A stretch of DNA of 64,000 nucleotides, taken from the NCBI GenBank assembly GCA_965235115.1, contig OZ249437.1:49600001-49664000 (forward strand), given 5' to 3'. Below are positions 1-64,000 of the stretch, piece after piece (the first letter of the stretch is position 1; each line of letters begins with the position of its first letter). Made by a program: the position numbers and the translations under genes. Origin of the DNA: Laetmonice hystrix (taxonomy: Eukaryota). The notes under the pieces are model-generated. The model made no database searches and was not told the origin of the DNA. It saw nothing but the letters and a program-made list of their open reading frames with translations.

Positions 1-91
1 TTTCCACTATTTGAACACCACTTTGGAAATGAAACAAATGGAGTTGAAATTCTATCCCGTTCTCAAGATGTAGGTTCCTACTTCACAAGTA

Positions 92-1891
92 TCAATGCCT
101 TATGTGATCGCAGTAGAATTTGACATGCTGTGAATCTTTTTTCAGCATCTTAGTCATGTGAAAGGGGAATATGTAATCAGCATTGCTCCGGCTCCCCGTG
201 ATGCTGCCATAGACGAGATATTCGGGGGTAATCTCGATGCACTCAAGCATGAGCATGGTGATGATATCGTACCGGGTGACCTCGGGGTCAGACAGGTACA
301 CGTCCGTGATTTGAGTGAAGAGGTTGGTGAGCCTACTGGGCAGATAGTGAACGACGTCAGACAAGTAGAGCACAGAGTTGGCTAGGCGAGGGTCGGCTCC
401 CATCTTGTTAAAGCACTGTTTCAGTTTCGTCTTGAACTTGCTGCCCATGTCGAGTCTGGGCAGCCAGGTGCTGAGGGTGGTCAGCACGTCCCTAGAGAAC
501 GTCAGGCAGCGTACGGCGCCCTGACGACACAGCGTTTGTAACGGCGCGTCATCCACCACGATATCCTGCGTCATCCACATCTGAGTCGGGCTGTGTGAAC
601 GCAGCTTAGCCGCCTGTAGGAACGCCGTCTCCGGGGCGTACAAGTAACCGCTCACATTGTACCCCATTTTGGTTGCCATGGCAATGCAGGACGCGGCCCC
701 GGCTTCGTTGGGAAGGGACACGGCAGAGACCCTCCAGTAATGAAGGATTGCTGGGTTGATCTGCTTGTGCTGGCTGCTTGTGATGCAGTAGAGGATATTG
801 GGAAATGAAGCTCTGTACCAAGCCTCTAAGATTGGAATGGCATCGGGTTGACCGTTCATGTGGATAACGAGCAAGGTGTCAGAGAACATGCCTACTGGAG
901 CGTTCATCCGGGATACTGGAGGAGGCTGGAGGACCACCTGACCAGCACACACTGACGTCACAGCGTCCCAAACCTGAACGCGGCTTAACACACTGTGTGG
1001 CAGGAAATTATGGATGGAGTGAGGCAGCGACGTGGGCTGTTCATACGGGTAAAACGTGGCTTCCTGTAGTTGACTGTCCGACCCTGAGCACAGAGTTGGT
1101 TGTGGGTCCTTGAGTGATGGAGGGATGTAACCCAGTCCAGACAGGTCTTGTAACCAAGCGTCGACGATATCAACATCAATTTGCTGCCAGAAGCCTGCTG
1201 AAACCATGTGACGTGCAAGGTCTGAGATACAACTGAAAAAGTGCATGCGAGAACACTGCCAGCGTCTCAAAGATTCCAAAAGTTCTCCCATTCGTATAAA
1301 GTCTGTTTCCTGTTTGGCATCACTAATGGTATTGTGTTTATTGCGTCGATGAATTATGTTAGGAGGGTAAAATCCAACTTGTCCTGCAACAAGCCAGAGA
1401 AGACGCTGTGCCCAGTAACTCCTGTAAATGTCACATGTACGAAATGACGTCGTTGCCGGTAGAACCAATGCCCAGAACGCCTTATAACGGTAAAGTGTGT
1501 TCTGCGAGTTTGTCGGAGCAAACGTGCCGTATGGAAGAACTACCGGTGGCGCATGCGTGTCAAAGTTGAGGTCCATTGGGGTTTGGGCGTGTTTTCTTGT
1601 CAGCCTGAAGATGGCGTCGACGTCGGGGTCAGCGTTGGTGAGACCTTGTTGGATGGCGGGGGCATGCATGGCGGTGCGCAGGACGTAGTTATGGGGGGTG
1701 GGTTCTCCGATGTGTTCCAGTGGGAATCCTCTTGGCCAGGTGGTCGACTGACCGAAGTGAACGTACGGATTGTACGACAGGTTGGTGGTACAGACGGTAA
1801 GCGCTGACACTGGGGACGTGGTGTGGAAACTATGCAGGTCGTCCATCGGCAGGTTGTCGTCATCCACCTCGTAAATCACCTCGGCGCCATG
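92..1891 (-). CDS. Paralog A terminal coding exon (rest of N-terminal GT domain and whole C-terminal domain)
   Basis: Acceptor tgtaattcag| then HGAEVIYEVDDDN; 1800-nt open frame to the stop ending at 92 (ORF 92..1879). Confidence 0.92.
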   Translation of the reverse strand, partial: HGAEVIYEVDDDNLPMDDLHSFHTTSPVSALTVCTTNLSYNPYVHFGQSTTWPRGFPLEHIGEPTPHNYVLRTAMHAPAIQQGLTNADPDVDAIFRLTRKHAQTPMDLNFDTHAPPVVLPYGTFAPTNSQNTLYRYKAFWALVLPATTSFRTCDIYRSYWAQRLLWLVAGQVGFYPPNIIHRRNKHNTISDAKQETDFIRMGELLESLRRWQCSRMHFFSCISDLARHMVSAGFWQQIDVDIVDAWLQDLSGLGYIPPSLKDPQPTLCSGSDSQLQEATFYPYEQPTSLPHSIHNFLPHSVLSRVQVWDAVTSVCAGQVVLQPPPVSRMNAPVGMFSDTLLVIHMNGQPDAIPILEAWYRASFPNILYCITSSQHKQINPAILHYWRVSAVSLPNEAGAASCIAMATKMGYNVSGYLYAPETAFLQAAKLRSHSPTQMWMTQDIVVDDAPLQTLCRQGAVRCLTFSRDVLTTLSTWLPRLDMGSKFKTKLKQCFNKMGADPRLANSVLYLSDVVHYLPSRLTNLFTQITDVYLSDPEVTRYDIITMLMLECIEITPEYLVYGSITGSRSNADYIFPFHMTKMLKKDSQHVKFYCDHIRH

Positions 1892-4800
1892 CTGAATTAC
1901 ACAAAATACAAACCAGAAATAGAATGGACTGCCTTCTTAATATCCATACACTAATACCTAACAAGATTCCACGTTATTTTACCCTCTCAACTTTTGGTTA
2001 ATGGTTTCCATATATTAACTGGTTACTGGTTGCCACAAAAACGTTCAGCACTATGTCTAGTCTAATTCTTCTATTGTTACCTACCTCTGGAAAGGCTCAA
2101 ACAATTTCCATTAATTTACCCCGACTGAAGGAAACACGTGGGAGGTCTACACGAGAGTTCCTTCATGAGACAGTCCACTGATTCTACCAACAAACCACCA
2201 TACAGTTGTCCCACAACCTTGGTTGTATATCTTACCATCGGTAAATCTATTTACCTGAATGGCATAAAGGTATCCAAGAACCTTCCTGGCGTAGTTATCG
2301 TAGGGCAGCAGGCTGGTGACGGTGTAACCGAGGTGTTCCTGTTGGCTCAGGTCTAGGAACTTCACACCCGGGAGGCTGGTAAACCAACAATGATGACATT
2401 AACTACGGACCATGTACAGGGCTGAACACATGACATTGCATGCTACCTCGTGCCATCCGTCAACAACAAAACAATACAGGTCCGTGGGCTGGGAGGAGGC
2501 ACACGGCACGGGGGCAGTTCATTCCCGCTAATCCTGACAAATTGGGCTCGTTTTGACAAGCCCGTGCCTGTTTAATTTGATAGAAATATGCCCTCAGCGC
2601 CAAGTGTCCCGACATTCGGACCTCACCACGCCCCTAGAAATTATCAGCTGACTACATTCCTGGACAGGCGTATCAATCAACTTATAGAATTGTGAATTTA
2701 AGATCTCATTTTCGTAATTCACCTTTTAGTGGTTGAATCACGGACGTGACTAGCAGCACTAACAGTCTGCCAACAGATATGTACCGGTGACAGTCCGTGG
2801 ACCTGATATCAATGCAATCAGCAACTACACACGTCACAGTCTCGACATGATTCACACAGTAATCACCGATTTTATTCAGGTCGCTCTCATTCTGTCGACA
2901 GAGACATGGAATCTGACTTAACGTTACGTGATAGATTTTACGTGTTTCTTTAAATGCTAATTTTGGGCCTTTCTTGATCTATTCTACAGCGACAATAAAA
3001 TGACGGCAAATGGCAAGGAACTGATTTTAGCACGTATAACCTGTCAAAAATGTGTTAACTTTCGTACATTTTCAGGTGTTCATATTTCATGTCTCGAGCG
3101 ACTGCTTAAAATGGTCGCACGAAGTTCATCTAAATCATTATATAAATACCCCGATCAAGGTCAATCAAGATAATGCTCAAGGTCGGTACAAGTAAAGTTC
3201 ACTGATTCTTGTTCGAGTTTGATCTTCAAAAGTTCAATGCAAAAAGTTGAGAGTTATCTTAGTACACCTTTATTCATACCATCATAAGGTTGCCACCAAA
3301 AGTAGTCACCGTGACCTATGCAGGCTTTCTGAAACCATCTGAATTTTCTTATCGAAAGATTACACCGGTACTCAAAGTTCTATATTTTTGCATCGTATCA
3401 CTTTCTCAGATTAAACAAACAATGGAAGTGGGAAAAACCTAATGAATCAAAATAATCACAACTCAGCTATGCCGTGAGGTCTAAAAATAGGTAAACGGAG
3501 GTTGTGTAAATTAATTGCTGCACAAAAAGTGCGAGGAGACTGAAAGACGAGTGAAGGTAAAGGCCAACCTCCAGGAGGCGGGTGTCTTCCTGTCGCCGAC
3601 CACAACCATCTTCCATCCAGGAAACTTGACGAGTTCTCGGAGTGCGTGAGTTGGCTGCTGGATGGTGGTGACGACGATCCAGCGTGCGTGCGACTCCTGG
3701 GGATCGTCTTCCGGTCGGCTGCGCGCGCCGCCCGCGCCGCCACCGCCCCCGCCCAGCGCCTCCCCAACCACGCGAACTTCATCGAGAACCTGCCGGGCCA
3801 CAAACACCACATCAAACACCAAACTCTGCACCCAAATCGTTTTATAATGGACTTTTATAACACCGCTGATTTCATGAAATTCATCGGTGATAATGCGTCT
3901 TATCTAACCACATGCGCCATTATAATTTAACCAACGTACCAGTTATAAACATAATATCGGCCAACTGGACCCAACGAGCCCATCTCTTGAGAAGCTTACT
4001 ACAATTCACACCTGCCAGTTGTACATATAATTTCGTCCATGTATTCCGAAGGGAAGGCGGTTTAACGTTGCGCTCAACATTCTGTCTTCCATTCTCTTCT
4101 TCCATAAATATTTGTTCTACCTTGCTCCCTTTTTAGATGTTAGAGCAACCAAAACTGAATACAGCTACAGAAAACACAGGTTTAAATTTGTATATATTTT
4201 GTTCCTCTCCATGCCGTTCAGTTCTGTTGATGGTATGGTATTTTGGCCTTATAAACGTACCAGACAATACGCAGGTTAAATTTCAAAAGATCCCAGTTCC
4301 AAGAATAGAACGGGGTCCAAAGAACATCTTCCATGGAAATATGAAGTCATCTCATCAGGTTGCCATCGTTACAAGGATGTCAAAACGACTACCCCCCCTC
4401 GTGTACACCATTCCAAGAATGATATCTAGTGATAAAAGACAGCTCCATAAATTCAGACTGCCATCATTTAGCAATGAGCTTCATTGGGAGCCGGTCTACC
4501 ACATCAATCTAGACGGCGACGAGCACGATACTTTACCCATGCATATTTCAAAAACCTAATATTCCCTCAGGCAATTTCAACATTATTTGCTGACTTCAGT
4601 CAAAGCCTTCACGGTTGAAGCGGGTTCTGTTGGAAGGGATTTTACTTCTTCACGGCATCAAGTCTGTAGAATGATAACCGCTACTGCTGAATTAAAAAAT
4701 ATTACAGTTCACAAATCGATAGTGGCCACGTCATTCAGAATATAACCGCATCTTACTGGCATAATAACATGGCACGAAATTGTATTTCATCTACAGGATC

Positions 4801-7800
4801 TTTCCATAACCATCCTTAATATAGAACCACTAGTTCCTAAAAAGTGTAAGACAGGAATCGGAGAATTCATATCTCACAGTGGTTCTCAGCTTGGGTTCCA
4901 AGAACTAATGGAACACCACAGCTATGGTTCCTTGTTCTAAGATGTGTCTGCATCAAAATGTAATTCCAGGAAAAACGTCACGGTTTTTGTAGCTGTCAAT
5001 AATGGCATGTCCTGCATCTCCTGTTCTTAATGTATAACGGTTTACAGTTGGCGTCACTAAAGATAATGGATCGTCCCTTCAAGTGACCTGCTTGCATGCT
5101 GCTGTTTACCAAGGATTGTGCCTTTTTTCCCCTGGTCCTAAAGATGAAAACAACCCAAACCAATCTTCTACACACGAAATGGAGACTCACAGTATAAACG
5201 ACATTTCGCCTTGAAAAATTCCAAGTGTTCCGGTGCGACATGCGATGAATCAACGCAAGCGCCTTAAAAGCTCAGTGTATAAAGGCACAAGTTGTCTAAC
5301 ATTGGATGTAGTGTAGTTGACATTGACAAGCTTGCTATTTTGCCGTTTGTCAGGTGTACAGGGCCTGGGTGTGGCCCACATTGCTGAAAGGTCACGAGAA
5401 CGAACAGGCCTGTCATGTGACGACAAATAAACAATCTGCAAGCCAGATCCGCATTCACAGCGTATTCCTTGCTTATTCCCGACATGAGGAAGACACGGTT
5501 AAATCGAAAACTGCAATTAACGCGAGACTTTCAGCAGCACAAATTAGCTTTTCTCCTATCTGCGATTCCAGAAGGCCAATGAAGAATAGGTCCTATCAAT
5601 TTACTGTCGTACTGCCATTACGTCTCTATGTAGTAAACGAAGATGGGAGTGTGCTCGCCAAATCACAAAGTTTATCAAACACACGAACGGTGCAGCTGAG
5701 ACTGCCTGTTTAAAAAGCCTCAAATCTAATCAGATATAACCCTAACTGGTCATCCTTATGTTCTTCCTTTAACAGTTATGGACACTCACGTTTCACGAAA
5801 CCATTTCTGACTAAGGTAAAACATTAACCCCATCTGATATTTCGGTGCTCTTTAAAACTCACCAGAAATCTTTTTTATGTTTAAAGATGGCTAAAGATAG
5901 GTATGTCGTTTTTAGAATTCACAACGACGAAATTCTTTTAGTCTTTCACTGACAAAACAATGACAACCTTAGAACGAACTTATGGTGTTGATATGTGTTT
6001 TCACTCGAGAATATTCACACCTCAAAGATCACGAGCGAAACATCACTCACTACGACATATTGACAAGGGCCTTTCGTCCATTACTGTACAGAAACTAGGA
6101 TATAGTCGAGTTACTTCGCAATCACAATATCGTACAACTTCTCATTTTATCACTGTTTAATGTTTGTTCTTCCAATAACTGCCAACTGGTCGACTCCATT
6201 GGTGTCATTTGTCGTACAGGTTCCACCTGACAACAACAGGAGAAAAATGTCGGTGGAAACAGGAAACGACGGCGAATTTACGGCAGGACTTCCTCCAGGG
6301 CTTGGAGTTATTGACCGCGTAAGAAACCTTCTGTCGCAGAGAAAAGGAAACAAATGATTTAAGCATCGCGCCTCCTCGGCTTAGTCGGCTACACAGATCC
6401 CCTTTCATTACGTATTCATTGCTGCAAATCAATCTCATCACTTATTCATTTCGCCCATAAATCGGGTAAAAATCTCGGTCCAGTCACAGAGATTAGCCCA
6501 AAACCTTTGATCCGTTCTCACAGCCATCGCCTTGGGACAGGATCAACAGCTCATATAACTGCCAACACCGTCCGCACAGCCTCAATCCATAATCTGCCCA
6601 CTTTATTTTCGTGCCATTCAATTAATATTTCGGGATTTCACTCTCTCCTTAATTTCTTTTGCACAAACTGCTAATGCGGCTCAAGGAAAACCTTCCGTTT
6701 TCATTTGGTATCCTACTGCTAAAACCTTAACCACATCGATATCACCTAGATCTATGAAAATATCTGCCGCGACTGTTGGCCGTATCTGTACTTTGGTTCC
6801 CGGCAGGCTAAGATTACCATCCCTAATATTTCACGGAGGCTATAATTAGAAAGACTTATTCACTATATCGAATAGACTCCACTTCGAGGACGCCGCTGAC
6901 AGAATCTCAATCAGAACCCACCATGAGTAAATTATCTACAAAATTCCGCAGAGAATATATAAAACGAACAAGAATCAAGCGTACCACGACTGCGTGCAGG
7001 AAAAAGTTTGCTTCTATACCTTTAGCTTTCTCTCACTTCATTCATTTATAATAATGAATCAAATACATAGCTAGAGGTCCCATGCAGAAATTCACAAATG
7101 CCAACCTTTAAATAGGAGGAGGGCATAGTAGAGCAAATTTGATGTAGGAGTCGATATATAGTAGTCCGGGCGTACTGTCCTGATTCAGAAAGTCTGACCA
7201 CATCAGTCTTCTAGACTTGGATCTGGCTGGCTTGCCCGCCACGTGGGATTGTAATCTATACCATAACGGTTCGAGACACAGTTTAGTCTGCCGTTTTATC
7301 TCCGGTATCTACAAGGGCGACAGAGTATACTCGGTGCCAAACCGCTGGGGTCCTATGATTAACATATCAATACAGCCATACCCTGCCCACTCCACCCGGG
7401 CCGGGAATCAATTACTGCTACTGCACTGGCGGTCAACCTGCCGGCCAAAATATCTATACCCCTCAATTGGCCACCGCTGCCCATGCAATGTTCCCTTCTC
7501 TCCGCCTATGGCTAAAAGCAAGTTGCTTTCGTGCGTATTGATCAACATGTACGTTACTCCGAGGTATTTAATTTCCCATTCAATTTGTGTTTTTCAGCCA
7601 AAGGACCGTGCCACATAATAAAAGAGTCTGGTGCCCAGTGCTCGGCTGAAACGATCTGGCGCTCGTGTTGGCGGAGAGAAGGTAGGAGAGAGCACTTACC
7701 CAGTCTGTCGGCGGTCTCCAGAAGAGTTTCGAGAGTAGGAAGAGAACGAGGAGGCCGCAGCAGACGAGAGCGGCCAGACGCTTCTGCATGCGCCTCCCCA

Positions 7801-7801
7801 T
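92..7801 (-). CDS. STELLO-like (DUF288) type II membrane glycosyltransferase, paralog A; complement(join(92..1891,2255..2375,3569..3789,7700..7801)), about 747 aa
   Basis: Four GT-AG exons join in frame (2244 nt; intron phases 0,2,0). N-terminal basic tail plus hydrophobic segment, then family-type motifs WIVVTTI, WKMVVVGDRKTP, GYLYAIQHGAEVIYEVDDDN, WPRGFPL, IQQGL..DPDVDAIFRLT and DIYRSYWAQRLLW. Family assignment is from recalled motifs. Confidence 0.9.
2255..2375 (-). CDS. Paralog A exon 3 (S-LPGVKFLDL...VLGYLYAIQ)
   Basis: tttaccag| acceptor and CAG|gtaaat donor; phases 2 and 0 match the neighbouring exons. Confidence 0.88.
3569..3789 (-). CDS. Paralog A exon 2 (Gly-rich stem, WIVVTTIQQPT...GDRKTPASW)
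   Basis: Motif content; acceptor gcccggcag| in phase 0 (an upstream in-frame acceptor is also possible); donor AG|gttggc is weak but phase-consistent. Confidence 0.8.
4270..5720 (+). mobile_element. Highly degenerate non-LTR retrotransposon (LINE, possibly CR1/L2-like) reverse-transcriptase remnant in intron 1 of paralog A
   Basis: Eroded RT-like motifs in the expected order across frameshifts: IPVPRIERGPKN (cf. VIPIFKKG), SSDKRQLHKFR (cf. LSDCQYGFR), gacttcagt-c-aaagccttcacggtt (DFSKAF-TV), LLHGIK, KCSGATCDE (cf. KYLGVTID), YRAWVW. Alignment by eye; boundaries approximate. Confidence 0.4.
7700..7801 (-). CDS. Paralog A first coding exon (cytosolic tail and signal anchor MGRRMQKRLAALVCCGLLVLFLLSKLFW)
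   Basis: ATG at 7801, hydrophobic segment, consensus donor TGG|GTAAGT in phase 0. Confidence 0.78.
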
Positions 7802-10800
7802 GGCAACCGTCTCACCAGTTGCTCGGCCGCATCGCCTCTTTATACCGCTGCGTTTTTAGCCCACCTGCATAGCAGCAAATCAAAAGAGTTCACAGGCATG
7901 AGACAAACAATTACCTCGTCAACAATCTCCAGGAGTAACTGATTCCAACCAGTCCTAAATCAAAGAGCTCTTAATTAACTAGATGCAGTAAGACATAGAA
8001 GGCATTCATACCTGTTGAAAATGAATAAAACATCACAGACCTTTATAACAGGGCATTTACTATACGTGTATGAGTCAAGGCCGAGCTTTGGAAGAGCTCA
8101 GTGTCGGGTAACCCTGAGCGGCCATGAAAATCCATATGTCACGCACATGTAAATTGGCCGGGTTTGGCACCTTATAACAAGCTTCTAAATATGGGCAACA
8201 GGGGACAATAAACTCGTGCTGGGTTATGGCGTCGTTCTGCCCATAAATCAACCCTAACATCAGCTCGTGATTTACTCAATATCTACACTGGTTCTTCTAT
8301 TCTATATAATCTTGACAAAGGGAATCGGGGGGGGGGGGGGTGTCAGAGAGAGATAGAGAGACAGACAGACACAGAGGTGGGGCTTGAATCAGCGCGAGTG
8401 CTGTCCATTTTGAACCGGTTACTCCGTAGATCTTTGACGTAAAAATATAAATGACAAAGGTCCGACTCTCAGTATTATATACACCTCTACACCCACTGAT
8501 GATACCCCGGTCTCCCATCGGATTACTTCCTACGGAGCTTTCTAATTAGATTTACAAAAACCTAGGATTAAGGCTGAGCTGATCGTTATAATGGGTTGAA
8601 AATACATTAATAAACTTGCAAGTACTCGTGTGCTCTGAATTGGATGTAAAACCTGATCATCCGAGATAATTACCATACACACATGATAGACCTACACCAT
8701 TTCTCCTGTACAAAGTGTTCTTATCACATCGATATTAAACAGTCAGTAAGGACAAGACTTCAGCGAATATCCAACCTAATACTGAAAATTCTACTGTCTT
8801 CAGTGAGGCTTCACCGGATGGCCCGGCATCCCCTGCTCCTAACTTAACCAGGGGTTTGGGTTAATCTAAAGATCCATAACTACACACGACGACATGCTGC
8901 CTTGATCAAGACCGCGTTCTGGTTGAGGGGGAGGAAAGAAGAAAATCACCGGTACTTTCTACAAACCACTCTACTGGTCAGCGCTGTAAAAAAAATCTGT
9001 ATTGATTTTTCTTTGGCTTCATACTTTGTAATCATACAGTGACAACGTTACTTCTCATTGGGCAAGGGCATGGGAAGGTCAGGTAGCTATTTAGGGTCTA
9101 TCACAGGTGTTTGTGTGATGAATGTCCCAACGCCTCCTTTCATGTCAAAATCACATCTCAAAATCACGCAAGCTGCTGTCGTGTGCACTCTATTTTTAGG
9201 CCAGAACACATTTGTCCACTTGCAAATTGCTGGTTCATTTAAAAGGTGGCTACCGACCAGATGTGGCTGGAGAAAGGGGACAAGGCAAGGTGGGAAAGTG
9301 GAAGGGGCAGTGCGAGATGGTTGTCTGGCTATGTGAATCACGTGGAATGCCTGTCTTGATCATGCCAGGGAGCTCTTTCAGCTATGTGAGCTGCCTGTTT
9401 AAACCATGCGGGGTTGGTGTCAGGTAGCTGTTTCAGTTGGATGTTCGGTACCAGTTTTGGGGTGTCACTGTCAGGGATGGCTGTTCAAGTCGAATAGGGT
9501 GGCTGTTGGCATTGTTGGGGATGGTTGCTTGGGTTGTTGGTATCGACTGTTTAGGCTGTATGGAGCTGCTGTTAGGATTGCTCTCGCACTAATCGGGCTA
9601 TGTTGGAGTCCTGCCACACCCTCTTCGTACATTATAGCAATCAATATTCTAGCCACAAGTTTCCTGAAAACCCTTTATTTTATTACCACAAAGACAGCAG
9701 ATAGAAGCTAGTCGGCTTACCCTATAATAGTAGAGGTATTACACGTGCCTCATACATCTATATTTTCCCAAACGTGAGAGGTTCTTGGACATTTATCTGT
9801 GTTTTGAGGTCACCAGGGCATTGGTCTGCTTATCGTAACTCCATAATCCAAATAAATGACATCATTAGGTATGCAGAGGTGGAGGTGACCGAGTGTATCA
9901 GCTGAATAGATACGTGGGTCAGTACCTCACTGATAACGAGTAAACTACTCACGTTACATCCTGTAGGCAATGTTTCAGACATATTCTGGCTGGGACTGCA
10001 ACGTTTATAACTTGTACAGTCTAGGTCTATTGGGTTGTGTATGTGTGTGTGTGGGGGGGGGGGGTATTTGGTGTGGAGCCTGGGGGGGGGGGGCATGATG
10101 AGGATAAAGCGCACAGGAGGATGGCTTTATTAGTACAGTATCATTATCTTCATAATATTTAATCTTCCACGCCTTGCTTTTGAAAAACTGAAGGCTCACA
10201 ACAAAAAGCACATCTAAAATGATGGAAGGCACAATTTTTAATGGTCTTCAGTTATGAGCAATAGTAGGGGTTTGACCAGCCTTTTATTCTCGTATCAAAT
10301 GTGATGCCGATACCAATAGAATACTGTACTGATTGCAAAACTGATAGGTGTGTGGTCGCCGGGAGAGTGTAACTAGATTTTGTTTAGCGCGCCTTAAGGG
10401 ACTATAGCCTTTATTAGGTGCATTATGGTGTGCACACAATGGTAGGCTACGCTTTAAAACACATGGCCTGCTTTTCATTTTATCCTTAGAAATACAATTT
10501 GCTTTCTTTTGAAACAGTTGCTGCTAGATCACTATCGTAAAAATAACAACATGTTTGGTACATCTGGAACATAAATGTAAAAAAAAAACCATCAAATAAT
10601 TTCACTTTAGTGAGATATACCACCAAATCAGTTGAAGTATGCAAGGTTGATTCCGACTTTAGCACACGATGACAGAAAAAAAGGGAAAATTCTTATGTAA
10701 ATGCAACATGTAAACTGAATCATGAATCCAGTGGTATGTATAGAAAGTGGGGTGGGGATTATGCTAGTGAATAAGCCTACCAGTAGGTTATCTCCATGCA

Positions 10801-11099
10801 GTAGTAGGCCTCTGTATAGAAAGGGGGCAGGGATATGCTATAGCTATAGGCCTACCATATTAGCCTATACTAGGCCTATAGCCTAGTATAGGCCTATCTG
10901 TAGCTTTATAATTAAATACTGACCAACTCCTATGCGGAACCCTTTTTACATTAGATCACCTATTCGACCAACGCCTTATCTTGGGCTCGCATGTCGCTGG
11001 AGCACACCACGGCCCGCAGTAATCGTTTCGCCTGTTATCCCTCATTTATTACTTTGCGGTTTACCTGGACATTGCCACTGAACGGCGGACATTCGCGCC

Positions 11100-11650
11100 G
11101 AAAATAAAAACATGCGTCGGAAATGATCGCCACTCGGTTGCCATGGTCAAGATATGGACCAGATCAAAGGTAATGTTCTATTTTAGCATACGTTTCAGAT
11201 CGACGTTAGGTACTAATGCCAACAGACGTACATGCAGACGAAGAGTGTATCGGTGTGGCTGTACATGGCCACGACCGCATCTAGCGTGCATGCCGGGGAG
11301 GCCAAGCCAAGGCGGCCGCTATCGCCAAGCATGGAAAGCCCAGCTTTTAAACGGCAGTGTGCGGCCATATATAAGCTCTGCCCTCCAAGATAATCGTGTT
11401 TCTTGTACGGCGATTGGAGGGAGGACCTGACTTCTATTCCTGCCGCCTACTACCCCGTTGTCTGTCCAAGAAACAACCCCAGAACCAAGCTCTCACTTAC
11501 CGTGATCAGCGGGTGACATGACCCAGTTCAGCCTTGTCGATAGCTAGGTAAAACGCAGCACCAAAATAAGGAGTAGTCGAAACGGACCGCGCGCCTTGTT
11601 GTGGGCTGCGGAAACCGACGGCGTGTGGTAAATGGGCGGCCCAAGCAGCT
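11100..11650. promoter_or_regulatory. Candidate shared promoter / 5' non-coding exon region between the divergent paralogs
   Basis: Locally GC/CpG-rich; TATATAAG at 11368..11375; plus-strand donors AAG|GTAATG (11170) and TAG|GTAAAA (11548); minus-strand donor ACG|GTAAGT (11500). Both ATG exons have upstream acceptor-like sites (7865 minus, 12265 plus). Confidence 0.35.
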
Positions 11651-12273
11651 CACGGAACATTTGGTCTGTTCAAGTGCAAGCAAGATAAATTTCCTCATCA
11701 CTGGAGACAGAAAATCAATGGCCTGAGGAGTGCACAGGAAATAAGTAGCAGCTTTCATTCGTGATGGTGCTTTCGAAAACACAGAAATAAATCTTGGGCT
11801 CATGGATGCGTGCCTTTAAAAGTGCATGTATGTGAGCAGTGTAGAAAGATACCCAAAATAGATGTGTTCCTTTTTAAACATTTCAATAAAGTATAAAGGA
11901 ATCATTTCTCCGTGCAGTCATAATGCCAGGGACCATTTCTCCCGCCTGATGCCAAGTTGCTAGTCTACCCGGCACGGTACTTACATTATAATATATATTC
12001 CAAAAGATGTTTGGGAGTGAGTGAGTGGGGGAGTGAGTATAGGCCTAGTTGGTGTTTAACGCCCAGTCAGTCGTATTTCACCTAGATCTATATTAGGGCG
12101 AGAACAAGGTAACTGTCAGTCGGAGAGATGGTTCTGAATCGAACTTCAGTAAACTAAAGATTTATAGTTACCTATATATCATCTTTATTATTATAGAGTA
12201 TAGATAATAGTACATGTACCGTATTGTAGAAGTTATAATAATTGTGATTTGATTTTCTGTAAAAGTGACGTAG

Positions 12274-12381
12274 ATGACCTTCGAACCAATGGCCATGTGG
12301 CGGTGGACTTGGTGGTCAAGGACGACCAGACGACTCGCACCGTTCGCCCTCCTTTTCCTGGTCTTATACATTATTTATCTG
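12274..12381 (+). CDS. Paralog B first coding exon (Trp-rich tail and signal anchor FALLFLVLYIIYL)
   Basis: ATG at 12274 (in-frame ATGs at 12289 and 12295 are alternatives); donor CTG|GTAGGT in phase 0. Confidence 0.75.
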
Positions 12382-15300
12382 GTAGGTTCTGTAACATATT
12401 TTTCTACAGCAGCCTCTGTCAAACTATTACCCCAGTATATTAATATTGGGGGTTTAAAAACCTTGTTGAAAATATAGGCCTACACGGTATGCATTACAGA
12501 TGGGGTTTTTTTTGTATAAAATTGTTCCTTAGATATTCTGATCAAATATACACAGAAACTTAATTTATAAAAAGAACTGTTCCCGAGTGGTTTCCTCCAT
12601 TATAATTGGTCTTTCCTTACCAATCCTGTCTCTATTTTCAGCACGTGCGGGAGGTGAGACAGGGTGCTGATGTTCAGAGTAAACCGTTAGCCACCCGCAC
12701 ACCCCCCTCACCTGACCCAGGGTTGGTCACGTGGGTGGTGGTCGATGCCCGTGGCGCCCCGCCAGCCGAGGCATGCCATGGGGCCCTCAACCTCTACAAC
12801 AGCTGGACTGTGCTCGTCTATGGGGTGGACAAGCCAGATGCCAACAGGTATACATAATGGCATGATACTACAGACAGACGAGTCTGGTTCTACATTATGC
12901 TGCAGATATATTCCAACAAGATCCTCATTTCTTGCTTCGGACTGGGTGACAAAATTAATTGGGTTTTCGAGATATCCTGTGTACTGATAATAGAGGCAAA
13001 ATCGGTCTGGACCCCATATTACATGTTCGGCAATCGCCCAGTTACAGAGTCATAATATTTCAACTATAATTTGAATGTTTGGGATCACATTAAGTTGTTT
13101 TTGCAGTGTGTCCCGGTGCCGGTACCTGCCCAATCTAGATTCTCCACTGTGGTCAAAGCTAGGCATTGCTGACAACACCCTTTCAGAGGAGTTGAAGGCA
13201 TACTTATACGCCATTAAGGTTAGTTCTACCCTAGTCACAGTCACACGACTTGTTATCAAGTTTAACGACACAGCTCTGAGAGGCGTTCCCCTGGCGGTGG
13301 CCAGATGATAGTTTCAAGTGAATTTTAAAGTCTGAAAAACTACATAGGCCTACTTGTATTCTTTTGGTAGAGAAGAAAATATACGTCTTTATGGAAATAT
13401 ATACATAGGTATACTTCCATATACATGTGTACACCCATCATAAACGGAATGACCAAGTTTATATGAAGCTGTCGCCTCTGTCGGCAATATCATATTTGAC
13501 CTTCCAAATATCCTGGTGTAAGGATTAAATCATCAGAGCAGAAAATGATTTTTTTCAGGAGGGTGCTGAGGCTATATACGTCCAGAGTGGTAGGCCTACT
13601 GCTTCAGGTAGCAGGACAGAGGCGAAGATTGTAGAGCACACCTACGAGGGTCTCATGTACGGCGCTCAGTCTGGTAGTAGTGCCCACTTCAGGGCCTTGG
13701 AACATTTCGGGTGCAGGACGGAAGACGAAACGTCTGTTCAGAATCCAGGTCCTAGTCCTGTGTACAACATATGCAAGCACAAAGTTCCTGCTATTCATGC
13801 ACCCGCATATATTACCATTCCACACTTTACAGTCACCCAGGATGGGAGCGATAGAACGAGAGAAATCGCACCTTGTGACAGGAGAGCTCCTCCAGTAACT
13901 CTTCAAGTCGGAACTTTCGCAGATATTGAACTACAGGAGGCGTTGTACACCAGTGATGCATTCTGGGCCCTGGGACTACAATCTATCAACACCAAAGGAC
14001 ATAATATAGCTTTAGGATACACCATTCAGAAATTGCTGAGTTTAGTGGGTCAACGAATTCAGGTTCATTACAATGAGGGGTTAGCTTTAACGAAGTCAGA
14101 AAGTCCTGCATTAAAAACGACAGCATATCTAAACAAGATCACACAAAATCTAAACCAGTGGAACTGTCAGGCATCAGAGTTCATGTTGTGCGTTAATGAC
14201 TTGTTTTCTCACTTGGGGGCGCTCAGGTTGTTGGAAACAGATCTCAAGAAACGCCTGACAGTTTGGTGGGAGGCATTGCTACAAATCGATTACAACTACC
14301 CGGTGTTAGGAGAGGGTGAACTAGACCTGAAATGTTACAGTGGTCAGGTGATCTTTCACCCCATTGATCTAAACCTTAAGATTCCCTGGAGACAGTATCG
14401 CTCAAAACCCTTCCAGCCACTCGCCAATGCTGAGCAGACTCTGTCTACTTTTCAACAGACTTGTTCTAGTTATAAGATCAAAGCTGATTCGTTTCATACG
14501 GTGAACCTTACCCACCCTTGGTCTCAAGCTGAGTCCATACTCCTCATCGTAATCTTCAATACCCCACACTACGAGGCCATACCTTACGTTGAACTCCTCT
14601 ACAGACCATTTTACCCAAACCTTGTCTATTGTGGCCCGGGACTACCAGATCTGAAAAAGTTTCCACAACTTGCAAATTATAAGCTAACTTTCCTCTCCTA
14701 CAACCCGACCCCGGCTGGCCACTTTCCCGGTGCGTTTAACTATGAATGCGTCGCCATGGTCATGCAGATGCAGTACGCTGTCAAAGGTTTTCTAGTGATC
14801 TCTGATGATATGTTTGTGTCTTTCTCCCACTTAAGTGGATATTCCGATCAGGCCGTGTGGTTCTTGCCAAAAGCAGAAGTAAAGATAGGTGAGTTGACGC
14901 ACCTGATGGAGTGTCGTTTGGGGATGTGTGACTTCCATCCCCACTGGAGATGGTGGGAGGACTACCAGGCTCAGACTCTATCGGCCCTAGCTGAACTCAA
15001 ACAGCGCCACCACCACCACTATACCTTCTATCGTTGTTACCGACAACTTATAGAAATAACCGGTGGCGACGGACGCGCCCACGGAGCCTACTCCGACATA
15101 TTCTACATTCCTCAACGACTTGCCACACAGTTCAGCACCATGGCCGAATTCTTTTTGGAGAAACAGGTTTTTCTTGAGATAGCCGTGCCCTCAATTCTAT
15201 GGTGTCTCGAACGACCGGAAAAAATAACAGAAATGAAGGGATTTCAGAGTTGGGAGCTGTCAAGGGATCAACCCTGGGTTCATTTTAACAAGAGGAACTA

Positions 15301-15436
15301 CCTGGGAAAGGTCTACTTCCACCCAGTCAAGTGGGGCCACCTAGTGGCGGGAGTTCGCAAAATGTCCGACCTCCTCTGTACCAGTCTCTTGCCCTATTTG
15401 CATGATCCATACGGTAGAATGCTGGCAAATACGTGA
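12274..15436 (+). CDS. STELLO-like (DUF288) type II membrane glycosyltransferase-like protein, paralog B; join(12274..12381,12642..12847,13107..13218,13559..15436), about 767 aa
   Basis: Four GT-AG exons join in frame (2304 nt; phases 0,2,0). Clearly similar to paralog A: YLYAIK|EGAEAIY vs YLYAIQ|HGAEVIY; PPVTLQVGTFA..ALY..AFWAL vs PPVVLPYGTFA..TLY..AFWAL; ILLIVIFN..EAIP..E..YR..YPNLVYC vs LLVIHMN..DAIP..E..YR..FPNILYC. Confidence 0.88.
12642..12847 (+). CDS. Paralog B exon 2 (stem, WVVVDARG...SWTVLVYG)
   Basis: ctattttcag| acceptor and AG|gtatac donor; homologous to paralog A exon 2. Confidence 0.82.
13107..13218 (+). CDS. Paralog B exon 3 (...KAYLYAIK)
   Basis: tttttgcag| acceptor and AAG|gttagt donor; ends at the same motif as paralog A exon 3. 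Confidence 0.85.
13559..15436 (+). CDS. Paralog B terminal coding exon
   Basis: tttttttcag| acceptor in frame with ORF 13655..15436; begins EGAEAIY; TGA at 15434..15436. Confidence 0.9.
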   Translation, partial: EGAEAIYVQSGRPTASGSRTEAKIVEHTYEGLMYGAQSGSSAHFRALEHFGCRTEDETSVQNPGPSPVYNICKHKVPAIHAPAYITIPHFTVTQDGSDRTREIAPCDRRAPPVTLQVGTFADIELQEALYTSDAFWALGLQSINTKGHNIALGYTIQKLLSLVGQRIQVHYNEGLALTKSESPALKTTAYLNKITQNLNQWNCQASEFMLCVNDLFSHLGALRLLETDLKKRLTVWWEALLQIDYNYPVLGEGELDLKCYSGQVIFHPIDLNLKIPWRQYRSKPFQPLANAEQTLSTFQQTCSSYKIKADSFHTVNLTHPWSQAESILLIVIFNTPHYEAIPYVELLYRPFYPNLVYCGPGLPDLKKFPQLANYKLTFLSYNPTPAGHFPGAFNYECVAMVMQMQYAVKGFLVISDDMFVSFSHLSGYSDQAVWFLPKAEVKIGELTHLMECRLGMCDFHPHWRWWEDYQAQTLSALAELKQRHHHHYTFYRCYRQLIEITGGDGRAHGAYSDIFYIPQRLATQFSTMAEFFLEKQVFLEIAVPSILWCLERPEKITEMKGFQSWELSRDQPWVHFNKRNYLGKVYFHPVKWGHLVAGVRKMSDLLCTSLLPYLHDPYGRMLANT

Positions 15437-16088
15437 AAACTGAACAACAACATGTTGGAACCCCAAGATTAGGAAAAACCTGCCATTTTAATTATATTTA
15501 TACTGCATCGAAACAGAGTGCAGATTTAAGGTTATTTTCCGGTGAGACATTTTTGGGTGTTTTTGTGACTAGTGTACTACCTACTACATGTACATGTGTA
15601 TACATACCGTTAAGTATGCGTAATGCACTTTGAAGGAGCGTGAGAAAGGCTTCCTGAACAAGTGTTTGTGGTTGTGACCCGGTAGTTAGCATCCATAACT
15701 TTCGGTGCTGCTATTGAAGACTGAAGCCTTTGTGATTTACAAACCCATGAATCCATGCCAACCTTTTTGTTTTTAGAGGATTTCAGGTAAGATATTTATA
15801 AAAAACATGAGAGAAGAAATATTTGCCTCCGATATTTATGTGCAATGGCGTTGGTCCATTGGTAATCTCCGAGTACATTCCAAGTAACTATGTTCGGAAT
15901 TTAGAACTTGCCTTTTGGGCGTCTATATTCATAACGAAAGTACGTGCACCATGCCCGGTATATCTTTGTGCTGAAAAACACTGTTATATGTGTATTGTAA
16001 CCTCAGTCAGATTATTTCACAAGATAAAGCCGAACTGCTGACAAAAGATAACTCTTAATCTCATAGGAAATTGTGTGAACGTTGTTTT

Positions 16089-16094
16089 AATAAA
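16089..16094 (+). terminator. Candidate polyadenylation signal of paralog B
   Basis: First AATAAA I found downstream of the stop codon (about 650 nt); position-based only. Confidence 0.35.
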
Positions 16095-19000
16095 AGTGTA
16101 AAGAAACAAATCTTATGGTTGGCGCCTACGTAATGTAGAGATTAACGTAATGAGTTTTAATTGACGTAGGTGTTTATAATGTACATTTTCATTCCTGGGA
16201 TCGATTTACTCAGAATATAGGGTAGCATAGGGGTGAATGGTATTCAACATTTCTATTAGAAAAAAAGGTGGGGGGAAAACCACCTGTCAGTTAACTTTAC
16301 TTCTTCAAATAGAAACTATTCTTCAGAAATACGAAAGTTGGAACTGACAAGATTCAAAACGATGGTATGATCAGAATCAGGGGAGGTGCTTCAGGTTTTC
16401 AAAACATTCCACTTTTGTGTCACTATGGGTAGTGAATCAGGGATTACATTCCACAACCAGGGTTTGGCGGTTAGACCCTGCTCAACGTTATCAGTTTGCT
16501 GGTTTAGTAGATTCTGTTGTCCGCTTAATAAATGTCACAGTTCCACGGTTCCGACAGCTAATTCTGCAGCATGCCAGACTGATGTACTCTGTAAGATGTT
16601 GAAGTAACGGTGGAGCCTTGGTGAGAATTAACTGGTGCGAGTCACAAATGTTTTATCAAATCCCAGTGATTTCAGAACTGCCCATTTCATCATAACGCTG
16701 TTTACGATTATTGTGAATTTATTTTTCGACCAGTTTTTGTTGGCTGGAAGATTTTTTTAATTATCGGAGCTTAAGTTTATGTTGAGTAGTAACTACTGTT
16801 AAGGGTTTTTTTCCCAACAGTTGCCGCGAGTCCGAGAAATCACTTGTAGTGATTTATAAGGTAACATATCACTCTAGCTGTAGTTTGTGTAACGGGTATA
16901 ATGTCGTACATAATGACACAGTCAAAGTTTTCTAGTAAGGTACACAGTATGGATTGGAGCGTGGGTTTGCAGGATGATGCATGTCTACTTACTCGCCATC
17001 CCCGCACGATCGTCGAGTGCCGAGTTCTAGTTTAAATGAACTCATGGCCTGTGATATGTAAATGGTCAAATACCCCGCAAAAATGCTACGAATAAATATT
17101 GTATCCATGAGCCGCACTGCTGTCATCTATTACTTTTTGAACACCCTCTTCTGTCAGGTACTTCAAAACAGACAGAGATGAAGAAACTCACGACACACCA
17201 TTGTATATTAAATATCAAAAATTTATTTCTTAAATCTGTGGCTGTGGTACTGTAATGATCCAAGAAATCCATGTTGCCGTAGGAAAGGTTTGACACTTTT
17301 TGAGACACTACCGAGTATTCTAGAACACATTCACCATACTACGACACTGGTCTACAGTAGAAATCCAGCCGCGACGGGCGGCCCGCTGGTTGAAGACAGC
17401 TAGCTGGCAGCCACGAGCACAGTAACCCCAGGGTTAGAAAAGTACCCCATACTGAGAAACAAAATCTGGCGGATCCAAATTTACATAGACTGTTCCTGTT
17501 TTGTTGGTTTTTATTTTCACTGTAGGCAATGAGTTTAGGTCACATGTGAACGACTATTACCGTGGTTATATTTTGCCTGGTTTATAATTTATATTTGCAA
17601 CAGGTAAGGATAACTTCATTGACATATTCATGAACTTTACCTGACAAACAATGAAAACTCCCTTCAAAAATACATTCGGCCTGACTCTGTACATTCTGCA
17701 ATATTTCAGTGACGGGGAAACTGTCGCCGTACACGGAACAGTGTTGGTTCTCTACAGACATACAAACATACGCCCTCGTTTTCAGGGTTAGCGCAGGAAC
17801 ACTTGTGGCCCCCTCTAGCGTAGGATTGGTGAGTTATCCGCTTGTGCCATAGACTTTACTATAACTATATATACACTTATTTATAGCAGCCAATCCAGAC
17901 AGGATGAATTACAAATGTATACTAGTAACTATCATATTCCCAAAGATTATTATGCCTCTTGTTACATAAATAAAATGTTTGCGCTGGACACAGAGTAACA
18001 TAACACTATAGGCCTACCATGTCTGAACTAAGCTTAAATTTCATGGTTTTCCAAACTTAATTTTTTTTTTAAAGCAGAGATTACTTACATTACTTTTATA
18101 CCCCCCTGCCTTTTTCATGATTCATTTCCATAACCGATATCTAACGTCTTTACTATTGCAAATATGTATCACGTATTATAACTGACTTGAGTTTGCTTGA
18201 TAAAACTAAACTGGGGATGGCACGATTCGGTCTCTTTAACATTTGAAATATCTGTCATGCTTCATAAAGTTTATTCTGAATTAATAATTAAAATGTACTT
18301 ATGCTAGATGGGAGGAAAACGTGACTATTTACGGTGAAGAAATACTAAACGATGGGGGAATCTTGAAATAAAAAATGAATCCACCTCTGATTGGCTGCTA
18401 CAAGACCTGAATGCACTGCAGTGTCAATCTCAATGACCATATCGGACTTCCTTCTTCTCTCCAGCCAAACCGATTACACGTACCAGTAATTGATGTGTTG
18501 CTCACGAGATGACCTGCCACTCACCATTTATTTCTGTCTACACAAAGAGCAGCTAAACAGGTTTGCTACCGTTTGACTAAATATGCCTCCTCACAGAAAT
18601 GATATCAATATTCAAGCCAGCTGGTTGTGTATGTACATACACATACATACAGACATACAGACCAACAGAGACTATTCACAAGTGGTAGGTAGGGAGGGGC
18701 TAACATCATATACAGTCAATGAGAAATGGGAAGAACTGAACAAAAGATCGTACCCCCACCTGTCCGCCCACCCGCCCATGCTCTCAATGCTTATTACATC
18801 AACCGCCAGATGGCGTAACTGCGAGGCCCTCAGCCAATCAGGCAAGCAGTGAGCATACCGAGGAGGTATGTCACGTGACAGGGTACCGAGAGACACCATA
18901 CCGTAACGTCACACATACAATTAACCTGGGTATCCCTTACTGTATTATATCAAATAGGATTTACAAGCAAAACAACCCCCTCATTTCTCTGAAAAGCTAG

Positions 19001-20140
19001 GGGAGAAGCCCGTATACTCAGTTGTACGGTGGTGGGGAAATAATATACAAACCAACGCATTTTGGCTAAAATGAGGTTTGATTGCAACTGCCACACATAC
19101 ATAATACATACACTGTGTACGAAAATAGTGTCAGTCTGAAGGTTGGTCTATTCAACAGCATTATGTACAGTGCCTGTCACTGCCCTGCCACTCTCTCAAA
19201 ACGTCTCTCCTCGCCAATGCTCATGAGTGAAATATCCTCTCAAAGACGTAGAATACTATATTACAAAAGATTACATAAATAGATGTTGCACAGAACAAAA
19301 TGTGTCCCCGTACCCCTGCTGCTGATATGGCCGTGCAGATGGGTACAAATTGTAGCCAACCCTACGTACGCTCCACATCATTACACCAATTACTGGAAAA
19401 ACAAACGTCTTACTCTGCCAGCATGTCCCTTGCTTCTCTCATGAATTTATCATGTTAGACACAATGAATTCTGAGTAAGTTCCATAATTTACTTCCTCTG
19501 ATATCCACCTTGTAATGACGTTAAATCTAGGTCCTGCAGAGTTTTGTCGAGTATATAAAACAAGCCTTCCAGTCCCCTGGTCTGGTCTTCCATTCTTCCA
19601 CTGTACAAGCCAAAAGACTTGAAACATGCCGTGAAACTTGGTGTAATACTGTGTTGCGAATCCCGGCAACGTGGTTTGCACTTGTAACAGCACTTCCCAT
19701 TGGCCCACTTGGCAGTGCCATGTTCCGAAGACTTGGTCCATGTCTTTACTGAAGACTGGGATGCACCATCTCTCCATAACCTTTATTATATTCTGACCAC
19801 TGAACCGAAACCAAGCAGGGTCTCTGCTCGCCCTGCCACCTAGCACTGAGTCAGACACCCTCAAAGTCTAGGATGTTGCTCCTACTCTTCACGTTATGAC
19901 TGTCCACATTTCAGTTTTGTGAAGACATCCCAAACAGGGAGCTACCACCAGCCACACTCTGCTGCACAGTCATTGGCTGGTGGGAATCACATGACCTGGT
20001 GCCGTGATTCAGCTGGGGTATGAAGAGAGAATGAGATGGCAGCAAGGACTGGCGCCAACCTAGGACTGGCGCCAACCTAAGAACCCCGGAGACGTTAGGA
20101 TCTCTGGGCTGATAGAGTCACAGAGAGCCGACTGACGCCG

Positions 20141-20239
20141 TTAGCATTCGAATTCCTGCTGTGTGATAGCATTCAGGTCCTTCATCAACCCTTCCAGGTT
20201 GGCCATCTCGGCACTCAGCTCCTCTGCACTATACGATTT
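20141..20239 (-). CDS. NEO1: Neogenin terminal P3 exon (not in the ORF track)
   Basis: attttcag| [35 protein letters not shown]. Confidence 0.95.
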   Translation of the reverse strand, partial: KSYSAEELSAEMANLEGLMKDLNAITQQEFEC

Positions 20240-23200
20240 CTGAAAATATACGAGAAAATCTACAATTAGAAAATAAAACTCCATTTTATTCTGCACATAC
20301 GTCCGTAGTGCCATAAGCTCTGATTAATATGTAAACTTGTAAAATACTGTAGATCTCGAGATTTGAGGAATGTTCCACTTACTGGCAAGTCTGAATCGGT
20401 GCTGCGATCACTGCGGATTGTAACGTCAGGAGCCTTGGGCGTTACAACTGGCAGTGGTGATCGAGGTTTGACTGGTGTTGTAGCATTACTGGGTGGAACC
20501 GTGGGCTTCTTGTAGGGGCTAGTGGGATGCTGCTGCTGCTGTGGCCGAACTGAAACAGGAAAAGGATAACTTCAGACAGGGTTCTTTACTTAGGATACTG
20601 CATCAGTACTGGAAACAAGGGGTAACTGTAGACGGCTGGCGAGGAACGGCTTAATGTACACGGTTAAAATGGTGTTGGAATAAGTTGGTGTCAATAAGCT
20701 CTAGCGTCCTGTTTTAATGAAATCATCTCCTGTATGGAAAGTCTAATGGATCCAGACAGGCATAATACTAGGTGAAAAGCATTAAGTTCTTAAAATAAAA
20801 GTGTATGCATGAAAATGCTTACGTATTAATACTATTGTGAATTTGTCTTACGTCTACTTATGCTAGTAAGTCGCAAACAGGCTTAAATCGATTAGGAAAA
20901 CGGTTCTTTGAACATTATATAAAGATAATTTGATTATGGTTTTAAAGAATGATTAAAATACAGCCGAGACTACCAATTCGCCCCACAGAAGCAGTGAATA
21001 CAAAATACAAAAATACAAAACATGACGATGATGCACAAGTACCTCTCCACCATTATAAACAAAAAGCCAAACATAAAAACATAGAAAACTATATCTGCAC
21101 CAGGCTATCGCCCTTACCTCAACCACAGCTGAGACCAACATCACAGATAACCAAACCTGCCAACAGTAGCTGTACAGAAACCTTGGAGGGTGGGCTAGGA
21201 TTCACACAAACCCATGCAGGGGGAGGAGGACGGGAGGGAGGGAGGAGGGGGCGGGGTCAGATGGGACACTATAAACATAAACTCCTCACACCCACAACAA
21301 ATCTCAGAGGATCTCAGACCACAGTACAAACGACATGGGGAATGGTGGACCTGCTGTGGTGACAGACGCTCTCAGAAATAAATAACAAATAAATAAAATG
21401 AACGAAGTGTTTGTACAGAGGTGGTGATGATCTAGGCATGGATTGTGCTTGTCAACACGATTACACTGTGGTGTATGGCAGCGGTCTACACGAACAACAG
21501 CGGGAGTGTGAGACAATCAGTCACAACAGTCTTCCAATCAGTCCTTCAGTCTGAACCGTACGGGAGACACAGGGCCGAACTGTGGCTGCTGGTGGCACAC
21601 ACTAAACCAGTGATAACAGTTTTGTCAACCGTCAGACAAAAACATCCACATACCGAATAGGAGAGAAATAAGAGCACCAGCAGTATATGAAAGTCACATG
21701 TAAGTGTCAAGTGTGTATACATGTATAGCCACGTAGGAATTTGTTGGATGGTGGTACTTTGCTACGGCCAGGGATGAAGAATCGACTGGACTGAGAAATC
21801 AGTTGGTAGCTCTGTAATGACTGATGAATTGTGTGGCTCGTGCGGGTGTCACTTTGGTTGTCGACAGCATAATGCTTTGTGGCAGAATCACAAAAACATA
21901 TGACTACGAATCTTCTGGGAAAATAAACTCCAAGATTCTGGCTACAGATCTACGGCCATAAATATTCTCCTGTGAGTAGTGCATGGAAATGTCGGTTGGT
22001 AGTCTGACTGTCAAACCTCAGACCGAACTAGCACACGCCACTAAACCAGCATTTCCATATACTACTTATGCCGGCTTGGCATGTACGAAGGATAGGGTAT
22101 TGACTGGCAATATTAGACAAAGTCTCTCCCTGGATCTACGGAAAATGCAAGGGTTACAGTTCAAGCAGATGCCATCAGTTGGAATGAAAACATGGTCAAC
22201 AGAAACTACAAAATGCAGGCAAACTGGTGAAGAAACAGAGACAGGAGCGGGGCCCTCTTGGTAAAACTCTGCCCTGTGAGCTGGCTAAGTCAACAAGACC
22301 TCCCTGGATTCTGTCGTCCGGATTAACGGAGCCTACCTATGTGTTTTGGGGTAGGAGTATTAGGTGCACTCATTTGCGGGGGAGGCCCCGGAACTGAGAA
22401 ACTTTTGAGTGGATTGTTGGGACGATGAGGTAGACTCTTGCACCCGTCAGGTGTGGCGCAGTTGGAGGATGGAGTGCACGTGTGAGGTGGCGGCAGCTGG
22501 TCGTAAGGAATGGGTGCCTGCTGGTTGTGAGTGGAAGGCGACTCCGGGCTCTGCGGGCCTGCAATGGATGCCAACCGCATGCCGAACTGTTAGTGAGCTC
22601 AACAGCCCTACGACTGGCCAACCATCAAACAAGCCCGACCCCCTAGCCTGTGGGTGGGTGGGCGGATAGGTGGGTGGGCAGCGGGTGTTGGGGGACATGC
22701 CCAAGACCCGAAACAAAGGTACACTATATACACCCTAGCTCTCCAGGCCTTTATCCTGAAAGACCTTTGTTTGAAAGGACAGTGCCCATCCTAACCTGAC
22801 ATCAGGCCCCCTGGCGGATCAATGAGGAAATCCCTATGTGTTAAAACATGCCAATCAGTTTGACATTCCTATGGATGTTAGTTGTCAAGCTGTCAACCAT
22901 TCAGCAGGCTGTTAATAAATACGTAAGGTGAAGATATGTTATTACATGTATGTTTAGCCTGAGGCTCACTGCAACCTTTTTTTGTAAAAGCATGAATCAG
23001 ATGAGCGGTTCCTGAGAGACTAGCCGTGACATGCGCCTTTCAGGTACCGGTACATATCGGACACGCCCTAAATGTGAGATTTACAGTTTCAATCCATACA
23101 CTAATATAGTGATGACTTAAAGTCTGTTTTTAGAAAGGTTTCCTCATCCATGAGTGTGAGCAGTGAGCACCGGGATGAACATGTTAACTAGGGGCTGTTG

Positions 23201-26200
23201 GCCACGCCCTCCTGGGACTACAGAGGGTTACTGACAGCCGCTTACAGGGAGCTAGGTGGGTTAGTCCTGGTCGTGGCGGTCGGCCGCTCAAGCCTGCAAC
23301 AGAGAATACGTCTATGAAGGCTACCGGTAGGTGGCTCTGTCATTGGTGGTGGCGCTGTCGCCGACGCCTACCGCCAGGGGTCTCACCTGGCTTGGTCATC
23401 TAGGACTCTAATCATGCGAGTTTCAGCTATCATTTACTCAACATTTAGTCCGACCTCATTTGAATCGCACTGTCAAACCTCGAGATTTTTCAAAAGTATC
23501 GGTAATTGATAGACGTAACGTACAGTTATAATTGGTGGGTTCTTGTTTTCAATTACACACAAATAACAACACCCAAATTAAGAAAGGTTAGCATTGGGTG
23601 TGATGCCTTAATTTAGATGTGCATATCTCAGGTTGGCCAGTGCGGTTCAGATATTAGCTACGAGAGGGCGCCACACTCTACGTAAGTGACGCCACCTAGA
23701 GTCGGGTTGAGACGAAGTGAAGGAGCACCTGTCTTGTTTCCTGACTGCCGACGCTGTTTGTTGTCTTTCAACTTTCGCCGCTCGATGGTTGACACATAAT
23801 GATCATCTACAATCAATAGCAATCACAATGTACCGGGGAACTTTCTCAGACCCTACAACTGAGCACCGGGATGAACATGTAACGACATATAGGTCGTAAA
23901 GGTTCACCTAACACCCCTCACCCCTCACCCCTCAACTTTCAGCAGTATGATTTCTCACACACGTAGGCCGCCGATCCGACGTACCCGTGGTGACATCAGA
24001 AGAAAAAAATCTCCCTCCCTTAAATCAGAAAAAAAGTTACCCTTCACGTTTGATATGTATTCTGTTGCCAATAAGAACATTTTGGAAGTCTGCTGCTACA
24101 ATCCGCCTCCACGCCCACCCTACCCCCAACCACACACACATGTATGTGTAAAAAATGACTTCTGTGCGTTCCCGACTCTGCCAGCACACCTAGATATCTA
24201 TCTATGTCTGATGATTTCTTTCTCTATTTGATGGAAACAGACTGTTATATTTTACGTGTAGGACTATGTGGTTAAGCATTTCCCGTGTAAGAAAAGACCC
24301 TAGGCCTGTCATTTTTGCATACCTGAATTAGGCCTATTCTTAGGAGAGTGCAGGGTTATGGCCAGGTGCATACAAAACGTTCATGATAAGGGCAGGGCAA
24401 AAATTGTGCTGACAACAAAAAAAGCCAGTAGCAGTGTTCTTATGTTTATGTGCGTGGCAGTCGATAGTTTTTACGTCAAGATGGGGGAGGATGGTTATAA
24501 ACACACATAGCGTGACATCGAAACGGTTCCAACGCCGCGTCAATCACGTATAACAGTAACCGCCCACAAACATCCAAATATGGCATGCAAAATACGTCTG
24601 TCAAAACAGCACCACCAATCACGAGCTGACAGTGGCACAATACCTGACCACACAGGTTAGGGTCAGACTGACGCTATGTACACGTGATTTCATTCACTTT
24701 TGGCCACATTCCCCCATGGCAACATTCACGAAAAAAAGCATGACCTACGTCATACAGGGCGGTGATATTTACAACTCTGGTCACGTTAACATGGGGAATA
24801 ACGTCATTTTTACAAACATCACGTCATTTAAACATGGCAGTAAAACTGAAGGTCCAAAATGAACATCCCCTCTGTGCTCTTCTTCAATATCAGATTTGCA
24901 TTTTGCATTAAAGCCCAAAATGTATTTTTCCGTCAGAATATTATCCAGACCGTTCCAGGATTTAACCAAATGTGTGCATTACAAAGTTTCACAGACTAAT
25001 TGTGTAACTTCCAATCCAACCCTGTGGTACCTGCCAGTACTGGAAACACGAGGACAACAATTCGACAACAAATACTGAGAATATCAAAATGACACTATAC
25101 AACTCGAAGGCGACTGCTACCTCGTGGTCTGTCCGGCTCGAGGGCGACCATACTGCTGGGGCCTGTTGATAAGATATCTCTGTAGATAACTTATTCTAAA
25201 CCTTCAAAGTAAATCTTGTCCATACCCGTATTCTGGTGCTTAAGGCACACAAAAAACTTTGTCCTCATTCATAAAAAATCTGCACCCATACTCAAAACAC
25301 ATTTCACCCAACTTGTACTGATCAATACTGGAGTTTTATTGTACCATGTTTTAAATACTAAGTTTTCACACCACATATCAGTCCAAATACTGTTCAAGGT
25401 TTCTGAAAACTCAAAACATCTTTTGAAACTTGTACACTGTGTTTTTGTCACTGGAACAAACATTGTGACTTCATGCAGATGTCACTTAAATGTCCCTTAA
25501 CCCTCGTGTGTATTCTTAAGTAACAAACTTTCAGGCAGTCATTATTCATTAACTTCTACACTTCTAACCACATCATATTGTTAACCTTAATGCTAGGACT
25601 TGTTTACGACCTGTGAGTGCCAGAGACCACTTACCGGAGGTTGGTGTAGGGATATCGCCGGCGTTGACGCGCGGTGTGGAGGTGTACAGTGGTGTGTGGG
25701 GTGTGCTGTGGTTGTATTGAGTACGAGGATACAGTGGTCGAGGCTGACCCAAGTCTCGCTCTGAACCCATTAAGTGACCGTTCGGAATCGCTGTTGCGAT
25801 TGCTATTAACAGAAAAAAAACGAGTTTTTTGTAATACAAAATGCCGTACAGACATCAGCGTCATGCTTGTAATTGACGTACATCAAAGCATGCCTGGTTT
25901 CCTCATTTGAATTCCAGTGCGGTTCAGATCTTAGCTACGAGAGGGCGCCACGTTCTACGACGCCACCTAGTGTCGGGTTGAGACGAAGTGATTCGATCAG
26001 TTTCAGACAGAGAAAATTTAAGTAATAGAAGAATTTAATGTTTGTCAAAGAAATTCTCGCAATTAGAAATCAATGATTAATCTAAAAGGTCACAATTCAA
26101 AGCACTAACATGTGAATCGCATATCTAAGATTTCTTTTACGATTTTTATGGGTAGTTTGAAAGGACCATGCAGAAATTTCAATTTCATAATTTCTATAGG

Positions 26201-29200
26201 AAAAGACATACAGACACAACTACAGAACTAGAGATACTATCACTACTCTAGTGAGAGTCACAGACATCTAGTGTTAGTAAAGAGGCCAGACACGAACCCA
26301 ACTTACGTTCTCGCGGCGGTGGGGGTTGGTCGACTGGAATCATGATAGGTTTGGCTCGAACTGGCCGCCTGTAGCGATCTTCATCGTGGGAATCGTAGGG
26401 GTTGTGGTCACCTGGCAGCAACAACCAGTCATTTCATACAGGACCGTCAACAGGACCATTTCATTCAGTGGGTGCAAAAAATGGTGACCAGTTTCAGTTA
26501 ATGGAAATTATGGATTGTAAGATCATACTTGATTTATCATTGTATACTCAGCCGTAAACACTTTAGAATCATCATTTTCCAGGCCATATATACCAAATAC
26601 ATCAATCTAAATTGAGAGAAACAATTTCTAAAGAATTTAAACCTATCATATTTTTGGCCTCCCAATTAATACAAAATATAATACACTTTAGTAGTAATAC
26701 GTGGTACAATAGGTGCTGTGCACGGTAGTCAGTACATCATGCATATATTTTAGTGGCGGGTAAAAATGTTAATGTTAGTGCTCATGGAAATTCTTATAAA
26801 CTATGCAAGGGAAGCACTGTATTATTATAATGTTTCTTCTTTTTTCCTCAAGGAATCAGTCATCATCACTGCCATCGCAATCATAATAATGATAAAAAAT
26901 AACATTAATAGTAGCAAATATTATTATGGAGACACTAAGGCTAACAAAAGCAAGAACACAAAACAAAACAAAAAATCCTTTAGATGAAAAAAAAATGCAA
27001 AAGCAAATATGCAACTAAATGATTTTCGTCTGTGTATGTCTGCCAAGCAAATAACTTGGCAGTGCCATCGCAGTGACGGATAGGAAGAGAGTGAAAAAAT
27101 AATAGATGTTTGTAAGCAAACGATAACGTAAAATTCGGCATTTTGTATCAAGCAACAAATGGCATAGACTGATAGAGGTCCAACGTGTGGCAGCAACTAT
27201 ATGATACCTTATCTACTGCAGTGAATAGCTAAGGGATGGATGCTAAAGCAAAGGAGTCAACAACTAATTAAAGAAAAACCAGGAAACCAAGAGGTTAAGA
27301 CTTAATTCTACGACTGACTATCAGTTCCAAACCAACCTTTCGTACTGCCAACCAGCTCTAACAATGTCTCTTTACCATGGCAACCATCATAAACAACTGG
27401 CATCTTCATAATAAAAATATTTTACACTGGAAATAAGGTCAGTGATGTCCTCATGCACCAGAGGTCGCCACTAGTATGGGCTATAACTTAGGGCTCCAAC
27501 ATACTGAATAGGGTGTAAATAATCGGGGTGTAAATAAACTCCAAGATGAGGAACCAATAATGTTATAAGATAGATGCTGTCAGTTATACTCATTCTCTAC
27601 CTATAAGGTTTGTCAACACGGGCGGCAATGATAAAATGGTTGATGCATTATTCCTTACTGGATCTTTGCTGTGACTGCCAGGATTCTGTTTATGTTTATG
27701 GAGTTTCTAACTTCTGTGACCATGTGCTTTATCCACAATAATAAAACAGAAACCTTACAAACTGTACAGTTAAAAATAAAAAATTCTTTTCAATTTCTTT
27801 CTCATTTCTACAAAAAAAACTCCTTGTACATCAAAAGGTATGAAGATATCTTGAACGTATTTCATTAGGTCCCTGAGCACATGTTCGCTGGAAGTTGGCC
27901 CTTTCAAATGCTCCACGATTTCTGGTTCCCGTCTGGTTCATGCTAGAGCTGGCATCGGTACTTACTGACAAACGAGTTGCGCCGCTTGTCCATTCCCATA
28001 CCTGCTGGACAGTCCTCCTTCATGTCCTGTGAGTCCCTGGGGATTGGTGTAACCGTCATGGTGGTCGTCTCACCACCACCACCGCCACCACCACTCTTGT
28101 CGAGACTCTTTAACTCCATGTCATGTATCCATAGATCAGGTGGTTTGACATCCTTGGGGCCACCCTTCACGGCACTCGGTACTCCCTTCTTGTTGGTCGG
28201 CATGTAGCCACCTCTGTACGGGACAATCACAGAATTCACAGACAGGTTAGTGATCCGATTAAAGATGTCTGACCTCAAAACAGTTCTTCTTTTATCGCAT
28301 CTCACTTAACTTTCTTCTTATCAGTTTCAATTTTCCTGAGAATACAATTAACAAAGATTTACAGTGTATGTTCAGAAATCTGTTCCTTCAAACTTTGGTC
28401 CTTAAACCGTTATAAGTACGGTAGTCCAATACTCCTTCAGGATAGGAGGTTCTACACTGCAACTTTAAAGTCATATAAGAATATACAATTACATTGTATA
28501 TTGTATTTGTACTTGACTTGACAAAATAAAGACAAACAGAGCCAATTCAAGCTGAAACGTCGCAGGGAACTTACTTTCTCCGCTTGCGATCATTATCGCC
28601 CGTACACCGACGGCAGACGATGACACTAACGACAATGATGGCAATACCAGTAACTCCTCCCACGCAACCGATCACAATCCACAGCACCAGGGGAGGAATA
28701 CCGTTGCCACCATTTCCACTATCGCCCGATCTGCTCGCACTCTCTTGAACTCCTGTACACGAATCAACAACAATGCGACTTTACTGTACTGAGTGACTCT
28801 GACATTATACAACCTATACACATATATATGACCTGACATTTATTCTATATAAATTATGTTAATGTTCTTTCGTTCATAAAGGTAGCATTCCTCCTACTTT
28901 TGATTTTCTTCGTTTATGCATATTATCTATTTTCATAACTGAAGCATGATCAAATATTTGTTATGATAAATCTAATATTTGACTCACTGTTCCTGTTGAA
29001 GTCTCCGACGTGTGTTTTACCATAATCGTCTGGAGTATCAATTTTTCCACCACCTGTTCCATCAACTGTGGCAAGAACAAGAAAGGAAATCAATAAGCTC
29101 ATTTACTTCTAGACTCTATATTGACGTTAGATATTGCTACATAATTAACATAACACATATCCTTTACTAATCGTTTAGGACAGTGGTCCACTGCTCAATC

Positions 29201-32200
29201 AATAAGGTGCCAAATATCCAACCCAAGAACCAGCCTCCCAAACTCGGTTCAGTGTAATTAATATGACAGACTGCTTACTTTTAGGAGTGCGGAAGATGAC
29301 AGTTGGAGACATGGGGCCGTAACCCTTGGAGTTTCTGGCCTGGACCTTGAAGTAATAGGTGGTCTCTGGAGTGAGCTCTCGGATAGTTGTTGAGAGTTTG
29401 TCACCAAACACATTGTCCACGACCCAGTCACGGTCTTCCTGGGTGGCGTCCGTGGTGTAGAATACAAGGTATCCTGAATACAAACAACAGATATCAGTTA
29501 CAATGTACTACATGTAGTAAGGAAACATAGAGCCAATAATATATGTGATTGTGATATACACAAGTGATTGTTTCCAAAACTTTCCCACAGCAGATGAAGT
29601 CGTGATATAAAACTTGTTTCTTGCAATGAAACTTCATTCGTCAATACCAGGGTAATAGTAAATAACTGAACACACAGGGGCAGCGGGTTTACAGTTTGGA
29701 CACACAAACAGGAAACATGGCTAGTGACAACCCTATTTATGGCAGGTTAACTTGCCCATACAATAATACAGGCCAGATTTATTATTGCACAAAATGTAGG
29801 CTTGATCAGGTAGGAGGACATCACAATTCACATGAAGGCTGACTGCATGATCAGGTGGGAGGACATCACAATTCACATGAAGGCTGACTGCATGATCAGG
29901 TGGGAGGACATCACAATTCACATGACTAAACTAGGACAATAGGAGCCGACGATTTGGTCATATGCAAACAAACAATACTGATAAAATCGTATTTAATCAA
30001 ATAATTGCAACAGAAAACCTAATATAAAGTATACTCATTTAATGGATAATAACTTAATCTCATGAAATATGTACTCATTTAATTGCAGAATGCAAAATAT
30101 TAGACTGTGTACAATTGTTTAAAAATACATAAATATACATAAATTCAATATATTATCTGAGACGGCAAAGAAATACTACACAAATTAGTTGCACTGCACA
30201 ATGACAAAACGAAACAATAATTAACAATAGTAACAAAACCCAAGCTTTCCCTTGCTGAATGAGGTGAGAATTTATCAACCAATTCCTTGTAAACTGGACA
30301 CAAGTCATTTGGCAGCCCAGTGCTGCATGCACGATCACTCCTGGTCCCCAAAAGATGTGTATTTGAGAAAGAAACACCATCTGTCATTTACTGTTAAATG
30401 TGCCACGGTACACCTGCGTAATCTCGTGAACCCTAACAGTCATTCATTGAAACCAAAAGGATATGTAAAAATCCTTAAAAGTATATTAAAACAACGGTAA
30501 AAGCCATTCACCAAATCATGATCGTAATTAATATTATCCATACACATGTTCCCATCTAGGTTTCTCTTCCCATCCCGATATTCGTGACTTAATGAAAAGA
30601 AGAAATGAAAGAAGAAATGAAGTGAAAGAAAGAAGCAAACAGGGCATTTTTTTGGTGAGCATACCTGTGGAGTCATCTGGTGGGAGACAAGAGAAACGGC
30701 CGCATGGAGGAGAACAATGAAATCAATATGGCGTCAACACCAGGCTGTTACACACGGGCCACACCAGGTGGCGCCCGTGTGTACGTGTTATTGCGCGTGC
30801 GTGCAGGACAAGACAGGAATGGGGTTGGGCATGTGTGTATTGTTCGTGTGTATGTTACTGTGAAACGATAACATCATGTTTGACGACCAAGGGTAACAAA
30901 AATCTTTTACTTCTGAGGGATGTCCTTATATGGTATTACGACCTATAAACAGGCTTGACACCCGTATGTGTGCTATCTTGTTTTCTCGACTCTATGTTAT
31001 GTATTCAGTATTGCGACTTTACCAATGAAAATATTACATCTTTATCTGAATATAAGATTAACTATTTTGAAAAATGAGCAGGAATAATAACTGGCTTTTG
31101 GATGAGCAAAGTTTGGGGTTGAAAAAATGGAATATGTTTTATAATTAAAGATGCACACTGATATCTCCCTCTCATTTCTGCCTAGTTCGTCCAATGATAT
31201 TACAGAGATTATAGGATTCCCTAAGTGAGATATCAGTGTGCATATATGTATATGTGCGCGAGATTTTATAATTTGGAAGTGCTTCTACTGGGGATTCTAC
31301 TGTTTGGGATTACCGAGGTAAAATGACAAGAAGCAGAAGTTGTGCTCAAGTAGAACATTATAGTGGGTTTGAATAACCAACTGTGCCACGGTAGAGCACT
31401 GGAAAGGGTGGTGCAGGGGTTTAATTAGAGTGTACAGGTTTGATGTAGATTTTATGCCAACCCCATCCAGGTGAGACATGACATGGCATGCAAGGGTGCA
31501 GAAATAGGATAAAACTATATGGGATTAAGACAATTCATTCGTTAGACGTAGTACAGGGTGACAAAGACGACAGCGCCCCCTAGCGAGGGCTCTCTGTAGC
31601 GCGCCACCTGGTGACAGCGTCTGACACAGAGAAGGCGCCAAACTCAGGGGACCTGGTCGAAAACGTTGTGTGAAAATTCCCAAACCACAAGTGAAGCAGA
31701 CTATTTGAGTAAAGTAGGTGCAGTATTGTGTACGCTGTGAGTGGTAGCAGTATTGTGTACGCTGTGAGTGGTAGCAGTATTGTGTACGCTGTGAGTGGTA
31801 GCAGTATTGTGTACGCTGTGAGTGGTAGCAGTATTGTGTACGCTGTGAGTGGTAGCAGTATTGTGTACGCTGTGAGTGGTAGCAGCATTGTGTACGCTGT
31901 GAGTGGTAGCAGTATTGTGTACGCTGTGAGTGGTATACTAGAGGTTGCAAGGTTAGGCCTCGTAACCAGCACAACAAGAATCCAGTGGGAGAAGGGCGTT
32001 GTTTTCACGTTGGTTACCTGTGATTTGACCATTGGGTTGACGAGGGGGTTGCCAGTTGAGGGTGATCCACGTTGGTTTGCCCTCCACAGCCACAGGGGTG
32101 AGATCACGTGGAGCCGTTCCTGGTGCTGTCATACAAAAACACGTCATCATTAACAAAATTATATATTGTAACATCTTCAACTTTCTTGTCCTTTTCATGT

Positions 32201-35200
32201 AAGAACACATTGTAAGTTAAAGTATCCTTTCATTATGAAAGTCTGTATCGATTACATGATTCAAGAATTGGCCTGTGAGTTGTGGATCAGTTTGTGTTCC
32301 ACGACTCTGTACAACTGACCTGCTTCAAACGTTTTGTTGAAGACGCTCAGACTCCACGTGCTCTGCCTCCTGCCTTTGATGACCTTGACGGAGAACTCAT
32401 ACTCAGTGTTTGGTTTGAGATCGTCAATGTGGACATTGAGATCAGTCGAGTTGATTTGTTTCGCCTTCCTTGCCTCACGTGGCTGGTATTTGATGGTGTA
32501 GTAACGGTTGTCTGTGATACGCTGGGCTCGGCCCAAGGTGGTGTCTGACCAGGTAACAATGATGGTAGTCGATGACAATACGATAGCCTTCAGTCCCACT
32601 GGGGGGATGATGGGGGTCATTGGCTCCGGCGCTGTAACAATGGAGGAGGGAGGAGTCAATTACAGAAAATATCCACCCCAATATCTTCTCAACATTGGGA
32701 TCCTCCACCTCACTTAACAAATGACGTCATTATAAACAAATACTGACACGATCAGTTACAACTTTTAAGGTAACAGACTTACTTGTTTCCTCGCGTGAGA
32801 AAACGGTTTCGTAGATCGGTCGCCCCTCTCCCACGTTGTTGTAAGCTCGCAGACTGATGACATACTCTGACGAAGGCACTGTGGACGACAAAATAAACAT
32901 CTTTTAGAATATACACATCCTGATCACAATAAAACAGTAATCTACACATTGATTATTCTGTGTCCCAGTCTGTATCCTCCAAGTTTGACCTAAATACCAC
33001 GGTTTGTTCTCGTATAGGTCAGTGCAGGTAGAATGTAGAAAGCTTAAAGTCCCAGCACTGAATCTGTCTCAATTCTGTCCGGGATCATTTCACTTATTGG
33101 AGAGTTATTATATCAATGAGCACCCACCTGGGTCCTTGATGGTGTGGTACCTGGTCTTGGCATCAAACACCTGTTTGTAGACGTCTGGTATACGGACACC
33201 GTAACCCAGGGTATAACCTCTAACCATTAGGTTCTGTTCGGCTGGCGGGGTCCAGCTCACCACAATGGCAGCGTTCAGTGGGCGTACTCTCAGCGATGTC
33301 GGCTGACCTGGCACTTGGGTTTCTGGTTTCAAAAACAGAAATCATTCTGAATGCTTCGTAACATATAGCCTAAATATCGGATGTTTCCCCTTCCTTCACG
33401 ACTCAAGAGTTTTCTCAACGACTGCCCATGTGACAATGTTTTCCTACTTTTTATATTTACTGGATGAACAGAAAGATGTTGATGAAACGGATAACTTAAC
33501 CTACCGTCAAGGTCGTGCGTGAATGTCTCAGCTGTGAGCCATGGTGTGGGTGGACTGGTACCGTTTACATTGAGTGCCTGGATACGGATCTGGTACTCTT
33601 TACCCCGCTGTAGATTGGTAAGGGCATATGTTCGCCGGTTACCGTCTGTGGTGGCCATCTCACTGCGCCGTGTACCCTTACGTTTGTAACGTATTTTGTA
33701 ACCAGTGATGACACCATTCTGACTGTCATCGGGAGGAGGTTCCCAACGTACGATGATACTCTGTCAACATCAACCCCAGCAACAGCTCAAATAGCATCCA
33801 GGATTTCACCGAAACTACATTTCATTCTTTAATTCTATAATAGATAATAATGATGAACTTGATGTAGCTGCAAATGGGCTAAATCCGGTTGATTTAAATA
33901 CCATTTTCTGCCTGTAGCACAAATAAATATAACTCACTAAGAGTAAGTAAAATATATCTAAACTATACGGTCACGCACCGTTGAGCTTGCGGTTTCCAGG
34001 GTGACGTTTTGTGGTGGTTCATCAGGTTTGTCAGAGTAAGTCCTAGCGACCACCTCCTCTGTACTCATACCAGGCCCGTTACTGTTGTAGGCCACTACTC
34101 GACAGCTGTACTCGGTGAACTTCTGCAGGTCTTCCAGGGTGAACTGCTGTCCATTCACGTCAGCGTCTGTCTCCTTGGTGGCTCCATCCGGGTAGTAGTA
34201 GAGTTTGTACTTGGTGATGGGCCCGTTGTGGGCCTCCGGTGGGTCCCACTGTACCTTGATGGAGGTGGGTGAGATGACCGACGCCACCAGGTTGGTCGGA
34301 GGACCAGGAACATGCACTGAACAACAAAAACACACCATCAAATAACGAACTAAAACTGTACAAATGTATTCCACAGTTTTTACTTCCTTGTCTACGATCT
34401 TATAAACAATTATCTGACTTAGACTTGCTCTGAGTTTAAAAGAAGAAAACGGTCCGAGTTGACCTGCTGACCTTCCGGCTGTGTTTCCATGGTAATCTCG
34501 GCTGGCGTCTTACTGGCCCCTGCCCGGTTGTAGGCTATCACTCTAAACTTGTACTTGGTCGCAGGTCGAAGTTGTTGAACGTTCGCCTCTAGACTTGTCG
34601 TGTTCGTCACTCGCTCTCTGTTCAGGAACATCATTAAATACCATCAAACACACCTACACCTAGATTTCTGTCAAATACTGTCCCATTATTTTATGTCAAT
34701 ATTATATCATCAGTTGTTCTCACGATATTGTTTACTACCTTAAACATGTATGAGATAGAGGACACAGGTGGAGCCACCAGTAGGTCTCATTAGAATCTTG
34801 TACATTATGATCACCAGAGGGCAGCAGCATCGACATTTTCACTCCATTCTGTGCTGCCCCCTGTCGGCAGATTCTACTCTACCAATACTCATTTCCCTGC
34901 GGTAATTAACTTTCACATCTTTAAATCGTCTATTCTCGTCACTTTATATATGTAAACACACCCCATATTTCCGTCTGAATATATTAAAACATTCCCTAGC
35001 TACTCGTAGCCGGTTAGGTTCGCACCTGTCCGATCCCTCCTCCTTCCAGTAGACAGAGTAAGCGATGATCTCGGAGGAGCCGCTGTGTTCAGGCATTTGC
35101 CAGGAGAGTGTGATGAAGCGCGTGGAGACGATGGCGGCCACCAGGTTGACGGGCATGGATGGTAGGTCGGACGTCGACACGGCCGCCGAGCCTGTGTGGT

Positions 35201-38200
35201 GGTGGTGGTTGTGGTGGTGGTTGTGGTGTGTTTTAGGGGTAGTCAGTAAGGGGGTGGAAGGGACCAGGGCGTCTAGATGACCACAGAAAGAGGGGGGAAC
35301 AACAAAATAAACCCAAACTCAATACAAAGCCAAACCAATCATAAGTCGGTCAATCAGTCGTGACAATCAACCAAAGCATGCGGTGAACCAAGTGCAACGA
35401 TACCACCACGATGACGTCAACATCGCTATAGACGTGTGTATTACCACATACGTACGGAGGACGTCTGGCAAAACGTCAATCCACCGGTTACAATATTCAC
35501 CCACTACGTCATCATATATACAGTGGATTCTATGCCACCACTTCAAATCATAAGCTTTATAAATTAATTAATTAATCTATTAATTAATTAATGAACAGCC
35601 AAGCTGAAATCATAATGCAGAGATATTTGTTGCTGAAACATCCAAGGTTTGGATTTCACAGTGAACACGATACCACGATTACTAACAACATTTCCTTCAT
35701 TAAATAAATCAATGCCCTTTCATTACAACGCAAGGTCACCGAGAAAACCAGGTGGAAATCAACCTGATCAATAAAGAGAAGAAAAAATATTCCATTTACT
35801 CTGATTAAACCAACTGATGATGATTAAAATCAAATTAACTCAATACCTGGCCAAAATGGGTTTGCTGATTAAGAAACACGTAAAAAATCTAACATGTAAA
35901 ATGGGGAGGGGACAAAAGTAGTTGGGCAAACAAGGTACACTCGACTACCATGCTGGATGGCAACGTAAAGCAACATTATCTATGCATGATGATAGCAACT
36001 TAGAGTGACAAACACAGCTATAACATAACAACATCTAACAGCTATTAGATTAGCCTGTCCGAAATAAACATACTTGAAAAACAAACCATAACAAAGTGTA
36101 AGTAAGTTAAGGCAGAAATAATCCAAGTTTGGTCAGTATCAACTCAAACGTCATTTAATAGAGAAAACGAAAGAAAGATGGTGGGCAGGGTGGGGGGATG
36201 GGGGTGCACCCCAGCAACGCTTACCAGAGCTGACTTGCTGGCATGCACCCCTGCCAAACTGTCACATTTTATGCAAATGATTTATTCCCTAATTACAGTT
36301 AGAGCCTCCATAATATTCTTTACTTATGTAAAGGAGAAATCGAGTGACCAGTATTGAGTATACGAAACGGTTCTCCACTCAAATTTTATGTTCAATGCAG
36401 TTCTTTCTAACCAACTTTACCATTGGTTCAGGGACATCACGTGACCATATCCCACGGTGCAATGCCATGCTATGCACTTGCTGCCCTCTCACAAATAAAT
36501 GAGAGTGGGATTTGTTAATAATCAAATGTTCAGAACCAATATGTAACGCTTGTTATATAAGTCGGCAGGGAGTAAAATAAAGCTCAATCGACATTGGACA
36601 AGGGTTTCCCAACCCAACACTCGCAAGTATGTAAACAAGCAGACATAATAACGTCATGATAATCTGGTTATTGGGGACACAAAGTCACTCTCCTTTATAA
36701 AACTACCTAACCCTGTACATGTGAGGTTTACATGACTAACCCGTCCTAACGTATTGCGTCAACATGACAGCCTGACTGCCACTGGAGAGTACTTGGGTAA
36801 CAAAACGATCGAACCCTAGACCGTCTAAGTGTGCAATGTATGGTACTCAAGCTCTCAAGCTACATGCTGAACTTGGCGTGGGTGTCCCAGTTGTACCTAC
36901 GTACTCTTCATCTAGTGTGCACTTTACTTCTACATCAAAATCTGTGAGAACTCTCTAGCATGCACCCAACATTCTAACCCCGACCGAGGGCCTCGCCATA
37001 CAACTCATCCTGTCTCTAATCTAGGACAAACAGATATTCACTCAACTTTGTTAAACCCATTCACATAAAGATGTTAAACCCATTCACATAAAGATGTTAA
37101 GCCCATGAAGATGATGGGATGAAGATGAGAAACTGAATGCCGACACATGCGGCAGGTCAGTGGCGAGTTGCCTCGACTGACCATTATCATCCACCCCAAC
37201 ATTAGACTGAGTTACATCGGGTCCCGCCTCTACGATCACGGCTACAGTATGAACTCGGCTCTGTCTCTTCATCCCTGATCATGTTACCACCCACAGACAT
37301 TACAGACACGTATTACGTCACAGCCTCAGACACAGACCGAAGACACACGGCAGTTCAGTGACTCTCTGACTCCGGTATATCGTCGACTGAATGTGGCTAG
37401 AAACAAAAAAACAGCAGCGAGTTGCTCTCAGCTACTGCCAGGTTTCTAATTCCGACAACAGGAAAGGGATGAAGTTTAGCAGAGACGGGGGGATTAGTAA
37501 TCCCCCTACCTACTGGGTATTATCCCATATCACTTCCTCAGTTCTAAACCTAATGGTTCCTACTCCTCTTATACTGCCGTGAGTCACAGATCATTCAGAA
37601 CAGATTAGCCTGCAGCCAATAGTTGCTTACTTCAGCCTTGGTCAGCCCTTAGGTCGCCGCTTTCATTAACGGTGCCTACCTAAGCAATCCTTGAGGACGG
37701 CCGTCTCCGTGAACAAAACCCATAAACATTCCATCTCTGGGGACGAAGCCTTCATAAGTCTCCCCCAGGACATGACCCGTCCCTGCCACGACCTTCATGT
37801 GTCTGGCTGCCAGCTTCCACCAATTCCCGCCACTAATCTCCGCTAAGTCTGCCATCCTCTCCCCTGAAGCCCGTCTCCTTCCTCACATCCCCCCTCCCAC
37901 TGCGTTACCTGGCCGCCAGGTGGCGGGCCGGCCGGCGGTATCCTTTGATCATCTCACCTGTGTGTAGGATGACGAGCTGTGCGCTCGCCTGTATGTTTCC
38001 CACTTCGTTCTCGGCCGTACACTGGTAGAGACCATCGTCTGAGTTGACAAGGCCGAGGATTCGCAGGTTTTGGTTGTCCATGATCTGGAAGTAGTCGCTC
38101 GGAATGACGATGTCGCCGTTTTTACGCCATTGGACGGTGGGTTTGGGAATACCGTACACGTCACACTCAAAGTGAATGTCAGCGTTCACGTGAGCAAAAA

Positions 38201-41200
38201 GGTTCTTTGGCCGCTTCTTAAACTCAGGAGGTACTGAAAGTAGACAAACCACCGCAAGGTCATTCAACTGATTTCACTTGAGAGAACAAAGAATTATACG
38301 ATTCACATAAACCGTATATGTTACGGAAAATCTCACGATATAAGACGTTCTACCAAGAAAAGACCAAAGAACATCAATAAAAAGAAGACTGAATACATGT
38401 CGAGTCCAAGTAGATTTAGCTGAGGAATCCATATGAAGGCGCCGTTAATATCATTGCTATGTCTATACTCGTTGGTCTGAGCCACTGCCATCATTGAACA
38501 GGTCAGGAACACCCCCTGGGACGGACCCCTTCACGTTCTGAGTCGCTCATACCCGGCATTTCTCACAGCCACGCCCACTGCCACATCCAACCACAGCAAC
38601 AATTTATGAACTGTTGGATACTGGTAATAAATGAACTGCACAGCGCAGTGGAAATATTCACAGGAGGTTCCTTTGCTCTTACACTGCCAGGTCTGTGCTC
38701 AACTGTCACAGTAATGGAAAAAAAATATCATTCTAATTTTTTAGCCCGTTGTCAAAAATATTCTTCAGTTTCTCCGGTTCATGTTGAAATCATTTTAAGT
38801 GTAATGCAAGCTTCATTTAAGTTGAAACGAGAAGAATGAGCTCCAGTATTTTAACTTCTGATCACAGCGGTCTATGTACAGGTCATGTCAGGATTCAGCT
38901 TACAAACTTCTGCCATTTCTTTCACCTTCCTTTTTGTGTTTGGCATTTTCGAAACCATCCTCTGACGCAACAGTTCTATTCAGTTCCTAATCCAGATTCT
39001 ATCCTGCAATCATAATTCTGACTTATTGAATCCTTTCTGATCCCAATTCTGTCCAGTGTTGATGTCGGTGTGACAGTATACCTATTAAAGCTTGCACTGT
39101 GAGCACGAGGTCGTTTACTGAATCCTTTCTGATCCCAATTCTGTCCAGTGTTGATGTCGGTGTGACAGTATTAAAGAGCTCTTGCACTGAGAGCACGAGG
39201 TCGTTTACTGAATCCTTTCTGATCCCAATTCTGTCCAGTGTTGATGTCGGTGTGACAGTATACCTATTAAAGCTTGTACTGTGAGCACGAGGTCGCTTAC
39301 CTTGAACTGTGAGTGTGGCCACGGCGTCCACCGAATCCTCCATGTTGGTCGCCCGACACGTGTACGACCCGGCGTCATCCTCTGCGACTTGCTCGATCTG
39401 CAGCGACCCCTGGCCGACCGTCGAGAAACGACTGTCCAGGTTCCTGCAGCGGGTAAAGTTCACAACGTCAACAAATGATCACGACATACCAATCTGCGCT
39501 CACTCACTCCTCGAAATATTAGTCTAAATTAGAATTGCTCCTCCGAGGAGGCTACAGGATACGCTGACTTAAGACTTGAGGGACCGGCTGGTTAAGTCAT
39601 ATAATCCTTGACAAAACTAATCAGTGGTTTCCAATCACTACGAACAGACTATCCTCCCGTTTGTAATACATCAAGTTTATACTTGCTGTAACCTCAACTA
39701 ACAAATCCTGACCGTACCCTGGCTGTCCTTTACTTCATGAACTCGACATACCAGTAGAGGACACTGCACCCTTACACCAGTGGATGGTAGAGGACACTGC
39801 ACCCTTACACCAGTGGATGGTAGAGGACACTGCACCCTTACACCAGTGGATGGTAGAGGACACTGCACCCTTACACCAGTGGATGGTAGAGGACACTGCA
39901 CCCTTACACCAGTGGATGGTAGAGGACACTGCACCCTTACACCAGTGGATGGTAGAGGACACTGCACCCTTACACCAGTGGATGGTAGAGGACACTGCAC
40001 CCTTACACCAGTGGATGGTAGAGGACACTGCACCCTTACACCAGTGGATGGTAGAGGACACTGCACCCTTACACCAGTGGATGGTAGAGGACACTGCACC
40101 CTTACACCAGTGGATGGTAGAGGACACTGCACCCTTACACCAGTGGATGGTAGAGGACACTGCACCCTTACACCAGTGGATGGTAGAGGACACTGCACCC
40201 TTACACCAGTGGATGGTAGAGGACACTGCACCCTTACACCAGTGGATGGTAGAGGACACTGCACCCTTACACCAGTGGATGGTAGAGGACACTGCACTCT
40301 TACACCAGTGGATGGTAGAGGACACTGCACCCTTACACCAGTGGATGGTAGAGGACACTGCACCCTTACACCAGTGGATGGTAGAGGACACTGCACCCTT
40401 ACACCAGTGGATGGTAGAGGACACTGCACCCTTACACCAGTGGATGGTAGAGGACACTGCACCCTTACACCAGTGGATGGTAGAGGACACTGCACCCTTA
40501 CACCAGTGGATGGTAGAGGACACTGCACCCTTACACCAGTAGTGGGTGATACTCACTTCATATCGATGGTGATACCCTCCTTGAGCCAGACGATTGTTGG
40601 GGTATTGCCTTCGTGGTCCCGCCCGTAGGCCCCACAGTGTAACGTCACCGTCTCTCCCTTGATGCTTTTCCGATCACTTGGCTGCATCACAAATTCTGGC
40701 TTCACCCCTTGATATGTAGCTGAAACAGAAAATTCAACGTCAAATCATACATTTTTCTTTAAGATACAGGAGAACACCCAGGGTCTAACAAACACCAGTG
40801 TCGTCTGACTGAGATGTCACTGATAGTTAAGATATCTCCATGGCAGATGGACTGTCACTGGTACCGGAAACACCTGCTGTTGATGTAACTATGGTAACTG
40901 CATCTTATATCATCGCCTGTCCACTGGAGTCCCGGCGTGCACATTCTACCAGTGGCCCCAGTTAATCAGTTCTCCTCCAATTTCCCGGCCAGACTTGCCA
41001 CTCAGAATACTCATCAGGTGAACATAAACAACGCCTTATCTACTGCCGCTTGGGGGAGCTAGCGTCTGTGATGCTCTCTTGCTGGACATTGGCTCTAAGC
41101 CTTGGCTTCTGACTTCACCTACCACAGGGCCCTGATATCCAACCTGAAACGTTCGAGATAATTTCGCCAGTTAATACGTTCCTCTGCTGGGAACACACAA

Positions 41201-44200
41201 GATATTTCTTTCGCCGGAGTCTGACGGGTCTGATGGGTCCATAAATATTGAGGTTGTTACCAACCGACTATCCGTTTTACCTAGTACCAGATTTATATGA
41301 CATGTGTGGCCTTCTCTCTTTTCTTATAATAGACCTGATTGCAGAGTTCAGAATTACTGGCTTTATTCCATCTAACTTTACCTCCGTACTTCATGGATGC
41401 TAGACTCAGCCGCTCCGATTCTGAGTGTAATTAGTAACGACTCAAGGTACTTCCTACAGTCATAGCTAATCAAGTTATGGGACTATCACACCCTGTGAAG
41501 ACATTATGTGACCTTTTATAAACAAACTACATAGATGAGCTCAGCCCGGCCATAAAGGCTAGCGCCACGTTCTAGCTGACCTCTGTGACCCCCAAACACC
41601 CGGGCCATACGTGCCACACCCCTTGGCAACCTGGTGCTGTCAATCAAACCCCTGTGACCAGTACTCGGAGCAATTGGGCCAGATCACTTTCGTGCGGGCA
41701 ATGTCATCATTCTTCACGCCTTGTCGGTCTGTGGTCCTCGCCCGGTATATTTCAAACTCACGCTATAATTCAAGGCGACAAGTAGACATACATACCTCTC
41801 AAAGTGAAACTGATTTAGACACAGTTCACAGAGATAGTTCAAAGAGATCCACATCTTGCTGCTGGCCGGTATCTAACTCTAAGATGTATTACCCCAACTG
41901 ACGGTTACAAAAAACGAATTTGTAAGTGGAATCCGTTTCGTTCTACCTTTCGTACCAAACCATACCTTCCGTCACATTAACCCTGACAACTGACTACTGA
42001 CTATGATGACATCCACTTGCCATAACATACGGAAAAAAGTTCACGCCTTTCCGTTCCACACGTATTACATGGCTGTCAGTATCAAGCTTCCACTCACTGA
42101 GTGGTGTGATGTACCAGGTGAATGGTTGGAGGTGGATACGGAACGTCCACTCACACGTGAGTGTGGACACCGACTGGCTCAAGTCCAACCCGTCACAAAC
42201 GGTAGACTATATACTGGGTTCCGACTCCGACTCCTCCTCCCCAGTCACACACATGTCTCCTGAGTTCTTACAAAAATCCGCAGACATCGATCCGAGTTTT
42301 TACGTCACGAGCTGTCAGTCAGTCCCCTGACTGGGGCAGAGATCTGGGTGCCCACGTTGATACTGGGAGAAGAAATCCAGAGATAACTTTCCAATCCCAA
42401 GATTCAGTGCATTAGGTTCGATCGCCGTCGTGGCTACCACGGAAATGTGGTCTGCATCAATAAGTATCCATCAAAACCCGATCATCAAGCTACTCAGTTG
42501 ACACGCGAACTATAAAGGAGAAAACTAGCGAGGAAAAAAGATTTTTTTACTGAACATGCAGACCAAGTCATTAGGAGCCTATTCACGATGTCATTTCATA
42601 CGGACTTGAAAGTATGACTAGGAAATCTGATCAGATCCTCCGAGCCTTTGCTGCCGTGCATTATGTAAATAAAGGAGGCCTTAGTTAGTGAGATGAAGGA
42701 TCATGAGGAGATCATTATTCAACTCTCACATGGCCACTCCGGGTAGATCCTAACATTGGTGAGAATCGTGTTGTCTGGAGGAGCCGTCCCCCTGCCTCCA
42801 GCAGACTGTCAGCAAGTCCGGAGACAATAAAGGAGTCCCCCCTGCCTCCAGCAGACTGTCAGCAAGTCCGGAGACAATAGAGGAGTCCCCCCTGCCTCCA
42901 GCAGACTGTCAGCAAGTCCGGAGACAATAGAGGAGTCACCCCTGCCTACAGCAGACTGTCAGCAAGTCCGGAGACAATAGAGGAGTCCCCCCAGCCTCCA
43001 GCAGACTGTCAGCAAGTCCGGAGACAATAGAGGAGTCACCCCTGCCTACAGCAGACTGTCAGCAAGTCCGGAGACAATAGAGGAGTCCCCCCTGCCTCCA
43101 GCAGACTGTCAGCAAGTCCGGAGACAATAGAGGAGTCACCCCTGCCTCCAGCAGACTGTCAGCAAGTCCGGAGACAATAGAGGAGTCCCCCCTGCCTCCA
43201 GCAGACTGTCAGCAAGTCCGGAGACAATAGAGGAGTCCCCCTGCCTCCAGCAGACTGTCAGCAAGTCCGGAGACAATAGAGGAGTCCCCCCTGCCTCCAG
43301 CAGACTGTCAGCAAGTCCGGAGACAATAGAGGAGTCCCCCTGCCTCCAGCAGACTGTCAGCAAGTCCGGAGACAATAGAGGAGTCCCCCCTGCCTCCAGC
43401 AGACTGTCAGCAAGTCCGGAGACAATAGAGGAGTCACCCCTGCCTACAGCAGACTGTCAGCAAGTCCGGAGACAATAGAGGAGTCCCCCCAGCCTCCAGC
43501 AGACTGTCAGCAAGTCCGGAGACAATAGAGGAGTCCCCCCTGCCTCCAGCAGACTGTCAGCAAGTCCGGAGACAATAGAGGAGTCCCCCTGCCTCCAGCA
43601 GACTGTCAGCAAGTCCGGAGACAATAGAGGAGTCCCCCCTGCCTCCAGCAGACTGTCAGCAAGTCCGGAGACAATAGAGGAGTCCCCCCTGCCTCCAGCA
43701 GACTGTCAGCAAGTCCGGAGACAATAGAGGAGTCCCCCCTGCCTCCAGCAGACTGTCAGCAAGTCCGGAGACAATAGAGGAGTCCCCCCTGCCTCCAGCA
43801 GACTGTCAGCAAGTCCGGAGACAATAGAGGAGTCCCCCTGCCTCCAGCAGACTGTCAGCAAGTCCGGAGACAATAGAGGATTCCCCCTGCCTCCAGCAGA
43901 CTGTCAGCAAGTCCGGAGACAATAGAGGAGTCCCCCCTGCCTCCAGCAGACTGTCAGCAAGTCCGGAGACAATAGAGGAGTCCCCCTGCCTCCAGCAGAC
44001 TGTCAGCAAGTCCGGAGACAATAGAGGAGTCCCCCTGCCTCCAGCAGACTGTCAGCAAGTCCGGAGACAATAGAGGAGTCCCCCTGCCTCCAGCAGACTG
44101 TCAGCAAGTCCGGAGACAATAGAGGAGTCCCCCCTGCCTCCAGCAGACTGTCAGCAAGTCCGGAGACAATAGAGGAGTCCCCCCTGCCTCCAGCAGACTG

Positions 44201-47200
44201 TCAGCAAGTCCGGAGACAATAGAGGAGTCCCCCCTGCCTCCAGCAGACTGTCAGCAAGTCCGGAGACAATAGAGGAGTCCCCCCAGCCTCCAGCAGACTG
44301 TCAGCAAGTCCGGAGACAATAGAGGAGTCCCCCTGCCTCCAGCAGACTGTCAGCAAGTCCGGAGACAATAGAGGATTCTCCCCTGCCTCCAGCAGACTGT
44401 CAGCAAGTCCAGAGACAATCTCTCTCAGCTGTTCTCTGCCGGATAAACGATGACATTCGCACGTTTAGTTGTCCCCGGTGAGGGGTTTGTGCCTATAATC
44501 AATATCTACAATATGGAAGTCGGGAAGCCTGCACAGTTTCCGCCTACCTTCTAGGCACAATCACATCATTCTCGGGTAAATTAAATGAGGATGTTGGCCA
44601 GTACAGCCGGGGAAAGGGGTGGGCTAGCTCAGGATGAATATCAAATAACTCAGTTTATAATAATGATATATTAGAAATGCTTAAATCCATGCTGAGAACA
44701 TATTGGAACTCTTCTCTAGAAGGATGTCAATCAAACATGTTTCACCACTGCATTCCAATGTATTCCAATTATATTGCTACAGTTCATGACCTGTGGCCCA
44801 CCCTGTACATGTACATACATGCAGACTGGGGGAGGACCGTGGATATGGGCCTGGGGAAACACACCTGCCGAGGAATGCTCCTTTTGCACACATTCATCAT
44901 ACCTATAATGACATAGGTGTCATCTTCCCGCCTTTCAGGTAGGTCGCCCACTGGGTGGTCAGGACCCCCTTGTTGGCCATGTGTGAACCCCAGGACGGAT
45001 TGCACTGCTGTGGAGACCCGTCAAACTGCCTGCTGTTAAGCCCCAATAAACATAACCCCACACCCTCAGGACCCACAACTAATGTTAGCAATATCACAGA
45101 CTCATTCCTTTTTCTCATCTCAAGATATACTCTGGTACTCCTATCTGTAATATTACCTACAGGGTGGTCTCTCACTAACGGCTGGCTACCCCCTCGTACA
45201 GCAGTATTGACAATGATGGCGGGTCTTTGATATTGATACACTCCCAAATAAATGACGACTACAAATCGAAATCTTTAAATTTCTACTGATCTTTCCCCAC
45301 CTGCAGCCCTAACGTCTTCACTCGAAAACTTTGCTCCGAATGTCTGAGTTAATAGTGACTGAATGGGGCAATGTAGGAATGAAAGGGATGTCTTCAGAAA
45401 CAAGCCTGACACTGGATACATGTATTTAATAATGGAGGCTGCTGCCCACGGTTCCCAAGTAATGTCCTCTAGGGGTGATTGAGTTGGCTGAGCCATACTG
45501 ACAAACTGATCAGCACAGCAGTCTGAGAATTCCCCACCAGAGTACTGCCTTGGCCGCGCTGCTGTTGTCTAGAGGGTATTAGTCCCACCCTAGAAACCCT
45601 CATCAACAGGAATTCTGAATTCCAGTCACAGGGCACGGCTCAAAGGCCGCTTCCATCAGTGCTATCATGTCGAATCAGTCGATGTTCTTAAGGATTTTGA
45701 GACGACCCCCTCCCCCACGTGATGATACACGCATCCCATGTGTGGCTAAAATGTGTGGCACGCATCGCATTCTGCCGGATGAGACGCCTGCTAATGCAAT
45801 TAGGCCTCTCTGCCTCAATTAGACGGCTTTCAAATTAGTGTGAGCGTCCCGTCGACCTACTCCTCTCTCGGCCTCCACTATGCTGGATATTCGTGGACGC
45901 TGGGTATGCACTCCGCCCACCCACAACCCATCCCAACCCCCACATCTCATCCCTGCCCCCAACCCACCCCCTCCCGCTAAGATTACATTCCTGGGTACCC
46001 ACAGACGTCAGTCAATGTCTGAATAGGCATATCCTCCGTCAAAATACGAATTCTATGAATTGGTCAGGATTCCCGATTCAGTCTCCAGACTGGCACTGTC
46101 TATGATTAAAGAACACATTCGAACCAACCAAAACGCAGTCTACTGACTGAATCTGTCGAGTCGAGACTCTGTGATCGGTTACAGATGTTTACAGTGTAAA
46201 AGTCGATGGATATTGCCTCTTTAAGTCGGTACAGTTAATTTTTCATTCCACCTGGCAACACCGGATAGAATATCAATCATGGCACGTTGTCACATATTTC
46301 ATTGCTGCCTGCTGTCACATGAAGTCAGACTACAGATGATGTCTTTCTCACAACACCATCATGTAGCAATCTCTTGGCTGAATTATTTCCTTTGTGGAAT
46401 TCACATTCACGACTGAATCTGGCTAGAAACAATACCCAGCTTTAACTGTGTGATCTAAGCAATCTGGTTTGGTAGGTGTCAAGCATCAGAAAGTAACGCC
46501 ACTTTGAATCCGAATTTTACTTCAGCTGTGTTAAGAAGATGTAGACAAAAACTCGAGTTTTGAAGGGAAGGGAGAACCCCACTTGTTACCAACAGAGAAA
46601 AACGTCTTCTGGCATCAAACGTTTTTTCAAGATGCCTATTTATATTCCCGTCTCCCTCCCCGACTTCAGGAGGGCACCCTCCTTCTCCTCCTTCAGCCTA
46701 AGGGCTCTCACCAATATGGATGACTCATCCAATATGCCATTCAACAATCTCTCTCCAGCAACCTGCCTTGAAATTACTCGCCATTGATTGATACACTGTC
46801 CTGTCCTGGCTGTGGCCCTCCAGTAGTCGAACCCTTGATGATATGTGATTGAATGGAGGTTGGTTGGTGTTTGCCGGCCAACCTATTACCCTAGAGTGGC
46901 AATGGCCGCCGGGTGATCAAGCATGACTCAGCAAAAATCGAGTCTGCTTGCCGACCGGACTGAGTGAGTACCTGCTGTGGGAGTGATCACAAGTGATCTC
47001 TGTGGATTAGTCAGCTGGGACCACTCCATTCACTAGCAACAGGCCCCCATGCTCTTGTTGTTTCCCATTGTCATCTGTTGCCGTAACAACACCCATTGTT
47101 GCTATCCAGGTCCTCCAGACATAACGCTTCCACAGTTGTCTTTTCGCGTGATCCAAGTCCATTTGCAGGTCACGTGGAACATCGCAGTCTTTGGGACGCC

Positions 47201-50200
47201 CCCCCCCCACGGCCGCCAACCATTAACTGGCCCCTTCTATCCTTGGACAACGTGACTGATACCCTGACGTCGGCCTGCTGTCGCGCTCACTAAATTCTTC
47301 ACGTTAATCCCTCCCAATAAATCCCCTCCAGTTAATCCACAGTCACCGAGTAAAACTAGGCCCAGAAAGAACTCTCACCCCGTCAGAAAGGTCCTTAATC
47401 CGATCACTGTGTTCACTTCACATCCATCTAATGAGGAGTACACGCAGACAATAAAAACACCCTGTCTGTAACTAATAAAATTAGGCCGTACAAATTATAA
47501 ATACCGGTCCAGATTGACCTTATTTTGGATTCTGAGTAACACCCTATTGAGTACAGTGGTGAGTCATTCAGAAGAAAATTTAATAGCGTTCAAGTGAGGC
47601 TTTGGCCTCTGAATGTTTCTGCTGCTGTCGACACCACTCGAGTGGCCAACCTCGAGACTCCGCCCGACGTACAGCACGTTCGTCTAGTGAAAACGAAATA
47701 AAACAGAAACAAATTCTACGGCTTCTTGTGGAGGACTTGCCCCTCGCCATAAGGTGGAACCATCAAAGATTTTTTAAAGGTTAGTTTGTTGTCCTCGGGC
47801 GTTAGCGTGTACACTGTGAAACAAACGTTCTAAGTGTAGTAGGACAGCTTCTCGACATTCTCTGCAATCCACAGATACAAGTCACAACACACATACAGGT
47901 TTGGCCCGTGCTGAGGCACGGACCTCAACAACTGGAGGACACTAAACAGAGTCAGGCTTCTTTTTCTCCCCACTTGACTGACAAATTTCTATACACATCT
48001 GCTTAAGTCCTACGATTGGGGGCGGCTGTCAAGATAGACCCCCATAACACGCATCACTCCGATCTGACGATGGATGGAAAAGGTTCAATCAATGAGAAAG
48101 ATAAAGAAATAAAAGAAATTACTGTTCACGAACAATCATCACAGTCGTGGTAAAATCTCTCATTCTTTACTGTCAAAATTTAGGGGTTAACATGGCCCCT
48201 TGGCACAAACCTGTTGGAAGCGTTAAAAAACGATGACATGTGTATTGTTGACACAATGTCAGTGCCGCCCTTGGCAACAGGTCTTTTTCCTACTGCTTTG
48301 TTTTATTACAAACGTATTGTGTGTATTGCTGTCTATCGTAGACAAACGTAAATTTGGTGTATTTCTGTCTATGGGAGACAAGAGGAGACAGGGCAGTAAA
48401 AGAACTAGCGGACCCCTGTATATGCCAGTGAAGTACAGGAGCATTGTGAAGGTGTGTTTGTACTACATACTGAATGGTTTGTACCAGAGCTGATCCTTGA
48501 CCCATGCCCCTTGTCGTAACCCCTGCTCGGCTCCTCATCCTCTACGTCATGCATACGGTAACAGTTACCAAAATACGCACGCATAACACGTCACCATGCC
48601 CCGCGACGTCCCACATATTCTATAGACATCTTGAGTGCACAACAACGGCTTTTTCTATCAGTACTTGTACGAATCTATGGCTGACGGCAATTATTTCTCG
48701 AACTTTCAGACACCGCGGCACCTTCTGGGAGACTGAACACTGACAGCTACTAAGACTGATGGTTGGGTTATTATTTATATCACAACATCCACTGCATCGA
48801 AATCACCGAGCCACAATTAACCTAAAGATGCCAACGTCAAGAACTGCTGAGGTTTTCAAATTAATTCTCTCTTCTTCCAATCCGCATAAATCGCTCTCCG
48901 TTTTTCTGGAATTACTACTAACCATGTTGCGCACTTTCAACAAAATAGGCAATTCAATATTCGTCATTCAATTCAGTAGTTAACAGTACGTTCCCCAACA
49001 ATCTATTCAGATAGTCCATAATATCTGAACTAAAAAAAGATGTTGTGACATTGAAAAAACGTAAATTAACATGAAACATGATTTATACTCACAGGTGTCA
49101 GTATTTTGTGCCAACGTTGCATATCGACTCGTCCGCGCTTGTTCTATATTTTCTGCTCGACACTTATATCTTCCGAAATCGGCAAACTGTATTCGGCTGA
49201 TCTCTAATACACCGTCTTTGTGAATGAGATAGTTGACAGAGTCTGTTATTTCTCGCTCGTCTTTAAACCATCGCACATTAGGCCTAGGTGCCCCATCAAT
49301 GTCACACGAGAACATGGCAGTGTCTTCTAAATGTAAGAGTAAATCCTGAGGCTCCGCCACAAAATTTTTCCCTATATCTGAAACAAACAAAAATAACATG
49401 GATAATTTATATAATCAGAGAAACCAGAAGACAAGAAGAACAGCAGTTATCCTAAAATGGCCTAATAATATGTATCTTTCTATTTATGAAACAGGCAGTG
49501 GTACATGTACTTCACTTTTGAGTTTTTTACTCTTAGGTTTTATTCTGACTTTCCTTCACCTTGTATTCCTCAATTACTTGACAACATAATGGGATACAAC
49601 CTCACAATTCATAATGCCCATCTACTCGCTCCCGACCACAGCGTGCCTAGAGGGACTACAGTGGAATCCCATTCATTTCTATGGTCCTTGATCCATCTCC
49701 AACTTGTACAGAGGACCAATCATGCCCGACTCCATGTCTTTATACTAATAACGTATGCTTGATTAAAGATACGTTTTCCAGGTAGTAGTAGTAGTAGTAT
49801 TCTTATTCCCCTCCCCAGGCTGACAAACTGAGAGCTTATTAAAGAATAGTGGGAGCTGTGTATGTGTTGTGTGTGGCGGGATCCATTTAGTTGTGGGCGC
49901 AGTCCGCCAGCCTTGCCTGCAGCCGCTGCGGCCCCTTACCCCACCAACCCCCGCCAATTGCCTGTCTGCGCAAACCACCCATAGACGTTATCAAGTGAAC
50001 GAAGCGATGCACTGTTGGCGCTGGGATCGGGCCCACTTAACGTGATGGCTGGCCTTGGCGTGATCCCTTCCAACGTCAAGCCAACGGTACACAGGACGAC
50101 CATGTCGTCTGACCAATCGATTCCCTCAACCATCATCCTCTTCCTCCTGAGACCAGCACGCTCAGAACTTGGCCCGCCAGGCATGCCAGCAATCCCAGAC

Positions 50201-53200
50201 AAACGTCAAGGTTTCTTTGTGACGGCCATGGAGATCCCATGGTGTATCTCTAAGGTCAACAACCAGAGACTGTCCCGTGAAACATACAGAGGCACAGGGC
50301 TATCCTCATTGTCCTGATTTCCTAACACAAGACTCGATATTAAAGATAGGCAATGATGGAGTAGAGATATTAGGCTACCGTAACAAGATCGACAAATTGG
50401 TTCCGGATACCAGTATCTATTTCTCACACCAGAATATTGGATCATAATACATTATGGTCAAGGCAGCTCTGACTGGCACCTTCGGTGATAATTCCCTGAT
50501 GTAATTCCGATAGCCGGGTTGAGAGATATGCAGTTTTTTTTCTCTCTCGTTGCTCGGATGTACCGTGCCAGAGGCGGCTTTGACAAGCTGAGAGCAGGTC
50601 GGTGTGCCTGATGAGGCCTGGCGCCGACTGTCACTCTAAATCCACTCACACTCCTTCTCTTCCTACCTCCCCGCCTCCACCACTCGCACCTCGCACTCCT
50701 CCAATCTCCACAAACTACTTCCTACCAATATATGGCGTATTACACAACCCTTTCATCCTTGCCATGTAAAATGAGGCAGTCTGGCGTGGGGGAAATTTCT
50801 TTTGGTGTTTCCAAGAAAAACTTGTGGTTTACAAATAAATCAACGACACCCGATCACGCGAAAAATGCTGAGTCGACTTAATTAGGGAAATTACCTTCAG
50901 ACATGAGTTTTTAAATTGTGAAAATTATAATTCTTCTCGCTAAAGTTTACACCTTCAAATAAATCTCTTCAATGGGGCAGGCTGGTGGAATGTCCGAATA
51001 ATGGAATCTAGGGCACCACAGCTTCGGCATCTCTTGAATTATGTTATATGGTCCGTGCCCAAACTAGATAGTCTAAACTTGTCAAATTATGTCTGACTGC
51101 ACTCGGGTGAAGTGTAGCTCAAAGATAAGGCTGGAATCCTGGGACACTCGCCATTCTCCAAATCTTTTTACATACAGAACGCAAGGTTCCATAATTGCTA
51201 GGTCAAACATATGTAGCATACGGCCAGGATATATAGCCTCGGCAGAACCGAATCGAACCCGGTTTGTGAGGGAATGTACAGAAAAAGTTTTGAAGGCCAC
51301 TTGGACACTTCCAATCTACCTTTATACCTATCTGGACCTTTTTTAACCATCCTGCACAAACACTGTATTCTCGACCATGGCGCCCAATTCATGACTAAAT
51401 CTCTTCACTTTGGCTCTTGACATTTCAAGCATCACTTTTAAATGAATTGGCCGGAAGACAGTTACTGAGGGCATCAGACTGGAAAGCCCTCAGATTCTCT
51501 GCCCATTCAATCTGTCCTAGTATTCTGCTCGAGTTGCACCACCCTAGTCGTTCAAAGATTTATCTTGGGACCCTGACATCAAAGGCCAATTCTTCCGTCA
51601 CTGTAAATCTTCTTCATGAGGCTGCATCTACGGTTCCTGCTGCTGCAGCGGGCATTCACAGCTCCCCTTACCCCTGCTGGATCCTTCAGAACAAACTCTC
51701 CCTCATCATTGTACGCCTCAGGCAACGAAACAAGATCAAGGGTATCTCCTTAATATACACAAGCCCTGTACCATACACTCTACAAAATTCTCACACTATG
51801 ACCGGCACAATTTGCCCTTTACCACAACTTAAAATAAGCGATTAGCTGTTTAACACCTCCCACATGACTGAACGAATGTCAACATGAATTAAAATCCAAA
51901 ATCAAGTTCTGTTCTTCCAGACTTAACACACGGGCCATACAATGAAACTCATTTTAAAGCTCAGAGTAACTTCCTGTTTAGAGTTAAATAAGCGGTGCAT
52001 ACTTACATGCAACTTGCAACTTTGCTTTTCTACTGACTATTGTTCCTACGTCACTAACTGATGCAACACACTGGTATATTCCCTCGTCCGGTCGATGTGA
52101 CCGGGAATGTGTTATAGTTGAAAAATAGAGCGACCCGTTATCCAACCGGTGTCTGAAAGTACAAGAAAAACACCACCGTCAATAAAACACACGGCACAAA
52201 ACACACACAAAGTCAAAAAACATGTAGGGAAACCGCTTTCACCGACTGTTTTCACACAGATTTCTACGGGCAGGTACAAGGGCATTCTTACATGTGCACG
52301 GACTTGTTCACATATATACTAATACCTTCAACACATTTTTAAATATTAGGGCCATAACCCTAACCTAAACTTTGACTAACAATCGCCAATCGATATCTCT
52401 CTAAACGTCTTACCAATTTACCCATTGATATAGAATTTATATGAGCAAAGAAGTTCTTGGAACTGCAAGCTCCATCTAGATAAAAACATCTAGGCATGGT
52501 AGCCTTGAGCCTTCTATAACTATGTCTTGCCTACGTGTGCTCACGGACCTATCTTAGTAATCATGTCACATGACCATATTGACAGGGACCTGTCACTAAC
52601 ATTCCCGACTCATTGACAGTTATACCTGTTGTGATCTAGACCAGACCGAGTCTGACATGATTTCTAACCCGGTCGGTCCGTGAGCGTGCCAGCGTCAATC
52701 GCACCAATCAGTTAGACAGGATCATTTCAGAAAACGATGTTTGTAATCTACATCTGCGTGCCAATATTAAACCCAGCTACACCAAGCTATCCCAAAGTGC
52801 TCATAATCTTGTTCTCATCAGAAATATACTTTCTTACATTTCATGAATTCATGAATTACGTTTTTCACAACGGTGTAAGTCACGTTTGCTTTCGTATTTA
52901 GAATTCCCGAATCAAAACATTGGCTGAACTGTTCGGACTAAAAAAGGTTACGTGAAGTTCAGGCTTATTTCCCGTTTCATTAGCCAACTGACAGGCCCAA
53001 GCTCCCTGGCACAACCGCGTTTCGTGACAGTGTCTGGCAATGAGATTACCCTTCAGTGGTGTCAATTCTGTCCTGCCCAACCATCGTAGACATGTGACAG
53101 GCAAGGCAATGCCTAATGAGGCCAATTGTCGCTGCCTGCTTGCTTGCCTTCCGTCTGTCTGGTCGCCTATCTGCCTGTCTTTCTGCCTGTCTTTATGTCT

Positions 53201-54562
53201 GTCTGAAAGCCTGCTCGGCGGACAATTAGCTCTCAGAAGCAAAACGCACAGCGGGCTGTGACGCTTTCACCGAGGCAAATTATTCAATCTTAGATCGGCT
53301 CGTTTTATTTTTGTTTCCGATAGCAATTCGCAGTCATAAATCTTTTACGTCTTACATTCAGACAATTGCCGTGACAAACTTTCTCCGGTTTTCTAGACTC
53401 TCGGTTAGGGGAGGGGGGAGGCCGGGGAAGAGGGCTAATATCCTCATAAGATTATACTTTTTATTAAACCTACACAAATGTTCGTTTCCAACGCAAACCT
53501 TTCAGAACTCTGGATAGGGCGTTTCCATTCACCTGGCAGGGAAGCCACATTATTACCTCAATGATCAGAGACAAAAGTCGTCTCAAATATGACCTTTATA
53601 TCAAGAAAACTAAAGGGCACTGACTTATAGTCATGCCAGGCGAGCTTGTAAACAAAGTCTTGCCAGTAATACCTGCAGGAATAACATGGTTTGACAATGG
53701 CAAATACAAGGATCTTCCAGCGGATAAGATTCATGAGAAAAGCTGAGACAGGAAGGACAAAAACGGCACTGTTGACATCAGGCTTGATGACCAAAAGCCG
53801 TTTCCTTCCTTCTGCTTTGATGCTAATGCCTCCAGTGCTGCAGGCAAGAAGTAATTTAGTTTCTAGCAGTTATTTTCTTTCACTAAGTTGTCCTCGACAC
53901 TGCCTTCTCTGTTCACTAGGTGCTTGTGGTGACTATAGATCCATGACTATGGGCGGAGCACACTTGTAAAGATTATCTTTCTCTGTTCAAGTACCAAGTG
54001 TTTCTCCGTCTGACATCAAAGACTTTCCCGCCTTTGCTAACTGGACTCGTGCAAGGGGAAGACAATAGTTTTCCATATATCGCCAAAAACTTTAAAGGGC
54101 CAGGGGCAGCAGATGAACGACCAGCACCTGTTGGCTCAAAACATGAGGCCGTACATGGTTGCTCCAGCTGTTTTTAACCAATGATAAGTTCTTCACGACG
54201 TGCTACCAACAGACATGACATCCTGGACCCAACCCAAACACCATGACTACTCCCCTCCGCCGAGACTGGTGGAACTGGTCTTCGCTACGGTATATTCACA
54301 AAGTCCGGTAAATACACCAGAATGTCAAGACTATTTTACGTTTTTGCAGCAATAAAACCACTAGTTAACCTGTCTCTTACTGACCTTCGCTCATCTCCTT
54401 CAAAATTGACGAAGACATCGTCTCGGATCCACTGTATGTCCGGCTTGACGTTGTCATGACGGGCCGAACAGTTGAGCAGGGCCGGGTGGTCCCGCATCAC
54501 CACCGTGTCCGACGGCTCCACTGTGAAGGTAAACTCGCTGAAGGTCGGCGCGTTGGCATTGC
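20141..54562 (-). CDS. NEO1: Neogenin/DCC/frazzled netrin receptor (4 Ig, 6 FN3, TM, P1, P2, P3); 24 coding exons, about 1465 codons, 5'-partial
   Basis: All exons have GT-AG ends and compatible phases (4397 nt in the longest form, starting in phase 1). Diagnostic cytoplasmic motifs: P1 [17 protein letters not shown]2 NPLKSFSVP and P3 [21 protein letters not shown]. Invertebrate single orthologue of DCC/NEO1 (fra/unc-40), so the symbol is approximate. Confidence 0.95.
20383..20549 (-). CDS. NEO1: Neogenin penultimate cytoplasmic exon (Pro/Gln-rich; not in the ORF track)
   Basis: ttttcctgtttcag| [16 protein letters not shown]...DSDLP |gtaaag; phases 1 and 0 bridge P2 to P3. Confidence 0.8.
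22337..22558 (-). CDS. NEO1: Neogenin cytoplasmic P2 exon
   Basis: [14 protein letters not shown]; cattgcag| and G|gtaggc; phases 1 and 1. Confidence 0.85.
23246..23293 (-). CDS. NEO1: Candidate 48-nt symmetric cytoplasmic cassette exon ([16 protein letters not shown])
   Basis: ttctctgttgcag| and T|gtaagc; phases 1 and 1, open frame; no homology support. Confidence 0.5.
23637..23720. repeat. Dispersed ~80-bp repeat, copy 1
   Basis: ccagtgcggttcagat-ttagctacgagagggcgccac...gacgccacctag-gtcgggttgagacgaagtga; near-identical to 25914..25991. Confidence 0.85.
25635..25802 (-). CDS. NEO1: Neogenin cytoplasmic exon ([11 protein letters not shown])
   Basis: Strong polypyrimidine tract/taatag| and G|gtaagt; phases 1 and 1. 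Confidence 0.8.
25914..25991. repeat. Dispersed ~80-bp repeat, copy 2 (same orientation)
   Basis: Matches 23637..23720 with a 6-nt deletion and a few substitutions. Confidence 0.85.
26307..26411 (-). CDS. NEO1: Neogenin cytoplasmic exon ([20 protein letters not shown])
   Basis: gctgccag| and C|gtaagt; 105 nt, phases 1 and 1. Confidence 0.8.
27966..28213 (-). CDS. NEO1: Neogenin cytoplasmic P1 exon
   Basis: [16 protein letters not shown]; phases 2 and 1. Confidence 0.93.
28575..28752 (-). CDS. NEO1: Neogenin transmembrane exon (not in the ORF track)
   Basis: [26 protein letters not shown] followed by basic RRC...RKRR; phases 1 and 2. Confidence 0.9.
28988..29065 (-). CDS. NEO1: Neogenin juxtamembrane mini-exon (alternative in-frame donor at 29021)
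   Basis: ttgccacag| acceptor; [15 protein letters not shown]([11 protein letters not shown]); donors G|gtaaaa and A|gtgagt, both phase 1. Confidence 0.65.
29279..29473 (-). CDS. NEO1: Neogenin FN6, second part
   Basis: YLVFYTTD...DWVV...[23 protein letters not shown]; phases 1 and 1. Confidence 0.93.
29803..29925. repeat. Intronic tandem repeat, 45-bp unit, about 2.7 copies
   Basis: tgatcaggtgggaggacatcacaattcacatgaaggctgactgca starts at 29803, 29848 and 29893. Confidence 0.95.
31720..31935. repeat. Intronic minisatellite, 27-bp unit x8
   Basis: gcagtattgtgtacgctgtgagtggta x8, one T>C variant in copy 7; explains the 9-aa-periodic spurious ORFs. Confidence 0.97.
32018..32125 (-). CDS. NEO1: Neogenin FN6, first part
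   Basis: [14 protein letters not shown]...[15 protein letters not shown]; phases 1 and 1. Confidence 0.92.
32320..32631 (-). CDS. NEO1: Neogenin FN5
   Basis: [15 protein letters not shown]...VTWSD...[27 protein letters not shown]; phases 1 and 1. Confidence 0.93.
32783..32878 (-). CDS. NEO1: Neogenin FN4, second part (not in the ORF track)
   Basis: [25 protein letters not shown]; ccacag| and A|gtaagt. Confidence 0.92.
33128..33322 (-). CDS. NEO1: Neogenin FN4, first part
   Basis: [13 protein letters not shown]...VVSWTPP...VRGYTLGYG; phases 1 and 1. Confidence 0.92.
33505..33760 (-). CDS. NEO1: Neogenin FN3
   Basis: [26 protein letters not shown]...TDGNRR...[13 protein letters not shown]; phases 0 and 1. 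Confidence 0.93.
33979..34316 (-). CDS. NEO1: Neogenin FN2 and start of FN3
   Basis: VPGPPTNL...VQWDPP...[20 protein letters not shown]...PPQNVTLE; phases 1 and 0. Confidence 0.93.
34472..34617 (-). CDS. NEO1: Neogenin FN1, second half
   Basis: [33 protein letters not shown]; phases 2 and 1. Confidence 0.92.
35026..35272 (-). CDS. NEO1: Neogenin Ig4-FN1 linker and FN1 first half (alternative in-frame acceptor at 35191)
   Basis: [25 protein letters not shown]; acceptors catctag| (35272) and cacacag| (35191) are both phase 1; donor AG|gtgcga. Confidence 0.85.
37050..37107. repeat. Short tandem duplication, 23-bp unit, about 2.4 copies
   Basis: gttaaacccattcacataaagat repeated. Confidence 0.85.
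37958..38233 (-). CDS. NEO1: Neogenin Ig4
   Basis: PPEFKKRP...[19 protein letters not shown]...[14 protein letters not shown]; ctttcag| and G|gtgaga. Confidence 0.93.
39027..39300. repeat. Intronic tandem repeat, 90-92-bp unit x3, abutting the Ig3 exon donor
   Basis: tgaatcctttctgatcccaattctgtccagtgttgatgtcggtgtgacagta... starts at 39027, 39119 and 39209. Confidence 0.93.
39301..39443 (-). CDS. NEO1: Neogenin Ig3, second half
   Basis: [22 protein letters not shown]...ATLTVQ; ctgcag| and G|gtaagc. Confidence 0.92.
39751..40540. repeat. Intronic minisatellite, 33-bp unit x24
   Basis: agaggacactgcacccttacaccagtggatggt; the only internal variant seen is C>T at 40298; produces four 11-aa-periodic ORFs. 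Confidence 0.98.
40557..40719 (-). CDS. NEO1: Neogenin Ig3, first half (not in the ORF track)
   Basis: [10 protein letters not shown]...VTLHCGAYG...TIVWLKEG; gtttcag| and AA|gtgagt. Confidence 0.9.
42786..44419. repeat. Intronic satellite, 49-50-bp unit, about 33 copies
   Basis: gagtcccccctgcctccagcagactgtcagcaagtccggagacaatagag with C-run length and point variants. Confidence 0.98.
49093..49377 (-). CDS. NEO1: Neogenin Ig2
   Basis: FVAEPQD...[18 protein letters not shown]...[11 protein letters not shown]; tttcag| and T|gtgagt. Confidence 0.92.
52007..52152 (-). CDS. NEO1: Neogenin Ig1, second half (not in the ORF track)
   Basis: [10 protein letters not shown]...[28 protein letters not shown]; ctttcag| and T|gtaagt. 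Confidence 0.92.
54385..54562 (-). CDS. NEO1: Neogenin Ig1, first half
   Basis: [24 protein letters not shown]...IQWIRD; tttgcag| and AG|gtcagt. Confidence 0.9.
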
Positions 54563-56899
54563 CTGCAAACATACCACATACAGCCCTCAATATCGTGCAT
54601 GTCATCAGAAACTAATCATGGAGAAACTAACATCAAAACATCGGGACAAATAGCGTTTTACTCTCCGAGTAATACGACTGGGGGTGGACGTTCACTAATT
54701 GAGTTATCATGTAGGATGAATATTAAGAATTATTAAAGATTTCTCATGAGGCGGTTCCATCCATATCTGTTCAGCCTGAAGACATCAATATAAGATGGTA
54801 AATTTAATTATTGCATTTAAAGTCTTTCATAATCTACCTACAATAAGGCAGAACATGAATCATCTTAACATAGTTTCTTCCAACGTATCAGTTCATGTCA
54901 AAAGTGGAATGAGTTCACAAGCCTGAAGACAAATGTCACTGTCTTTTGACATGAACCACATAACTTCCGACCTGCCGCGGACATTAAGTTATGGAGATCT
55001 CTATCCACCAGCTGCCTTTTCCGTTTGCTCTCAGCAGCAAGCTGTCAGCCACAGTCAGAGGACAAATGCATTAACTCCACCTGTGGCTTAGACAGTCATC
55101 ATGTTGTAGACCCCTTTCCTCGCCCCAATCAATTATCTTGACAATTAGCACACCTGCATGACAGGTTAAGAGGTAACATGATGTGCTCTACATTCCACAG
55201 GTGGCCACCGTTGGGTCATAGAAACTACCTTGGCAATTAACATGCTACTGGAGTCGTGGAATGGAGAGAAATACCGCACTACTTCATGCATTTATGTCCT
55301 CACGAAGACAAAATAATACATTCAACACATTTAAACATCTGCTAAACATACAAAATAACATCGCAATTCCACACACTGGTAATGTTATTTAAATTACCCG
55401 AAACGGCAACATTTAAATTGTCCCCATCTCAATGCTCTACACTTCATCAAATTGATAGCAACAACATTTTGGTTGTTACAGACCCACTACAACCATGGCG
55501 GTCTTTAGGGGCTATCGCAGCACCTCAAGTGAACTTACTGACGGTAATAGACCAGCCACCTACAGTAAATAGCTACCAGGGTACTTATCGACTAAATCAA
55601 TGTTACTGTCTCAGACAGACATGATGACCGTCACACACTGACATACACTCGTATGTTTTATAGTCTGTGTTTGATAGCGTTTCCTTTGTCAACCCAGCAG
55701 TGACACTTGGGTTATATGTACGATGAAGGACACTCCAAGCCCGTGTCCTCTTCCGTCCCCGAGTGGCAAACCGAGAGAGGTTTACACCGAGTAACCTGGT
55801 GACAGTGGTTTTAACAAACATGCCAACCCAACGAGTCTCCTGTAAGCCGTAGAGTTTCCCCAATCTCAATGTTGAGTAAGGACTAACTGACCAGAATGAC
55901 AGCACTTGTGCTGCTCTAACATTGAGTTGTCACATAATCCCAGAAAAAGATCCCAGCCCCAATCGGTCTGATATTGGCTGTGCAAACAACACTAAGTGGC
56001 AGCCCATGGCTTCGTGTGGCAGATCAAATGTTGCAGATTCCTCCTGCCATTATGTGGCAAGCAGTGCAATCACGCTGCTCGCACTGGGTAAAGACACACC
56101 TGACATGTCATGCAGTGTGTACGAACTCCCAACAGTAATTACACTATAATGTTTGGCTTCCTTTTCAAAAAAGTGCAAAATTTCCCTATTTTTCACCATT
56201 ATGAATTAGTGATTATCTAGGAGTTGGAAAGAAGGTTTTAGTTTCATGGCACTTCATCCAGATTTTTTATTTTTATTTTTGCTGTTCATACATTGGGACC
56301 TCACGATGCTTATTCCTCCTTAATTCGTACCTTTGCATCTGGAATCCGCAGAGCACGTCCTAAATAATTTCTTTCCTAGTGTTTTTTTTTTGTCTTAAAG
56401 GGACTCGACACAATACGAGGCCAGCGACTCCTGAACAGGATGCCAATTACCCGCTGCTCGCGACTGCCGACCAAATTGATGAGGCCCGAGTAATTAAGTG
56501 CCACCCATGATCTTCGTACACGTTCAACTGCTCCTGGAATTCGTCGGCCAACACTTCAGAGTAGCTAAAATTCCTTCTCATCCCGAAGTCCGGCTACATG
56601 GCCGGGGGTGGAGGAGCCGGGGGTGGAGGGTTGGATCACAGAAATCCGACAACAGATATACCGACTTGACCCCCTCCCTTGGGCGATGCCGACCTTTGAT
56701 GAAGCCGAATCCACGCACCCATATCTCCAGGCTGGTAGAGGGGTTTGTGTGTGAGAAGCCGCCACCTCTGACACAGACTGAGCCAATGATCAGTCTTCAC
56801 TTCATTTGACACGACGGTCCCGCGGGAATCCCATGCCCTGTATGTAAGCAGTTGCAGCTGTTGACCGTATGATAAAATCGCGCTGACCGCTCCGGCAGC

Positions 56900-56934
56900 C
56901 CAACGAGTATAGAATTAGATTCTATACTCGTTGG
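56900..56934. other. Perfect 16-bp inverted repeat with 3-nt loop
   Basis: ccaacgagtatagaat-tag-attctatactcgttgg. Confidence 0.9.
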
Positions 56935-57947
56935 TCAGCCCTCAGTCCAAGTGACGGCCTGGTGTGCACCCCTGTCACCCCCCCCCCCCCAACCCCCCCG
57001 TGAGGGTGGCGGTATCACACCCAGATATTCTTTGATCTCCACACTTCACGTCCCATCCGGAAGTCGTCCCATGCCATGCTCACATTAACAGCTATGAAAA
57101 TGTCATTACAGAGTCTGCTCGTATCTGTGAGAACAACTCAGACCAAGTCTGAAACTTATCTGACGTCACAGCGGGTCGATAAAGATAGCGGTCCGCTGAC
57201 CCAAACCTTCGGCACGTTCCGGTGGTCCTTAGATTACGGGAGAGTGGGGTAGGGGGTTGGGGGTTGGGGGGGGGTTCCTTTGTCAGGGTCTGCGGCCGAA
57301 CTAATGCCTATTTCTGCATTCAAACATATTGATATTCAGTTCGGAAAAGAGAACACCAATAGCAGAGTCAGATTTTTTTCTGTCAGTGTCTTTTCTTCTT
57401 TCTGTTTTCATTTCTATCTTTTCACAAACATAGAGCCTGGCAGTCCAGACAAGATTGCCCTAGCTCTGTACAAGAGGAGCGCGCCCCCTTAGTACCCATC
57501 ACGGTCAGGACCACCCTGCTCTATACCCCTCCTTTGAAGGCACCCATTGTATACCTGCTTCTAATGCCTACCGGTCTGTGTGTGGTCCAGTTGGCATGGC
57601 AACACGTCTAGCTCTATGAGGAAAGGATTTCCATGTGCCTATATCATAATAACTGCAGATCTATGTCAGAAAACACCTCCCAATGCACGTGTACTGGATT
57701 ACTATAATTCGGCTAGCATTTCCCAACAACTGGCAAAACGTATCCTACCTAGGCTACAGCTCAATGGTAGAATCCACTATCAAGTTCCTGCAGATAATAT
57801 TTTTTAATGTTATACTTAGTCCACATATATTCTGCCATGTTCACTGAGGTAGATCACTCATTATCCGAATCAATTCAAAACGTTTTCCATTTTGAATCAC
57901 CCATCCTGCACACTCAGAAGACCACAATAAGAGGACTCTCCGGGTAC

Positions 57948-58373
57948 GACTGACTGAGGACGGCTGAGGACGGGTGTCCTTCACGTACAGCGACAGGAAA
58001 GAAACCCAGACTGACTGAGGACGGCTGAGGACGGGTGACCTTCACGTACAGCGACAGGAAAGAAACCCAGACTGACTGAGGACAGCAGTGACCTTCACGT
58101 ACAGCGACAGGAAAGAAACCCAGACTGACTGAGGACGGCTGAGGACGGGTGACCTTCACGTACAGCGACAGGAAAGAAACCCAGACTGACTGAGGACGGC
58201 TGAGGACGGGTGACCTTCACGTACAGCGACCGGAAAGAAACCCAGACTGACTGAGGACGGCTGAGGACAGCAGTGACCTTCACGTACAGCGACAGGAAAG
58301 AAACCCAGACTGACTGAGGACAGCTGAGGACAGCAGTGACCTTCACGTACAGCGACAGGAAAGAAACCCAGAC
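57948..58373. repeat. Tandem repeat, 53-63-bp unit, about 7 copies
   Basis: gaccttcacgtacagcgacaggaaagaaacccagactgactgaggac(g/a)gctgaggac... with internal ctgaggac sub-repeats; periods 61,53,61,61,63,63. Confidence 0.95.
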
Positions 58374-61300
58374 AATCATACATGACTGGAGAAAACGTCC
58401 TCACAATTCAATAAGTTCTCCGGTGACGGCGGCGGCAAGGATAAAGTATGATTGTGAAGGAATGGAGTCTTACTGGTTACGTTAACCAGGTCTGTATCTC
58501 ATCCCGGTAAGACCTTCTTGCCAACTCCGACAGACAACCAGGTAAATTGCTCTCGAAATCAGTATCAGTCAATTGTTCTATAATAAGAAGTCAGGCAGTA
58601 ATCTGCCGGTTCCCAATTTACCAACTTGTCCCGTTTCCAGCCTTCTAAACTTCTGTCAGAACAAATTAGCAGCGCGGCATTCTGGAGACTCTCAATTACC
58701 TCGCAGGATTGGCCTGTACTGAAATTGCTAGAAATTAGAAGGCCAGCTTAAAGTAGTGCAAATTACATTCAGTAAATGTTGGCTGTTGGAGTGGTTCACT
58801 GTAAGTAATGTAATGCCAGTTGGTAGGCCCTATGCTTTATATCAACATTGTGCTATCTTAGCCCGACTCTCCTGTAAATTCAGAATGATTTTATAAGAAG
58901 TGATGCTGTAAAGCTCCCAGTTATGACCCATCTACCTTGCCATAAAGCCCCACATTTCATCAAACATCTGAGCTGGGACACGACACTGTGAAATATGACT
59001 GCTCAAAGCCAGCTTGGGTCATCTTTCTCAATGACTTACTTTCATGCAGTGCATATACAGTACACGCGTGCGTGTCTGAAAGACAGTAACCTCCATGTAG
59101 GACACAGTCACTCACACATCTGGGAAGTGAACTGTGAGTAACCAGACGACACACACGTGCTCGCAGCAACCAGTCATGGCTGACGTTTTACTTACAAAGT
59201 AACAACACAACATAGTGACATACACTATACATTAACAGCATGTTTCTCCTCTTGTTACTGTTATTAAATGAGGGACAAAAATCTTCTCAACACACTCTGC
59301 TTTTAACAAAAACAACATTTCACCCTGAGGGTTTTCGAAGGAGCGAGTGGCTTGCCTGAAGGATCCTAAGTACAATAGATGTACAAAAGACTTCGGCTTT
59401 AGCTCAACTGACACGATATGACCTACCATTAATGTCACATCCAACAACTTGAACGTGAAATTAATCTTAGATTAAGCTCGGTACCGCCAAGCAAACTCCC
59501 ACGTGGTCAATACGTCCGACCCGGCCAACCATCTTTCTATGTTCTGGGCCGCTTGAACTCATGCCAGATTTATTTTTTAAAGTGCAAAAATTTATTAAAG
59601 GAAATGATAATTGGAATTTGTAAATAGAAAAATGTTTTCTTCCTTTAGTTGCAAATTAATCAAAGAAATAGTCACAACGTCTATAGGAGAGCGCTATTTA
59701 TGTATGCCAAAAATCCGGTTGACTTGTTTTACGAAGAGCACCGAAATGTCTGGCCGGCTATCTAAAACTGACTACAGATAGGATCAGAATAAAGTAATCG
59801 ATATCTAAAGCCTACAATCGAATTGTATATATGCATTAGCATTAAACATCCCTTCAGCTATATGAGGTAGATTTAGTGAAAGAGAGACGGATTACTGCAT
59901 AATTCGGTGGGCTCTGATCTACGCCTTTGCTCCACTCCCCCGCCCCGATCTGGTTAGGAAATGGGTCGATATAGATCTTTTATTCACCCGCTTCGGTGAC
60001 CACATTTCAATCAGCTTTGATTCAAGTCTCTTTAGAGTTGCACGGTTCAGAATAACCCTATTACAAGCCTTGACTGTCGCCTTATCCTCTACGGCAGCAC
60101 CAGAAATTGGACTCTTTGTGAACATGTAGAAGTTCTTTGTCCTTCACACGTTTCTATGCCACGTAAGGCACTATCGAGCATTGACGTCGGATTTCTCAGC
60201 AAAAAATGTAAATTCCATCTTTTTTAATGAAACCAGTGACTAAACACGACCTAGTGAAGCGGGCAGCAGTTAGTCCAGGTGGTGCACAGTGCACAAGTCT
60301 AGGCAGGACGGAGTGCAATAAGACAAGGTAGCGTTGAGAGCAACACCTAGCAGGATTAATGGCGGAGATTTTTGGAACCTACATCCGAGGAAATATCACC
60401 ACAGTAAGGTCCAAACTGAACATACAACTCCACTGGTGTTCCCGCTTCACAAGCCCATACCGCTAGGTGTTGATTGCGTTGATTCCACGGACTATTGATG
60501 CCATGAAGGATCCCACTTCAAGGCAGCAATGAGAGAGAGGCTGAGGAAGAGGATGAGGAGGAATGGTGATAGGGGTTCATTTCTCAGTGTGCACTCTCAC
60601 GTTTAATCTTCACGACCGTTTTCCTTCTCTCTGGGATGGCCACTACCTCCTCTCAACACTCCAATATTTCCTCTATCCTTTGAAACTCTAGGCTAAACCA
60701 GTCACTTACAATATTGACATTGAAATACCTCTAGTAGGTTCAAAGGCTCAGCTTTCCCTTCTCAAGGCAACATGTAGGAGAATCTTTGCTTTGAGCAGTA
60801 CTTTGAAGTAGAAGCAATTTTTTGCCAAGGATAAACCGACGATCATTAAGAAGAATTCAATTCTCGTCTCGTTTCGACTGGTCGTCCCGTCTACAGAAAT
60901 ATCCATTACACTAAACTTGGCAGCACGAAAAAGAAGTGTTTTTTGGTGGCTCAGGTTTGCCGGGCTACAGCTGGCTGAAGGTTCAGTGGGCCCAATGACA
61001 GCTGGTTACTATGGCTCACTGAGTGGTCAAGACAAAACAAGAACCACATGGCTGGACAAGCTGCCGTGGTGACCAGAGCACACAGTGGGCAGACGGGAAA
61101 TCTATCACCAAATCGTTGTTAAAAACTCAAGTCCATACGGCCAGTCAGATGAACGCCCGCTGTCGTTTTTAACAAAGAACTGGTAATATATTGAACAACC
61201 TCCTGTGTCAATATTTGGTATTATCGTTCTCAATTGTCAAAGTATTGAATTCTTCACTATTATTTCCAGGCCAATTTTAAACGACAAATGACGATAGCGA

Positions 61301-64000
61301 TTAAATGTATTAAACAAACAGTCACGTTCCGTGTAATTCTATAGGATCTAGCCTGTCAAACTGGCGACCAATTATGGCATCAACAGCTCTTTTGTTTATT
61401 CCACATTGTTCAGAAAATATACAGACATACTAAATTACCTCTTAGACTGCTGCCTCATAGCTGTCTTGCGAAGGACTGTCTGTATTTATATAATACCGAG
61501 TAATTTCTGATGTATTTAGACGATTTCCATAATTAGCAAGTCTGAAACTACCGCTCCTGATTCGCTGTCCTGCGCCATCAAACCTTTTCTTCCGCCCACA
61601 TACATTCATTATGAGGAAGAAGCATTTTCTTGGTAAATTTCCTTTGTGCGGCACAGCTAGCTGTAGGAGCAGCTGTCCGCCTCTCGCCAATGTTCCCTAA
61701 GCTTATTAGCGCCTCATCAGGCCAATCGAGACTGCACAGTCTGTCTGCCACAATTTCCCGATTCATTGATTTCTGTGGACCTGTGTCTAGTCTACAGCTA
61801 GTTTCCTAAGTGCTAGCAATCATTAGAAATACAGTAATTAATTGCATGGTGTAATTACACGACTCACTGTGCGAATTCTATGGCAGTAAAACTTTTTCAA
61901 ACAGCAGTTTTGCTGTGCTTGCAAGATATATCCAATAACTCTTAGGGATAAAAGGATTACAGTCTCGCCTGAGGGATGTATAGATTATCAGGAAAATGCA
62001 CTTAATATTGGTGTGCCTGGAGTTTTTTAATCTGTCAATCCGGAAGTAATAAATGCTCCTTTGATATTGAAGGTCATATCGTTAAAAGACTTGAATTGTT
62101 CGGTTTATACCGGGGCATAGTTAGCCTCAGGCATTCAGCGATGTAAACAACGAGTTCAATATCCCATCAAGGGGCGACAATAAGGATTTCAGAACAAACA
62201 TATCAAGCTCCAGCAAGATACCTTTGAGGCAGACAAAGACTCATCATGAACTTCATCTTTTTTCTGCCTTCTAACTTTTAACAAATTTAATTTTCTGAGG
62301 GTGAGAGTTCTTCGTGAACGGAAGGTCTGTTGTGCCTTGCATACATTGCGACAGCAAGATGGCATTGCTGCCACTTGCTCGTCAATTTGCGTGCCATGAC
62401 TGATACTTTGCCATCAATAAGCACCAATAATCACGTACATGGCAGGGCTGGATCACCAACATGTGTTGGCCATTGCGGGCAGCGGCCGAGGACCCTTGTA
62501 GTTGTTTATTAGTGCCACCGTGCCTGTCTACAACTAGTGATATATCGCGTGTGTATCGGCTTACCCCACCTGGCACCGAGTCCGTGCCGCTTGTATACAG
62601 TGCCAGCATATGGCCGCCGTGCACTCCCACACTGTAGCAGAACGCCCAAACTCAACCTTGAGCTCAGCCGATAACGTCACTTCGCCCTCTCTTCATCTGT
62701 CCTTGTCAGCGAGACCGTGCAACACTTTAGGGAGGTCCTTCACAAAACATGTGGGAAGGGTCTGCACTGACAAAGTACTCCTTACATTTCATGCCCGAGT
62801 GAAAATCGCAAAGCATTGCAGAGGTAGTTAGAATGATAGATTCTAGAAGGCAGTTCCCACTGAATGACCGTGCCCTGCCGGGTGAAAACGCACTTTGGTT
62901 TTTTACCGAGGTTCATCGACGTACGTACACATAACGTGCCTCTACAAGGATTCGAATGTTTCTATGATCGATGCTGCAGTGACAGAATCCGTCCACACTG
63001 ACAGCCCGTATAACCGCGCTGCTGTCGTCTGCTCGAGCAGGACTTCACTGACGCTCAAAGAACAGATGACTACAGCTGCGATTAGACCGCCAAGAACCCA
63101 GAACTCACAGATATTGTCTCCAGATCTACCCAGTCATTTCTCAGTCGTTCTCAGTCAGATTAACCAACCACACTCTCTCTCCTACTGAAGAAACTCCATG
63201 TTTCTGACCTAAAGAAGCTGGTCTCTCTGATGATCCACCTGGCCACCCAGATCGACAGTTCCCCTCCTGGTGCCAATGTCAGCAAACCCTACCGCACGTC
63301 TACCACTGCAATAAAGGCAGCATGGCGCCCCAATTAACACCGCTGCTTTATTTTGCTAATGCCGACAAATAAACGAACCGGCATGTGAAGGTCTGTTTAG
63401 ACGCCACCGCCGCCCAACTTTTCCTCCCAGGCTGGGTGAGCCTTTCTCTCGTCAATTTCCTCCACACGGTCATAATTCCTCATCACTGATGCCTTCCTGC
63501 TGCGCTGAAGCCGACGGGTTACTCATGACCTGTCGACGCACCAGATTATCGCAGAGATAAGCCTGTTTTATCAACAGTATCAGGGGAGGGGTTGCCATGT
63601 TTTGATCTGACATCAGAGGCTGTGTCATCAAAGCCAAGTCAGAGATGACTGAACAAGTAAACATGTTTGACTGCAGCCAGCAAGAAAACTCCAAGAGGTG
63701 CCAACCCCCAGCCACATACAGCTTCGTATTTCTACTATTCGACATATCATGATTCCTAGAAGTCGATCTTTATATGATATTATATATAACTTATTAAGAT
63801 ATTTTCATCCATGAAAAATGTTCTCATTTCTTCCCAAACTGGTTCGTGTGTTAAAAGTTACTTCGTTCTCGTCTAGTTTGGTTACTGAAGACAGTCGCTG
63901 AATGACTTCTTGAAGTACCCGCTTCTCCTTACCAAAGTTTCTCTGCAATTCGCAAAACTTCAGAACTTTTCGCATCCGATGTCTTCCATGAGAACGACCC

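What the first reader, a model, noticed from the sequence alone, without database searches (positions are those of the whole stretch)
92..15436. Two STELLO-like glycosyltransferase paralogs with reciprocal loss of acidic motifs: a candidate EXT1/EXT2-style split enzyme
Seen in sequence: each protein has two homologous luminal domains. In the N-terminal domain, A has HGAEVIYEVDDDN (DDD at 1856..1864), DPDVDA (1613..1630) and DIYR. At the same exon-anchored position B has EGAEAIYVQSGRP (SGR at 13586..13594) and no DPDVDA or DIxR. In the C-terminal domain the pattern flips. B has GFLVISDDMF (14786..14809), SDIFYIP, FLEIAVP and FHPVK, whereas A has GYLYAPETAF (626..649), SDVVHYLP, YDIITM and FPFHM. 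Established: acidic DxD-type motifs coordinate metal and nucleotide-sugar in GT-A enzymes; Arabidopsis STELLO1/2 are Golgi type II proteins of this family; in the heparan-sulfate polymerase EXT1-EXT2 each subunit supplies one active domain. Inference: a two-site ancestor duplicated and subfunctionalised, so A and B may form an obligate heteromeric two-activity glycan polymerase for an unknown animal glycan. That the C-terminal DD, FxEIAVP and HPxK motifs are family-conserved is recalled, not computed.
Basis: partly seen in the sequence, partly recalled or inferred. Interest (0 to 1): 0.85.

Follow-up and report, generated by a model that had tools for sequence, protein, structure and literature searches.

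The report
Split two-enzyme gene pair in a worm
Two neighbouring worm genes descend from one two-part sugar-handling Golgi enzyme, and each has kept the working centre of a different part and a dead copy of the other, which suggests (untested) that the two proteins now share one job.

Summary
A (minus strand, 4 exons, 759 aa) and B (plus strand, 4 exons, 767 aa) are intact, head-to-head STELLO/DUF288 genes. They are the only family members in this 627-Mb annelid genome.

The two luminal domains are not homologous to each other. The N domain is GT75-like, closest to the NDP-pyranose mutase MtdL and to plant UDP-arabinopyranose mutases. The C domain is a GT-A fold closest to GT31 transferases.

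A keeps all 12 MtdL-type active-site residues and has lost the C-domain DxD, Glu and His/Lys. B is the exact reverse. The same split holds in 34 A-type and 23 B-type proteins, while 35 canonical proteins keep both sets.

A and B occur together in three other assemblies. They are head-to-head in one, on one contig in another and unlinked in the third. An RNA-like run of the same sample holds both genes and confirms B's splicing.

Subfunctionalisation is well supported. A heteromer is untested: the complex prediction gave no answer. The "EXT-style co-polymerase" reading is weak, because the N domain looks more like a sugar-nucleotide mutase. In Arabidopsis STL1 a DD591-592AA mutant, very probably the C-domain DxD, still complements.

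The parts
7700..7801 (-). Gene A exon 1: start codon and type II signal-anchor (MGRRMQKRLAALVCCGLLVLFLLSKLFW...)
   Evidence: Gene model; GTAAGT donor read; hydrophobic 19-mer at residues 9-27 and alignment with the Capitella orthologue P0006.
3569..3825 (-). Gene A exon 2: stem plus the first strands of the GT75-like domain (WIVVTTIQQPT, VVVGDRKTP)
   Evidence: matched by the canonical profile in the whole-genome search; aligned with orthologues.
2255..2375 (-). Gene A exon 3 (…YARKVLGYLYAIQ)
92..1891 (-). Gene A exon 4 (599 aa plus stop): the rest of the GT75-like domain with an intact active site, a helical linker, and a degenerate GT-A C domain
   Evidence: Open reading frame. Model pLDDT 89.9, pTM 0.91. 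Foldseek matches STL1/STL2 and MtdL/UAM. phmmer against MtdL gives E 2e-12.
1334..1864 (-). A's GT75-type active-site motifs: DDD 1856-1864, WPRG 1727-1738, DPDVD 1616-1630, NSQNT 1496-1510, FRTCDIYR 1421-1444, HRRNKH 1334-1351
   Evidence: Residue-by-residue alignment to MtdL D109-111, R159, D195/D197, S228, R257/D260 and H287/R289/H292 (roles taken from PMC9937993). Conservation table; coordinates.
95..925 (-). A's C domain: GT-A fold retained, catalytic set lost (LYAPETAF 620-643, SDVVHYLP 338-361, RYDIITM 254-274, FPFHM 155-169)
   Evidence: hhalign of A-C against B-C gives probability 99.7. Only structural residues plus D732 are conserved in the A-type clade. Site table.
7802..12273 (.). 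4.5-kb spacer between the two divergent start codons: a candidate shared (bidirectional) promoter region
   Evidence: Inferred from the head-to-head layout and from the same layout in ENA ERZ21781341 ctg57878l. No promoter was tested.
12274..12381 (+). Gene B exon 1: start codon and type II signal-anchor (…RRLAPFALLFLVLYIIYL)
   Evidence: A similar exon lies upstream of the B-type gene in L001.
12642..12847 (+). Gene B exon 2: degenerate first strands of the N domain (WVVVDARGAPP, VLVYGVDKPD)
   Evidence: The 3' junction is confirmed by a spliced contig of run X4, which joins 12844 to 13104 with the cut +3.
13107..13218 (+). Gene B exon 3 (…KAYLYAIK)
   Evidence: Spliced contig, and a loose end at 13219 that reads the start of exon 4.
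13559..15436 (+). Gene B exon 4 (625 aa plus stop): degenerate remainder of the N domain, linker, and an intact GT-A C domain
   Evidence: Open reading frame. Contigs of the RNA-like run X4 lie on it, including its degenerate N part. hhalign of canonical-N against B-N gives probability 99.7.
13580..13597 (+). VQSGRP loop that replaces the DDD motif in B; it carries an in-frame 6-bp deletion in the same sample's DNA contigs
   Evidence: Deletions of 4 + 2 bases at 13593 and 13598 appear in DNA runs X1 and X2.
14480..15433 (+). B's C domain: GT-A fold with its conserved set (LVISDDMF 14792-14815, SDIFYIP 15092-15112, FLEIAVP 15170-15190, FHPVK 15317-15331)
   Evidence: Model pLDDT 91.7. The DD sits directly after strand 103-108. 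Matches: STL1/STL2 C-termini, GT31 enzymes, CHSY3. The sites are invariant in B-type and canonical proteins, except the His (16 of 20 B-type).

Best explanation
A and B are subfunctionalised paralogues of an ancestral two-domain STELLO-type Golgi protein. That ancestor had a type II anchor, a GT75-like N domain, a helical linker and a GT31-like GT-A C domain.

[quoted passage not shown] A's C domain is a folded pseudo-domain. B is the mirror image: a decayed N domain, and an intact C-domain set of a DxD after strand 4, an Asp, a Glu and His-Pro-x-Lys.

Inferred: the two proteins act in one lumenal pathway. A would act on or prepare a nucleotide sugar and B would transfer a sugar to an unknown acceptor. 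They are expressed together, in this genome probably from a shared divergent promoter. Each would keep the other's dead domain because it still serves folding or association. A physical A-B complex is plausible, since plant STL1 and STL2 dimerise, but it has not been shown.
For: - Both genes are intact, with the same exon plan. Both match PF03385.
- They are the only family members in the genome.
- The reciprocal site pattern is conserved across 34 A-type and 23 B-type proteins. 35 canonical proteins keep both sets.
- A-type and B-type each form one clade with SH-aLRT 100. A+B as one clade is not rejected (AU p 0.318).
- A-type, B-type and the Priapulus-type canonical clade share a 5-Cys signature.
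- A's N domain matches MtdL at E 2e-12, with every catalytic residue aligned (residue roles from PMC9937993). Foldseek also finds MtdL and the UAMs.
- B's C domain is a confident GT-A model closest to GT31 enzymes and CHSY3, with the DD at the canonical DxD position.
- Constraint is flipped. A-type and canonical proteins are more conserved in N than in C. B-type proteins are more conserved in C (40-75% identity) than in N (24-60%).
- The degenerate domains still fold confidently and keep their cysteines.
- The head-to-head layout recurs in an assembly whose A-type and B-type proteins are only 34-39% identical to A and B.
- RNA-like run X4 of the same sample holds both genes and confirms B's splicing.
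- STL1 and STL2 form homo- and heterodimers (PMC4906169).
Against: - There is no direct evidence that A and B interact or act in one pathway.
- In ENA ERZ25767047 the A-type and B-type genes lie on different large contigs, so linkage is not essential.
- In Arabidopsis STL1, DD591-592AA complements stl1 stl2. That residue pair lies inside 516-769, the region Foldseek aligns to B's C domain. R271A, the GT75 Arg, also complements (PMC4906169). In plants, therefore, neither the C-domain DxD nor the mutase-type Arg is needed for that phenotype.
- Most family members have Gln where MtdL has its Mn-binding His287.
- The tree does not resolve A and B as sisters.
- A-type C domains keep a clade-specific Asp (D732) and usually an Asp/Glu near the 'SD' position. 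An altered, metal-independent site cannot be excluded.
Confidence: 0.55

Rival explanations
1. One reading: A and B form an obligate heterodimeric two-activity glycan co-polymerase of the EXT1/EXT2 type. Each subunit supplies one glycosyltransferase site, and together they build an alternating polymer.
For: - Each protein retains one site and one folded pseudo-domain.
- Canonical relatives carry both sites on one chain, as known bifunctional polymerases do.
- The C domain resembles the GT31-like domain of chondroitin synthase CHSY3 (Z 14.5).
- Plant STLs dimerise (PMC4906169).
- The pair is head-to-head here and in one other assembly.
Against: - The N domain's nearest characterised relatives are NDP-pyranose mutases / Arg self-glycosylating proteins, not chain-elongating transferases (PMC9937993).
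- No polymer or acceptor is known.
- EXT1 itself carries both activities (PMC9675754), and in CHSY-CHPF one partner is wholly inactive (PMC13389171). A fully reciprocal split would therefore be unprecedented, not 'EXT-style'.
- The genes are unlinked in ERZ25767047.
Confidence: 0.12
2. A and B are independent enzymes. After duplication each copy simply lost a dispensable activity. A works alone as a GT75-type enzyme and B works alone as a GT-A transferase, in pathways that need not be connected. The dead domains persist only as structural ballast.
For: - N-domain-only proteins are common in cnidarians, so the GT75-like domain can work without the C domain.
- Other lineages hold N-degenerate or C-degenerate paralogues beside canonical ones.
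- The genes are unlinked in one assembly.
Against: - Both clades have kept the dead domain as a folded, cysteine-conserving unit over deep divergence instead of deleting it.
- This genome has exactly one gene of each type and no canonical copy.
- They co-occur in all four assemblies where both could be checked.
- The divergent layout is conserved at about 35-39% protein identity.
Confidence: 0.2
3. One or both proteins are mainly non-catalytic scaffolds or regulators of another Golgi complex. This follows what is proposed for plant STELLOs with cellulose synthase, and what is shown for CHPF, which only stabilises CHSY. On this view the conserved motifs serve ligand binding rather than turnover.
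For: - No catalytic activity of plant STL1/2 is reported in the paper read here; they interact with CesAs and affect complex assembly.
- DD591-592AA and R271A still complement (PMC4906169).
- CHPF domains are inactive stabilisers (PMC13389171).
Against: - The catalytic-type residues are invariant or nearly so: 12 of 12 in A-type N domains and 6 of 6 in B-type C domains (the His in 16 of 20 B-type). They include a general-base Asp, a nucleophilic Arg and the DxD, and sit in otherwise fast-evolving proteins.
- STL1 DD205-206AA and DVD297-299AVA abolish function (PMC4906169).
- Animals have no CesA complex of the plant kind (own knowledge).
Confidence: 0.12
4. Artefact: one of the two is a decaying pseudogene or a mis-assembled copy, and the 'reciprocal' pattern is decay noise.
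For: None beyond the degenerate motifs themselves.
Against: - Both reading frames are intact across four exons.
- Each type has dozens of orthologues with the same pattern.
- The models are high-confidence.
- There is a spliced transcript contig for B, and both genes are held by the RNA-like run.
- Within-sample variants in B's linker and C domain are 8 synonymous to 1 non-synonymous.
Confidence: 0.01

Closest known systems
Arabidopsis STELLO1/STELLO2 (Pfam PF03385, formerly DUF288)
   Same: - Same family by Pfam and by full-length fold match (E about 1e-37).
- Type II anchor, GT75-related N domain with a DD(D) and a DxD motif, C-terminal domain.
- STLs form homo- and heterodimers (PMC4906169).
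   Different: - As far as the published mutagenesis implies, the two plant proteins are redundant paralogues that each carry both motif sets.
- A and B each carry only one set.
- The plant function (CesA complex assembly) has no obvious animal counterpart.
- The plant sequences themselves could not be fetched here.
GT75 NDP-pyranose mutases: MtdL (PDB 7xpr/7xpu/7yua) and plant UDP-arabinopyranose mutases / RGPs (rice UAM2, 8cid)
   Same: - A's N domain matches MtdL by sequence (E 2e-12) and by fold (25% identity, TM by target 0.53-0.55).
- It keeps D109-111, R159, D195/197, S228, R257, D260, H287, R289 and H292 of MtdL.
   Different: - GT75 enzymes are soluble, single-domain and cytosolic or bacterial.
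- A is a lumenal, membrane-anchored protein with an extra GT-A-fold domain.
- Most STELLO-family members have Gln at the His287 position.
- In STL1 the equivalent Arg is dispensable (PMC4906169).
- No activity was tested.
GT31 GT-A transferases (B3GNT2, B3GalT5/6, Fringe, C1GalT1, fungal GfsA) and the GT31-like domain of CHSY3
   Same: - B's C domain has the same fold (Foldseek E 1e-8; VIA Z 12-14.5).
- Its DxD sits directly after strand 4.
   Different: - There is no sequence-level membership. No Pfam GT31 model matches any of 65 C domains.
- GT14 enzymes score equally well.
- The downstream motifs (SDxxYIP, FLEIAVP, HPxK) are the family's own.
EXT1-EXT2 heparan sulfate polymerase
   Same: Paralogous two-GT-domain type II proteins that work as a heterodimer in which not all four sites are active (PMC9675754).
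   Different: - EXT1 catalyses both reactions and EXT2 perhaps one. The loss is one-sided, not reciprocal.
- The domains are GT47 + GT64, unrelated to GT75-like + GT31-like.
- An A-B complex has not been shown.
CHSY-CHPF chondroitin synthase heterodimers
   Same: Paralogues with a GT31-like domain, a linker and a second GT domain. Pseudo-domains of one partner stabilise the active domains of the other (PMC13389171). This is the best precedent for keeping dead GT domains.
   Different: - All activity sits in CHSY, and CHPF is dead in both domains.
- In A and B, each chain keeps exactly one candidate active site.

Membership tests
STELLO / DUF288 (PF03385) | Match to the Pfam model above its gathering score | tested here: met
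   A 64.3 bits and B 41.1 bits against a cut-off of 27.8. The whole-genome scan finds only these two loci.
STELLO / DUF288 (PF03385) | Type II topology: short N-terminus, one signal-anchor, large lumenal part | tested here: met
   One strongly hydrophobic 19-mer near the N-terminus of each protein (A residues 9-27, B residues 20-38). Topology itself was not tested experimentally.
STELLO / DUF288 (PF03385) | GT75-related N domain with the DD(D) and DxD motifs that STL1 needs for function | tested here: met
   Met for A only: DDD170-172 and DPDVD248-252. For B it is tested and NOT met: VQSGRP replaces DDD, and no DPDVD, WPRG, SQNT or DIxR is present.
STELLO / DUF288 (PF03385) | C-terminal GT-A-fold domain with the conserved DD, SDxxYIP, xxEIAxP and HPxK motifs | tested here: met
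   Met for B only. For A the fold is kept but the motifs are tested and NOT met (PET, RYDIITM, FPFHM).
GT75 (NDP-pyranose mutase / reversibly glycosylated polypeptide) | Conserved DDD metal motif, glycosylated/nucleophilic Arg (MtdL R159), Asp195/Asp260, Arg257, Ser228 | tested here: met
   Every residue is aligned and identical in A and about 100% conserved in A-type, canonical and N-only proteins. B: not met.
GT75 (NDP-pyranose mutase / reversibly glycosylated polypeptide) | Mutase or Arg self-glycosylation activity | not testable with these tools
   Needs an enzyme assay. In plants STL1 R271A still complements (PMC4906169), which argues against a strict need for the Arg there.
GT75 (NDP-pyranose mutase / reversibly glycosylated polypeptide) | Match to the Pfam RGP model (PF03214) | tested here: not met
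   No PF03214 hit at E up to 1 for A or B. The relationship shows only through phmmer against MtdL and through fold comparison.
GT31 (CAZy) / Pfam Galactosyl_T, Fringe | Sequence membership in the family models | tested here: not met
   None of the 65 C domains scanned hits PF01762 or PF02434 at E up to 1.
GT31 (CAZy) / Pfam Galactosyl_T, Fringe | GT-A fold with the DxD after strand 4 | tested here: met
   Model pLDDT 91.7. Top solved matches are B3GNT2, B3GalT5, Fringe, C1GalT1 and CHSY3. D558-D559 follow strand 103-108 of the model.
Heteromeric bifunctional glycan polymerases (EXT1-EXT2, CHSY-CHPF) | Stable heterodimer of the two paralogues | tested here: inconclusive
   The complex prediction gave 'no answer'. 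No experimental data exist.
Heteromeric bifunctional glycan polymerases (EXT1-EXT2, CHSY-CHPF) | Two transferase activities that alternately extend one polymer | not testable with these tools
   No acceptor or product is known. The N domain's nearest characterised relatives are mutases, not elongating transferases.

The most novel reading that the evidence does not exclude
STELLO-family proteins are lumenal two-step machines: a GT75-type nucleotide-sugar mutase domain feeds a GT31-like transferase domain. In this annelid clade the machine has been split into a fully reciprocal pair of half-dead paralogues. These would work as an A-B heterodimer with one live site per chain, an arrangement seen in neither EXT1-EXT2 nor CHSY-CHPF. 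The pair would build an undescribed, possibly furanose-containing, animal glycan.
Probability: 0.15. Interest if true: 0.85.

Novelty: new variant of a known kind. Interest (0 to 1): 0.6.

Why it matters
No biochemical activity was found for STELLO proteins in the papers read here, in plants or in animals.

The annelid pair is a natural separation-of-function experiment. Long-term selection has kept the GT75-type centre in one gene and the GT-A centre in the other. This argues that both centres are functional in animals, even though the plant mutagenesis found the C-domain DD dispensable.

The pair also offers two simpler proteins on which each activity could be assayed alone, and then together.

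If the two do pair, this would be the first fully reciprocal pseudo-domain heterodimer among Golgi glycosyltransferases. The mutase-like identity of the N domain also raises the testable idea of lumenal furanose-donor synthesis in animals.

Tried and rejected
- Complex prediction: A exon-4 product plus B C domain gave 'no answer', score 0.00, and the controls were not run. This is evidence neither way.
- N domain against C domain homology: BLASTP and hhalign found nothing (probability 1% or less). The 'two homologous domains' idea was dropped. Both are GT-A-type folds by structure only.
- Sequence membership of the C domain in GT31: no Pfam hit.
- Fetching plant STELLO sequences to map DD591-592 exactly: the representative search listed no protein with STL1 numbering. 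The last homologue search, with P0259, returned chytrid, protist and rotifer relatives. The paper's supplement has only a figure legend. The mapping therefore rests on Foldseek's aligned range, 516-769.
- AU test on the 111-row tree did not finish. It was repeated on 45 rows.
- dN/dS: the closest relative's contig (ERZ26222911) has no retrievable DNA, and the other orthologues are too divergent. Only protein identities by domain and 11 within-sample variants were used.
- Upstream flanks of B-type genes in L010 and L011 and of A-type genes in L012-L014 hold no partner exons within 10 kb. This is uninformative except for ERZ25767047, where the two genes sit on different contigs.
- No run is on record as RNA. 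X4 is treated as RNA only because its contigs lie on exons and one is spliced.
- The protein atlas added nothing beyond family names.
Full report
**What is there.** Reading both strands gives two divergent four-exon genes.
- Gene A (minus strand): exons 7801-7700, 3825-3569, 2375-2255 and 1891-92; 759 aa.
- Gene B (plus strand): exons 12274-12381, 12642-12847, 13107-13218 and 13559-15436; 767 aa.
- Both are open throughout, with GT..AG introns at the same three positions.
- Each begins with one hydrophobic signal-anchor.
- The start codons are 4.5 kb apart, head to head.
- Both match Pfam PF03385 (STELLO, formerly DUF288) above the curated cut-off.
- A's N-terminal exons align with the annotated Capitella teleta orthologue.

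**The genes are real and expressed.** Four runs of one sample hold both last exons.
- Two of the three runs laid on the sequence (X1, X2) cover introns evenly and are DNA.
- The smallest run (X4, 59 M letters) has contigs on exons only.
- One X4 contig skips 12844 to 13104 (cut +3), which is exactly my B intron 2. Its loose end at 13219 reads the start of exon 4.
- X4 therefore behaves as RNA, although it is not on record as such.
- X4 holds 41% of the sampled words of B's last exon and 66% of A's.
- X4 contigs also lie on the degenerate N part of B's exon 4, so that part is exonic.

**The two domains are different enzymes, not repeats.**
- Profile-profile comparison finds no N-to-C homology (probability 1% or less). 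A-N against B-N scores 99.4% and A-C against B-C scores 99.7%.
- The model of A's exon-4 product is confident (pLDDT 89.9, pTM 0.91). It matches Arabidopsis STL1 and STL2 over its full length.
- Its N part matches GT75 proteins: the GDP-fucopyranose mutase MtdL (E 7e-13, 25% identity), rice UAM2 and the plant UDP-arabinopyranose mutases.
- phmmer alone finds MtdL at E 2e-12. The alignment puts every residue that the MtdL paper (PMC9937993) calls catalytic onto an identical residue of A:
  - D109-D111 = DDD170-172
  - R159 (nucleophile) = the Arg of WPRG
  - D195/D197 = DPDVD
  - S228 = NSQNT
  - R257 and D260 (general base) = FRTCDIYR
  - H287, R289 and H292 = HRRNKH
- The model of B's C domain (pLDDT 91.7) is a GT-A fold.
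- Its best matches are the C-termini of STL1 [516-769] and STL2, followed by GT31 enzymes (B3GNT2, B3GalT5, Fringe, C1GalT1, B3GalT6), CHSY3 and GT14 enzymes.
- The DD follows strand 103-108 directly, which is the canonical DxD position.
- No Pfam GT31 model matches, so the GT31 likeness is at fold level only.

**The reciprocal pattern is conserved, not a quirk of this genome.** Searches with the two last exons returned 226 and 22 homologues.
- Canonical proteins of molluscs, Owenia, Priapulus and Folsomia carry both motif sets.
- Proteins P0001-P0032, which include Capitella, carry only the N set.
- Proteins P0121-P0142 carry only the C set.
- Cnidarian proteins of about 330-460 aa have the N domain only.
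- Counted by column:
  - The 12 GT75 sites are about 100% conserved in 34 A-type, 35 canonical and 35 N-only proteins. The exception is the His287 column, which is Gln in most of the family. In 23 B-type proteins the 12 sites are essentially absent.
  - The six C sites (D, D, D, E, H, K) are invariant in canonical and B-type proteins wherever the column is filled, except the His (16 of 20 B-type). They are lost in A-type proteins.
- A-type C domains keep cysteines and core residues, one clade-specific Asp (D732), and mostly Asp/Glu one position off the 'SD' Asp. A changed site cannot be wholly excluded.

**Evolution.**
- In a 111-row tree, A-type proteins form one clade (22 rows, SH-aLRT 100) that includes Capitella and Helobdella. 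B-type proteins form another (14 rows, SH-aLRT 100).
- The relation of these clades to each other and to the canonical clades is unresolved.
- In a 45-row tree the split {A-type, B-type, Priapulus-type | all others} has support 80.
- Forcing A+B into one clade costs 3.8 lnL (AU p 0.318), so sisterhood is allowed but not shown.
- A-type, B-type and the Priapulus clade share five cysteine columns that other canonical proteins lack in part.
- Constraint is flipped between the two types:
  - A-type orthologues, like canonical pairs, are more alike in N (51-88% identity) than in C.
  - B-type orthologues are more alike in C (40-75%) than in N (24-60%).
- In the same sample's DNA, B's degenerate N part carries 2 non-synonymous changes and an in-frame 6-bp deletion in the loop that replaced DDD. 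The rest of exon 4 carries 8 synonymous changes and 1 non-synonymous change. The numbers are small, so this is illustrative only.
- Other lineages also hold N-degenerate or C-degenerate paralogues beside canonical ones. One-site decay recurs in the family.

**Gene content and linkage.**
- Pfam and canonical-profile scans of the whole 627-Mb assembly find only these two loci. The animal therefore has one live GT75-type centre and one live GT-A centre, on different chains.
- Earlier notes of this scan call the animal a worm with giant cuticle collagens. The nearest named orthologues are annelid.
- In ENA ERZ21781341 ctg57878l the B-type gene lies on the minus strand (last exon about 29.6-31.4 kb, exon 1 about 39.9 kb). 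The A-type gene lies on the plus strand (exon 2 about 49.3 kb, last exon 50.6-52.2 kb). They are again head to head, at only 34-39% protein identity to A and B.
- In ERZ26222911 both genes lie on one 441-kb contig.
- In ERZ25767047 they lie on different contigs of 4.19 and 1.18 Mb, each far from a contig end. Co-occurrence holds, but linkage is not universal.

**How it most likely works.**
- Shown: complementary retention of two different catalytic-type centres, retention of folded dead domains, and presence of both genes in one RNA-like run.
- Inferred: A and B divide the two steps of an ancestral two-activity lumenal enzyme.
- Given the GT75 identity, I favour 'A acts on the nucleotide sugar (mutase-like or Arg-linked intermediate) and B transfers' over 'two transferases alternately extending a polymer'.
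- A fusion of the GT75-like STELLO part to an NDP-sugar dehydratase/epimerase domain (P0383) points the same way. It rests on a single contig, so it is only a lead.
- Against this reading, from Zhang et al. 2016 (PMC4906169):
  - STL1 R271A (the GT75 Arg) complements stl1 stl2.
  - STL1 DD591-592AA, which lies inside the C domain, also complements.
  - DD205-206AA and DVD297-299AVA do not complement.
- The same paper shows homo- and heterodimerisation of STL1 and STL2. That makes an A-B complex plausible.
- My one complex prediction gave no answer.

**Comparison with known systems.**
- The family is known but undescribed in animals. Searches for DUF288 and STELLO found no paper on an animal function.
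- The EXT analogy is loose, because EXT1 performs both reactions (PMC9675754).
- CHSY-CHPF is the better precedent for keeping dead GT domains as stabilisers, but there one partner is dead in both domains (PMC13389171).
- A fully reciprocal split would be a new variant.

**Verdict.**

Noticed in passing
window 13593-13600: The same sample's DNA contigs (runs X1 and X2) lack 4 + 2 bases here. This is an in-frame two-codon deletion inside the VQSGRP loop that replaces the DDD motif in B, so the loop tolerates length change.
   Followed up: partly
P0383 (Logan contig, 818 aa): The GT75-like STELLO N part (Pfam positions 1-114 at residues 356-469) is followed by a complete NDP-sugar 4,6-dehydratase/epimerase domain (491-796) in place of the GT-A domain. 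This hints that the N domain works on nucleotide sugars. It rests on a single short contig and could be chimeric.
   Followed up: partly
P0036 and P0043 (Priapulus caudatus, both on a 430,021-bp contig): A canonical N+C+ protein and a near-identical paralogue lie on the same contig. The paralogue's DDD column reads DEE. The Priapulus clade shares the 5-Cys signature of A-type and B-type proteins.
   Followed up: partly
L001 3779-7603 and L002 1392-3374 (ENA ERZ21781341 ctg57878l): A retrotransposon (reverse transcriptase, RNase H, integrase) sits between the divergent B-type and A-type genes of that species and widens the spacer.
   Followed up: no
The family is very large: 6,853 representatives at E up to 0.001. 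Atlas clusters with PF03385 are labelled as giant-virus (Nucleocytoviricota) and phage proteins, and mixed STELLO/RGP clusters occur in bacteria and phages.
   Followed up: no
(for example P0180, P0182, P0185, P0243; Lottia P0049): Other animal lineages carry N-degenerate, C-intact paralogues that branch beside canonical N+C+ proteins. Others carry N-intact, C-degenerate ones. One-site decay recurs across the family.
   Followed up: partly
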